From Squalus acanthias (Eukaryota), in the NCBI GenBank assembly GCA_030390025.1, contig JASTWF010000033.1, forward strand, positions 2,420,001 to 2,484,000: a DNA stretch of 64,000 nt, in the 5' to 3' direction. The notes beneath the pieces are model-generated. The model saw only the letters and a list, made by a program, of their open reading frames with translations. It was not told the origin of the DNA and did no database searches. Positions 1 to 64,000 of this stretch are shown piece after piece (position 1 is the stretch's first letter; the number at the start of each line of letters is the position of its first letter). A program made the position numbers and the translations under genes.

Positions 1-283
1 AAGACATCACCGAAACAATATGAGGTCTAGAGATGGGTCTGGTGGTGTTTGAAACAACAATCCCATTGCTGGGAGAATACAGCTGGCAATTTTCATTAGT
101 TAATTCATGTGATCAGAAATGTCCGGTCTTTGGGGTTTTCAATTTCAATCTCAGCACGAAATATATTCCATCACAGCAGGGAATTAACTCGGCTGTCGTC
201 ATCTGTTTGTTCAAATGTTTTTTTTTTAAACAGTATTTTCAGCGATGTTGCTACCTCACTGTCCTCGTGGAGATGCCGCAGGG

Positions 284-293
284 TATATATGAA
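284..293 (+). promoter_or_regulatory. Candidate TATA box of the GPCR gene
   Basis: TATATATGAA ~85 nt upstream of the exon-1 ATG at 376. Confidence 0.35.
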
Positions 294-375
294 AGGCTCT
301 GGGAATGTCGCGCCTCAGAGTTTAATTCAGAGAGATTGCCTGCATCACGAAGAGACACATCGCTTCACACAGAAA

Positions 376-442
376 ATGCATCGACCAATTCAACATATGG
401 AGAAAATATGCTACATGATCATTGCCGTCATTGGTGTTCCTG
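376..442 (+). pseudogene. Exon 1 of GPR139-like class A GPCR (short N-terminus and start of TM1)
   Basis: MHRPIQHMEKICYMIIAVIGVP+G joins in phase 1 to TG-AAT at 11153, giving ...IGVPVNLLAIVIL. The donor reads GGCAGT rather than GT. Confidence 0.75.
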
Positions 443-761
443 GGCAGTGATTATAACCATTGAATTTGTGTAAATCTATGTGTGAGCTGGTCTCTGGTCT
501 GGCTCTGTGACTGATAATGTTACATCCTGATCTAGTAGTCACCGTTATACAGACACCCGATCAGTGATAACATTTCGTTCAGTGCAATGTCGTGAATTAC
601 TTCTGAAGTTTTATTCCATTGCCTCAACTGAAAGTAAAATTCTGTTTGTAACTCACGGGCTCGCTGTATTATGAAGTTATTGCTTTTAGTGAAATATTGT
701 GTACTTTTGAATCAGACCTCAGCAAAATCAACTCTGTGAGAGTAGGTATTAGTGGAAGGGA

Positions 762-1400
762 CTGTCACTGTAGAACGACTGAGTGTGGGTGACCAACTGG
801 GGTGGAACACCTCATCCCAGTGGCCATGTATTACTGGGAATATCTGTCACTGTAGAATTGTACTGAGTGTGGGTCACCAACTGCAGTGGAACACCTGACC
901 CCAGTGGCCATGTATTACTGGGATTGCCTGTCTTGTAGAACTGTACTGAGTGTGGGTCACTAACCGGAGTGGAACACCTGACCCCAGTGGCCATGTATTA
1001 CTGGGAGTATCTGTCACTGTAGAATTCTAGTGAGTGTGGGTCACCAACTGCAGTGGAACACCTGACCCCAGTGGCCATGTATTACTGGGAGTATCTGTCA
1101 CTGTAGAATTGTACTGAGTGTGGGTCACTAACCGGAGTGGAACACCTGACCCCAGTGGCCATGTATTACTGGGAGTATCTGTCACTGTAGAATTGTACTG
1201 AGTGTGGGTCACTAACCGGAGTGGAACACCTGACCCCAGTGGCCATGTATTACTGGGAGTATCTGTCACTGTAGAATTGTACTGAGTGTGGGTCACTAAC
1301 GGGAGTGCAACACCTGACCCCAGTGGCCATGTATTACTGGGAGTACCTGTCACTGTAGAACTGTCCTGCGTGTGGGTCACTAAACCGAGTGGAACACGTC
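762..1400. repeat. 84-bp tandem repeat, ~7.5 copies
   Basis: Unit GTATCTGTCACTGTAGAATTGTACTGAGTGTGGGTCAC...ATGTATTACTGGGA recurs at 1091, 1175, 1259. Confidence 0.95.
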
Positions 1401-1535
1401 GGTTCGAATTTGAAATTATTATTTGAGATAATTGATCTTTCCCCTTCATGGAGCTGCATTCGTGTTTTCTCAATGTAACCAACAGCAAAGGGGAAGATTT
1501 TTGCTGTTGGTTGAAAACGTTTGGTTATAAGCATA

Positions 1536-2030
1536 TGAGGCGCTGCAGCGAAGGTTCACCACATTGATTCCTGGGATGTGAGGGCTGTCCTATGATGAGA
1601 GATTGTGTAGAATGGGCCTATACTCTCTGCAGTTTAGAAGAATGCGAGGTGATCTCATTGAAACATACAAGATTCTGAAGGGAATTGCCAGGGTTCGATG
1701 CTGAGAGGTTGTTTCCCCTGGCTGAAGTGTCCAGAACTGGGTGGCATAGTCTCAGGATAAGGGGAAGTCCATTTAAGACTGAGATTAGAAGGATATTCTT
1801 CACTCAGAGGGTTGTGAATCTTTGGAATTATCTGCCCCAGAGGCCTGTGAAAGTATATTCAAGACTGAGATAGATAGATTTTTGGACTCCAGCGGAATCA
1901 AGGGATATAGAGATCGGGCAGGAAAGGGCTATTGAGGTCGATGATCAGCCATGATCTTCTTGATTGGCGTAGCTGGTTCGAGGGGCCGTATGGCCTACTC
2001 CTGCTTCTATTTCTTATGTTCTTATGCTCA
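1536..2030 (+). mobile_element. CR1 LINE 3' fragment
   Basis: ORF2 C-terminal remnant (FFTQRVVNLWN) and TTCTTATG repeat tail. Confidence 0.85.
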
Positions 2031-2629
2031 TATATAAGGTGAAATGTATTGATAAAGCTTTGTTTCCTATTGAACTGCACCAACAGAAACAGATCTTAAC
2101 TAATTACTGACAACTAAACAGCAGGAGAGCAGTGTTACAATATTCAAATCCTCCGTATAATGATGTATTCTTATTTTATGTATAGTTATTGTAAACAATT
2201 TAATTGTTTTGGTGCTGATTTATCCCCTTCCTGCAACATGGCCCTGAGAATCTCTGGGGCATGAGTGCTTAATTTCATTATGTTACCGTTAGACGGGATG
2301 AATATTGGGCTGTGGTCATTGATTATTCCACTGCTGTAACTGATTAAGCTTTGAAGAACCAGTTCTTATCTCTGATTCAGAGTCTCTACCTGCAACGAGC
2401 TCTGGCCTTAGCTCAGTGAGGTGAGTCCCTGCGAGGAGGGACACGCATAACTGATTAGAACACGCACATCAGGTTTTCATAATACAGAGATCAGTCCCGG
2501 GGGCAGTAAATAATAGCATTAATTCATCGATAATGATCAAATAAATAGTGCAATGCTTCAATAACTAACACACTTCAATGATTAAATGAACAGATCAATG
2601 TGATTAATTTGTTCAAGTTACGGAGAACT

Positions 2630-4570
2630 CCTTAGAATTTCCAGCACAAAACAGGCCATTCGGCCACACTAGGTTATGCCAGTGTTTATGCTCCACAGGA
2701 GCCTCCTCCCACCCCTCTTCATCTCACCCGATCAGCATAACCTTCCACTGCTTTCTACCTCGTGTACTTCTCTCGCTTCCCCTGAAATGCATCTCTGCTA
2801 TTCGCGTCAAGTACTCCAAGTTGTAGCGAGTTCCACATTCTAACCAATCTCTGAGTAAAGAAATTTCGCCTCAATTCCGTATTGGATTTATTAGTGACTC
2901 TCTTTTATCGATAATCTCCAATTTTGCACTCACGTCTCAAGTATAAACATCTACCCTATGTTAACACTTCAAAATTTAAAGACCTATATTCGGCCACCCC
3001 TCAGCATTCGCTTTTGTAAAGAAAGGAGTTCCAGCCTGTTCAATCATTCCTGATGGTTATAATGTCTCAGTTCTGGTGTCATCCTTGTAAATAAATTACA
3101 CTTTCTCCTGTGTCTTAATGGCCCAGAAATTGATCTCGCTCTGTTCCCGCGGGGGTAAGCCTTCCCCGCGTTGTCTCACCTCGCTTGTGCTTTTTCAGAT
3201 CCAGCTCGCACGAACTTGATGTTCTGGACAGCTGCTGGGCAGTGCTTGCGTATCCCACCGGCGTAGTGAATTCGTGCGAGCTGTGGGATCACGTGACTCA
3301 GTTAGAGCCAATGGCAGCACACCATCTTCCATTCATAAGTTTCACTACGTGCTGTAAAATCTATGAATCTTACACCCCCCCAAAATAACAGCTAAACCTC
3401 AATTAAATTAAAAAAAACCATCTCATTAATAAAATAAGTATAGTTAAATAAATTAACCATTTTAAATAAAAAATTAAATTTTTGAAAAAATTTAAAATCT
3501 TTTAAAAAGTTATAAAAATAAACTTACCTGTCTTTAAAGTCTCTAAAAAAGATATACCTGTAAAAAAAAATTCAAAAAAATACTTAATTCACTACTTACC
3601 TTGTTAAAAGTGGGTCTTACTCCTCCTTTTTACATTTCTAAAATCTTCAGTACTTACCTGCGCGTCCAAAGCATGAAGTGCACAGCGTGCGCGCAGCCTG
3701 TAGCGCGCACGCGATGCACCGAGGAACCGCCCCCTTTTCAAAAGAGCAATTGCCGGTTTTCAGCGCATGCGCAGGGCATGCAGAAAACCGGCAATTGCAG
3801 AGGGAACACTCTCGCGCACCGCGATGAATTTTTGGGCCAATATCCTTTATGTAATATGGAGATCAGAACTGAACACAGTACTCTCAGTGTGGTATAACCA
3901 AGGTTCTATATAAGTTTAAGCTAACCACCTTGCTTTACGATTCTATTCTTCTAGAAATGAACTCCAGTGCTTTGTTTCTATGTTTATGGCCTTGTTAACA
4001 TGCGTTGCTACTTTAAATGATTTATTAATCGGTACCCCTCTACCCCATTCCCGCTCTGATTTTCCAAGGAGTATTTGGGAACCTTTTTCTTCCTACCAAA
4101 ATGCTATACCTCTCACTCAGCTATATTGAAATAAATTTACCATTTAAACGCCCTTTCTGCAAGTTTATTAATGTCTTCAGGTATTGTGTTGCATTCTTCC
4201 TCTGCATGAACTCTATTCCCAATTTGGATTCATCTGCAAATTTTGAATTTGTGCTTCTGCTTCCCGAATCAATATCGTTTATGTAAATGATGAACAACAG
4301 TGGTCCCAACGCCGATCCTTGTGGAACATCACTTCTCACCATCCACCTATCTGAGTAAATAGCTTTATCCACTACTCCCTATTTTCTGCTCTTGCAGCCA
4401 TCTTGCTATCCATTCTGCTGCTTGTCTCCTAACTCCACCTGCTCTGTGATTCAGTCTGCTATGTGGTACCTTATCGAATGGCTTTAAAAAATCAAATATA
4501 TCTCCTGCATAACCCTTATCTAATCTTTCTGATACTTATTCAAATAATTCACTAAGGTTACTCAAGCAAG
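2630..4570 (-). mobile_element. Degraded CR1 LINE interrupted by a MITE
   Basis: VPQGSALGPLLFIIYIND and SKFAD RT motifs on the minus strand (4121..4372). Confidence 0.75.
3120..3838. mobile_element. Non-autonomous DNA transposon (PIF/Harbinger-like MITE)
   Basis: TIRs GGCCCAGAAATT / AATTTTTGGGCC, 3-bp TSD AAT (3117-19, 3839-41), AT-rich core. Confidence 0.75.
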
Positions 4571-4574
4571 ACAT

Positions 4575-5315
4575 TCCAAAGGGTGTGCAGGAACAGATGG
4601 ACCCGGGGGTACATGTACAAAATCGATGAAGGTGGCAGGGCAGGTTGAGAAAGTGGTTAATAATGCTTACGGGAATCTGAGCTTTATAAATAGAGGAATA
4701 GAATACAAAAGCGAGGAAGTTATGATAAACATTTATAAAACATTGGTTAGGCCACAACTGGAGTATAGTTTCCAATTCTGGGCTCCGCACTTTAAGAAGG
4801 GGATGAAAGCTTTAGAGAGGGTGCAGAAAAGATTCACAAGAATGTTTCCAGGGATGAGGGACTTCAGTTACATAGTTATACTAGCGAAGCTGGGGTTGTT
4901 CTCATTAGAGCAGAGAAGATTGGGAGGAGATTTGATAGAGGTGATCAAAATCATGAGGGGTCTAGACAGTGTAGACAGAGTAGATAGAGAGAAGCTGTTC
5001 CCATTGGTGGAATGGTCGAGAAACAGAGGATACAGGTTTTAGGTGATGCGCTGAAGATCCAAAGGCGACATGAAGAAAATCTTTTTAAGGCAGTGAGTGG
5101 TTATGATCTGGAATGCACTGTTTGAATGGGTGGTGGAGGCAGATTCAATCGTGGCTTTCAAAAGAGAATGGGATATGTACCTGAAGGAAAATAATTGCAG
5201 GGCTATGGCGAAAGGGCGGGGGATTGGGATTAGCTGCAGTGCATGTGCAGAGAGTGAGCTCGGGATCGACGGGCCCGGATGGCCTCCTTCTGTGCAGTAA
5301 CCATTCTATGATTGC
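4575..5315 (+). mobile_element. CR1 LINE 3' fragment
   Basis: YKTLVRPQLEY...LERVQKRFTRM...RRLGGDLIEV ORF2 C-terminus. Confidence 0.85.
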
Positions 5316-5489
5316 CTTTTGGAATACCTGCTGAATACTCGTTATTATATTTTTGTTTCTAGATGTTTTTCTGTTACATTTTTGAGTAAGGATTCCATTA
5401 TATTTCCTAGCATCGACGTTTTTCTAACTGGTCTGTAGATCTTTGGAATTGTTCTGTCTTCCATTTTAAATACAGGAATAACATGTAAA

Positions 5490-7320
5490 TGGTGAAACAC
5501 AGTGGTCTTCCCATCACTTCCTTGACTTCTCGATCTCCATTTCAGGGGTTAGGCTGTCCACCAATATCTACTATGATCCCACCAACTCCCACAGGAATCT
5601 TGAGTAGACTTCCTCCCACCCAGCTTCCTGGACGGGCTCTATTCTATTCTCAAAGTTTCTCCGCCACCGTTGCATATGTTCTGACGATGCCACCTTGCAC
5701 ATCAGTGCTTCCGAAATCTCTTCATATTTTCTCAGCCGAGTATTCACCTCCATTGTGATTGACAGGGCCCTCGACCGTGTCAATCCTGCATTGCTCCCGT
5801 CACCACTTGCCCTCCCGGCTAGAACCCAGATAGGGTTTCCTTTGTCCTCAGCTTCCAGTGCACCAGCCTTCACATTCAACGGATTATCCTCTGCCATTTC
5901 CGCCATGTCCAGCTAAGGCCACCAACAAACATATCATCCCCTGACCTCCCATCCCCCGGCTCTCGCAACACCCTGATCCACTCTTCCGTCACCCCTAACA
6001 TCTGCAACCCTTCCCTGGCACCTTCCTATGCAAGTGCAGGAGATGCAACGGCTGCCATTTCCCCCTTTTCCATCGCAAGAGCCAGGGCCCCAAACAGTCC
6101 ATCCACGTGAAGACTAATTTACTTGTACTTCTTCCAATTCAGTATATCGTATTCGCTGCCCACGATCCAGTCTCCTGTACATTGGGTGGACTAAACGCAG
6201 ATTGAGTAATTGCTTCGCTGAACGCCTCCGTTCAGTCCGCAAGTGTGATCCTGAGCTTCAGGTCACTTGCCACTTTAATTCTACACTCCCACTCCCACTC
6301 TGAACTCACTGTTCTCGGCATCCTGCACTATTCCCCTTTTAAACTCAATGAGGAACAGCACCGTATTTTTCGGTTAGGCAGTTTATTGCCTTCTGGACAC
6401 AACACTAAGTATAAATGCTTCAGATCATAACCTCCGCTCCCGTTTTCTCGAACGACATGCGCTGCAATGGAAGATGGTTCCACAGAGCCACTGGGAGTGG
6501 AGGAGCTGTGGGCTGGGGTTTTGTGGTGTCCAACCCGGTACACAGCTAGCGGACTGGTCCAAACATCTGGGGTGTACCCAGCTTTTTTTTTAATTCCTTC
6601 TTGGGATGTGGGCTTCGCTGGCAAGAACGACATTTATTGCCCATCCCTAATTGCCCTCGAGAAGGTGGGCTATTTCAGAGGGCAGTTAAGACTCAATCAC
6701 ATTGCTGTGGGTCTGGAGACACATATAGGCCAGACCGGGTAAGGACGGCAGATTTCCTTCCTCTAAAGGGCATAAGTGAACCAGATGTGTTTTTACGACA
6801 ATCCGCCAGTTTTATTGTCACCATTACTAATACTAGTTTTTAAATTCCAGATTATTTTAATTGAATTTAAATTCCACAACTGCTTGTGGTGGGATTTGAA
6901 CTCTCGTCTCGTATTATTAGTCTAAGCCGCGGGATTACTAGTCCAGTAACATAGCCACTATGCTACCGTACCCGCATCTCTGCCACATGTGCCCTACTAC
7001 CCCTCCCCCTTGTGATTCTGCTGTAACCATTTACACCTCCTCTAGACCCATCTTCTGTTTCTTTAATTGACCCATTCGCCTTGCACCATTATCCCTTTTT
7101 TCATTGAATCACTCCTGCCCTCCAGCCAATCATAGACTTTGTTCTTTCATTATGCAACCGCACTTTTCTCTGACTCTATCATTGCTTTAATACTATTAAT
7201 CTCTGATATCTTACAGTTCTGATGAAAGGTCATCGACCTCAAATGTTAACTCTGTTTCTATCTGCAAAGATGCTGCCTGACCCGCTGAGGGTTTTCAGCA
7301 TTGTTTTTCTTAATTAAATT
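5490..7320 (+). mobile_element. Degraded Penelope-like element interrupted by a SINE
   Basis: GIY-YIG remnant VYRIRC...LLYIGWTKRRL (~6140-6210); 3' region has a hammerhead-like remnant CTGATGA-AAGGTCATCGACCT at ~7219. Confidence 0.65.
6583..6975 (-). mobile_element. tRNA-derived SINE (DeuSINE/SacSINE1-like)
   Basis: Minus strand has A box TAGCATAGTGG and B box GTTCAAATCC at the head, and a LINE-like tail ending in poly(A). Confidence 0.65.
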
Positions 7321-10040
7321 AAAGCTACTATTAAGTCAAAGGAGGAAGCTTATAAAGTTGCCAGAAAAAGCGGTCAGCCTGAGTAATGGGATCTTTTTAG
7401 AAATCAGCTAAGGGGGACCAAGAAATTGGTAAAGAAAGGGGAAATGGAATACGAGCACAAACTAGCGAAAAATATATAAACGGATTGTTAAAGCTTCTAT
7501 AGGTATGTGAAACATAGAAACATAGAAGATAGGAGCAGGAGTAGGCCATTCGGCCCCTGTAGCCTGCTCCGCCATTCAATGCGATCATGGCTGATCATCC
7601 AAATTCATAACCCTGTCCCTGCTTTCTCCCCATATCCCTTGATCCCTTTGGCCTTAAGAAATATATCCAACTCCTTCTTGAATATATTTAATTTATTGGC
7701 CTCTACTGCCTTCTATGGTAGAGAATTCCACAGGTTCACCAATCTCTGGGTAAAGAAATTCCTCCTCATTTCTGTCTTAAATGGCTTACCCCTTATCCTT
7801 AGACTGTGACCACTGGCTCTGGACTCTCCGACCATCGGGAACATCCTTCCTGCATCTAGTCTGTCCAGGCCTGTCAGAATGTTATAAGTTTCAATGAGAT
7901 CCCCTCTCATTCCTCTAAACTCCAGCGAGTATAAGCCCAATCGACCCAATCTCTCATCATACGTCATCCCGGCCATCCCAGGTATCAGCCTGGTGAATCT
8001 TCGCTGAACTCCTTGCATGGCACGAACATCCTTCCTCAGATAAGGCGACCAAAACTGCACACAATACTCAAGATGTGATCTCACCAAGGCGCTGTACAAC
8101 TGCAGCAAGACATCCATGTTCCTGTACTCAAACCCTCTCGCTACGAAGGCCAACATACCATTTGCCTTCTTAACCGCCTGCTGCACCTGCATGCTTACCT
8201 TCAGCGACTGTGCACAAGGACTCCCAGGTCTCGTTGCACTGGCGAAGATAAATGTAGATCCGTTACAGTCAGAGACGGGAGAATTTATAATGGGGAATGA
8301 GGAAATGACAGAAAAATTAAATAAATACTTTGTTTCTGTCTTCACGGAGGAAGGCAGAAAGAACCTCCTAGAAATACGAGAAAACCAAGGGTGTGGCGAG
8401 AATGAGGAACTTAAAGAAATTATTATTACTAAAAAAACAGGACTAGCAAAATTAATGAGACAGAAAGTTGATAAATCTCAAGGACAGGATGACCTAAATC
8501 CTAGGTTTTGAAAGAGGTGGCCATTGGGATAGTGGACGCATTGTTTGTCATCTTCCAAAATTCTATAGATTCTGGAAGATTGGAGGAGAGCAAAGTAACC
8601 CCGCTCTTTAAGAAAGGAGGGAGAGAGAAATCGGGGAACAACAGACCTGTTAGTCTCGCATCAGTAGTTGCGAAAATGCTGGAATCTATTATAAAGGATG
8701 CAATAACTGGGCACTTAGAAACTAATAGTAAGATTGGGCAGAGTTAACATGGATTTATTAAAAGGAAGTCCTTTTTGACAAACCTATTGGATTTCTTTGA
8801 GGATGTAACTAGTGGAGTAGACAAAGGGGAACTGATGTGGTGTATTTCGATTTTCAGACGGCCTTCGATAAGGTCCCACACAAGGGGCTGGGGAACAAAA
8901 TTACGGCACATGGACTTGGGGGTAATGTACTAGCATGGATTGATAATTGGTTAACAGACAGAAAACAAAGAGTAGGGATACACGGGTCTTTTTCAGGATG
9001 GCAGGCTGTGACTAATGGGGTACCGCAAGGATTGGTGCTTGGGCCTCAGCTATTCACAATCTATATCAATGATTTGGATGAGGGGACTTAATGTAACATT
9101 TACAAATTTGCTGATGACACAAATTTCGGTGGCAGTGTCAGTTGCGAAATGGATGTGAAGAGTCTTCAAGGGGATCTCGAGAGGCTCAGTGAGTGGGCGA
9201 GGTCATGGCAGATGGAATATAATGTGGATAAGTGTGAAGTTATCCACTTTGGTAGAAAAAACAGAAAGATAGTGTATTTCCTAAATGGTGAATGATTGGG
9301 GAATGCAGATGCTCAAAGGGGGCTGGATGTCCTTGTACATGAATTACTGAAAGTGAATTTGCAGGTGCAGCAAGCCATTAGAAAGGCAAATGGTATGCTG
9401 GCCTTCATTACAAGAGGATTTGAGAATAGGAGTAAAGAAGTCTTACTCCAATTCTAAAGGGGCCTTGGTGAGACCACACCTGGATTACTGTGTACAATTT
9501 TGGTCTCCTTACATAAGGAAGGTTATACTTGCCACAGAGGAAGTGCAACGAAGGTTCACGAGATTGATTCCTGGGATGGCGGGACTGTCGTATGAGAAGA
9601 GATTGAGTAAACTAGGCCTGTATTCTCTTGAATTCAGAAGAAAGAGAAGGGATCTCATTGAAGCATACAAAATTATTGCAGGGCTTGATAGGGTGGATAC
9701 TCGGAGAATGTTTCCCTTGGCTGGGGAGTCTAGAACCAGGGGCCACAGCCTCTGGATAAAGGGTAGGCCATTCAGGACTAAGATGAGAAGACATTTCTTC
9801 AAACAGAGGGTGGTGAATCTTTGCAATTCTCTACCCCAGAGGGCTGTGGAGGCTCAGTCATTGGGTATATTCAAAATAGAAGTCGATAGATTTCTGACTA
9901 GTAAGGGCATCAAGGGATTTGACAATTGTGCCGGTGAATGGAATTGAGGCAGAAGATCAGCCATAATCTGATTGAATTGCAGAGCTGGCTCGAAGGGCGG
10001 AACGGCCGACTCCTGCTCCGATTACTTATGTTCTTATGTT
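7320..10040 (+). mobile_element. CR1 LINE ORF2 (RT region to 3' tail), with a nested antisense CR1
   Basis: [35 protein letters not shown] and KFADD motifs; TTCTTATG tail at ~10025-10040. Confidence 0.9.
7512..8238 (-). mobile_element. Nested CR1 3' fragment
   Basis: ORF 7713..8345(-) carries the CR1 ORF2 C-terminus; AAACATAG tail at ~7512. Confidence 0.85.
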
Positions 10041-10090
10041 CTTAACCGATTTACAGCAGCCTCAGTATTTTGCATTTGGTCATATACTTC

Positions 10091-11079
10091 CGCCTGGATA
10101 TTAACAGAGGCGGGTTATATACGATGGCCGGTTGGTACGGGGTGGATACAGAATATCAGACAGGACACCTGGAAGTCCAGGTATTCCAGGACGTTGGCGT
10201 GACTTAACTCCACAGCGTACGTCATTTGTCTTTGACTGGTTCCCCACCCGGGAAGTCAGCCTGATTGACAGTCGGGCTGCCAGTCAGACAGGGTGGGGGG
10301 ACTCCGGGTCAGGACCAGGTAGGTCAGATGGAGGAAACTGGGTTGGATGGGGCCGTCTGATCCCGCGGTGTGTCCCATCAGGGACTCGGGGGTTTGACCA
10401 GTCCAGGAGGTTTAACCGGTCCCGGGGTATTACCGGTCCCGGGGATTTGACCATTCCCGGGGGTTTGACCGGTCCCGGGGGTGTGACCGGTCCCGGGGGG
10501 TTTGATTGGTCCCGGGGGTTTGACTGGTCCCGGGGGTGTGACTGGTCCCGGGGGGTTTGACTGGTCCCGGGGGTTTGACTGGTCCCGGGGGGTTTGACTG
10601 GTCCCGGGGGTTTGACCGGTCCCGGGGGTTTGACCAGTCCTGGGGGTTTGAGCGGTCCCGGGGGGTTTGACCGGTCCCGGGGGGTTTAACCGGTCCCGGT
10701 GGTTCGACCGCTCCCGGGTGTTTGTCCAATCCCCAGTCTTAGGGATGTCCGAACCCGACCCCAGGATTCTATCCTTGAGGTGCTCGGGCAGTGGGTAGAG
10801 CTTGCGGGGTGGGGCTGACATCATTCCCGAGGCCCAGGAAGCTCGGCCGGTCGTAGTTAAACCTGTGAACAGGTTAAATCAGAGGCTGCCCGCCTCGTTA
10901 AAATATTTAACTTGCCAACCCGCCTCCTGGGAGCGGTTCGCTGCCCGCACCCTCTCCCGTCTCCGTTAAAATCGGAAGCGGGCGGGTTGGAGGCGGGTTG
11001 GGTTCGGGAGAATATTGTTCAATTTTCACCTCTGACCCGAACTCAACCCGCCGGTTTTTGCGGTGTTAAAATCCAGCCC
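10091..11079. mobile_element. GC-rich MITE-like element with internal ~19-20-bp tandem repeat
   Basis: Imperfect TIRs CGCCTGGATATTAACA / TGTTAAAATCCAGCCC; internal GGTCCCGGGGGTTTGACC array at ~10380-10720; no clear TSD. Confidence 0.55.
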
Positions 11080-11152
11080 GACTGCCTGGGTTTAGACACC
11101 GAGAATGTTTGATCAGTAATTTCCAGTCTCTTTTCCCTTTTGTGTTTTACAG

Positions 11153-12133
11153 TGAATTTGCTGGCGATTGTGATCCTGTCCCGGGGAAAGTGCGGGCTCT
11201 CCACGTGCACCACTCGTTACCTGGTGGGCATGGCAGCGGCGGATCTCCTGGCCATTGTCATTGAGGTCATACTGAGGAGGATCAGAATGTATTATTTCCC
11301 ATGGTCTTTCCTGGGCATCACCCCTGTGTGTAGTGTTCTCGTTGTCCTGTCCTGTGCAGCCACAGACTGTTCTGTCTGGTTCACCGTCACTTTCACCTTT
11401 GATCGATTTGTGGCCATTTGTTGCCAGAAGCTGAAAACTAAATATTGCACCGAGAAAACTGCGGCTGTGGTTCTGGCAACAAGCTGCATTCTGCTCTCTT
11501 TAAAAAAACGTTCCATTCTACGTTATATATCAACCCAGGAGGATAATCGACAATGTGCCGTGGTTCTGTGCCGCAATCCCGAGCTTTCGTACTGAGCCCG
11601 GGTGGGTGGGATTTGACTGGCTTAATACGGTTTTAACCCCATTGCTCCCATTCGCTTTAATTCTGTTGCTCAACGCTCTGACAGTCAGACACATTTTTGT
11701 GGCCAGTCGGGTCCGTAAGGGACTGAGGGGTGAGAGCAAGGGAGAGAATGGCAGAGACCCAGAGATGGAGAGCAGAAGGAAGTCTGTGATTTTACTCTTC
11801 ACCATTTCAGCCAGCTTCATACTGCTGTGGCTGGTTTATGTTTTAGTTTTCTTATATTATACCATTACAGGAACCATTTATTACACTGATTCATTACTTA
11901 TCTTTCAACGAGTCGGATTTATGCTGCGGAATTTAAATTGCTGCACAAACACATTTATTTATGGGGTGACCCAGTCCAAGTTCAGAGAGCAGGTGAAGAG
12001 GGCGGTGAAATATCCGCTTACCACAATTATTCAATTCATTAATAATCAGAAACAACTAAGTGCAGCCCAGAGGCGGATCCCAGTGTTTCCAGCCCAGGAA
12101 TGTAAAATTCAGCCCCAGACTGCCATCCACTGA
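11153..12133 (+). pseudogene. Exon 2 of GPR139/GPR142-like 7TM receptor, frameshifted
   Basis: Polypyrimidine+ACAG acceptor at 11151-52. Motifs MAAADL (TM2), FTFDRFVAIC (DRY-like), LTPLLPF (TM5), NCCTNTFIY (NPxxY-like). A7 run at 11502-11508 shifts the frame between ORFs 11140..11595 and 11555..12133. Confidence 0.85.
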
Positions 12134-12394
12134 ATTACACCAGCAATCGCTCCAGATCTGAAGATACAGCCAACGGCGGGGCGAGCACTGTGTTTAGGAC
12201 TCGGCACTGTTTCTGACTGACATTTCCCACATTGTCTTTCGGGACAAGAGCACTAGTTTACTGCTTTCACTCTGAGCTCTTCTGCAAAGAGTCCCTGCAG
12301 CTATTGAGGGCAGCAATTCATTCGCAGCTTCCAGAGTAAGAGCCTGGTCAGTAGGTAGGCAGACAGAGCTGAGCTGCAGTTCAGAGGATTATAT

Positions 12395-14700
12395 TACATG
12401 GAATATACAGCACACAAACTGGCCATTCGGCCCAATCAGTCTGTGCTGGTGTTTATGCTCCACAACAGTCTCCTCTCATTGCATCGACCTCATCTCAGCC
12501 GCTCAGAATATCTTTCTATTCCTCTTTCTAGCATTTACTCATCATGTTCGATTCTGAAAGTATCTAAAGTATTTTGCTCAACCACTTCCTGTGCGAGTTT
12601 GTTCCAAATTCTAACCACTCTCTGAGTAAAGAAATTCCTCCTTATTTCCCTATTGAATTTATTAGTAGCTGTCTTGTATTTATGACCCCAAGTGTTGCAT
12701 TCTCCCACAAGTGGAAACATTCTCTCCACATCTACCCTGTACAACCCATTCATAATTTAAAGATCTCTATCAGGCCTCATCACAGTCCTCTCTCTTCTAT
12801 AGCAGAAAGGTCCAACCTGTTCAATCTTTCCCGATAGATGCAATCTTTCAGTTCTGGTGCCATCCAACTAAATATTTGTAAGACCGAAGCTATTCGCCCA
12901 CTTCACAAAGTCCGTTGCCTAGCCATCGACTCCATCCCTCTCCTTAGCACCAGTTTGCAGTTTGCAACCTTGGTGTCGTATTTGACCACGGGATGAACTT
13001 GCGGCCGGATATTCACTCCATCACCAGGACTGCTCACCTCTACCTCCGTAACATCGCCAAACTTCGCCCCTGCCTCAGCTCATCTGCTGCTCAAACCATC
13101 ATCCATGCCTTTGGTAGCTCTAGACTTGATAACACCAACTCTCTCCTGGCCGGCTTCCCATCTCCCACCCTGCATAACTTGAGCTCATCCAAAGCTGTGC
13201 TGCCCGTCACCTAACCCACACCAAATCCCGGTAAACCACCACCCCTGTGCTCGCTGACCTACAGTGACTCCCGTTCCGCTAATGTCTCCATTTTAAAATT
13301 ATCTTCCTTGCTTTCAAATCCCTACACGGCCTCGCCCTCCCTACCTCTGCAAGCTCCACCAGCCCCACAACACTCCCGAGATCTCTGTGTTCCTCTAATT
13401 CTGGCCTCTTGCACATCCCCGATTGTAACCGCTCCACCATTGGCGGCTGTGCTTTCAGCTGCCTTGGCCCTAAGCTCAGGAATCCCCTCCCTAAACCTCT
13501 CTGCTTCTCCAAATCTCCCTCCTCCTTTATGATGCTGCTGAAAACTTACCTATTTGACTAAGCTTTTGGTCATCTTTCCTAATATCTCCTTATGTGGCTC
13601 AGGGTCAGGTGTTGTTCAATAACGCTCCCGTGAATCGCTTGGGTCATTTTACTGTGTTAAAGGCGCTATATAAATACAAGAAGTTGATGTTGTAAGTATT
13701 TTTTGCACTTTCTCCAGTTCTTCTTTGACCTTTTTATATTATGGAGACCATAACCATACACAGTTCTCTAAGTGTGACCCGACCCCGGTCCTATACATGT
13801 TTAATACAATTTACAAAGTATTTACAGCACAGAGACATGCTATTCGACTCAAAATGTTCATGTTGGTGTCCATGCTCCACACGAGCCTCCACCCACCCCC
13901 CTTCATCTAACCCAGTAAAAATATCGTTCTATTCCTTTCCCGCTCATGTGCTTGTCTCGCTACCCCTTAAATGTGTCTGTGCTATTCGCATCAACTACTC
14001 CTCGTGGTAGCGAGTTCCACATTCTGACCACTCATTTGGTAAAAAGGTTTCTCCTGAATTCCCCTATTAGATTTATTAATGACTATCTTAAATCTATGAC
14101 CCCAAGTTCTGGATCTCTCCTGAAAGTGGAAACACCTTCCCTAATCTACCCTATGAAACCCTTTCATTAATCTCAAAGAACTCTATCTGATTATCCCTCA
14201 GTCTTCACTTTCCTAAAGGAAAGAGCCCCAGCCTGTTCAGTCTTTCCTGACAGGTATAACCTCTCAGTTCTGGTATCATTCTAGTAAATACTCTTTGTAC
14301 CTTCGCCAGACCCTCTATGTCCTTTTTATAAGATGGAGACCATGTTCGCAGTACACCAAGTGTGGTCTAACCAAGGTTCCATACAGGTTCAACATAACTT
14401 CTATTCTTTACAATTCTATTCCTCTAGAAATGAACCCCAGTGCTTTCTTTGTTTTTATGGCCTTATCAACCTGCATTGCAACTATTCGTGATTTATGTAA
14501 CTGTACCCTCACATCCCTCTGTCCCTCAACCCCGTTTAGAACTTATTTTCCAATGAGTATGCGAACTCCGTATTCTTCCTATTAAAATGCACTACCTCGC
14601 ATTTCTCTATATTGAGGTTCATTTGCCAGTTACACGCCCATTTTGCCAGTTTATTAACTTCTTCCCGGATTTTGTCGCAGTCCTCCTCTGTATTAACTAT
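12395..14700 (-). mobile_element. Cluster of antisense CR1 3' fragments
   Basis: RRNFFTQRVVRIWN and related ORF2 remnants on the minus strand. Confidence 0.7.
12885..13693 (+). mobile_element. L2 LINE 3' fragment nested in CR1
   Basis: HLYLRNIAKLRPCLS...IHAFGSSRLDN L2 ORF2 motifs; L2-type tail AAAGGCGCTATATAAATACAAG...TTGATGTTGT. Confidence 0.75.
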
Positions 14701-14704
14701 AAAC

Positions 14705-16061
14705 ATCCTCCCCACCTCAGCTAATATCCTCAGCTCCTCCCCACCCCACCTGATATCCTCAGCTCTTCACCACCCCACCTAATATCCTCAGCTCCTCCCC
14801 ACCCCACCTAATATCCTCAGCTCCTCCCCACCCCACCTAATATCCTCAGCTCCTTCCCACCCCACCTAATATCCTCAGCTCCTCCCCACCCCACCTAATA
14901 TCCTCAGCTCCTCCCCACCCCACCTAATATACTCAGCTACTCCCCACCCCACCTAATATCCTCAGCTCCTCCCCACCCCACCTAATATCCTCAGCTCCTC
15001 CCCACCCCACCTAATATCCTCAGCTCCTCCCCACCCCACCTAATATCCTCAGATCCTCCACACCCAACCTAATATCCTCAGCTCCTCCCCACCTCACCTA
15101 ATATCCTCAGCTCCTCCCCACCCCACCTAATATCCTCAGCTCCTCCCCACCCTACCTAATATCCTCAGCTCCTCCCCACCCCACCTAATATCCTCAGCTC
15201 CTCCACACCCCACCTAATATCCTCAGCTCCTCCCCACCCACCTAATATCCTCAGCTCCTCCCCACCCCATCTAATATCCTCAGCTCCTCCCAACCCCACC
15301 TAATATCCTCAGCTCCTCCCCACCCCACCTAATATCCTCAGCTCCTCCCCACCCCACCTAATATCCTCAGCTACTCCCCACCCCACCTAATATCCTCAGC
15401 TCCTCCCAACCCCACCGAATATCCTCAGCTCCTCCCCACCCCACCTAATATCCTCAGCTCCTCTCAACCCCACCTAATATCCTCAGCTCCACCCCACCCC
15501 ACCTAATATCCTCAGCTCCTCCCAACCCCACCTAATATCCTCAGCTTCTCCACACCCCACCTAATATCATCAGCTCCTCCCCACTCCACCTAATAACTTC
15601 AGCTCCTCCACACCCCACCTAATATCCTCAGCTCCTCCCCACTCCACCTAATGTCCTCAGCTCCTCCCCACCCCACCTAATAGCATCAACTCCTCCCCAC
15701 TCCACCTAATATCCTCAGCTCCTCTAGACCCCACCTAATATCCCCAGCTCCTCCCCACTCCAGCTAATAACCTCAGCTCCTCCACACCCCACCTAATATC
15801 CTCAGCTCCTCCCCACCCCAGCTAATATCCTCAGCTCCTCCGCACCACACCTATTATCCTCAGCTCCTCCCCACTCCACCTAATGTCCTCAGCACCTCCC
15901 CACCCCACCTAATATCATCAGCTCCCCCCCACTCCACCTAATATCCTCAGCTCCTCTACACCCCACCTAATATCCTCAGCTCCCCCCCACTCCACCTAAT
16001 ATCCTCAGCTCCTCCTCACCCCATCTAATATCGGCAGCTGCTCCCAAATCCAACTAATATC
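14705..16061. repeat. 29-bp minisatellite, ~46 copies
   Basis: Unit CTAATATCCTCAGCTCCTCCCCACCCCAC; period 29 (14895, 14924). Confidence 0.95.
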
Positions 16062-17092
16062 TGAAGAGATCGCACAGTCTCTGTTTGAAGAATGGACTCC
16101 GTCGAGAATAATTTGTGGACTTTATGGGATTTTTCTGAGCGTATTTTCCCTGTGATTGGATCACCCTTTGTAAATATGTGAAAAATTGGTTTGTTAAACC
16201 TCCAGAGAACGCATGGCAGTTGGGTCTGACATTATAACTGTCAGTCATCCAGAATATGCAAAAACACTTCTCAACTCCATCTGAGAAGAGAATCAGAACA
16301 ATGAACCCAGTGGCCTAGCCAGCCGAAGAGGAGCCATTTTTTCCCAACACAAAGACCGAAATATATCCCAGACTTAGGGCCATTAGTCCAATCATGGAAT
16401 ACTCATGAGTCTGAGGATGACCCCATCACTGATTAAGCACCGAAGTGCTTAGAAACAAAATGATTTTAGAGATTGGCGGGTTAGGTAGGGGTAGCAAGAC
16501 TCCTATAAAGATAGATCCTTTCCCACCATTCTCTCTCTCTCTCGCTCTCGCTGCACCAAGATCGACCTAACAAGAAGTACCAGAGGAAGAAGCAACTAAG
16601 TGGAGCGATCGAGCCCGACTGGGTGTGGGGGTAAGCATGGTCTCGAGTGTCCAAAGCCGGTAACCAGAGGGCTCAGAGTTTTTCTCAGAAGTGAAGTTTT
16701 TGGGCTATTCCGGGGTGGGAGCTTTGTTTGTTTCAGCAAGGGGAAACGGCTTATGCGACTGGGTAATTCGTTGGTAGGGGTGGAATTAGAGTCCACCATA
16801 GCAACAAGGGAACTACTGCTTGTCATAGTCCTAAGTTTTGTACTGTATGTATGTTGTTTGTAACCTGGATTTTATTCTCCACAGAGACAGTGATTTAGTT
16901 TAGTAGTGAATGTTTTAGCCAGTGTATGTTAGACCAAATAAATATAAGTTTGATTTCTCACCGAAGCATTCCTGTCCGCGACTTATTTCATTTACACTCT
17001 GAATAATAATTCCCAGGTGTACAATTTTCGTAAGGCGGGGGCGATTCGAACCGTCCGTCTAGCAATTGGGCTAGGATCAAAAACCACTTACA
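16062..17092 (+). repeat. 5' LTR (1031 bp)
   Basis: TG...CA ends; homologous to 26305-28160; TATAAA at 16504, AATAAA at 16937. Confidence 0.92.
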
Positions 17093-17097
17093 TCTCT

Positions 17098-17115
17098 TGG
17101 TGACTGCGGGCAGGA
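17098..17115 (+). promoter_or_regulatory. Primer binding site, degenerate tRNA-Ser-like
   Basis: TGGTGACTGCGGGCAGGA 5 nt after the LTR; resembles the complement of tRNA-Ser 3' ends (TGGCG...GCAGGAT). Confidence 0.55.
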
Positions 17116-17131
17116 CCTGGGTGAAAGGAAT

Positions 17132-18869
17132 GTGAATCAGTCATGGACAGCGCTTCTGGCGAAAGATCCCAAATGGAGAAAAAGGATTTCTTCATATGTG
17201 TTTAAGAAGGTTAACGTCACTAAGAAGTGGGTGCTAGGCTTGTTGCGGTCTGAGCGTCCGGTGGACGCAGTGGCAGAATGGACGGAGGGCAAGGACCATA
17301 GGCGCAGCATTGAACAGGCGATATGGCTCGTCTGTCTGCAAAGACAAGTCCAACTGCTAGATAAGCAGGTTGCTAAGTTAGAGGCAGAGCTCAGGGAGTC
17401 CGAGGCACAGTCAGACGCAAGGGCTGTAGTAGGGAGCAGGTTATGCACGGAGCTCAGGGATGAGATGCAGGGAAGAATAAGCCTGGAGAAAACCTTCCGT
17501 AACCATAAGGAGTTCCTGCAATGCCAGGTAACTGAGGCAAAGGGGAACGAGAGGGTGGTTAGGGAGGAGAACGCTCGCTTGTCGAGTGAGGTAAAGGTGC
17601 TGGGAGAGCAGTTGAAGGATATTCAGGTGGCATACAGAGACGCCAGCACTAGAGGGTTTGATACGGGTAATCATGGTCCTGGCCAGGAGCAGATCCGGAA
17701 TTTGACCGATTCTCTATCTAAGGCCAAAGGGATGGTCTGCTTGGTAGCTCCGGGAATGGCCCGGGTAGATGAGGAAGAGCAGGAGGGAGATAAGGAGGAC
17801 TGTGAGGCAGAGGAGGACGCTCGACCACCGCCCGAAGTGCCGGGACCAGGACCCATGTGCCCTGTCCGGCAGCGGAAATACGGTGCGCCCGTAGACGGTC
17901 AAGAGCAAGGACCACTGCAGAGTGACTTCGTGATCCCGTATACGACACCCCAGCTGCAGGCAATGGTCTCTAACCTGACCAAACTGACCAGCACAGGGGA
18001 CCCATCTCTCCATTTTACGGATGTGGAGCAGGTGGGGGTGGATCAACAATTGTAACCAAGCTGAGACAGACAAATTACTTCTATTTTCCCTGGATAGTTG
18101 GTTGTACCAGTCGCTCTCAGCGGGTAGCAAGAGGGGGCAGGGTACGTTAGAGGGGATAAAGGATGACATCCTAGAGGCTATGGGCCTCAGTGATGAAAGT
18201 CCCTTCTCTCGAGTGGAAAGGACACTGCAGTCAGCTGGGGAGGCACCGCAGGCTTTCGCGGACAGGCTTTGGCTCGTCTATCGGAGTGCCTGTGCGGGGG
18301 TGCCCGACCGGGCGCAGCTGCAGGGGGAGCCTAGGGCTCATTGGCTGAGGACCCTGGTGGCAAACAGCCTGCCCAGGATCAAGGCCAAAGCAGAGGGGTG
18401 GTTCGATTCCAGGGATCCCCAGACCACAGAAGTGAGGGTGATCCGGCAGTTAACTCTCTCTTTGAAGAATGGTAGGGGTGAGGATGACAAACCAAAGGGC
18501 AGAGTACACGAGTTAAAGCCTAGTGGAGGCAACGTTAGAAGAGAGTGGCGCCAGGAAGGGGGTAGCTCAGAGAAGAAGCAGGGTTGTTATGGGTGCGGGA
18601 GTAAAGGGCACTGGAGGAAAGACTGCCCAGTCTCTGACAAAAGGAGCGGGAAAGGGGATCCTCCAGCGCCAGTGCAGAAAGCCGCAGCTGTGGCAGGAAG
18701 TAGCACTGATCCGTTCGCGGTATTAGTGGCTGCTCTCCGCGCAGTCTTTCCGGCAGGGCAGGGTAGGGTGGATGCAGCAGCGGGCAGCGTACTCCCATCC
18801 GCCCCAAACAATCCCGACCCATTGACTGGGGGCTTCTCAGCCCGTTTACCTGTGCCCACTAAGATATGA
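17132..18869 (+). pseudogene. gag: gag (coiled-coil N-region, capsid-like region, CCHC zinc knuckle, PSAP)
   Basis: Heptad-rich segment QRQVQLLDKQVAKLEAELRE; CYGCGSKGHWRKDC knuckle; frameshift in the G-run at ~18034; no in-frame ATG at the 5' end. Confidence 0.85.
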
Positions 18870-21800
18870 TGCTTGGAAGAGACCGTGCGTGAAGATGGGG
18901 GTGGAGAAGGTGCAAGGGACCTATCTGCTGGACACTGGAGCTTCAAGCACCATTGTCTATGCGGATAACCCGACCACAGCACCTCTATCGTGTGGGGTCC
19001 CATATAACTTAGTAGAGTTCACCAGGAACGAACAGGCTGGGTCTTTCTCCATCCCACTAGCCATCGATCTGGGTACACTCCGTACGGAGTGGAAATGTGT
19101 CCTGATGGGGTGGGAGCGGGAGGGATAGGCATTCTGGGGGCAGACTTCATACTGGCCCACAAGATATTGGTGGATTTTCGGAATCACTGTCTTTGGGGGG
19201 CAGTATGCACGGGAAAGGAGAAGGAGGTGGCAGTTATACCAGGGAAGCAAGGCAAGGGAACCGTGTGTACGATGAAGACCAAGGATAGTTATGACCTTGA
19301 ACTTTTGGTCACTTCTACCCCAGCGGAGTACATAGCGGATGTACGAGCCAACCTCACGGCATTCGCTACACACAAGCACGACTGTGGGAGGGTAATCGGG
19401 GTGGAGGTCAGAGTAGAAGGAGACCCCATGGCCCAACCACAGAAACAGTGCAACTTCCCCAGAGAGGCAGAGGCGGATTTAGAGATGGCATTTGGATCAT
19501 TGGTTGAGCAGGGTGTGTTGGGACCCATAGCGACCCATGTGAACTCTCCGATTTGGCCAGTTAGGAAACTGGACAATTCGTGGAGAGCCACTGTGGACTA
19601 TCGGGTTCTTAACAAGAACATCCTAGGCCTGTGCCCCCACCATTGCAGCCGTAGCCGACCTGATCGGGAGTATCCCGGCATCCGCAAAAACATTCACGGT
19701 GCTGGACATTTCGAATGGATTCTGGTCTATCCCTCTCAAAAGGGAGGACCAGTATAAATTCGCATTCACTTTCAAGGGTCAGCAGTACACATGGACCTGC
19801 CTCCCCCGAGGGTTTCATAACTGTCCTTCTATTTTCCACCAATATATGGCCAACTGTTTAAAAGGGTTTAGCAGACCGCAGCAGCTTGTACAGTACGTGG
19901 ACGACCTGCTTTTGTTCTCCAACGAGGGGGAAGTGAAATGGCCCCCTGCTGGCTGAGCTGCTGAGTCTGTAAAAGGAAGCTGAGTTCAAGGTTAATCCCA
20001 AGAAAGCACAGATCCGCCAGCAGGACGTAAGATTCCTCAGGCTGACCATGCGTACTGGGGAGAGGGCCATCGATGAGGCGAAAAGGAAGGCGGTACAGGA
20101 GCTATCTGCCCCGACCACGATAACGGAGGTAAGCTCCTTCCTGGGACTCAGAGGGTATTGCAGGTATTTCGTAGAGGACTATGCCACTACGGCAGCTCCT
20201 CTACTCCGGCTCCTTCACAAGGGAGTGGGATGAGGACTGCAGGGCAGCTTTTAGTCGTCTGTAGAGAGATTTGCAGACCGCACCGGCTTTAGGAGCGTTG
20301 ATGGGGGAAAGGAGTTATTTTTGGAGGTAGCTGCCACAGGGGACAGTTTGAGTGCAGTGCTGCTCCAGGAGCGGCATGGCAAGCTGAGGCCTGTGGTATA
20401 CTCATCAAGAATCCTCACAGATGTAGAGAGGGGGTACTCCAATTGTGAGAGGCACCTGCTTGCCACACATTGGGCCGTGAGGAGATCACAAATCTTCACG
20501 GGAGCGTCCCCGTTAACTCTCTTAACCCATCATACGCCCACTCAGATGCTTCTGGATGGGAGGATAAAGGACGGCACGGTGAGCAGTGCACGCATTGCTC
20601 GCTGGACTTTATTGCTCTCTCAGACGAATTTGAGTGTGAAAGGCCTCTGTGAGCCTAAGCTCCCCGCAAATTTGATCTACCGAGGGGTGGCCCACAAATG
20701 TTCTGTTGAATGGGTATGGGACGTAGACATAGGGTTTCGGGCTGGGATCCATGTAGACGGGTCCAGTACAGTGGTGGCAGGGGAGCAACTCACTGGATGC
20801 GGGATTTTTGACCCAAAGGCAGGCATTGCCAAGACCATTAAACTCCTGAGCACCATGAGCGCCCAGCACGCTGAACTGTAGGCGGTGGTGTTTGTGTTTA
20901 CTCAGCCCGAAGTGTACCCTACACCCTATACTATTTGCTCGGACAGCATGTTCACTTGCAATTTGTGGACAGAATATTTAGCCATTTGGTCTCGTCGTGG
21001 GTTCACATCTGCAGACGGGAAACCCCTAGCAACAAAGCCATTGTTGCAACAGATCATAACATCGATAGGAACCCAGGGGGATTTCTATATCCACAAAGTC
21101 AAGGCCCATTCAAAGGCGGAACCCCGTGCGGAGGGCAATCAGCAGGCCAACGTGATGACCAAAGAGGGTGCTCGAACGGGCACGTTTTGGGATCCATATG
21201 GGTCGAGTCAGGTAGCAGCGATCAGAGACAGAGGTGGGGCCTAAGCGCGTGCAGGGGTAGCATTGGCACCGGACCTAAAGATGGTCCAGGCACGGGATCC
21301 CGTCATAAAGACTGTTCTGGAGACGTTGGCTTAGGGAGATAAGGTAGAGCGTCCATACGGAGTGGCAGGTATCTCGCTAAATACGTAGTACCATTATTAA
21401 AGAAGGGTAGTAGGGATAAACCATGGAATTACAGGCCAGTGAGCCTGACATCAGTGGTAGGGAAATTATTGGAAAAAATTCTGAGGGACAGAATTAGTCT
21501 CCACTTGGAGAGGCAAGGATTAATCAAGTATAGTCATCATGGCTTTGTCAGGGGGAGATCATGTCTAACCAATTTGATTGAATTTTTCGAGCGGGTGACT
21601 AGGTGTATGGATGAGGGTAGTGCAGTTGATATAGTCTGCATGGACTTCAGTAAGGCTTTTGACGAAGTCCCGCATGGGTGACTGGTCAAGAAGGTAAAAG
21701 CCCATGGGATCCAGTGCAACCTGGCACATTGGATCCAAAATTGGCTTAGTGGCAGGAGGCAGAGGGTGATGGTCGAAGGTTGTTTTTGTGACTGGAAGCC

Positions 21801-24137
21801 TGTGTCCAATCGTGTACGGCTAGGATCGGTGCTGGGTCCTTTACATTAGTGTAGTGTACATTAATGATTTAGATATGAATGTAAGAGGTATGATCAGTAA
21901 GTTCGCAGATGACACGAAAATTGGTGGGGTGGTAAATAGCGAGGAGGGAAGCCTCAGGCTACAGGACGGTATAGACGGGATGGTTAGATGGGCAGAACAG
22001 TGGCACATGGAATTTAACCCTGAAAAGTGTGAGGTGATGCATTTTGGGAGGACTAACAAGGCAAGGGAATACATAATGAACGGTAGGGCCCTGGGAAGGA
22101 CAGAGGATCAGAGGGACATTGTTGTGCATGTACATAGATCCCTGAAGGCAGCAGGACAGGTAGATAAGGTGGTTAAAAAGGCATATGGGAAACTTGCCTA
22201 CATTAACCGAGGCATAGAATATAAGAGCAGGGAGGTTATGATGGAGCTGCACAAACCGCAAGTTAGGCCATAGCTGGAATAATGTGTGCAGTTCTGGGTG
22301 CCACACAATAGGAAGGATGTGATTGCATTGGAGAGGGTGCAGAGGAGTTTCACCAGGATGTTACCTGGGCTGCAGCGCTTCAGCTATGAAGAGAGACTGG
22401 ACAGGCTGTGGTTGTTTTCCTTAGAGCAGAGAAGGCTGAGGGAGGACCTGATTGAGGTGTACAAAATTATGAGGTGCATAGATAGGGTAGATAGAAAGGA
22501 ACTTTTTCCCCTTATTAGAGGGGTCAATAACCAGGGGGCATAGCTTCAAGGTAAGGGGCAGGAGGTTTAGATGGGTTGAGGAAAAACTTTTTCACCCAGA
22601 GGGTGGTTGGAATCTGGAACTCACTGCCTGAAAGGGTGGTAGAGTGAGGAACCCTCACAGCATTCAAGAAGCATTTAGATGAGCACTTGAAATGCCATAG
22701 CGTACAAGGCTACGGACCAAGTGCTGGAACATGGGATTAGAATAGACAGGGCTTGATGGCCGGCGTGGACACGATGGGCCGAAGGGCCTCTTTCTGTGCT
22801 GTATAACTCTATGACTCTATGACTCTATGACTCTAAAGGAAGGGACGGTTTTCAGAGGGGAACAGTGGGCAGTTCAGCAGCAGCACCGGAGACAATTCCT
22901 TCAGTTGGCCCAGGAGGGTCCAGGAGCGGGGCACCCCGGGCCGGAGACCACCTGGCAACGGGTGAGGGAGGACGTCCGCGACTTCTGCACGGATTGCTTG
23001 GTGTGTGCTGCAAACAACTCTGACACCCCAAAAAAGGAAGGTATCCATGGGACACACTAGGAGAGTGGAGGGACCATGGCAGTCCATACAGGTCGATTAT
23101 ATCGGACCGCTGCCCACCGCGCAGCGGGGTTACAAGTACTGCCTGGTCCTTGTGGATGTGTTCTCTCAATGGGTAGAAGCCTTCCCATGCCGAACAGCCA
23201 CAGCTTTGTGGACCGCAAGGATTGTAGTGAGAGAAGTGTTCTCTCGGCTACCATGGTATGTGGAGTCCGATCAGGGGAGTCACTTCACAGCGGCAGTCAT
23301 GCAGGCGACTCTGAAGATCTAAGGTGTAGAGGGTAAATGGCACGTCGCACACAACACGCAGTCATCTCGGATTGTGGAGCGGATGAATAGGACCATCAAG
23401 GATAGGTTACGGAAGGAGACGGGAGACTCGCCTAGAAAATGGGCGGTTGTCTTGCCGTTAGTTCTGATGGGTTCCGAGCCAGCCCGTCTAGAAGCACAGG
23501 GTATTCCCCGTATGAGCTCGTGACTGGCAGGGTCATGAGAACGCCCAGCCATGTACTGGCCCCGGTTCTCACGGAAGGTCAGTTGAGAGAGGTGAACCGG
23601 GACAGGTTTGTTAAGAATTTGTTTGAGCATCTCAGACAGATCCATTGGCAGGCTGCCAGTAACATGGGGAAGCAACATCGTAGAAATCGTTTATTGCTTG
23701 AGCCTCAGAGGCAACACGAGTGGAAGGTCGGAGATCAAGTAATGGTTAGAAACTTCGCCAAGGTAGGGACTTTTGAACCGCTATACATGGGACCGTACAG
23801 TATTGTGGATAGTGCAAGTCCGATGGTATATGCGATCAAAATGCCTCGACGCACTAAGTGGTTCCATATCAATCAGTGCAAGCTTTTCAACCCTGGGGAA
23901 AGAGCTGATAAGAGGAGGAAACAGCAGGGAGTGTTGAGCTGCGCTACAGGTGTGGGACTCCAGCCCATAATCTGGGACTGTGAGGAGCCCACAGAGGGAC
24001 CAGTCGTTCCGCCTGTGGGGACTGGAGTGAGAAGGAGTGCCAGGATCCCACGGCCGAGGGTGCCGTGGACGCCTCCTTACACACCGTTGAACGAAGGAAG
24101 CCGGAGTTGTAAGAGGCCCAGGGTCGAGGAGACCTAG
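18826..24137 (+). pseudogene. pol: pro-pol: aspartic protease, RT, tether RNase H, RNase H, integrase; disrupted and CR1-interrupted
   Basis: LLDTGAS; NSPIWPV, VDYRVLN, LDISNGFW, QYVDDLL; VDGSS/HAEL/SDS/KVKAH RNase H; IN GHPG..CTDCLVC, QVDYIG, SDQGSHF, VERMNRTIK, GPY. Confidence 0.92.
21382..22832 (+). mobile_element. 5'-truncated CR1 LINE inserted into pol between RNase H and integrase
   Basis: CR1 RT motifs; (ACTCTATG)n tail; removing it rejoins ...GVAGISL|KEGTVFRGEQW with CTAAA at both junctions. Confidence 0.92.
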
Positions 24138-24337
24138 TGTGGCCACCCGGAGACGGGTGGCGCTGTACATAACTTCTTTCTCTCCTGTCTGTTGCCTTAG
24201 CTTGTCTGTATAGTTTGGATTTACATGTATGCTGTGGATACCAAATGTAATCGTGTGTAGCTGCGTCTGGAAAGGTGAGGCATCACCCAAGGACAACGTT
24301 GCATTCTGTGTCTTTTCAGGGAACGCCTAAGAACAAG

Positions 24338-25572
24338 ATGAATTCAGCCATGGTAGTCCTGAGCGTCATGATTGAAGACAGCGAGAGTCACAGGGGCGAC
24401 ACCGAGGAATCGGTTATCTTCGGCTGCACCGGCGGAGACGGACCGACCGTGACCACTGGAGGTGGCTCGAAGGATGGGGCGAGCGTCTATCTCCACGAGG
24501 GAAGATGGCCTGGATGGCTGGGGTCGAATTCCACCCGGTATTCCAGCCATGACAAGTTCACCTATGGTGAAGCGTCCATCCCATGCCCGAGAATAGGGGT
24601 TACCACCTCCCGGGTTAGGGTAACAGAGGGCAAACGGGTGTGGCTTAGCTGTAGGGGACACATTCCACTGGGAAGGTGGTGGTGGCTCAGGAAACTGAGC
24701 GCGGATACAGGGGACCAGACAGCTGACTGGGAAAGACTTAGTAATGACACGTACCGGACGATCACGGGTTCTCAGGGAGGAGTAAATGTGTGTTGGGATA
24801 AGTGGTGGGAATCCGAGGAAGGGTTATATGTGTGTATGTGGGGGTCGGAAAAGATCTGCCCAGCGGATGTGTCGATGGCGTTTAGCAGGACACCGGGGGT
24901 GGGATCGGTTGGGATCGGAGTGCGGACTCCTGTGTGATCCCAAAACCCCCGATAACAATCAACGCCACAGAGCTCATCTCATACACCAGGAAGCCCCCGC
25001 CCAGAGCCCCGACAGTACAGACGGCTGTAGATGGGTGTCCCACCACCACCAGAGGTCCAGGGAATGGGTTGGTGTTAATCCCGACTGACAAAGTGTTGTT
25101 TCAGAACGTGCTCTACGCCGTGGCATGAGTGACCCTGAACCTGACTGAAGTCCATCTGCCTGTGTGGTGTCCAAGGAAGACGGAGAAGCTTTATGAAGCT
25201 CTGTTAAAAGCGATGTTACAGAATTTTTTTGAACTGGACCATGGACATGTAGAGAAAGAATAGCTTTATAATCTGAATGTTGGGGATAGTGTGGGCTCCG
25301 GGAGGCAGAGAAGAGGGACCTGGATGATTCCTTTTCTGCCGGAACATCTCACTGAGTTAATAAAGACCGTTGAACTCTCCCAGAAACATTTTTACACTTT
25401 GGAGCAAAAGACAGTAGAAGTGGGGGAGGAGATCAAGGGGATTGTCTCACCACCATGGTGGGACATCGGTCTGAGTATAGAGATTCCTCCCTGGATCCGC
25501 ATCTGTTCCCATGCATTAGTTATCATACAATTGTTGATTGTAAGCTACTTGTTGTACACCAGCTGCAGGTGA
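24338..25572 (+). pseudogene. env: env-like glycoprotein: signal-like start, Ig-like domain, F2-like segment, furin site, truncated ectodomain, TM
   Basis: Acceptor TCTGTGTCTTTTCAG at 24305-19, ATG 24338; V.EG..V.LSC...W...EGLYVC; RQRR at 25303-14; TM ALVIIQLLIVSYLLY; one frameshift and internal stops at 25126 and 25261. Confidence 0.72.
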
Positions 25573-25728
25573 TGGTTCCAGATGCTCTGAGCGCGGTGGC
25601 AAGGGGTGTTAGATCGATCCGGAAAGGTGTCATTGATTTATGTTGATGATGGTTTCTCCCTGCAAAAACTTGTAATGTACCAAGGTTCTGTAAGCAAGTG
25701 TATTGCATTCTGGTTATAGTTTTACACT

Positions 25729-26040
25729 CTGTATTGTGCGATGTGCACTGTTGCATTTTTGTAATGAGTTACCACCTGTCAATGCTGTATTGTGTGATGT
25801 GCGCTGTTGTATTTTTGTAATGTGTTACCACCTGTCAATGCTGTACTGTGTGATGTGCGCTGTTGCATTTTTGTAATGAGTTACCACCTGTCAATGCTGT
25901 ATTGTGTGATGTGCGCTGTTGTATTTTTGTAATGTGTTACCACCTGTCAATGCTGTACTGGGTGATGTGCGCTGTTGTGTTATTGTAATGTGTTACCACC
26001 TGTCAATGCTGTACTGTGTGATGTGCGCGGTGACTTTTTG
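25729..26040. repeat. 56-bp tandem repeat (~5.5 copies) in the proviral 3' UTR
   Basis: GTTACCACCTGTCAATGCTG recurs at 25768, 25824, etc. Confidence 0.92.
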
Positions 26041-26293
26041 GTAACGTCCTGTGGATCTGATTAATTTTCTGTAGTTTGACTTGAAGTTTGTCGGTGGGAG
26101 TTGGAACCCAGCCATTTGAATGTGTTCAGAAGCCGTTTCGCTGATGTTTTGAGTCGGTAGAAGGGAACTATGACACGCAGTAAGGGGGTACAGCTCTGGG
26201 GTTAAAATGTAAAATCAGGGAAACAGCTTCACTTGTGGGAGACTTTGGCCTTTGCTCTCTCATCGAGTGATGCTTTGTGGAAAGAACAGCATC

Positions 26294-26304
26294 AAACGGG
26301 GGAC
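26294..26304 (+). promoter_or_regulatory. Polypurine tract
   Basis: AAACGGGGGAC immediately before the TG of the 3' LTR. Confidence 0.7.
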
Positions 26305-26526
26305 TGAAGAGATCACAAAGTCTCTGTTTGAAGAATGGACTCAGTCGAGAATATTTTGTAGACTTTATGGGATTTTTCTGAGGGTATTTTCCCTGTGATG
26401 GGATCACCCTGTGCAGATATGTGAAAAAGTGGTTTGTTAAAACTCCAGAGAACACATGGCAGTTGGCTGTGACAAAAGAACCGTCAGTCATCCAGAATAT
26501 GCAAAAGCACTTCTCACCTCCATCTC

Positions 26527-26718
26527 GCAGAGATGCCGGCGTTGGACTGGGGTGGACAAAAAAGAGAAGTCGCGCAACACCAGGTTATAGTCCAACAGAT
26601 TTATTTAAAATTACAAGCTTTCTGAGCTATCGCCCCTTCTTCAGGTAAAGTTACAATGTTAATTTTAAATAAATCTGTTGGACTATCACCTGGGGTTGTG
26701 CGACTTCTCATTTTTGTC
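26527..26718 (-). mobile_element. Short palindromic Penelope pLTR derivative with hammerhead motif
   Basis: ~60-bp inverted arms; 12-bp TSD CACCTCCATCTC (26515-26, 26719-30); CTGAAGA...GAAAGCTT on the minus strand at 26611-26648. Confidence 0.8.
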
Positions 26719-26959
26719 CACCTCCATCTCAGAAGAGAAGCAGAACAATGAACCCACTGGCCTAGCCAACCGGAGAGGAGCCAGTTTTTCCCAACACAAA
26801 GACCGAATTATGTCCCAGACTTTGGGCTATTAGTACAATCACGGAATACTCATGGGTCTGAGGATGACCCATTACTGATTAAGCACCGGAGCGCTTAGAA
26901 ACAAAAGGATTTTAAAGATTGGCAGGAAAGATAGGGATAGCAAGACTCCTATAAAGATA

Positions 26960-27533
26960 TGATGCGGAGATGCCGGTGTTGGAAGGGGTGGACAAAAGTG
27001 AGAAGTCGCACAACACCAGGTTATAGTCCAACAGTTTTGTTTGAAATCACAAGCTTTCGGAGCGCTGCACCTTCGTCAGGTGAAGTGAAGGAATACGAAT
27101 CGGCAAAGCATATATAGACAGAGAACAATGCCTGTGTAGCGTACAATGTCAGACGACTACAGTTAATCTATCTGACTGCATTTCATCACACCTCGGCAGA
27201 GAAAGAATCAGGTCAGCCAGGAAGGCACCACATCAAAGACATAGCAAGATACAACTAAGACAATGAGGTGGGATCACAGGGGGTCTAATGTGTCAAAAGT
27301 AGTCTGTATGGAAAACCATAAACTTTAAAATGTTTACTTTTTTTTACTGGAAATCACATCTGTGAACAAGCCAACGACGACTCGAGTCTGGATGACTCTA
27401 CGTCATGTAGCATGACATGAACCCAAGATCCCGGTTGAGGCCGTCCTCATGGGTGCGGAACTTGGCTATCAGTTTCTGCTTGATGATTTTGCGTTGTCGT
27501 GTGTCTCGAAGGCCGCCTTGGAGAACGCTTCAT
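26960..27533 (-). mobile_element. 5'-truncated Penelope-like element in the LTR TATA box
   Basis: Homologous to the ORF end and pLTR of the element at 33-36 kb; TSD CTATAAA(G/C)ATA at 26949-59 and 27534-44. Confidence 0.85.
27047..27084 (-). ncRNA. Minimal type I hammerhead ribozyme (canonical core)
   Basis: TTCAC-CTGACGA-AGGTGCAGCGCTCC-GAAA-GCTT-GTGA. Confidence 0.75.
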
Positions 27534-28160
27534 CTATAAACATAGATCCTTTCCCACCATCTCTCTCTCTCTCTGTCTCTCTCTCGCCCCAAAAAGATCG
27601 ACCTAACAAGAAGTACCAGAGGAAGAAGCAGCTAAGTGGAGCGATCGAGACCGACTGTGTGCGTGTGGAGGTAAGCATGGTCTCGAGTGTCCCAAGCCGG
27701 TAAACCAGATATCCCAGGCGAGCTGGGTGATTTGTAAAGAGCTGAGAGTTTCTCAGAAGTGAAGCTTTTGGGCTATTCCGAGGGTGGAGCTTCCTTTGTT
27801 TCAGCCAGGCGAAGGGGCTTATGCGACTGGGTAATTCGTTGGTAGGGGTGGAATTAGAGTCCACCATAGCAACAAGGGAATTACTGCTTGTCATAGTCCT
27901 CAGTTTTGTACTGTATGTATGTTGTTTGTAACCTGGATTTTATTCTCCACAGAGACAGTGATTTCGTTTAGTAGTGCACGTTTTAGTGAGTATATGTTAG
28001 ACCAAATAAATATAAGTTTGATTTTTCACCGAAGCATTCCTGTCCGTGACTTATTTTATTTACACTCTGAATAAGAATTTCCGGGAATAGAACTTTCGTA
28101 AGGCGGGGGCGATTCGAACCGTCCATCTAGCTGTTGGGCTAGAATCAAAAACCGCTTACA

Positions 28161-29153
28161 TAGGGAAATGGTATTAGGGAAATTGATGGGATTGAAGGCC
28201 GATAAATCCCCAGGGTCTGATAATCTACATCCTAGGGTAGGTAAGGAAGTGGCCCAAGAAATAGTGGATGCATTGCTGGTCATCTTCCAAAATTCTATCG
28301 ACTCTGGAACAGTTCCCATGGATTGGGGATAGCTAATGTAACCCCACCAATTAAAAAAGGTGGTAGAGAGAAAATGGGGAATTATAGTCTGACATCAGTA
28401 GTGGTGAAAATGCTAGAGTCCATTATAAAAGATGTAATAGCTGAGCACTTGGAAAACAGTGACAGGATCGGACAAAGTCAACATGGATTTACAAAAGGTA
28501 ATTCATGCCTGACTAATCTACTGGAATTTTTTGAGGAGATAACTGGTAGAATAGATAAGGGAAAACCAGTGGATGTGGTGTATTTGGAATTTCAGAAGGC
28601 TTTCGATAAGGTCCCGCATAAGAGATTAGCGTGCAAAGTTAAAGCACATGGGATTGTGGGTAAGGTACTGTCTTGGATAGAAAACTGGTTGGCAGACAGG
28701 AAGCAAAGTGTTGGAATAAACGAGTCTTTTTCCGAGTGGCAGGCAGTGACTAGTGGGGTACCGCAGGGATCGGTGCTAGGACACCAGCTATTCACAATAT
28801 ATATAAATTATCTAGACGAGGGAACTAGATGTAATATCTCCAAGTTTGCAGATGACAAAAAGCTGGGTGGGAATGTGTGCTGTGAGGAGGATGCAGAGAA
28901 ACTCCAGTATGATTTGGACAGGTTGGGTGATTGGGCAGATGCATGGCAGATGCAGTATAATGTGAATAAATGCGAGGTTATCCACTTTCGTGGCAAAAAC
29001 AGGAAGACAGATTATTATCTGAATGGCAATAGATTGGGAAAAGGGGAAGGGCAACGAGTCCTGGGAGTCCTTGTGCACCAGTCGCTGAAGGTAAGCATGC
29101 AGGTGCAGCAGGCGGTTAAGAAGGCAAATGGTATGTTGGCCTTCATAGCGAGA
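28161..29153 (+). mobile_element. CR1 LINE ORF2 internal fragment
   Basis: ORF 28323..29348 with QHGF..SCLTNL, KAFDKVPH, VPQGSVLG, KFADD. Confidence 0.9.
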
Positions 29154-30324
29154 CAATTGACTGCCATTTTGGAAAATTTAAACCAAAAATGCACTTTTCT
29201 GTATCTTCTCTTTTCATTTTGTGGACTACAGAAACTGGCTTTCTATTCTGCACCTTGCCTTTTGATTTCATGCCTCGCTCTTTCACTGGCCATCTGTCTG
29301 TCTGTCTCTCACTCACACACTCTCTCTCCCATCCACAGTGAAATATAACTTACAGTGACATCATACACAGACACACACAGATTCTGCAATTTGCAGAAAC
29401 TCACACTCACACATCCAATTTGAAAAGTGTGCTGCCTGGGAGTGTCAATTTTTGATGATGTTCCTTCCTGGTTGTGCAGCCATGTTTGATGAGGACAATC
29501 AAACAGGAAGAAGTGAAGCCGAGGCCCCAGAAATCCGGGTCCCGAGAGGAAATGAAAGCCCGGGAGGGTGAAAAGCAGTAAATACAATCAGGAATAAATA
29601 ATAATATATATATTTTACTTCTGTTAATTTTATGTCTGCCTGTCTGTGGTTTGCCTGAAGTGTAATAAAATGAATGGAAAGATCGCACAGCAGCTTTTGC
29701 TCTGAAAACATCCCAAGCAGATTCCCCAATAAAGCCCAGTTCAGAAAAAAATCAAATGGATTATTCTGAAAAAACATTTAAAAAATATAATATATACATT
29801 TTCTTTAACAAATTTCTTGTCTTGTTTGAGTTGGACTGAAGGGGAGAGTAAGATCCCACAGCAGGATGTGCCATGAAACACTCCACAAACATTCCCCTAT
29901 AAAGTCCAGTCCAGAAAAATATCAAATGGCTTGATGTATATATGTAGATTTGCTTTTCACAAAATTTTTGAAAAAAAGGCAAAGTAAGATCTCACAAAAG
30001 TGCAGTCTAGCGTTAAATTGATATGATCTAATGGTCTATACTTTCTGTTTTTTTCAGCCTTGAGATGCAGTACCAGTGCTCATAGGTGATAACTTGAAAA
30101 CAGATAAGCCCTGCATACACACCAGCTTTTGCTGTCTGTCTGTCTCGCTCACTCACACACACACAGGCCAGCTTTAAAATTGTCAAAAATTACTGTCAGC
30201 AATGAAAGAAAGGGGATTTCTATCATTGTTCTGCGCTGTTTAGCAGTTTAAAAGCAAACAGACAGTTTTCAGTATTTTATCTTTTCAGTTTGTGGCCTAC
30301 AGAAACAGGCTTTCTATTCTGCAT

Positions 30325-30567
30325 CAAAAGCAAATGCTGTGGATGTGGGAAATCTGAAATAAAATCAGAAAGTTTTGGAAATACTAAGCAGGTAAGGCAG
30401 CATCTGTGGAGAGAGAAACAGAGTTAATGTTTCAGCTCACTGACCTTTTGTCAGATTCTGCCAATGTTCTGACAAAAGTTCATCGAGCTGAAACATTTAC
30501 TCTGTTTCTCTGTATCGTCACTGATGCTGCCTAACATACTGAGTATTTCCAGCATTTTCTGTTTTTA
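30325..30567. mobile_element. Palindromic Penelope-derived short element with degenerate back-to-back hammerhead motifs (paralogous copy at ~36835-37080)
   Basis: Inverted arms around TTCTGAC.AAA.GTCATCGAGCTGAAAC; 14-bp TSD TTTCTATTCTGCAT (30311-24, 30568-81). Confidence 0.7.
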
Positions 30568-31970
30568 TTTCTATTCTGCATGTTGTCTTGATTTCATGTG
30601 TCTCTCTCACTGCCTGCCAGCCTGCCTGCCTTGTCTTGATTTGAGTAGTGTGGAATAAAAACAATGCATGATCCCAGAGCAGCTTTTATTGTCAGACAGT
30701 CCACAAAGACATTTTTCAGTATCTCACTGACTGACTGTCTGTCTTGAAGTGAAATGAAATGAAATAAAGTGCAATAAAGTGATACACAACAGCATTACAT
30801 GTGGACCAGGCCAGAATGAAATCAATAGGGTTTAATACAACAACAGCAGGTAATAAGACATCAGACCACATCTCACACAAACACCAGCTTTTGCCCTCTC
30901 TCTCTCTCTCACACACACAGACACTCACAGCCTGGCCAGCCTGCAGAGGGATGACTGCCGTGTTGGAAGATTAAAACCAAAAAGACTCTTTTCTGTATCT
31001 TATCATTTCACTTTGTGGCCTACAGAAATAGGCTTTCTATTCTTCATCTTTCCTGTTGATTTCATGTCTCTCTCGCTCTCACTGACTGTCTGTCTGTCTG
31101 CCACTCACACAGTCTCCCTCCCAACCACATTGAAATAAAATTTACAGTAACATCACTCACCCTCACACAGACTCTGCAATTGGCAGACACACAGACACCC
31201 ACGCACATACATACACCCTCACATAGACTGCAATTTGCAGAAAATCGCACACAGACAATTATTTTGAAAGATGCGGAGCCTGGGAGTGTCAATTTTTGAT
31301 GATGTCCCTTCCTGGCTGTGCGGCCATGTTTGATGAGCACAATCCAACAGGAAGATGTGAAGCCGAGTCCCCAGAAATCCGGGTCACCGAGAGGAAATGA
31401 AAGCCCGGGAAGGTGAAAAGAAGTAAATACAATCAGGAGTAAATAATAATATATATATTTTAATTCTGTTAACTAAATGTCTGCCTGTCTGTGGTTTGCC
31501 TGGAGTGTAATAAAATGAATGGAAAGATCGCACAGCAGTTTTTGCTCTGAAAACATCCCAAGCACATTCCCCAATAAAGCCCAGTCCAGAAAAAAATCAA
31601 ATGGATTATTCTGAAAATAATTTAAAAAATATTATATAGATATATTTTTTTAAAGGGGCTCATCTTGTTTGGGTTGGGCTGAAGGTGAGAGTAAGATCCC
31701 ACAACAGGATGTGCCATGAAACATTCCACAAACATTCCCCAATAAAGTCCAGACCAGAAAAATATCAAATGGCTTGATATATATATGGAAATTTGCTTTT
31801 TACAAAATTCTTGAAAGAAAGGCAAAGTAAGATACCACAGCAGCACAGTCTGGAATTAAATCAGTATGATATAATGGTATAGACTTTCAGTTTTTTTCAG
31901 ACATGAGATGCAGTACCAATGCACATGGCAGATAACTTGAAAGGTCGCACAACACCAGGTTATAGTCCAA

Positions 31971-32715
31971 GGGGGAAAAATTCAGCTGCTTGCGCCTCCC
32001 GTTAGCGCCTTAAGAGGGCGCTAATGGGGCGTAAAGCAGCTAACGCCCGGGCGCAGCGCCGCCCACGCCTCCCGAAAAATTTAGTGGGAGGTTAGCGGCG
32101 GCGGCAGCCGGTAGCGCCCTGTGGCGCTGCGCCGCCGGCGATGACGTCATCGCTGTGCGCAGCACCCCGCTCGCGCCCCGGCCGTGATCTTCAGTCGCGC
32201 CCCCTGATTTACCGCCAGACGCTATGTCCGACGGGTTCAGGGAGGCGTACGTGCGGCCGGGGCGGCGATATTTAAAGAGGAGGTGGCAGGCGGCCATTTT
32301 TGTTGCTGGCCGCCTGCCAGCACCTGCCCCCGTTGCTGTCCCCGGCCCCCGTGAAGCCCCCCCACCGTGAAGTGCCGGCTGCGCTCCAAGAGCCCGGCAC
32401 TTCTCTTGAGTGCCGGGCTCTTTTGCCGGCACTCCCAATCCCTGGGGGCCCAGCTGGGCCCCGGTTCGCGCTGCGCAGGGTCCCTCCCCTTTAAGAAGGG
32501 GAGGAAGGCCTGCAATACCGCGGCGTGACGTGCCGCAGCGCCTTCACTCGCAGCGCCCCAAGAGGGATGCGGGGTGCTTCCAGTGGCGCCCCGCTTCCCT
32601 CTTGGGGCGCAACCACTGAAGTTCCGGTGCGGGGCCGCTAATTTTTTCAGGGCGCTAAAAGTCGCGCCCCGGCGAGGTTAGCGCCCCAAATGGGGCGCGA
32701 CTCAATTTTTACCCC
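31971..32715. mobile_element. GC/CpG-rich PIF/Harbinger-like MITE nested in the inverted pLTR
   Basis: TIRs GGGGGAAAAATTCAG / CTCAATTTTTACCCC; 3-bp TSD CAA splitting TATAGTCCAACAG. Confidence 0.85.
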
Positions 32716-33355
32716 CAACAGTTTTATTTTAAATCACAAGCTTTCGGAGTTACAACTCCTTCATCGGGTGAAGTGAGGAGATACAGAATCTTCAAAGCAT
32801 ATATAGATAGAGAACAATGCATGTGTAACTTACAATTGCAGACAACTGAATTCAAACATCCCAGTCGGGGAACACTTCAGCAGTCAAGGACATTCAGCAT
32901 CGGATCTGCGGGTAAGCGTTCTCCAAGGCGGCCTTAGGAAAACACGACAGCGCAAAATCATTGAGCAGAAACTGATAGCCAAGTTCCGCACTCATGAAGA
33001 CGGTCTCAATCGGGATCTTGGGTTTATGTCACGATACATGACGTGATCCGGACTCGAGTCGTCGTTGGCTTGTTCACAGATGTGATTCCCAGTAAAAAAG
33101 TAAAAATTTTAAAGTTAATCGTTTTACATACAGACGGCAGCTTTTGACACGTTAGACCCCATGCGATTCCACCTCATTGCCTCAGTTGTATCTTGCTATG
33201 TCTTTGATGTGGTACCTTCCTGGCTGACCTGATTAACTTTATCACACCTCGGCAGATAAACAGTCAGGATGATTGAATTCAGTTGTCTGCAATTGTAAGT
33301 TACACATGCATTGTTCTCTATCTATATATGCTTTGACGATTCTGTATCTCCTCAC

Positions 33356-33394
33356 TTCACCCGACGAAGGAGTTGTAACTCCGAAAGCTTGTGA
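33356..33394 (+). ncRNA. Minimal hammerhead ribozyme in pLTR (core variant CCGACGA); further copies at 36469-36507 (+) and 32734-32772 (-)
   Basis: TTCAC-CCGACGA-AGGAGTTGTAACTCC-GAAA-GCTT-GTGA. Confidence 0.72.
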
Positions 33395-33480
33395 TTTAAA
33401 ATAAAACTGTTGGACTATAACCTGGTGTTGTGCGACCTCTCAATTTTGTCCACCCAGTCCAACACCGGCATCTCCGCATC

Positions 33481-36159
33481 ATGACCACTATCGACACCAC
33501 AAACTGCCGGCTCAAAGTGGAGAGAATCGCCAAGAAGATCGCGCATATCGACACCGACATCAAGTATCTACAGAGATGCAAGAAAGCAGACAAGATCCCG
33601 AAAGGACTACAGATCACGAACCCACTCAAGTCGACATACAACACAGACTACGCTGAGAGACTCTGCCGTCGTACCTCTCGCACACTCCTCAACCATCTCG
33701 TACACCAGCTCTACAGCAAACGCCACAACCTCGAAACCAAGATAGAGTCCATGCTCTCAGCCTGTGCTCAGAACACAGCAGACCAGTTACGAGACACCGC
33801 CAAACAGTCGAGGCAACGGAACTACGCTGCCTATATGCGCATCAAGAACAGGAAGCTTGAGAAACTCGGCATCACCACCAGCAGCAACCAAGCCTCCCCC
33901 GGTACCACGGCTGCAACCACAGGGAAGTCCATCGTCAATTTGTCCGACCATACCCTTCAACCAGACGAAATCGAAGTTCTCGCCCTAGGGCTCAAGTTCT
34001 GCCCAACCACCAAAATGGACCTCATCGGTCTCGCGGCAGACACGGAGGAATTCATCAGGAGAATGAGGCTCCGGGAATACTTCCACAAATCCCAAGATGT
34101 CAGCAACAAACCCAATGAGACAATCAATGATCCAGAACAGCAGACAGAGGGACTCGCAGTGCAGCAACCGAAGAAAAAAGAGTCAAACTGGACCCCTCCG
34201 GAGGGTCGCTGCCCCAAGCTTGACATGTATGCTCAAGCTGTCAGGAGATGCATCAACGCCAGATTCATCAGCCGCACTCACAAGACAGTCCAGAATGTCA
34301 CCCGAGCACAAAGCAACGCCATCCACGCTCTCAAGACCAACCGCAACATCGTCATCAAACCAGCGGACAAAGGAGGAGCCATCGTCATACAGAACAGAAC
34401 GGACTATTGTAAAGAAGCAAACCGACAACTGGACAACCAGGAACACTACAGACAGCTACCCGCAGATCCGACCAAAGAACACACCCGCCAACTCAATAGA
34501 CTGATCAAGACCTTCGATCCAGACCTTCAAAGCATCCTACGCGCTCTCATCCCACGTACTCCCCGCGTGGGAGACTTCTACTGCCTCCCAAAGATACACA
34601 AAGCCAACACACCCGGACGTCCTATCGTATCAGGCAACGGAACCCTGTGTGAGAACCTCTCTGGATACGTCGAGGGCATTCTGAAACCCATCGTACAGGG
34701 AACCCCCAGCTTCTGTCGTGACACTACAGACTTCTTACAGAAACTCAGCACCCACGGACCAGTTGAACCAGGAACACTCCTCGCCACGATGGACGTATCG
34801 GCACTCTACACCAGTATCCCCCACGATGACGGCATCGCTGCGACAGCCTCAGTACTCAACACCAACAACAGCCAATCTCCAGACGCCATCCTACAACTCA
34901 TCCGCTTCATCCTTGACCACAGTGTCTTCACCTTCGACAACCATTTTTTTACCCAAACACACGGAACAGCCATGGGGACCAAATTCGCACCCCAATACGC
35001 CAACATCTTCATGCACAAGTTCGAGCAAGACTTCTTCACTGCACAGGACCTCCAGCCAACGCTGTACACCAGATACATCGACGACATTTTCTTCCTTTGG
35101 ACCCATGGCGAAGGATCACTGAAAAGACTACACGATAATATAAACAAGTTCCATCCCACCATCATACTCACCATGGACTACTCCTCAGAATCGGTTTCAT
35201 TCCTGGACACACGAATCTCCATCAAAGACGGACACCTCAGCACTTCACTCTACCGCAAGCCCACGGACAACCTCACGATGCTCCACTTCTCCAGCTTCCA
35301 CCCTAACCACGCTAAAGAAGCCATCCCCTATGGACAAGCCCTGCGAATACACAGGATCTGCTCAGACGAGGAGGAACGCGATGGACACCTACGGACGCTG
35401 AAAAACGCCCTCATAAGAACGGGATATGACGCTCGACTCATCGATCGACAGTTCCGACGGGCCACAGCGAAAAATCGCATAGACCTCCTCAGAAGGAAAA
35501 CACGGGACACAACCAACAGGGTACCCTACGTCGTCCAGTACTTCCCCGGAGCGGAGAAACTACGCCATTTTCTTCGCAGCCTTCAACATGTCATCGATGA
35601 CGACAAACACCTCGCTAAGGCCATCCCCACGCCTCCACTACTTGCCTTCAAACAGCCACCTAACCTCAGAAGTACCATCGTTCGCAGCAAATTACCCAGC
35701 TTTCAGGATAACAGCGACCACGACACCACACAACCCTGCCACGGCAAACTCTGCAAGACATGCCAGATCATCAACACAGATACCATCATCACACGTGAGG
35801 ATACTACCCACCAGGTACATGGTACATACTCATGTGACTCGGCCAACGTTGTCTACCTCATACGTTGCAGGAAAGAATGCACCGCGGCATGGTACATCGG
35901 CGAGACCATGCAGACACTGAGACAACGTATGAACGAGCACCGCGCAACAATCGCCAGGCAGGATTGTTACATCCCAGTCGGGGAACACTTCAGCAGTCAA
36001 GGACATTCAGCCTCGGATCTGCAGGTAAGCGTTCTCCAAGGCGGCCTTAGGAAAACACGACAGCGCAAAATCATCGAGTTGAAACTGATAGCCAAGTTCC
36101 GCACTCATGAAGACGGTCTCAATCGGGATCTTGGGTTTATGTCACGATACATGACGTGA
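33481..36159 (+). CDS. Penelope-like RT + GIY-YIG endonuclease, uninterrupted ORF
   Basis: KPADKGG, LPKIHK..PGRPIVS, MDVSALYTSI, GTAMG, RYIDD, linker PCHGKLCKTC, VVYLIRC...WYIGET; ATG directly at the pLTR end. Confidence 0.95.
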   Translation: MTTIDTTNCRLKVERIAKKIAHIDTDIKYLQRCKKADKIPKGLQITNPLKSTYNTDYAERLCRRTSRTLLNHLVHQLYSKRHNLETKIESMLSACAQNTADQLRDTAKQSRQRNYAAYMRIKNRKLEKLGITTSSNQASPGTTAATTGKSIVNLSDHTLQPDEIEVLALGLKFCPTTKMDLIGLAADTEEFIRRMRLREYFHKSQDVSNKPNETINDPEQQTEGLAVQQPKKKESNWTPPEGRCPKLDMYAQAVRRCINARFISRTHKTVQNVTRAQSNAIHALKTNRNIVIKPADKGGAIVIQNRTDYCKEANRQLDNQEHYRQLPADPTKEHTRQLNRLIKTFDPDLQSILRALIPRTPRVGDFYCLPKIHKANTPGRPIVSGNGTLCENLSGYVEGILKPIVQGTPSFCRDTTDFLQKLSTHGPVEPGTLLATMDVSALYTSIPHDDGIAATASVLNTNNSQSPDAILQLIRFILDHSVFTFDNHFFTQTHGTAMGTKFAPQYANIFMHKFEQDFFTAQDLQPTLYTRYIDDIFFLWTHGEGSLKRLHDNINKFHPTIILTMDYSSESVSFLDTRISIKDGHLSTSLYRKPTDNLTMLHFSSFHPNHAKEAIPYGQALRIHRICSDEEERDGHLRTLKNALIRTGYDARLIDRQFRRATAKNRIDLLRRKTRDTTNRVPYVVQYFPGAEKLRHFLRSLQHVIDDDKHLAKAIPTPPLLAFKQPPNLRSTIVRSKLPSFQDNSDHDTTQPCHGKLCKTCQIINTDTIITREDTTHQVHGTYSCDSANVVYLIRCRKECTAAWYIGETMQTLRQRMNEHRATIARQDCYIPVGEHFSSQGHSASDLQVSVLQGGLRKTRQRKIIELKLIAKFRTHEDGLNRDLGFMSRYMT

Positions 36160-39100
36160 TCCGGACTCGAGTCGTCGTTGGCTTGTTCACAGATGTGACT
36201 CCCAGTAAAAAAGTAAAAATTTTAAAGTTAATCGTTTTACATACAGACGGCAGCTTTTGAAACGTTAGACCCCATGCGATTCCACCTCATTGTCTCAGTT
36301 GTATCTTGCTATGTCTTTGATGTGGTACCTTCCTGGCTGACCTGATTAACTTTATCACACCTCGGCAGATAAACAGTCAGGATGATTGAATTCAGTTGTC
36401 TGCAATTGTAAGTTACACATGCATTGTTCTCTATCTATATATGCTTTGACGGTTCTGTATCTCCTCACTTCACCCGACGAAGGAGTTGTAACTCCGAAAG
36501 CTTGTGATTTAAAATAAAACTGTTGGACTATAACTTGGTGTTGTGCGACCTCTCAATTTTGTCCACCCCAGTCCAACACCGGCATCTCCGCATCAAGATA
36601 ACTTGAACACAGACAAGCCCTGAATACACAGCTTTTGCTGTCTGTCTCTCTCTCTCACACACACAGACACAGCCAGCCTGCAAAATTGCCACAAATCACT
36701 GTCAGCAATGAAAGAAAGTTGATTTCTATCATTTCTCTGCTCTGCTTGGCAGTTTAAAAGCAAACAGACAGCTGTTTTCAGTATTTTATCTTTTCAGTTT
36801 GCGGCCTACAGAAACAGGCTTTCTAATCTGCATCAAAAGCAAATGCTGTGCATGTGGAAAATCTGAAATAAAATCAGAAAATGCTGGAAATACTCAGGAG
36901 GTAAGGTAGCATCTGTGGAGAGAGAGAGAAACAGAGATAATGTTTCAGTTCGATTACCTTTTGTCAGATTCTGGCAAGGTTCTGACGAAAGGTCATCGAG
37001 CTGAAACATTTACTTTGTTTCTCTGTATCTCCACTGATGCTGCCTAACATACTGAGTATTTCCAGCATTTTTTGTTTTTATTTCTATTCTGCATGTTGTC
37101 TTGATTTCATGTGTTTCTCTCAATGCCAGCCTGCCTGCCTTATATTGATTTGAGTAGAGTGGAATAAAAAGAATGCAAAGATCCCAAATAGCTTTTATTT
37201 TCAGACAGTCCACAAAGACATTTTTCGGTATTTCACTGACTGACTGTCTGTCTTGAATTAAAGTGAAATGAAATAAAGTGCAACAAAGTGATACACAACA
37301 GCATTACATGTGGACCAGGCCAGAATGAAATCAATAGGGTTTAATACAACAACAGCAATTAATAAGACAGCAGACCACATCTCACACAAACACCAGCTTT
37401 TGCCCTTTCTCTCTCTCTCACACACACACACTCACAGCCTGGCCAGTCTGCAGAGAGATGACTGCCGTGTTGGCTGATTAAAATCAAAAAGACACTTTTC
37501 AGTATCTTATCTTTTCACTTTGTGACCGACAGAAACAGGCTTTCTGTTCTGCTACTTGCCTTTTGATTTCATGTCTCTCTCTCTCTCACTGACTCTCTGT
37601 CTGTCTTCCACTCACACAGACACCCTCCCACCCACATTGAACTAAAATTTACAGTAACATGACACACACACTCACACAGACTCTGCAATTAGCAGACACA
37701 CAGACACCCACGCACACAGACACACTCATACAGACTCTGCAATTTGCAGACACACAGACACCCACTCACTTACAGACACACTCACACAGTCTCTGCAATT
37801 TGCAGAAACTCAACCTCACACAGACACACAGTCTCCCTCTCAAACCATTCTCTCTCGCTCCCCAGTCTCTCGCTATCGCTCCGACAGTCTCTCTCTCTCT
37901 CTCTTACCATTCTCTCTCTCTCTCCAGTCTCTCTTTCTCCAGTCTCTCTCTCCCCTTTGTCTCTCTCACTCTCCCCAGTCTCTCTCTCTCTCTGCTCCAG
38001 TTCCTCTCTCTCCAGACTCTCTTTCTCCCAAGTCTCTCTAACTCTCTCCAGTCTCTGCCTCTCTCCAGTCTCTCTCTCCCCTCAGTCTCTCTCTCACTCT
38101 CCAGTCTCTCTCTCTCCCAGTCTCACTCTCTCTCCAGTCTCTCTCTGTCCACAGTCTCTCTCTATCCCCTGTCTCACTCTCTACAGTCTCTCTCTCTCCC
38201 CAATCTCTCTCTCTCCCCAATCTCTCTCTCTCCCTGTCTCACCCTCTCTCTAGTCTCTCTCTCTCCGCAGTCTCACTCTAACACTTGTCTCTCTCTGCCA
38301 CAGTCTCTCTCCCTCTCTCACCCCCAGTCTCTCTCCCTGTGCTCCATTCTCTCGCTTTCTCTCCAGTATCACTCTCACTCCAGACTTTCTATAATCCCCA
38401 GTCAAATTCTCTCCCCGTTCTCCAACTCTCGTTCAGTCTCTCTCTCTCTCCACAGTCTCTGTGTCTCACTCAGTTGCTCTCTCTCCCTGCTGTCTCTCTC
38501 TCTCTCTGACTGTTTTCTCTCTCTCCCCAGTCTCTCTCTCTCACCCCCAGTCTCTCTCACTCCAGTCTCTTTCTCCCCCACAGTCTCCCTCTCAAACCAT
38601 TCTCTCTCGCTCCCCCCTGTCTCTCGCTATCTCTCCGACAGTCTCTCTCTCTCCGACAATCTCTCTCTCTCTCTCTTACCATTCTCTCTGTCTCTCCAGT
38701 CTCTCTTTCTCCAGTCTCTCTCTCTTTCCGCACTCCCTCTCCCCGAGGCTCTCTCACTCTCTCCAGTCTCTCTCTCCCCTAGTCTCTCTCTCTCTGCTCC
38801 AGAACCTCTCTCTCCAGACTCTCTTTATCTCCAGTCTCTCTCTCTCCCCAATCTCGCTCTCTCCCCAGTCCGTCACTATCCGCAGTCACTCTCTCTCCCC
38901 TGTCTCCCTCTCTGCATTCTCTCTCTCTCCCCAATCTCTCTCTCTCCCCTTTCTCTCTCTCTTCATTCTCTCTCTCTCTCCAATCTCTCTCTACCCCAGT
39001 CTCCCTCTCGCTCCCCAGTCCCTCTCTCTTTCCCGAGACTCTCTCTCTCTCCGCCAGAGTCTCTCTCTCCCCGTCTCTCTCTCTCTATGCTCCAGTTTAT

Positions 39101-39226
39101 CTCTCTCCAGTCTCTCTTTCTTTATAGCCTCTCTCTTAACCTAATCTATCTCTCTCCAAATCTCTCTGTCTCACCGGACTCGCTCTCCCACAGTCTCTCT
39201 CTCTCTCTCCCCATTCTCTCTCTCCC

Positions 39227-39259
<33 letters not shown>

Positions 39260-42200
39260 CCAGTCTCTCTCTCTCTCCCCTGTCTCTCTCTCCCCATTCT
39301 CTCTCTCCCCCAGTCTCCCTCTCTGTCCCTAGTCTCTCGCTCTCTGCTACAATTCCGCTCTCTCCAGTCTCGCTTTCTCTCCAGTCTCTCTCTCTCCCCA
39401 ATCTCTCTCTCTCCAAAGTCTCCCTCACCCCCAGTCTCTTTCTCTCCCACAGTCCCCCTTCTCTAACCATTCTCTCTCGCTCCCCAGTCTCTCTCACTCC
39501 GACATTCTTTCTCTCTCTCTAGACTCTCTTTTCCAATCTCTCTCTCTCCAGTCTCTGTCCCCTAATCTCTCTCTCTCTCTCCCCAGTCTCTCTCTCTCTG
39601 CTCCAGTTGCTCTCTCTCGACTCTCTTTCTCTCATGTCTCACTCTCTCTCTCCAATCTCTCTCTCTGCCCAGTCTCTCTCTCTCCCAGTCTCACTCTCTC
39701 TCCAGTCTCTCTCTCTCTCACCAGTCTCCCTCTCTCACTGCTTTCTATCTCACCCCTTATCACTCTCTCTGCCCAGTCCATCTCTCTGTCCATAGTCTCT
39801 CGCTCTCTCCTACAATTCCTCTCTCTCCAGTCTCGCTTTTTCTCCAGTCTCTCTCTCTCCCGAGTCTCTCTCTCTCCAAAGTCTCTCTCAACCCCGTCTC
39901 TTTCTCTCCCACAGACCCCCTCTCTAAAATTCTCTCTCGCTCCCCAGTCTATCTCTCCGACAGTCTCTCTCTCTCCCCATTCTTTCTCCCTCTCTCGACT
40001 CTCTTTTCCAATCTCTCTTATTCCAGTCTCTTTCCCCTAGTCTCTCTCTCTCTCCCCAGTCTCACTCTCCCCAGTCTCTCTCTCTCTGCTCCAGTTGTTC
40101 TCTCCCAAGACTCTCTTTCTCTCCAGACTCTCTTTCTCTCCAGTCTCTCTCTCCCCAGTCTACTCTCTCCCCAGTCTCTCTCTCTGCTCCAGATCCTCTC
40201 TCTTCAGACTCTCTTTCTCTCCAGTCTCTCTCCCTCCCCAATCTCTTCCTCTCCCCAGTCTCTCTCTCTCTCTCTCTCCCAGTCTCACTCTCTCTCCAGT
40301 CTCTCTCTCTCCCTGATATCTCTCTCTGCCCAGTCTCTCTCTCTCCCAGTCTCACTCTCTCTCCAGTCTCTCTCTCTCCCTCATCTCTCTCTCTGCCCAG
40401 TCTCTCTCTCTCCCTCATCTCTCTCTCTGCCCAGTCTCTCTCTCTCCCAGTCTCACTCTCTCTCCAGTCTCTCTCTCTCCCTGATCTCTCTCTCTTCCCA
40501 GTCTCTCTCTCTCCCACTCTCACTCTCTCCAGTCTTTCTCTCTCCCAGTCTCACTCTATCCCCTGTGTTCAATCTCTCCAGTCTCTCTCTCTCCCCAATC
40601 TCTCTCTCCCCCCAGTCTCTCTCTCTCCCCAGTCTCTCTTTCTCCCCAGTCTCTCTCTCACTCCCCAGTCTCACTCTCTCTCCCCAGTCTCACTCTCTCT
40701 CCGGTCTCTCTCTGTCCGCAGTCTCTCTCTATCCCCTGTGTTCACTCTCTCCAGTCTCTCTCTCTCCCCAGTCTCTCTCTCTCCCCAATCTCTCTCTCCC
40801 CAGTCTCTCTCTATCTCTCTCCCCAATCTCTCTCTCTCTCCCCAGTCTCTCTCTCTCCCCATTCTCTCTCTCTCTCTCCCCAGTCTCTCTCACTCCAGTC
40901 TCTTTCTCTCCCACAGTCTCCCTCTCAAACAATTCTCTCTAGCTCTCCAGTCTCTCGCTATCGCTCCGACAGTCTCTCTCTCTCCGACAGGCTCTGTCTT
41001 ACCATTCTCTCTCTCTCTCTCCATGCTCACTCTCCCCTAGTCTCTCACTCTCCCCAGTCTCTCTCTCTGCTCCAGTTCCTCTCTCTCCAGACTCTCTTTC
41101 TCTCCAGTCTCTCTCTCTCCCTCATCTCTCTCTCTGCCCAGTCTCTCTCTCTCCCTCATCTCTCTCTCTGCCCAGTCTCTCTCTCTCCCAGTCTCACTCA
41201 CTCTCCAGTCTCTCTCTCTCCCTGATAAATCTCTCTGCCCAGTCTCTCTCTCTCCCACTCTCACTCTCTCTCCAGTCTTTCTCTCTCCCAGTCTCACTCT
41301 ATCCCCTGTGTTCACTCTCTCCAGTCTCTCTCTCTCCCCAATCTCTCTCTCCCCCCAGTCTCTCTCTCTCCCCAGTCTCTCTTTCTCCCCAGTCTCTCTC
41401 TCACTCCCCAGTCTCACTCTCTCTCCCCAGTCTCACTCTCTCTCCAGTCTCTCTCTGTCCGCAGTCTCTCTCTATCCCCTGTGTTCACTCTCTCCAGTCT
41501 CTCTCTCCCCAGTCTCTCTCTATCTCTCTCCCCAATCTCTCTCTCTCCCCAGTCTCTCTCTCTCCCCATTCGCTCTCTCTCTCTCCCCAGTCTCTCTCAC
41601 TCCAGTCTCTTTCTCTCCCACAGTCTCCCTCTCAAACAATTCTCTCTCGCTCCCCAGTCTCTCGCTATCGCTCCGACAGTCTCTCTCTCTCCGATAGGCT
41701 CTCTCTTACCATTCTCTCTCTCTCTCCAGGCTCACTCTCCCCTAGTCTCTCACTCTCCCCAGTCTCTCTCTCTCTGCTCCAGTTCCTCTCTCTCCAGACT
41801 CTCTTTCTCTCTAGTCTCTCTCTCTCCCCAATCTCTCTCTCTGCCCAGTCTCTCTCTCTCCCAGTCTCACTCTCTCTCCATCTCTCTCTCTCTCCCCACT
41901 CTCTCTCTCTCCCAGTCTCGCTCTCACTCCAGTCTCTCTCTCTCTCCACAATATCTCTCTATCCCCCGTCTCACTCTCTCCAGTCTCTCTCGCTCCCCAA
42001 TCTCTCTCTCTCCCCAGTCTGCAACTCCCAGTCTCTCTCTCTCTCTCCAATCTCTCTCTCTCAGCAGTCACTCTCTCCCACCTGTCTTTCTCTGTCCATT
42101 CTCTCTCTCCCCAGTCTCTCTCTCTCTCCCCTGTCTCTCTCTCTCCATTCTCTCTCTCTCTCTCTCCAGTCTCTCTCTCCCCTGTCTCTCTCTCTCCATT

Positions 42201-43589
42201 CTCTCTCTCTCCAAGTCTCTCTGTCTCACCGGCCTCGCTCTCCCACAGTCTCTCTCTCTCCCCATTCTCTCTCTCCCACAGTCCCTCTCTCTCACCAGTC
42301 TCAATCTCTCTGCTCCAGTTCCTCTCTCTCCAGACTCTCTTTCTCTCCAGTCTCTCTCTCTCCCCAATCTCTCTCTCTCCCCAGTCTCTCTCTATCCCCT
42401 GTCTCTGTCTGCCCCAGTCTCTCTCCCTCTCTCACCCCCAGTCTCTCTCCCTCTGCTCCATTCTCTCGCTTTCTCTCCAGGCTCACTCTCACTCCAGACT
42501 TTCTATTTCCCCAGTCTCATTGTCTCCCCATTTTCTATCTATCGTTCAGTCTCTCTCTCTCCACAGTCTCTGTGTCTCCCTCAGTTTCTCTCTCTCTGCC
42601 GTCTCTCTCTCTCTCTCCGACAATCTTACTCTCTCTCCCCATTCTCTCTCTCTCTCACCCCCAGTCTCTCTCACTCCAGTCTCTTTCTCTCCCACAGTCT
42701 GCCTCTCAAACCATTCTCTCTCGCTCTCCAGTCTCTCGCTATCTCTGTCTCCCCCAGTCCCTCTCTCTCACCAGTCTCCCTCTCTCACTGCATTCTATCT
42801 TGCCCCTAATCCCTCTCTCTCCCCCAGGCTATCTCTCTCTCCCCAGTCTATCTCACTCTGCTCCAGCCTCTCTCTCTAGTCTCGCTTTCTCCCCATTCTC
42901 TCTCTCTCTCCCTAATCACTCTCTCTTTCCACAGTCTCTCTCACCCCCAGTCTCTCTCTCTCCAGTCTCCCTCTCCCCAGTCTCTTACCCGCCCGCAGTC
43001 TCCCACTCACTCCAGTCCTTCTCTCTCCCCCATTATTTATCTCCCTCCAGGCTCTCTCACTCCGACAGTCTCGCTCTCTCTACCCATTCTCTCTCTCCTC
43101 CAGTCTCGATCTCTCCAGTCTCTATCTCTCCCCCAGTCGAACTCTCTCTCACATTTCTCACTCCCACCCATCTCCCTCTGTCTCCAGTATCTCTCTCGCC
43201 AAGTATCTCTCTCCGTCTCCAGTCCCTCTCTCTTCCCAGTCACTCTCTCCAGTCTCTCTCCCTCCCACAGTCTCTCTCACTATCGCAATTCTCTCTCTCT
43301 CCCAAAGCATCTCTCTCCAGACATCTCTCTCTCCAGATTCTCTCTCCCCGTCTCTCTCATCTCCCCCTGTCCCACTATCTCTCCCCAGTCTTTCTCTCTC
43401 TCTCTGCCCAGTCTCTCCCTCACCCCCAGTCTCTTTCTCTCTGCTACAGTCTCGCTCACTCTCTCCAGTCTCAATCTCACTCCAGTCTTTCTTTCTCCCC
43501 AATCACACCCTCTCCCTATTCTCTCTCTCTCTTACCAAATCTCTCTCACTCCAGTCTCTCTCGCTCCCCAGTCTCTCGCTCTCTCTCCG

Positions 43590-43625
<36 letters not shown>

Positions 43626-45847
43626 CATTATCTCTCTCTCTCTCTCCAGGATCTTTCTGCAGTCTCTTCTCTCTCCAGTCTCTCTTTATTCCCTAGGCTC
43701 TCTCTCGCTGCTCCAGTCTCTCTCTCCAGTCTCTCTTTCTCTCCAGTCTCACTCTCTCCCCAATCTCTCTCTCTCCCCTAGTCTCTCTCTCTCTCTCTCT
43801 CTCCATTTTCTCTCTCCTCGAGGCTCTCTCTCTCTCCCAGTTTCTCTCTCTCTGAAGTCTCTCTCTCTCCGACAGTCAATATGTCTCTCCCCATTCTCTC
43901 CCTTCCCTCAGTCTCTCTCACACCAGTCTCTTTCTCTCCCCAAACACTCTCTCTCTCCAGTGTCTCTTTCTCTCCAGTCTCTCCCTCTCCCCAAACTCTC
44001 TCCCCCAGTCTCTCTCTCTCCCCATTCTCTCTCTCTCCCCTAGCCTCCCTCTCTCTCCCCAGTCTCTCTCTCTCCCCTAGTCTCTCTCTCCCCTAGTCTC
44101 CCTCTCTCTCTCCCCAGTCTCTCTCTCTCCCCAGTCTCTCACGCTCTGCTCCAGTTGCTCTCTCTCCAGACTATCTTTCTCTCCAGTCTCTCTCTTTACC
44201 CATTCTCTCCATCTCCCCAAACTCTCTCCCCTAGTCTCTCTCTCTGTCTCCAGTCTCTCACTCTCTCCAGTCTCTCTCTCTCCCCTAGTCTCTCTCTCTC
44301 TCCAGTCTCTCTCTCTCTCCAGTCTCTCTCTCTCCCCTAGTCTCTGTCTCTCTCTCCAGTCTCTCACTCTCTCCAGTCTCTCTCTCTCTCCAGTCTCTCT
44401 CTCTCCCCTAGTCTCTCTCTCTCTCCCCTAGTCTCTCTCTCTCCCCCGGTTTCTCGCTCTCTCCAGTCTCTCTCTCTCCCCTAGTCTCTCTCTCTCTCCC
44501 CTAGTCTCTCTCTCTCTCCCTCTAATCTCTCTCTCTCTCTCCAGTCTCTCTCTCTCTCCAGTCTCTCTCTCTCCCCTAGTCTCTCTCTCTCTCTCCAGTC
44601 TCTCTCTCTCTCCAGTCTCTCTCTCTCCAGTCTCTCTCTCTCTCCAGTCTCTCTCTCTCCCCTAGTCTCTCTCTCTCTCCAGTCTCTCTCTCTCCCCTAG
44701 TCTTTCTCTCTCTCCAGTCTCTCTCTCTCCCCTAGTCTCTCACTCTCTCCAGTCTCTATCTCTCCCCAGTCTCTCTCACCCTCCAGACTCTCTCTCTCTC
44801 CCCCCAGATTCTCTCTTCTCCCCCCAGTCTCTCTGTCTCTAGCCTAGTCGCTCTCTCTCTCTCCCCAGTCTCTCTCTCTCCCCAGTCTCTCTCTCTCCAG
44901 TCTCTCTCTCTCTCTCCAGTCTCTCTCTCTCTCTCCAGTCTCTCTCTCTCCCCTAGTCTCTCTCTCTCCAGTCTCTCTCTCTACCCTAGTCTCTCTCTCT
45001 CTCTCCAGTCTCTCTCTCTCCCCCAGTCTCTCACTCTCTCCAGTCTCTCTCTCTCTCCCCCTTAGTCTCTCTCTCTCTCTCCCCAGTCTCTCTCTCTCTC
45101 CCCAAGTATATCTCTCTCTCTCCCCAGTCTCTCTCTCTCCCCAGTCTCTCTCTCTCCCCAGTCTCTCTCTCTCCAGTCTCTCTCTCTCTCTCCAGTCTCT
45201 CTCTCTCTCTCCAGTCTCTCTCTCTCCCCTAGTCTCTCTCTCTCCAGTCTCTCTCTCTACCCTAGTCTCTCTCTCTCCAGTCTCTCTCTCTCTCTCCAGT
45301 CTCTCTCTCTCTCTCTCCAGTCTCTCTCTCTCCCCTAGTCTCTCTCTCTCCAGTCTCTCTCTCTCCCCCAGTCTCTCTCTCTCTCCAGTCTCTCTCTCTC
45401 CCCCAGTCTCTCACTCTCTCCAGTCTCTCTCTCTCTCCCCCTTAGTCTCTCTCTCTCTCTCCCCAGTCTCTCTCTCTCTCCCCTAGTATCTCTCTCTCTC
45501 TCCCCAGTCTCTCTCTCTCCCCAGTCTCTCTCTCTCTGCTCCAGTTGCTCTCTCTCCAGACTCTCTTTCTCTCCAGTCTCTCTCTTTACCCAATCACTCC
45601 ATCTCCCCAAACTCTCTCCCCCAGTCTCTCTCTCTCTCCAGTCTCTCTCTCTCCACAGTCTCTCTCTGTCCAGTCTCTCTCTCTCTCTCCCCAGTCACTT
45701 TCTCTCTCCCGCGTCTCTCTCTCTCTTTGCCTGACTCTCTCTCTCCCCAGTCACTTTCTCTCTCCCGAGTCTCTCTCTCTCTCTCCGCCTGACTCTCTCT
45801 CTCCCCAGTCTCTTACTCCCCAGTCTCTCTCTCACTGCTCCAGTTGA

Positions 45848-47122
45848 ACATAAGAACATAAGAACATAAGAAATAGGAGCAGGAGTAGGCCAATCGGCCC
45901 CTCGAGCCTGCTCCGCCATTCAATAAGATCATGGCTGATCTGATCCTAACCGCCAATCTACTATCTATCACAGAACCATCTCCTGCATCTAACAGAATTG
46001 CACACACAAAATAGGAGCAGAATCAGGCTACACAGTCCCTGGGCCCGCTCCACTACCCACAGGGCCATGACCGATCCGAACCTAGACTCATGTCCAAATT
46101 CCTGCCCGCTCCCCGTAACCCTTAATGCCCTTTACTTCTAGGAAACTGTCTATTTCTGTTTTAAATTTAATTAATGTTGTAGCTTCTACAGCTTTTTGTG
46201 GCAGCATATTCCATGGACCTACCACCCTCTGAGTGAAGTAGTTCCTCCTCATCTCAGTTTTGAAAGAGCAGCCCCTTATTCTAAGACTATGTCCCCTAGT
46301 TCTCGTCTCACCCGTCATCGGGAACATCCTCCCCGCATCCACCCGATCCAACCCCTTCACAATCTTATATGTTTCAATAAGATCGCCTCTCATTCTTCTG
46401 AACTCCAATGAGTAGAGTCCCAATCTACCCAACCTCTCCTCATATGACCACCCCCTCATCCCCGGGATTAACCGAGTGAACCTTTTTTGCACTGCCTCGA
46501 GAGCAAGGATGTCTTTCCTTAAGTAAGGACACCAAAACTGTATGCAGTATTCCAGGTGCGGTCTCACCAATACCTTGTACAACTGAAGCAATACCTCCCT
46601 ATTTTTATATTCTATCCCCCTAGCAATGAAAGCCAACATTCCATTTGCCTTCTTAATCACTTGCTGCACCTGCATACTAACCTTTTGAGTTTCGTGCACC
46701 AGGACCCCCAGATCCCTTTGCACTTCAGTACTCTCCAGTTTCTTGCCATTAAGATAATAAATTGCTCTAGGATTTTTCCTGCCAAAGTGCATCACCTCAC
46801 ACTTTCCAGTGTTGTATTCCATCTGCCAAATCTCTGCCCACTTACTTAGCCTGTCTATGTCCCCTTGCAGGTTTTTTATGTCCTCCTCACTCACTACTTT
46901 CCCTCCCATCTTAGTATCATCTGCAAATTTTGATATGTTACACTTGGTCCCTTCCTCCAAATCGTTAATATAGATTGTAAAGAGTTGGGGACCCAGCACT
47001 GATCCCTGTGGAACACCACTAGTTACTGATTGCCAGTCTGAGAATGAACCATTTATCCCAACTCTTTGCTTTCTGTTAGATAGCCAATCCTCTATCCATG
47101 CCAGAATATTACCCCCAATCTT
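45848..47122 (-). mobile_element. Young 5'-truncated CR1 LINE inserted in the CT satellite
   Basis: Stop-free ORF2 C-terminal ~345 codons (ORF 46088..47176); (AACATAAG)3 tail at 45848. Confidence 0.92.
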
Positions 47123-50100
47123 CAGACTCTCTTTCTCTCCAGTCTCTCTCTTTACCCAATCTCTCCATCTCCCCAAACTCTCTCCCCCATTCTCTCTCTC
47201 TCTCTCTCCAGTCTCTCACTGTCCATATTCTGTCTCTCTATCCCCAGTCACGTTCTCTCGCCCGAGTCTCTCTTACTCTCTCCGGCTGACTCTCTCTCCC
47301 CAGTATCTCTCTCTCTCTGCTGCAGTTTATCACTCTGCTGTCTCTCTTTCTCTATAGTCTATCTCTCTCTCCCCAATTTATTTTCTCCCAGTCTCTCTGT
47401 CTCTCCGGACTTTCTCTCCCACAGTCTCTCTCCCTCTCCCCATTCTCCGTCTCCCCCAGACCCTCTCTCTCACCAGTCTCCCTCTCTCACTGCTTTCTAT
47501 CTTGCCCCTAATACCTCTCTCTCCCCAAGTCTATCTCTCTCCCCCCAGTCTATCTCACTCTGCTCCAGCCTCTCTCTCCAGTCTCGCTTTCTCTCCCTAA
47601 TCACTCTCACTTTCCACAGTCTCTCTCACCCCCAGTCTCTCTCTCTCCAGTCACCCTCTCCCCAGTATTTTACCCTCCCCATTCTCCAACTCACTCCAGT
47701 CCCTCTCTCTCCCCCATTATTTCTCTCCCTCCAGGCTCTCTCACTCCGACATTCTACCTCTCTCACCATTCTCCCTCTCTCCCCTTGACACTCACTTCTC
47801 TCCACTCTCTCTCTCCGACAGTCTCTCTCTCTCTCCCCCAATTCGCTCTCTCCCCATGTCTCTCTCTCTCACCCTGGCTCTCTCTGTCTCCAGTATCTCT
47901 CTCCCCAATCCCGCTCTCTCTCTCTAGTCTCTCTCTCTATCGCCATTCTCTCTCTCTTCCAAAGTCATTCCCTGTCTCCCCATTCTCTCTCTCTCCCCTG
48001 TCTCTCATCTCTCCAGTCTACTGTCTCTCCAGTCTCTCTCTCCCGCAGACTCTCTCTCCGTTTCTGCCCAGACCCTCACTCTCTCCCCGTCTCTCCCTGT
48101 CCCTCAGTATCTTTCGCTGCTCCAGTCTCTATCTCTCTCTCCAGTCCCACACTCTATCCAGTCTTTCTATCTCCCCAACCACACTCTCTCCCCATTCTCT
48201 CTCTCTCGCTCAGTCTATCTCTTTCTCCAGTCTCTCTCTCCCCAGTCTCTCTCTCTCTCCAATTTATCTTCTCCCAGTCTCTCTGTCTCTCCGGACTTTC
48301 TCTCCCACAGTCTCTCTCCCTCTCCCCATTCTCTGTCTCCCCCAGTCCCTCACTCTCAGCAGTCTCGCTCTCTCACTGCTTTCTATCTTGCCCCTAATCC
48401 CTCTCTCTCCCCCCGTCTATCTCTCTCTCCCCAGTCTATCTCACTCTGCTCCAGCATCTCTCTCCAGTCTCGCTTTCTCTCCATTCTCTCTCTCTCTCTA
48501 ATCACTCTCTCTTTCCACAGTCTCTCTCACCCCCAGTCTCTCTCTCTCCAGTCACCCTCTCCCCAGTCTTTTGTCCCTCCCCAGTCTCCAACTCACTCCA
48601 GTCCCTCTCTCTCCCGCATTATTTCTCTCCCTCCAGGCTCTCTCACTCCGACATTCTACCTCTCTCACCATTCTCCCTCTTTCCCCTTGACACTCTCTTC
48701 TCTGCACTCTCTCTCTCCGACAGTCTCTCTCTCTCTCCCCCCATTCGCTCTCTCCCCATGTCTCTCTCTCTCACCCTTTCTCTCTCTGTCTCCAGTATCT
48801 CTCTCCCCAATCCCGCTCTCTCTCTAGTCTCTCTCTCTATCGCCATTCTCTCTCTCTTCCAAAGTCATCCCCTGTCTCCCCATTCTCTCTCTCTCCCCTG
48901 TATCTCATCTCTCCAGTCTACTGTCTCTCCAGTCTCTCTCTCCCGCAGACTCTCTCTCTTTTTCTGCCCAGTCCCTCACCCTCTCCCCGTCTCTCCCTGT
49001 CCCTCAGTATCTTTCGCTGCTCCAGTCTCTATCTCTCTCTCCAGTACCACACTCTATCCAGTCTTTCTATCTCTCCAACCACACTCTCTCCCCATTCTCT
49101 CTCTCTCGCTCAGTCTATCTCTTTCTCCAGTCTCTCTCTCCCCAGTCTCTCTCTCTCCCCAAGTTTCTCTCTCTCTCCAGTCTATCTCTCTCCGACAGTC
49201 TCCCTCTCTTTCCCCATTCTCTCTCTCTCACCCAATCTCTCTCTCCCCGGTCTCTCTCTCTCTCCAAGTCCCTCTCTCTGCAGACTCTCTCTCCCACAGT
49301 CTCTCGCTCTCCTCCTATTGTCTCTCTCCCCCAATCCATCTCTGTCACCAGTCTCTCTCTGTCTGCTTTCTATCTTTCCCTAGTCCCTCTCACTCTCCAG
49401 TCTCTCTCTACCCCTGTCTCACACTCCTCCAGCCTATCTCTCCCCAGTCTCTATATCACCCCAGTCTCTCCCACCACCAGTCTCTCTTTATCTCCAGTCT
49501 CTCTCTCTCCGCTGTCTCCCTCTCTCTCCCCAGTCTCTCTCTTTCCCTCAGTCACTCTCTTTAGCCAGTCTCTCTCTCCCCCAGCCTCTCCCGCTCTCTC
49601 CCAATATTGCACTCCCTGGTATCTCTCTATCCCTAATCATTCACTCTACCCCAGTCTATCTCTCTCTCCAGTCTCACTCTCTCTCCAGTCTTTCTATTTC
49701 CCCAATCACACTGTCTCCCCATTTTCTCTCAGTTGCTCAGTCTCTCTCTCTCTCCAGTCTCTCTCTCTCCGACAGTCTATCTCTCTCTCCCCATTCTCTC
49801 TCTCACCCCCAGTCTCTCTCTCTCCATTCTCTTTCTCTCCCACAGTCTCCCTCACTCACCATTCTCTTTCTTTCCCCAGGTTCTCTCTCACCAGTCCGAC
49901 TCTCCCTGGCAGTATCTCTCTCTCTTCCCCCCCGCCCATTCTCTCTCTCTCTCTCCGCAGTCAAACCATCTCCAGTGTCTCTCTCTCAGTCTTTCTCTCT
50001 CAAATTTCCCTCTCAATCTCCCCAGTCCCTTTCTCTCCCTCCCAAGTTTTTCAGTCTCTCTCCCCCTATCTCACTCTCCCCAGTCTCTATCTCTCTCTGC

Positions 50101-51471
50101 TCCAGTTCCTCTATCTCCAGACTCTCTTTCTCTCCAGACTCTCTCTCTCCCCAATCTCTCTCTCTGCCAAGTCTCTCTCTCTACCCAGTCTCTCTGTATC
50201 TCCACTCTCTCACTCTCCCCCGTCTCTCTCTCTCCGAATCTCTCTACCTCTGCAGACTCTCTCTCCCACAGTATCTCTCTCTCTGCCCCATTTAACGTTT
50301 ATCACCAGTCTCTCTCTCTCTGCTTTCTATTTCTCCCCTCGTCCCTATCTCTCCCCAAGGCTCTCGCTCTCCCGCAGTTTCTCTCATTCTCCAGTCTCTC
50401 TCAACCCCAGTCTCACTCTACTACAATCTCTCTCTCCCCAGTCTTTCTCTCCCCAGTCACTCCCTCCCCCAGTATCTCTCTATCAAATTCTCTCTTTCTC
50501 CGCGCTCTCATTCCCCAGTCTCTCTCACTGCCCCGTCACTCGCTCTCCAGCCTTTCTCTTCCCCAGTCTCTCTCACTCTCTCTCCCAATCTCGCACTCCC
50601 CAGTCTCTCTCTCTCCATTCTCTTTCTCTCCCACAGTCTCCCTCTCTCACAATTCTCTCTCTTTCCCCTGTCTCTCTCTCACCAGTCTGACTCTCTCCAG
50701 CAGTCTCTATCTCTCTCTCCCCATTCTCGCTCTCTCCCCATTCCTAACCTCTCCAGTGTCTCTCTCTCTAGTCTCTCTCACTAAAAACTATCTCTCTCTC
50801 TCCCCGTCCCTTTCTCTCCCTCTCAATCTTTCAGTCTCTCTCCCCCAAACTCTCTCTTCCCAGTCTCTCTCTCTCTGCTCCAGTTTCTCTCACTCCAGAC
50901 TCTCTTTCTCTCCAGTCTCTCTCTCTCCCCAGTCTCTCTCTCTCTCCGAGTCTCTCGATGTCTCATATTCTCTCTCCCACAGTATCTCTCTCTCCCATTG
51001 TCTCTCTTCCCCATTCAATGTCTATCACCAGTCTTTCTCTCTCTGCTTTCTAGTTCTATCCTATTCCCTCTCCCTCCCCAAGGCTCTCGCTCTCCCGAAT
51101 GCTCTCCCATTCTCCGGTATCTCTCTTCCCCCTTTCTCACTCTACTACAATCTCTCTCTCTCCCCATTCCTTTACTCCCCAGTCTCTCTCCCCCCCCCGT
51201 ATCTCTCTATCTCCAGTCTCTCTCTCTCCGCTCTCTCTCTCCCCAGTCTCTCTCGCTCCCCCAGTCACTCTCTCTCTCCAGTCTTTCTCTTCTCCCAGTC
51301 TCTCTCACTCTCTCTCCCAGTCTCGCACTCCCTAGTCACTCCCTCTCCATTCTCTCACTCTACCCCGGTCTCTCTCTCTCCAGTCTCACTCTCTTCCCCA
51401 TTCTCTCTCTCCCCTAGGCGCTCTCTCTGTGCTAGGCTCTTACTTTCCCCCTGTCTCTCTGTCTCTACCAA

Positions 51472-51805
51472 TTGTTTCCCCTGGCATGTGTGTCTAGAGT
51501 TAGTGGACTAATTCTCAGGATAAGGCGTCGACCATTTAAGACCGAGATGATGAGGAATTTCCTAAGTCAGACTGTTGTGAATCTTTGTAATTCTCTGCCC
51601 CAGACGGCTGTGACTGCTGATTCTTTCAGTATATTCAAGGCTGAGATAGATAGATTTTTGGACTCAAGGGGAATCAAGGGTTATGGAGTTCGGGCGGGAA
51701 AGTTGAGGTCGATGATCACCCATGACCTTATTGAAAGGTGGAGCAGGTTCGGGGCCCCGTATGGCCTACTCCTGTTCTAACTTCATATTTTCTTATGTTG
51801 TTATG
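51472..51805 (+). mobile_element. CR1 3' fragment
   Basis: PFKTEMMRNFLSQTVVNLCNSLP; TTCTTATG tail. Confidence 0.8.
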
Positions 51806-51992
51806 CTCTCTCTCTCTCCACCCCCAGTCTCTCTTTCTCTCTCTCTGCCAAAACTCTCTCTCTCTCTCCGAAGTCTCCCTCTCTTTCTCTCACTCACCCC
51901 AGTCTCTCTCTCTATCTCCCAGTCTTTCTCTCTCGCCCAGTCTCTCTCTCTCTACATATGTATCTCTCTCTTCCCAGCCTCTCTCTCTCCGC

Positions 51993-54900
51993 TAAGTGAG
52001 AGTGAGATAGATACTGAGAGATAGTGAGACAGAGACTGAGAGATTGAGACAGAGACTGAGAGATAATGAGACTGAGACGGAGATTGAATGAGACCGAGAC
52101 TGAGAGAGAGTGAGACCGAGACTGAGAGAGAATGAGACCGAGACTGAGTCAGAGTGAGACCGAGACAAAGAGAGAGTGAGACCGAGACTGAGAGAGAGGG
52201 AGACCGAGACTGAGAGAGAGGGAGACCGAGACTGAGAGAGAGTGAGACCGAGACTGAGAGAGAGTGAGACCGAGACTGAGAGAGAGTGAGACCGAGACTG
52301 AGAGAGAGGGAGACCGAGACTGAGAGAGAGGGAGACCGAGACTCTGATGAGAGTGAGACCGAGATTGAGAGTGAGTGAGAGACCGAGACTGAGAGAGAGT
52401 GAGACCGAGACTAAGAGAGAGTGAGAACGAGTTTGAGACAGAGTGAGACTGTGACTGAGAGAGAAACGGACCGAGACAAAGAGAGAGTGAGACCGAGAGT
52501 GAGAGAGAGTGATACCGAGACGGAGACAGAGTGAGACCGAGACTGAGAGAGAATGAGACCGAGACTGAGACAGAGTGAGACCGAGACTGAGAGAGAGTGA
52601 GACCGAGACTGAGAGAGAGTGAGACCGGGACTGAGAGAGAGTGAGAACGAGACTGAGAGAGAGTGAGACCGAGATTGAGACAGAGTGAGAGACCGAGACT
52701 GAGAGAGAGTGAGACCGGGACTGAGAGAGAGTGAGAACGAGACTGAGAGAGAGTGAGACCGAGATTGAGACAGAGTGAGAGACCGAGACTGAGAGAGAAT
52801 GAGACCGAGACTGAGAGAGAGTGAGACCGGGACTGAGAGAGAGTGAGAACGAGACTGAGAGAGAGTGAGACCGAGATTGAGACAGAGTGAGAGACCGAGA
52901 CTGAGAGAGAATGAGACCGAGACTGAGAGAGAGTGAGACCGGGACTCTGATGAGAGTGAGAACGAGATTGAGAGTGAGTGAGAGACCGAGACTGAGAGAG
53001 CGTGAGACCGAGACTGAGTCAGAGTGAGACCGAGATTGAGAGTGAGTGAGAACGAGATTGAGACAGAGTGAGAACCGAGACTGAGAAAGAGTGAGACTGA
53101 GACTGAGACAGAGTGAGACCGAGACTGAGAGAGAGTGAGACCGAGACTGAGACAGAGTGAGACCGAGACTGAGAGAGAGTGAGACCGAGACTGAGAGAGA
53201 GTGAGACCGGGACTCTGATGAGAGTGAGAACGAGATTGAGAGTGAGTGAGAGACCGAGACTGAGAGAGCGTGAGACCGAGACTGAGTCAGAGTGAGACCG
53301 AGATTGAGAGTGAGTGAGAACGAGATTGAGACAGAGTGAGAACCGAGACTGAGAAAGAGTGAGACTGAGACTGAGACAGAGTGAGACCGAGACTGAGAGA
53401 GAGTGAGACCGAGACTGAGACAGAGTGAGACCGAGACTGAGAGAGAGTGAGACCGAGACTGAGAGAGAGTGAGACCGGGACTGAGAGAGAGTGAGAACGA
53501 GACTGAGAGAGAGTGAGACCGAGATTGAGACAGAGTGAGAGACCGAGACTGAGAGAGAGTGAGACCGGGACTAAGAGAGAGTGAGAACGAGTTTGAGACA
53601 GAGTGAGACTGTGACTGAGAGAGAAACGGACCGAGACAAAGAGAGAGTGAGACCGAGAGTGAGAGAGAGTGATACCGAGACGGAGACAGAGTGAGACCGA
53701 GACTGAGAGAGAATGAGACCGAGACTGAGACAGAGTGAGACCGAGACTGAGAGAGAGTGAGACCGAGACTGAGAGAGAGTGAGACCGGGACTGAGAGAGA
53801 GTGAGAACGAGACTGAGAGAGAGTGAGACCGAGATTGAGACAGAGTGAGAGACCGAGACTGAGAGAGAGTGAGACCGGGACTGAGAGAGAGTGAGAACGA
53901 GACTGAGAGAGAGTGAGACCGGGACTGAGAGAGAGTGAGAACGAGACTGAGAGAGAGTGAGACCGAGATTGAGACAGAGTGAGAGACCGAGACTGAGAGA
54001 GAGTGAGACCGAGACTAAGAGAGAGTGAGAACGAGTTTGAGACAGAGTGAGACTGTGACTGAGAGAGAAACGGACCGAGACAAAGAGAGAGTGAGACCGA
54101 GAGTGAGAGAGAGTGATACCGAGACGGAGACAGAGTGAGACCGAGACTGAGAGAGAATGAGACCGAGACTGAGACAGAGTGAGACCGAGACTGAGAGAGA
54201 GTGAGACCGAGACTGAGAGAGAGTGAGACCGGGACTGAGAGAGAGTGAGAACGAGACTGAGAGAGAGTGAGACCGAGATTGAGACAGAGTGAGAGACCGA
54301 GACTGAGAGAGAGTGAGACCGGGACTGAGAGAGAGTGAGAACGAGACTGAGAGAGAGTGAGACCGAGATTGAGACAGAGTGAGACCGAGACTGAGAGAGA
54401 ATGAGACCGAGACTGAGAGAGAGTGAGACCGGGACTGAGAGAGAGTGAGAACGAGACTGAGAGAGAGTGAGACCGAGATTGAGACAGAGTGAGAGACCGA
54501 GACTGAGAGAGAATGAGACCGAGACTGAGAGAGAGTGAGACCGGGACTCTGATGAGAGTGAGAACGAGATTGAGAGTGAGTGAGAGACCGAGACTGAGAG
54601 AGCGTGAGACCGAGACTGAGTCAGAGTGAGACCGAGATTGAGAGTGAGTGAGAACGAGATTGAGACAGAGTGAGACCGAGACTGAGAAAGAGTGAGACTG
54701 AGACTAAGAGAGAGTGAGACCGAGACAGAGAGAGAATGAGACCGAGACTGAGTGAGAGTGAGACCGAGACTGAGAGAGAGTGAGAACGAGATTGAGACAG
54801 AGTGAGAACCGAGACTGAGAAAGAGTGAGACCGAGACTGAGTGAGAGTGAGACCGAGACTGAGAGAGAGTGAGAACGAGATTGAGACAGAGTGAGACCGA

Positions 54901-57900
54901 GACTGAGAGAGAGTGAGACCGAGACTGAGAGAGAGTGAAACCGCGACTGAGAGAGAATGAGACCGAGATTGAGAGTGAGTGAGACCGAGATTGAGACAGA
55001 GTGAGAGACCGAGACTGAGAGAGAGTGAGACCGAGACTGAGAGAGAGTGAGAGACCGAGACTGAGAGAGAGTGAGACCGAGACTGAGAGAAATTGATACG
55101 GAGACGGAGACAGAGTGAGGCCGAGACTGAGAGAGAATGAGAGCGAGACTGAGAGAGAATGAGAGCGAGACTGAGAGAGAGTGAGACCGAGACTGAGAGA
55201 GAGTGAGACCGAGACTGAGAGAGAGTGAGACCGAGACGGAGAGAGAGTGAGACCGAGACTGAGAGAGAGTGAGACCGAGACTGAGAGAGAGTGAGACCGA
55301 GACTGAGAGAGAGTGAGACCGAGACTGAGAGAGAGTGAGACCGAGAATGAGTCAGAGTGAGACCGAGAATGAGTCAGAGTGAGACCGAGACTGAGAGAGA
55401 GTGAGACCGAGACTGAGATTGAATGAGACCGAGACTGAGAGAGAATGAGACCGGGACTCTGATGAGAGTGAGAACGAGATTGAGAGTGAGTGAGAGACCG
55501 AGACTGAGAGAGCGTGAGACCGAGACTGAGTCAGAGTGAGACCGAGATTGAGAGTGAGTGAGAACGAGATTGAGACAGAGTGAGAACCGAGACTGAGAAA
55601 GAGTGAGACTGAGACTAAGAGAGAGTGAGACCGAGACAGAGAGAGAATGAGACCGAGACTGAGTGAGAGTGAGACCGAGACTGAGAGAGAGTGAGACCGA
55701 GACTGAGAGAGAGTGAGAACGAGATTGAGACAGAGTGAGACCGAGATTGAGACAGAGTGAGAGACCGAGACTGAGAGAGAGTGAGACCGGGACTGAGAGA
55801 GAGTGAGAACGAGACTGAGAGAGAGTGAGACCGAGATTGAGACAGAGTGAGAGAGCGAGACTGAGAGAGAATGAGACCGAGACTGAGAGAGAGTGAGACC
55901 GGGACTGAGAGAGAGTGAGAACGAGACTGAGAGAGAGTGAGACCGAGATTGAGACAGAGTGAGACCGAGATTGAGACAGAGTGAGAGACCGAGACTGAGA
56001 GAGAGTGAGACCGGGACTGAGAGAGAGTGAGAACGAGACTGAGAGAGAGTGAGACCGAGATTGAGACAGAGTGAGAGACCGAGACTGAGAGAGAATGAGA
56101 CCGAGACTGAGAGAGAGTGAGACCGGGACTGAGAGAGAGTGAGAACGAGACTGAGAGAGAGTGAGACCGAGATTGAGACAGAGTGAGAGACCGAGACTGA
56201 GAGAGAATGAGACCGAGACTGAGAGAGAGTGAGACCGGGACTCTGATGAGAGTGAGAACGAGATTGAGAGTGAGTGAGAGACCGAGACTGAGAGAGCGTG
56301 AGACCGAGACTGAGTCAGAGTGAGACCGAGATTGAGAGTGAGTGAGAACGAGATTGAGACAGAGTGAGAACCGAGACTGAGAAAGAGTGAGACTGAGACT
56401 AAGAGAGAGTGAGACCGAGACAGAGAGAGAATGAGACCGAGACTGAGTGAGAGTGAGACCGAGACTGAGAGAGAGTGAGAACGAAATTGAGACAGAGTGA
56501 GAACCGAGACTGAGAAAGAGTGAGACCGAGACTGAGTGAGAGTGAGACCGAGACTGAGAGAGAGTGAGAACGAGATTGAGACAGAGTGAGACCGAGACTG
56601 AGAGAGAGTGAGACCGAGACTGAGAGAGAGTGAAACCGCGACTGAGAGAGAATGAGACCGAGATTGAGAGTGAGTGAGACCGAGATTGAGACAGAGTGAG
56701 AGACCGAGACTGAGAGAGAGTGAGACCGAGACTGAGAGAGAGTGAGAGACCGAGACTGAGAGAGAGTGAGACCGAGACTGAGAGAAATTGATACGGAGAC
56801 GGAGACAGAGTGAGGCCGAGACTGAGAGAGAATGAGAGCGAGACTGAGAGAGAATGAGAGCGAGACTGAGAGAGAGTGAGACCGAGACTGAGAGAGAGTG
56901 AGACCGAGACTGAGAGAGAGTGAGACCGAGACGGAGAGAGAGTGAGACCGAGACTGAGAGAGAGTGAGACCGAGACTGAGAGAGAGTGAGACCGAGACTG
57001 AGAGAGAGTGAGACCGAGACTGAGAGAGAGTGAGACCGAGAATGAGTCAGAGTGAGACCGAGAATGAGTCAGAGTGAGACCGAGACTGAGAGAGAGTGAG
57101 ACCGAGACTGAGATTGAATGAGACCGAGACTGAGAGAGAATGAGACCGAGACTGAGAGAGAGTGAGACCGAGACTGAGAGAGAGTGAGACCGAGACTGAG
57201 AGAGAGAGAGACCGAGACTGAGATTGAATGAGACCGACAATGTGAGAGAATGAGACCGAGATTGAGAGTGAGAGAGAGACCGAGACTGAGAGAGAGTGAG
57301 ACCGGGACGGAGACAGAGTGAGGCCGAGACTGAGAGAGAATGAGAGCGAGACTGAGAGAGAGTGAGACCGAGACTGAGAGAGAGTGAGACCGAGACTGAG
57401 AGAGAGTGAGACCGAGACTGAGAGAGAGTGAGACCGAGACTGAGAGAAAGTGAGACCGAGACTGAGAGAGAGTGAGACCGAGATTGAGAGTGAGAGAGAG
57501 ACCGAGACAGAGAGAGAGTGAGACCGAGAATGAGTAAGAGTGAGACCGAGACAGAGAGAGAATGAGACCGAGACTGAGAGAGAGTGAGACCGAGACTGAG
57601 AGAGAATGAGACCGAGACTGAGAGAGAATGAGACCGAGACTGAGACAGAGTGAGACCGAGACAGTGAGAGAGAGAGACCGAGACTGAGAGAGAGTGAAAC
57701 CGAGACAGTGAGAGAGTGAGACCGAGACTGAGAGTGAGAGAGAGACCAAGACAGTGAGAGAGTGAGACCGAGACTGAGAGTGAGAGTGAGACCGAGACAG
57801 TGAGAGAGTGAGACCGAGACTGAGAGAAAATGAGACCGAGACGGAGACAGAGTGAGAGACCGAGACTGAGAGAGAGTGAAACCGAGATTGAGACAGAGTG

Positions 57901-60900
57901 AGACCGAGACTGAGTCAGAGTGAGACCGAGATTGAGACAGAGTGAGACCGAGACTGAGTCAGAGTGAGACCGAGATTGAGACAGAGTGACAGACCGAGAC
58001 TGAGAGAGAGTGAGAGACCGAGACTGAGAGAGAGTGAGACCGAGACTGCGATAGAATGAGACCGAGACTGAGATAGAGTGAGACCGAGACTGAGAGAGAA
58101 TGAGACCGAGACTGAGACAGAGTGAGAGACCGAGACTGAGAGAGAATGAGACCGAGACTGAGAGAGAGTGAGACCGAGACTCAGAGAGAGTGAGACCGAG
58201 ACTGAGAGAGAATGAGACCGAGACTGAGACAGAGTGAGAGAGAGACTGAGAGAGAGTGAGACCGAGACTGAGAGAGAGTGAAACCGAGACTGAGAGAGAG
58301 TGAAACCGAGACTGAGAGAGAGTGAGACCGAGACTGAGAGAGAGTGAGACCGAGACTGAGAGAGAGTGAAACCGAGACTGAGAGAGAGTGAGACCGAGAC
58401 TGAGAGAGAGTGAAACCGAGACTGAGAGAGAGAGAAACCGAGACTGAGAGAGAGTGAGACCGAGACTGAGAGAGAGTGAGACCGAGACTGAGAGAGAGTG
58501 AGACCGAGACTGAGAGAGAGTGAGACCGAGACTGAGAGAGAGTGAGACCGAGACTGAGAGAGAGTGAGACCGATACTGAGAGAGAGTGAGACCGAGACTG
58601 AGAGAGAGTGAGACCGAGACTGAGAGAGAGTGAAACCGAGACTGAGAGAGAGTGAGAGAGAGACTGAGAGAGAGTGAAACCTAGACTGAGAGAGAGTGAG
58701 ACCGAGACTGAGAGAGAGTGAGACCGAGACTGAGAGAGAGTGAGGCCGAGACTGAGAGAGAGTGAGAGAGAGACTGAGAGAGAGTGAGACCGAGACTGAG
58801 AGAGAGTGAGACCGAGACTGAGAGAGAGTGAGACCGAGACTGAGAGAGTGAGACCGATACTGAGAGAGAGTGAGACCGAGACTGAGAGAGAGTGAGAGAG
58901 AGACTGAGAGAGAGTGAGACCGAGACTGAGAGAGAGTGAGACCGAGACTGAGAGAGAGTGAGAACGAGACTGAGAGAGAGTGAGACCGAGACTGAGAGAG
59001 AGTGAGACCGAGACTGAGAGAGAGTGAGAGAGAGACTGAGAGAGAGTGAGACCGAGACTGAGAGAGAGTGAGACCGAGACTGAGAGAGAGTGAGACCGAG
59101 ACTGAGATTGAATGAGACCGAGACTGAGATAGAGTGAGACTGAGACTGAGAGAGAGTGAGACCGAGACTGAGAGAGAGTGAGACCGAGATTAAGAGAGAG
59201 TGAGACCGGGACTCTGATGAGAGTGAGACCGATATTGAGAGTGAGTGAGAGACGGAGACTGAGAGAGAGTGAGACCGAGATTGAGAGAGAATGAGGCCGA
59301 GACTGAGAGAGAGTGAGACCGAGACTGAGAGAGAGTGAAACCGAGATTGAGACAGAGTGAGAGACCGAGACTGAGAGAGAGTGAGACCGAGATTAAGAGA
59401 GAGTGAGACCGGGACTCTGATGAGAGTGAGACCGATATTGAGAGTGAGTGAGAGACGGAGACTGAGAGAGAGTGAGACCGAGATTGAGACAGAGTGAGAC
59501 CGAGATTGAGACAGAGTGAGACCGAGACTGAGAGAGAGTGAGACCGAGACTGAGTCAGAGTGAGACCGAGATTGAGAGTGAGTGAGAAACAGAGACTGAG
59601 AGAGAGTGAGACCGAGACTGAGAGAGAGTGAGACGGTGATTGAGACAGAGTGAGAGACCGAGACTGAGAAAGAGTGAGACTTAGACTGAGAGAGAGTGAG
59701 ACCGGGACAGAGAGAGAGTGAGACCGAGACTGAGAAAGAGTGATACCGAGACTGAGAGAGATTGAGAGAGAGACTGAGAGAGAATGAGACCGAGACTGAG
59801 AGAGAGTGAGACCGAGACTGAGAGAAAATGAGACCGAGACGGAGACAGAGTGAGGCCGAGACTGAGAGAGAATGAAACCGAGACTGAGAGAGAATGAGAC
59901 CGAGACTGAGAGAGATTGAGACCGAGACTGAGAGAGAGTGAGACCGAGACTGAGAGAGAATGAGACCGAGACTGAGAGAGAGTGAGACCGAGACTGAGAG
60001 AGAGTGAGACCGAGACTGAGAGAAAATGAGACCGAGACGGAGACAGAGTGAGACCGAGACACTGATGAGAGTGAGACCGAGATTGAGAGTGAGTGAGAGA
60101 CCGAGACTGAGAGAGAGTGAGACCGAGACTGAGAGAAAATGAGACCGAGACGGAGACAGAGTGAGACCGAGACACTGATGAGAGTGAGACCGAGATTGAG
60201 AGTGAGTGAGAGACCGAGACTGAGATAGAGTGAGACCGAGACACTGATGAGAGTGAGACCGAGATTGAGAGTGAGTGAGAGACCGAAACTGAGAGAGAGT
60301 GAGAACGAGACTGAGAGAGAGTGAGACCGAGATTGAGACAGAGTGAGACCGAGACTGAGAGAGAGAGAGAGAGAGACTGAGACAGAATGAGACCGAGATT
60401 AAGAGAGAGTGAGACCGAGATTGAGAGTGAGAGAGAGACCGAGACTGAGAGAGAGAGAGACCGAGACTGAGAGAGAGTGAGACCGAGACTGAGAGAGAAT
60501 GAGACCGAGATTAAGAGAGAGTGAGAGCGAGATTGAGAGTGAGAGAGAGACCGAGACTGAGAGAGAGTGAGACCGAGATTGAGACAGAGTGAGACCGAGA
60601 CTGAGAGAGAGTGAGACCGAGATTGAGAGAGAGTGAGAGACAGAGACTGAGAGAGAGTGAGACCGAGACTGAGAGAGAGTGAGACCGAGACTGAGAGAGA
60701 GTGAGACCGAGATTGAGAGAGAGTGAGACCGAGATTGAGAGAGAGTGAGAGACAGAGACTGAGAGAGAGTGAGACCGAGACTGAGAGAGAGTGAGACCGA
60801 GACTGAGAGAGAGTGAGACCGAGACTGAGTCAGAAAGAGACCGAGACTGAGAGAGAGTGAGACCGAGACTGAGTCAGAGTGAGACCGAGACTGAGAGAGA

Positions 60901-63900
60901 GTGAGACCGAGATTGAGAGAGAGTGAGACCGAGACTGAGAGAGAGTGAGAGACAGAGACTGAGAGAGTGAGAGACAGAGACTGAGAGAGAGTGAGACCGA
61001 GACTGAGTCAGAGTGAGACCGAGCCTGAGAGAGAGTGAGACCGAGACAGAGAGAGAGTGAGACCGAGACTGAGAGAGAGTGAGACCGAGATTGAGACAGA
61101 GTGAGACCGAGACTGAGAGAGAGTGAGACCGAGATTGAGAGAGAGTGAGAGACAGAGACTGAGAGAGAGTGAGACCGAGACTGAGAGAGTGAGAGACCGA
61201 GACTGAGAGAGAATGAGACCGAGATTAAGAGAGAGTGAGAGCGAGATTGAGAGTGAGAGAGAGACCGAGACTGAGAGAGAGTGAGACCGAGATTGAGACA
61301 GAGTGAGACCGAGACTGAGAGAGAGTGAGACCGAGATTGAGAGAGAGTGAGAGACAGAGACTGAGAGAGAGTGAGACCGAGACTGAGAGAGAGTGAGACC
61401 GAGACTGAGAGAGAGTGAGACCGAGATTGAGAGAGAGTGAGACCGAGATTGAGAGAGAGTGAGAGACAGAGACTGAGAGAGAGTGAGACCGAGACTGAGA
61501 GAGAGTGAGACCGAGACTGAGAGAGAGTGAGACCGAGACTGAGTCAGAAAGAGACCGAGACTGAGAGAGAGTGAGACCGAGACTGAGTCAGAGTGAGACC
61601 GAGACTGAGAGAGAGTGAGACCGAGATTGAGAGAGAGTGAGACCGAGACTGAGAGAGAGTGAGAGACAGAGACTGAGAGAGTGAGAGACAGAGACTGAGA
61701 GAGAGTGAGACCGAGACTGAGTCAGAGTGAGACCGAGCCTGAGAGAGAGTGAGACCGAGACAGAGAGAGAGTGAGACCGAGACTGAGAGAGAGTGAGACC
61801 GAGATTGAGAGAGAGTGAGACCGAGACTGAGAGAGTGAGAGACCGAGACTGAGAGAGAGTGAGACCGAGATTGAGAGAGAGTGAGACCGAGACTGAGAGA
61901 GAGTGAGAGACAGAGACTGAGAGAGAGTGAGACCGAGACTGAGTCAGAGTGAGACCGAGCCTGAGAGAGAGTGAGACCGAGACAGAGAGAGAGTGAGACC
62001 GAGACTGAGAGAGAGTGAGACCGAAATTAAGACAGAGTGAGACCGGGACTCTGATGAGAGTGAGACCGAGATTGAGACAGAGTGAGACCGAAACTGAGAG
62101 AGAGTGAGACCGAGATTAAGACAGAGTGAGACCGGGACTCTGATGAGAGTGAGACCGAGATTGAGACAGAGTGAGACCGAGACTGAGAGAAAATGAGACC
62201 GAGACTGAGAGAGAGTGAGACCGAGAATGAGAGAGAGTGAGACCGAGACTGAGACAGAGTGAGACCGGGACTCTGATGAGAGTGAGACCGAGATTGAGAC
62301 AGAGTGAGACCGAAACTGAGAGAGTGAGACCGAGATTAAGACAGAGTGAGACCGAGACAGAGAGAGAGTGAGACCGAGACTGAGAGAGAGTGAGACCGAG
62401 ATTGAGACAGAGTGAGACCGAGACAGAGAGAGAGTGAGACCGAGATTGAGAGAGAATGAGACCGAGATTAAGACAGAGTGAGACCGAGACTGAGAGAGAG
62501 TGAGACCGAGACTGAGAGAGAGTGAGACCGAGACTGAGAGAGAGTGAGACCGAGACTGAGAGAGAGTGAGACCGAGACTGAGAGAGAGTGAGACCGAGAC
62601 TGAGAGAGAGTGAGACCGAGACTGAGAGAGAATGAGACCGAGACTGAGAGAGAGTGAGACCGAGACTGAGAGAGAGTGAGACCGAGACTGAGAGAGAGTG
62701 AGACCGAGACTGAGAGAGAGTGAGACCGAGACTGAGAGAGAGTGAGACCGATACTGAGAGAGAGTGAGACCGAGACTGAGAGAGAGTGAGACCGAGACTG
62801 AGAGAGAGTGAAACCGAGACTGAGAGAGAGTGAGAGAGAGACTGAGAGAGAGTGAAACCTAGACTGAGAGAGAGTGAGACCGAGACTGAGAGAGAGTGAG
62901 ACCGAGACTGAGAGAGAGTGAGGCCGAGACTGAGAGAGAGTGAGAGAGAGACTGAGAGAGAGTGAGACCGAGACTGAGAGAGAGTGAGACCGAGACTGAG
63001 AGAGAGTGAGACCGAGACTGAGAGAGTGAGACCGATACTGAGAGAGAGTGAGACCGAGACTGAGAGAGAGTGAGAGAGAGACTGAGAGAGAGTGAGACCG
63101 AGACTGAGAGAGAGTGAGACCGAGACTGAGAGAGAGTGAGAACGAGACTGAGAGAGAGTGAGACCGAGACTGAGAGAGAGTGAGACCGAGACTGAGAGAG
63201 AGTGAGAGAGAGACTGAGAGAGAGTGAGACCGAGACTGAGAGAGAGTGAGACCGAGACTGAGAGAGAGTGAGACCGAGACTGAGATTGAATGAGACCGAG
63301 ACTGAGATAGAGTGAGACTGAGACTGAGAGAGAGTGAGACCGAGACTGAGAGAGAGTGAGACCGAGATTAAGAGAGAGTGAGACCGGGACTCTGATGAGA
63401 GTGAGACCGATATTGAGAGTGAGTGAGAGACGGAGACTGAGAGAGAGTGAGACCGAGATTGAGAGAGAATGAGGCCGAGACTGAGAGAGAGTGAGACCGA
63501 GACTGAGAGAGAGTGAAACCGAGATTGAGACAGAGTGAGAGACCGAGACTGAGAGAGAGTGAGACCGAGATTAAGAGAGAGTGAGACCGGGACTCTGATG
63601 AGAGTGAGACCGATATTGAGAGTGAGTGAGAGACGGAGACTGAGAGAGAGTGAGACCGAGATTGAGACAGAGTGAGACCGAGATTGAGACAGAGTGAGAC
63701 CGAGACTGAGAGAGAGTGAGACCGAGACTGAGTCAGAGTGAGACCGAGATTGAGAGTGAGTGAGAAACAGAGACTGAGAGAGAGTGAGACCGAGACTGAG
63801 AGAGAGTGAGACGGTGATTGAGACAGAGTGAGAGACCGAGACTGAGAAAGAGTGAGACTTAGACTGAGAGAGAGTGAGACCGGGACAGAGAGAGAGTGAG

Positions 63901-64000
63901 ACCGAGACTGAGAAAGAGTGATACCGAGACTGAGAGAGATTGAGAGAGAGACTGAGAGAGAATGAGACCGAGACTGAGAGAGAGTGAGACCGAGACTGAG
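51993..64000 (+). repeat. GA-rich 22-bp satellite with higher-order structure, running off the window
   Basis: Unit GAGACTGAGAGAGAGTGAGACC; period 22 (62530, 62552). Confidence 0.95.

Follow-up and report, generated by a model that had tools for sequence, protein, structure and literature searches.

The provirus at positions 16,062 to 28,160 of the window (the whole stretch of 64,000 nucleotides of Squalus acanthias DNA that was analysed) is dead, and has been multiplied by host segmental duplication. In our judgement it is quite probably a copy of a high-copy family of canonical retroviruses, likely SnRV-like (class III-type, clade Huo), likely primed by tRNA-Arg and likely reliant on UGA readthrough, with an Env of predicted F-type fold. 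A preliminary description had taken it for a lokiretrovirus. Its parts and flanks are as follows.

14706..16061, strand undefined: 29-nt minisatellite, the 5' flank, common to segmental duplicates
16062..17092, +: 5' LTR, TG...CA, TATA-like sequence at ~16503, AATAAA at ~16938
17098..17116, +: primer-binding site (PBS), decayed match to host tRNA-Arg(TCG)
17143..18825, +: gag, heptad-rich N-terminal stretch, one CCHC knuckle at ~18582-18629
18823..18829, +: gag-pol junction, stop TGA then CTGG (UGA-CUR-G readthrough-type context)
18826..20230, +: pol, protease (DTG) and reverse transcriptase (RT; YVDD at 19894), frameshifted
20291..20623, +: tether (degenerate RNase H), Pfam RT_RNaseH E 1.3e-18
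20750..21172, +: RNase H, stop-interrupted, Pfam RNase_H E 3.2e-9
~21373..22835, +: CR1 LINE between RNase H and integrase, 5'-truncated, RVT_1 matches, tandem tail (TATGACTC)n
22872..24137, +: integrase, H2C2, core and GPY/SH3-type C-terminus (GPY at 23790), frameshifted
24338..25572, +: env remnant, one frameshift, two stops, internal deletion at ~25324
25729..26028, +: 56-nt tandem repeat, 3' untranslated region
26293..26304, +: polypurine-tract-like stretch
26305..28160, +: 3' LTR, insertions at ~26523-26718 and 26960-27533
28161..29150, +: older CR1, the 3' flank, common to segmental duplicates, RVT_1 E 5e-25

Domains were annotated by a Pfam search of 21 ORF pieces from the window provirus, and the inventory in the preliminary description is borne out: two LTRs which start with TG, end with CA and align over 1,030 gap-free columns, a PBS, a gag with one knuckle (zf-CCHC, E 1e-4), a protease (RVP, E 0.015) with a YVDD RT (RVT_1, E 1e-19), two RNase H domains of which one is the tether, an integrase with a GPY motif (Integrase_H2C2, E 5e-7; rve, E 2e-9; SH3-type C-terminus, E 2e-4), and a CR1 inside the provirus, at whose insertion site (21373..22835) contigs from three sequencing runs skip 1,461 nt. 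Frameshifts break gag towards either end and in the middle. The coiled coil that had been ascribed to it is discernible by eye as a heptad-like stretch, but the Pfam match, to Prefoldin, is weak (E 0.037).

Is it a lokiretrovirus? Two trees of RT plus tether, the first of 48 rows under LG+G4 and the second of 26 rows under LG+C20, were built without ERV-L/ERV-S, Odin and fish foamy-like ERV rows. In the first, the rows called loki, a label given for motif resemblance to published rows and not to the authors' own sequences, formed a clade with support 100/100, and the canonical clade containing the family had 100/99, as it had again under LG+C20. In a preceding tree, rows L096, L098 and L100, labelled Gypsy or loosely placed, fell in with a retrovirus clade, and the trees that followed omit them along with the delta, alpha and lenti rows; the entry of 10,688 nt (L057) is SnRV, its RT matching the published SnRV row. 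Joining the family to loki gave p=4.3e-5 in the AU test, and joining to loki the wider group to which it belongs, with members in sharks, frogs and coelacanth, gave p=1.7e-4. The case for a true lokiretrovirus, which would be the first from cartilaginous fishes, could appeal to the dual RNase H, the F-like Env and an integrase that leans towards loki, but is scarcely credible, given those values and the absence of the loki RT motifs from the family RT. When a loki-like query was run against the host genome, the 6 usable of the best 12 matches fell with the family's relatives, and Wang and Han 2020, in the excerpt available, report no lokiretroviruses in 6 chondrichthyan genomes (PMC7947760). 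Provided that the loki labels are correct, the RT trees refute the lokiretrovirus reading.

What had been right was that this is a retrovirus-type provirus and not Ty3/Gypsy: the RT does not fall inside Ty3/Gypsy, and there are two RNase H domains as against the single one that serves as the Gypsy criterion. The RT also lies outside the foamy clade (100/100), and uniting the wider group with epsilon/gamma gave p=0.006. Gypsy, spuma and epsilon were the placements which the preliminary description had named as counting against it; the RT went to none of these, its apparent place being an SnRV-like group instead. Judged by its sequence, the family is placed inside canonical Retroviridae, outside loki and Gypsy.

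Where within Retroviridae? We infer sisterhood with SnRV, the closest named virus to the family by RT; the AU test gave p=0.38 for a clade of the two and p=0.20 for sisterhood with foamy viruses, and none of the ML trees holds an SnRV and family clade with support. For one family copy the median RT identity is 51% to frog/coelacanth relatives, 43% to SnRV, 37% to epsilon-like, 35% to gamma-like, 33% to each of loki and Gypsy, and 32% to foamy rows, and over a 46-residue RT motif stretch compared by eye CmiERV matches at 39, SnRV at 34 and Loki-Ame at 24. An improbable but not negligible alternative is a separate deep-branching canonical lineage of sharks, frogs and coelacanth, SnRV-like through ancestral features, which may have been the first to split off after lokiretroviruses. 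The LG+C20 RT tree speaks for it in making the wider group sister to SnRV, foamy and epsilon/gamma together, but with values of only 65/81 and 70/84 (the wider group itself has 89/98 under LG+G4 versus 65/81 under LG+C20), and against it, besides the AU value for the SnRV clade, is that the same RT type, that of CmiERV, had been placed with SnRV by Han in 2015 (PMC4422223, excerpt). The tether and integrase are by identity loki-like, with 37% to loki versus 27% to SnRV for the tether and 42% versus 38% for the GPY integrase.

The integrase trees bear both on this and on a further alternative, a recombinant of canonical RT with lokiretrovirus integrase and envelope. Under LG+G4 the family, its relatives and loki formed a clade with 99/97, CGIN1 not being included. 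Under LG+C20 that clade dissolves, and the wider group and loki both stand at the base, separated from all other retroviruses (94/91), as a deep-branching lineage would have it. Of the RT and integrase trees that had been proposed as the check on a loki identity, then, the former reject it, and the latter, by their sequences, lean towards it only under the simpler model. A recombinant origin, for which that clade and the F-like Env can be cited, is very unlikely: a canonical integrase clade free of loki has p=0.16 in the AU test (for which the label of row P0126 was changed from loki to near), an RNase H tree, of 149 columns only, joins loki with foamy (98/96) and leaves the family outside, the family Env is homologous to that of SnRV, and among the families shown for 34 Env relatives there is no PF00523 match, against a score of 2e-7 for loki Env.

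The preferred SnRV-like placement is accompanied by a shared layout, in which gag and pol are in one frame with a stop between. UGA-CUAG is an alphavirus-type readthrough signal. In a junction survey of 41 rows from 45 loci, with one locus counted twice, the gag-pol stop is TGA in all 41, and the next four bases are CTAG in 26, CTGG in 12 and other in 3; knuckle and pol share a frame in 30 of the 41, but not in the window copy. Gag-Pol was likely made, in the active form, by readthrough of the UGA stop. SnRV has gag-TAG-pol in frame, with a UAG-GGC junction as against UGA-CUAG/CUGG in the family. The UGA-CUAG junction, being conserved, offers a recoding signal that can be put to the test, to stand beside the contexts which a 2026 review, in the excerpt available, lists for retroviruses: UGAAGA, UGACGA, UGAAGU and UAGGGC (PMC13517186).

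Host tRNA-Arg(TCG) genes were found, and the family PBS matches tRNA-Arg(TCG). Of 30 loci, 27 were scored: the match is 18/18 in 6 copies and 17/18 in 4, and in the other 17, the window copy among them, one or more inserted bases bring the count to 6-7 mismatches. The active form was likely primed with tRNA-Arg. Hart is said to have reported in 1996 that SnRV uses an Arg primer and has a coiled-coil Gag; the SnRV PBS sequence differs from that of the family.

The window env retains a signal-peptide-like start, an F2-like part, a furin site (RQRR, 25303-25314) and, C-terminally, a helix and transmembrane stretch, but lacks ~335 codons of the fusion subunit, the deletion lying at ~25324; all 40 scored env matches span that deletion junction. 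The Mononegavirales-F-like Env of the preliminary description holds up as a predicted fold: a model of an unbroken Env from a sister subfamily, rather than of the window remnant, resembles paramyxovirus F (E 1.7e-10; Z 12.3, rmsd 23 over 352 residues), and the predicted fold of the family Env is accordingly like that of the paramyxovirus fusion protein. An Ig fold for its head rests on weak Pfam matches (Ig_3 at E 0.07 in the window env; matches in 3 of 34 members, the best at E 0.0085) because the head models are of low confidence (pLDDT 37.6 when folded alone, and <50 for residues 9-228 in the full model); the head may have had a receptor role. The nearest Env relatives are annotated as coming from skate, sawshark, bamboo shark, houndshark and horn shark, in line with the probable chondrichthyan host on which the preliminary description was also right. 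Against SnRV Env a pairwise BLAST match is weak (E 0.03) and profile alignment with hhalign gives probability 79.5, E 1.5e-5 over 339 columns; foamy gp130 is the best PDB profile match (E 0.003; Z 8.3). Foamy virus Envs are F-like (PMC11468914, excerpt) and models of walleye epsilonretrovirus Env were also matched as F-like, and therefore F-likeness does not define loki. Nor does the other half of the supposed diagnostic pair, since tether and RNase H occur together in every retrovirus (PMC7947760, excerpt). As to the claim of a separate spliced env, the gene is present, with a donor-like site at 16630 and an acceptor-like site ending at 24319, but no joint between them is among the 15 shown (of 16) from four contig sets guessed to be RNA; expression by splicing is conjectural. 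Those contigs cover related copies and have no bearing on expression. Literature searches turned up no account of the family, nor any of an SnRV-type Env that is F-like, a point to which bioRxiv 10.1101/2021.11.23.469661 on anamniote envelopes may be relevant, and a single-sequence scan of IMG/VR gave no match.

The genome holds at least 150 RT matches at 85-100% to the family. The 5' flank of the window copy is common to 9 of its 9 nearest copies, and the start of its 3' flank is the same in 8 of the 9. Its LTRs differ by K2P 0.103 over the aligned columns (47 transitions and 52 transversions), its segmental duplicates have 0.099-0.105 and two independent copies 0.036-0.043. There is no target-site duplication (TSD) at the window provirus, TATC facing TAGG. 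Dating by LTRs was rejected on three counts: the K2P is rich in transversions, there is no TSD, and the duplicates have much the same value. No closer partner for the 5' LTR is among 38 loci, so recombination between two proviruses is a possible origin and no more than that. An env-deleted variant integrated at several independent sites, three such copies having distinct 4-bp TSDs (AGGA, CTTA and ACCT). The course of events may have been that an enveloped ancestor entered the germline, and that a variant without most of the fusion subunit kept copying inside cells, or with a helper Env, integrating at many sites with 4-bp duplications. The window provirus would be one such integration. Its flanks would later have ceased to match as they first did, host segmental duplication would have copied it together with them, and frameshifts, stops, the CR1 insertion and insertions in an LTR would have brought about its decay.

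How does the family compare with what is described? SnRV, SnRV-like ERVs and clade Huo are treated in PMC12193657, PMC6001957 and PMC4977317 (excerpts). SnRV has, like the family, a single CCHC knuckle and a homologous Env core, but its Gag has almost no similarity beyond the knuckle and its Env is longer. CmiERV lineage I of elephant shark is of the same RT type and has a chondrichthyan host. The PBS of its scaffold 2 copy we take to be of tRNA-Ser type. By eye, that PBS differs from the family's Arg PBS, and the TM of the copy is gamma-type and bears immunosuppressive and CX6CC motifs, where the family Env is F-like (PMC4422223, excerpt); with the same Pol type, this is likely an envelope swap. 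Lokiretroviruses share tether plus RNase H, an F-like Env with RxRR site and a similar type of integrase (PMC7947760, excerpt), but differ in RT clade, RNase H grouping and PF00523. Foamy viruses share the YVDD RT and F-like Env (PMC11468914, excerpt), but the family has a CCHC knuckle and has gag and pol in one frame. XtERV-S of Xenopus, a class III ERV, likewise separates gag from pol by a TGA in frame, but has a YIDD RT, tRNA-Ser PBS, dUTPase-like segment, no knuckle and a gamma-type env (PMC8278194, excerpt). ERV4 was set aside because, in the excerpt available, it lacks knuckle and GPY motif (PMC4299795).

New here are the tRNA-Arg(TCG) primer site, the UGA-CUAG-type gag-pol junction and the env-deleted variant at independent sites. 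Dual RNase H with an F-like Env is insufficient for a lokiretrovirus call, and therefore the family is no new loki host class; what it adds, close to the base of canonical retroviruses, is a chondrichthyan family both large and well preserved, in a region where we know of no infectious virus other than SnRV. For the origin of Env, Wang and Han set out four scenarios (PMC7947760, excerpt), and that of an ancestral F-type Env is favoured, since F-like Env occurs across the SnRV-like, foamy, epsilon and loki lineages. A more far-reaching suggestion, though a rather improbable one, is that the family belongs to the earliest-branching lineage of true retroviruses, between loki and all others, and has retained from the ancestor a tether and integrase of loki-like kind as well as an F-type Env. 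If so, the F-type fusogen would be the ancestral retroviral Env, later swapped for the gamma-type even within this lineage, and there would also be a retrovirus with an alphavirus-type UGA-CUAG readthrough signal.

Is the provirus a lokiretrovirus, as the preliminary description proposed? Its extent in the window is as follows.

16062-28160, provirus, LTR to LTR

LTR alignment and Pfam matches bear out the ground plan described there: between LTRs come a CCHC knuckle, protease, RT, tether, RNase H (these last two being the paired RNase H domains), H2C2 and core integrase, and an SH3-type end, in that order. The lokiretrovirus identity itself finds no support. In RT+tether trees the lokiretrovirus clade (100/100), with which the RT was expected to group, stands apart as sister to a canonical clade (100/99) containing the family, i.e., the high-copy endogenous retroviruses to which the window copy, by its own 101-residue RT piece (support 100), belongs. 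A mixture-model tree agrees on a canonical clade that includes the family and leaves lokiretroviruses outside. AU tests reject union with lokiretroviruses both for the family (p=4.3e-5) and for the wider group including its frog and coelacanth relatives (p=1.7e-4), which makes a true lokiretrovirus very unlikely; union of that group with epsilon/gamma is also rejected (p=0.006), rejection not being reached with snakehead retrovirus (SnRV; p=0.38) or foamy viruses (p=0.20). On these trees and tests the family falls among the canonical retroviruses, branching close to their base and likely in the SnRV-like group. The top Pol matches are frog, coelacanth and Xenopus proteins (40-46%), SnRV is the nearest named virus by RT identity, and in the alignment of the PMC7947760 supplement the RT motifs agree with the row for SnRV and not with those for Loki. 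Foamy, gamma, delta, epsilon and other virus references were drawn from IMG/VR, SnRV (L057) was assigned from RT letters and length, and loki-like Pol references from fish and frogs were labelled by motif (10 of 13 bore the tag).

What then of the features that lean towards lokiretroviruses? By identity, tether and integrase are nearer to them than to SnRV, and an LG integrase tree does join family, relatives and lokiretroviruses (99/97), but under a mixture model that grouping dissolves into a basal polytomy, and a lokiretrovirus-free canonical clade does not reach rejection (AU p=0.16). In the RNase H tree lokiretroviruses and foamy viruses come together, as already published (PMC7947760), with the family outside. 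The likeness is read as sequence kept from an ancestor more than as recombination.

For the envelope, an unbroken natural Env was modelled using 34 relatives (pLDDT 61, pTM 0.44; first 228 residues poorly modelled); it comes from a sister subfamily and shares 55-66% identity with the window env pieces. The predicted fold is, as had been claimed, F-like, matching paramyxovirus and pneumovirus F (E 1.7e-10; Z 12.3, versus 8.3 for foamy Env). As a lokiretrovirus mark it fails, for models of feline foamy Env and of walleye epsilonretrovirus Envs (the latter at E 1.7e-9 and 1.1e-7) match too; with the family profile aligning to SnRV Env across 339 columns, an F-like Env is predicted to be common to several retrovirus lineages. 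An N-terminal Ig fold is hinted at by weak Pfam matches. Annotated Env relatives are closest in skate, sawshark and sharks, in favour of a chondrichthyan host, and next in frogs, with 16 near-identical ones in Mantella; a 739-aa bamboo-shark relative (P0213) is named 'Ig-like domain-containing protein' in UniRef. Family Env pieces within sawshark zinc finger, Niban-like and cadherin-like gene models (P0085, P0086, P0087) are probably mis-predictions or exonisation. A second shark ERV group (L234-L237; G000 C10:32.24 Mb and C19:45.71 Mb, the latter nested in appearance), nearest in Pol to Xenopus P0007, adjoins env pieces 30-49% identical to the family's, and a nearby ORF weakly matches the Env head.

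The primer binding site is complementary to the 3′ end of host tRNA-Arg(TCG). Tandem arrays of ~1,623 nt bearing tRNA-Arg(TCG) and tRNA-Ser(GCT) genes lie at G000 C26:39-42 Mb (L133-L135), with 422 exact matches across the genome. In 41/41 rows gag ends in TGA immediately 5′ of the pol frame, followed in 38 by CTAG or CTGG. In alphaviruses and some human genes UGACUA(G) is known to allow readthrough, the contexts listed for retroviruses in a 2026 review being others (PMC13517186); Gag-Pol would be made by readthrough of this UGA. An acceptor-like site and signal-peptide-like start are consistent with env expression through splicing.

In the 3.7-Gb genome the RT piece has at least 150 matches (85-100% identity), as has the env piece. 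Copies with intact ends are flanked by 4-bp duplications; none of 15 with frames listed has gag, pol and env all unbroken. Three of six copies examined are of a non-autonomous, env-bearing sister-subfamily type (L030, L032, L034; G000 C8, C9, C3020), with long gag and env frames and pol deleted to 250-300 codons. The window's env deletion junction is present in 40/40 scored matches. Part of that count is host duplication, because the nearest copies have common 5′ minisatellite (9/9) and 3′ CR1 (8/9) flanks; the satellite flank is found at 12/29 classed PBS loci. Window 14706-28160, provirus with both flanks, recurs on C29, C251, C2561, C3325, C3597 and C2208 (L196-L213), a segmental duplication family. 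Independent sites, each with a target-site duplication of its own, carry the deletion as well, and an undeleted copy is known in the same subfamily; the variant therefore went on moving after fusion subunit loss. LTR distances of 0.036 and 0.043 would make two independent copies very roughly 8-10 Myr (mammal rate) or 80-100 Myr (shark rate) old, at rates quoted in Han 2015 (PMC4422223).

The window copy is dead. Against unbroken natural frames from other copies, pol has at least five frame changes and eight stops, and env one frameshift, two stops and reference residues ~337-671 missing; a CR1 separates RNase H from integrase, and no target-site duplication was found at the provirus ends. The LTRs align over 1,030 columns with zero gaps, apart from two large insertions in the 3′ one. 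The related repeats inserted there, 26523-26718 (with 63-nt inverted arms) and 26960-27533, may be Penelope-like. Beyond, 37829-64000 holds large simple satellites, a CT-rich 17-nt array and a 22-nt array of at least 540 copies.

Wang and Han report lokiretroviruses in 0/6 chondrichthyan genomes (PMC7947760), and Han 2015 an SnRV-like elephant-shark lineage (PMC4422223) with the same RT type but, by eye, a gamma-type env where the family's is F-like. Xu et al. place SnRV relatives in a clade, Huo, present in all major vertebrate lineages. Literature searches found no published description of the family. This is a dead, ordinary-looking provirus whose family is new within a known kind; what interest remains is in its branching near the base, a likely envelope swap and the UGA-CUAG junction.
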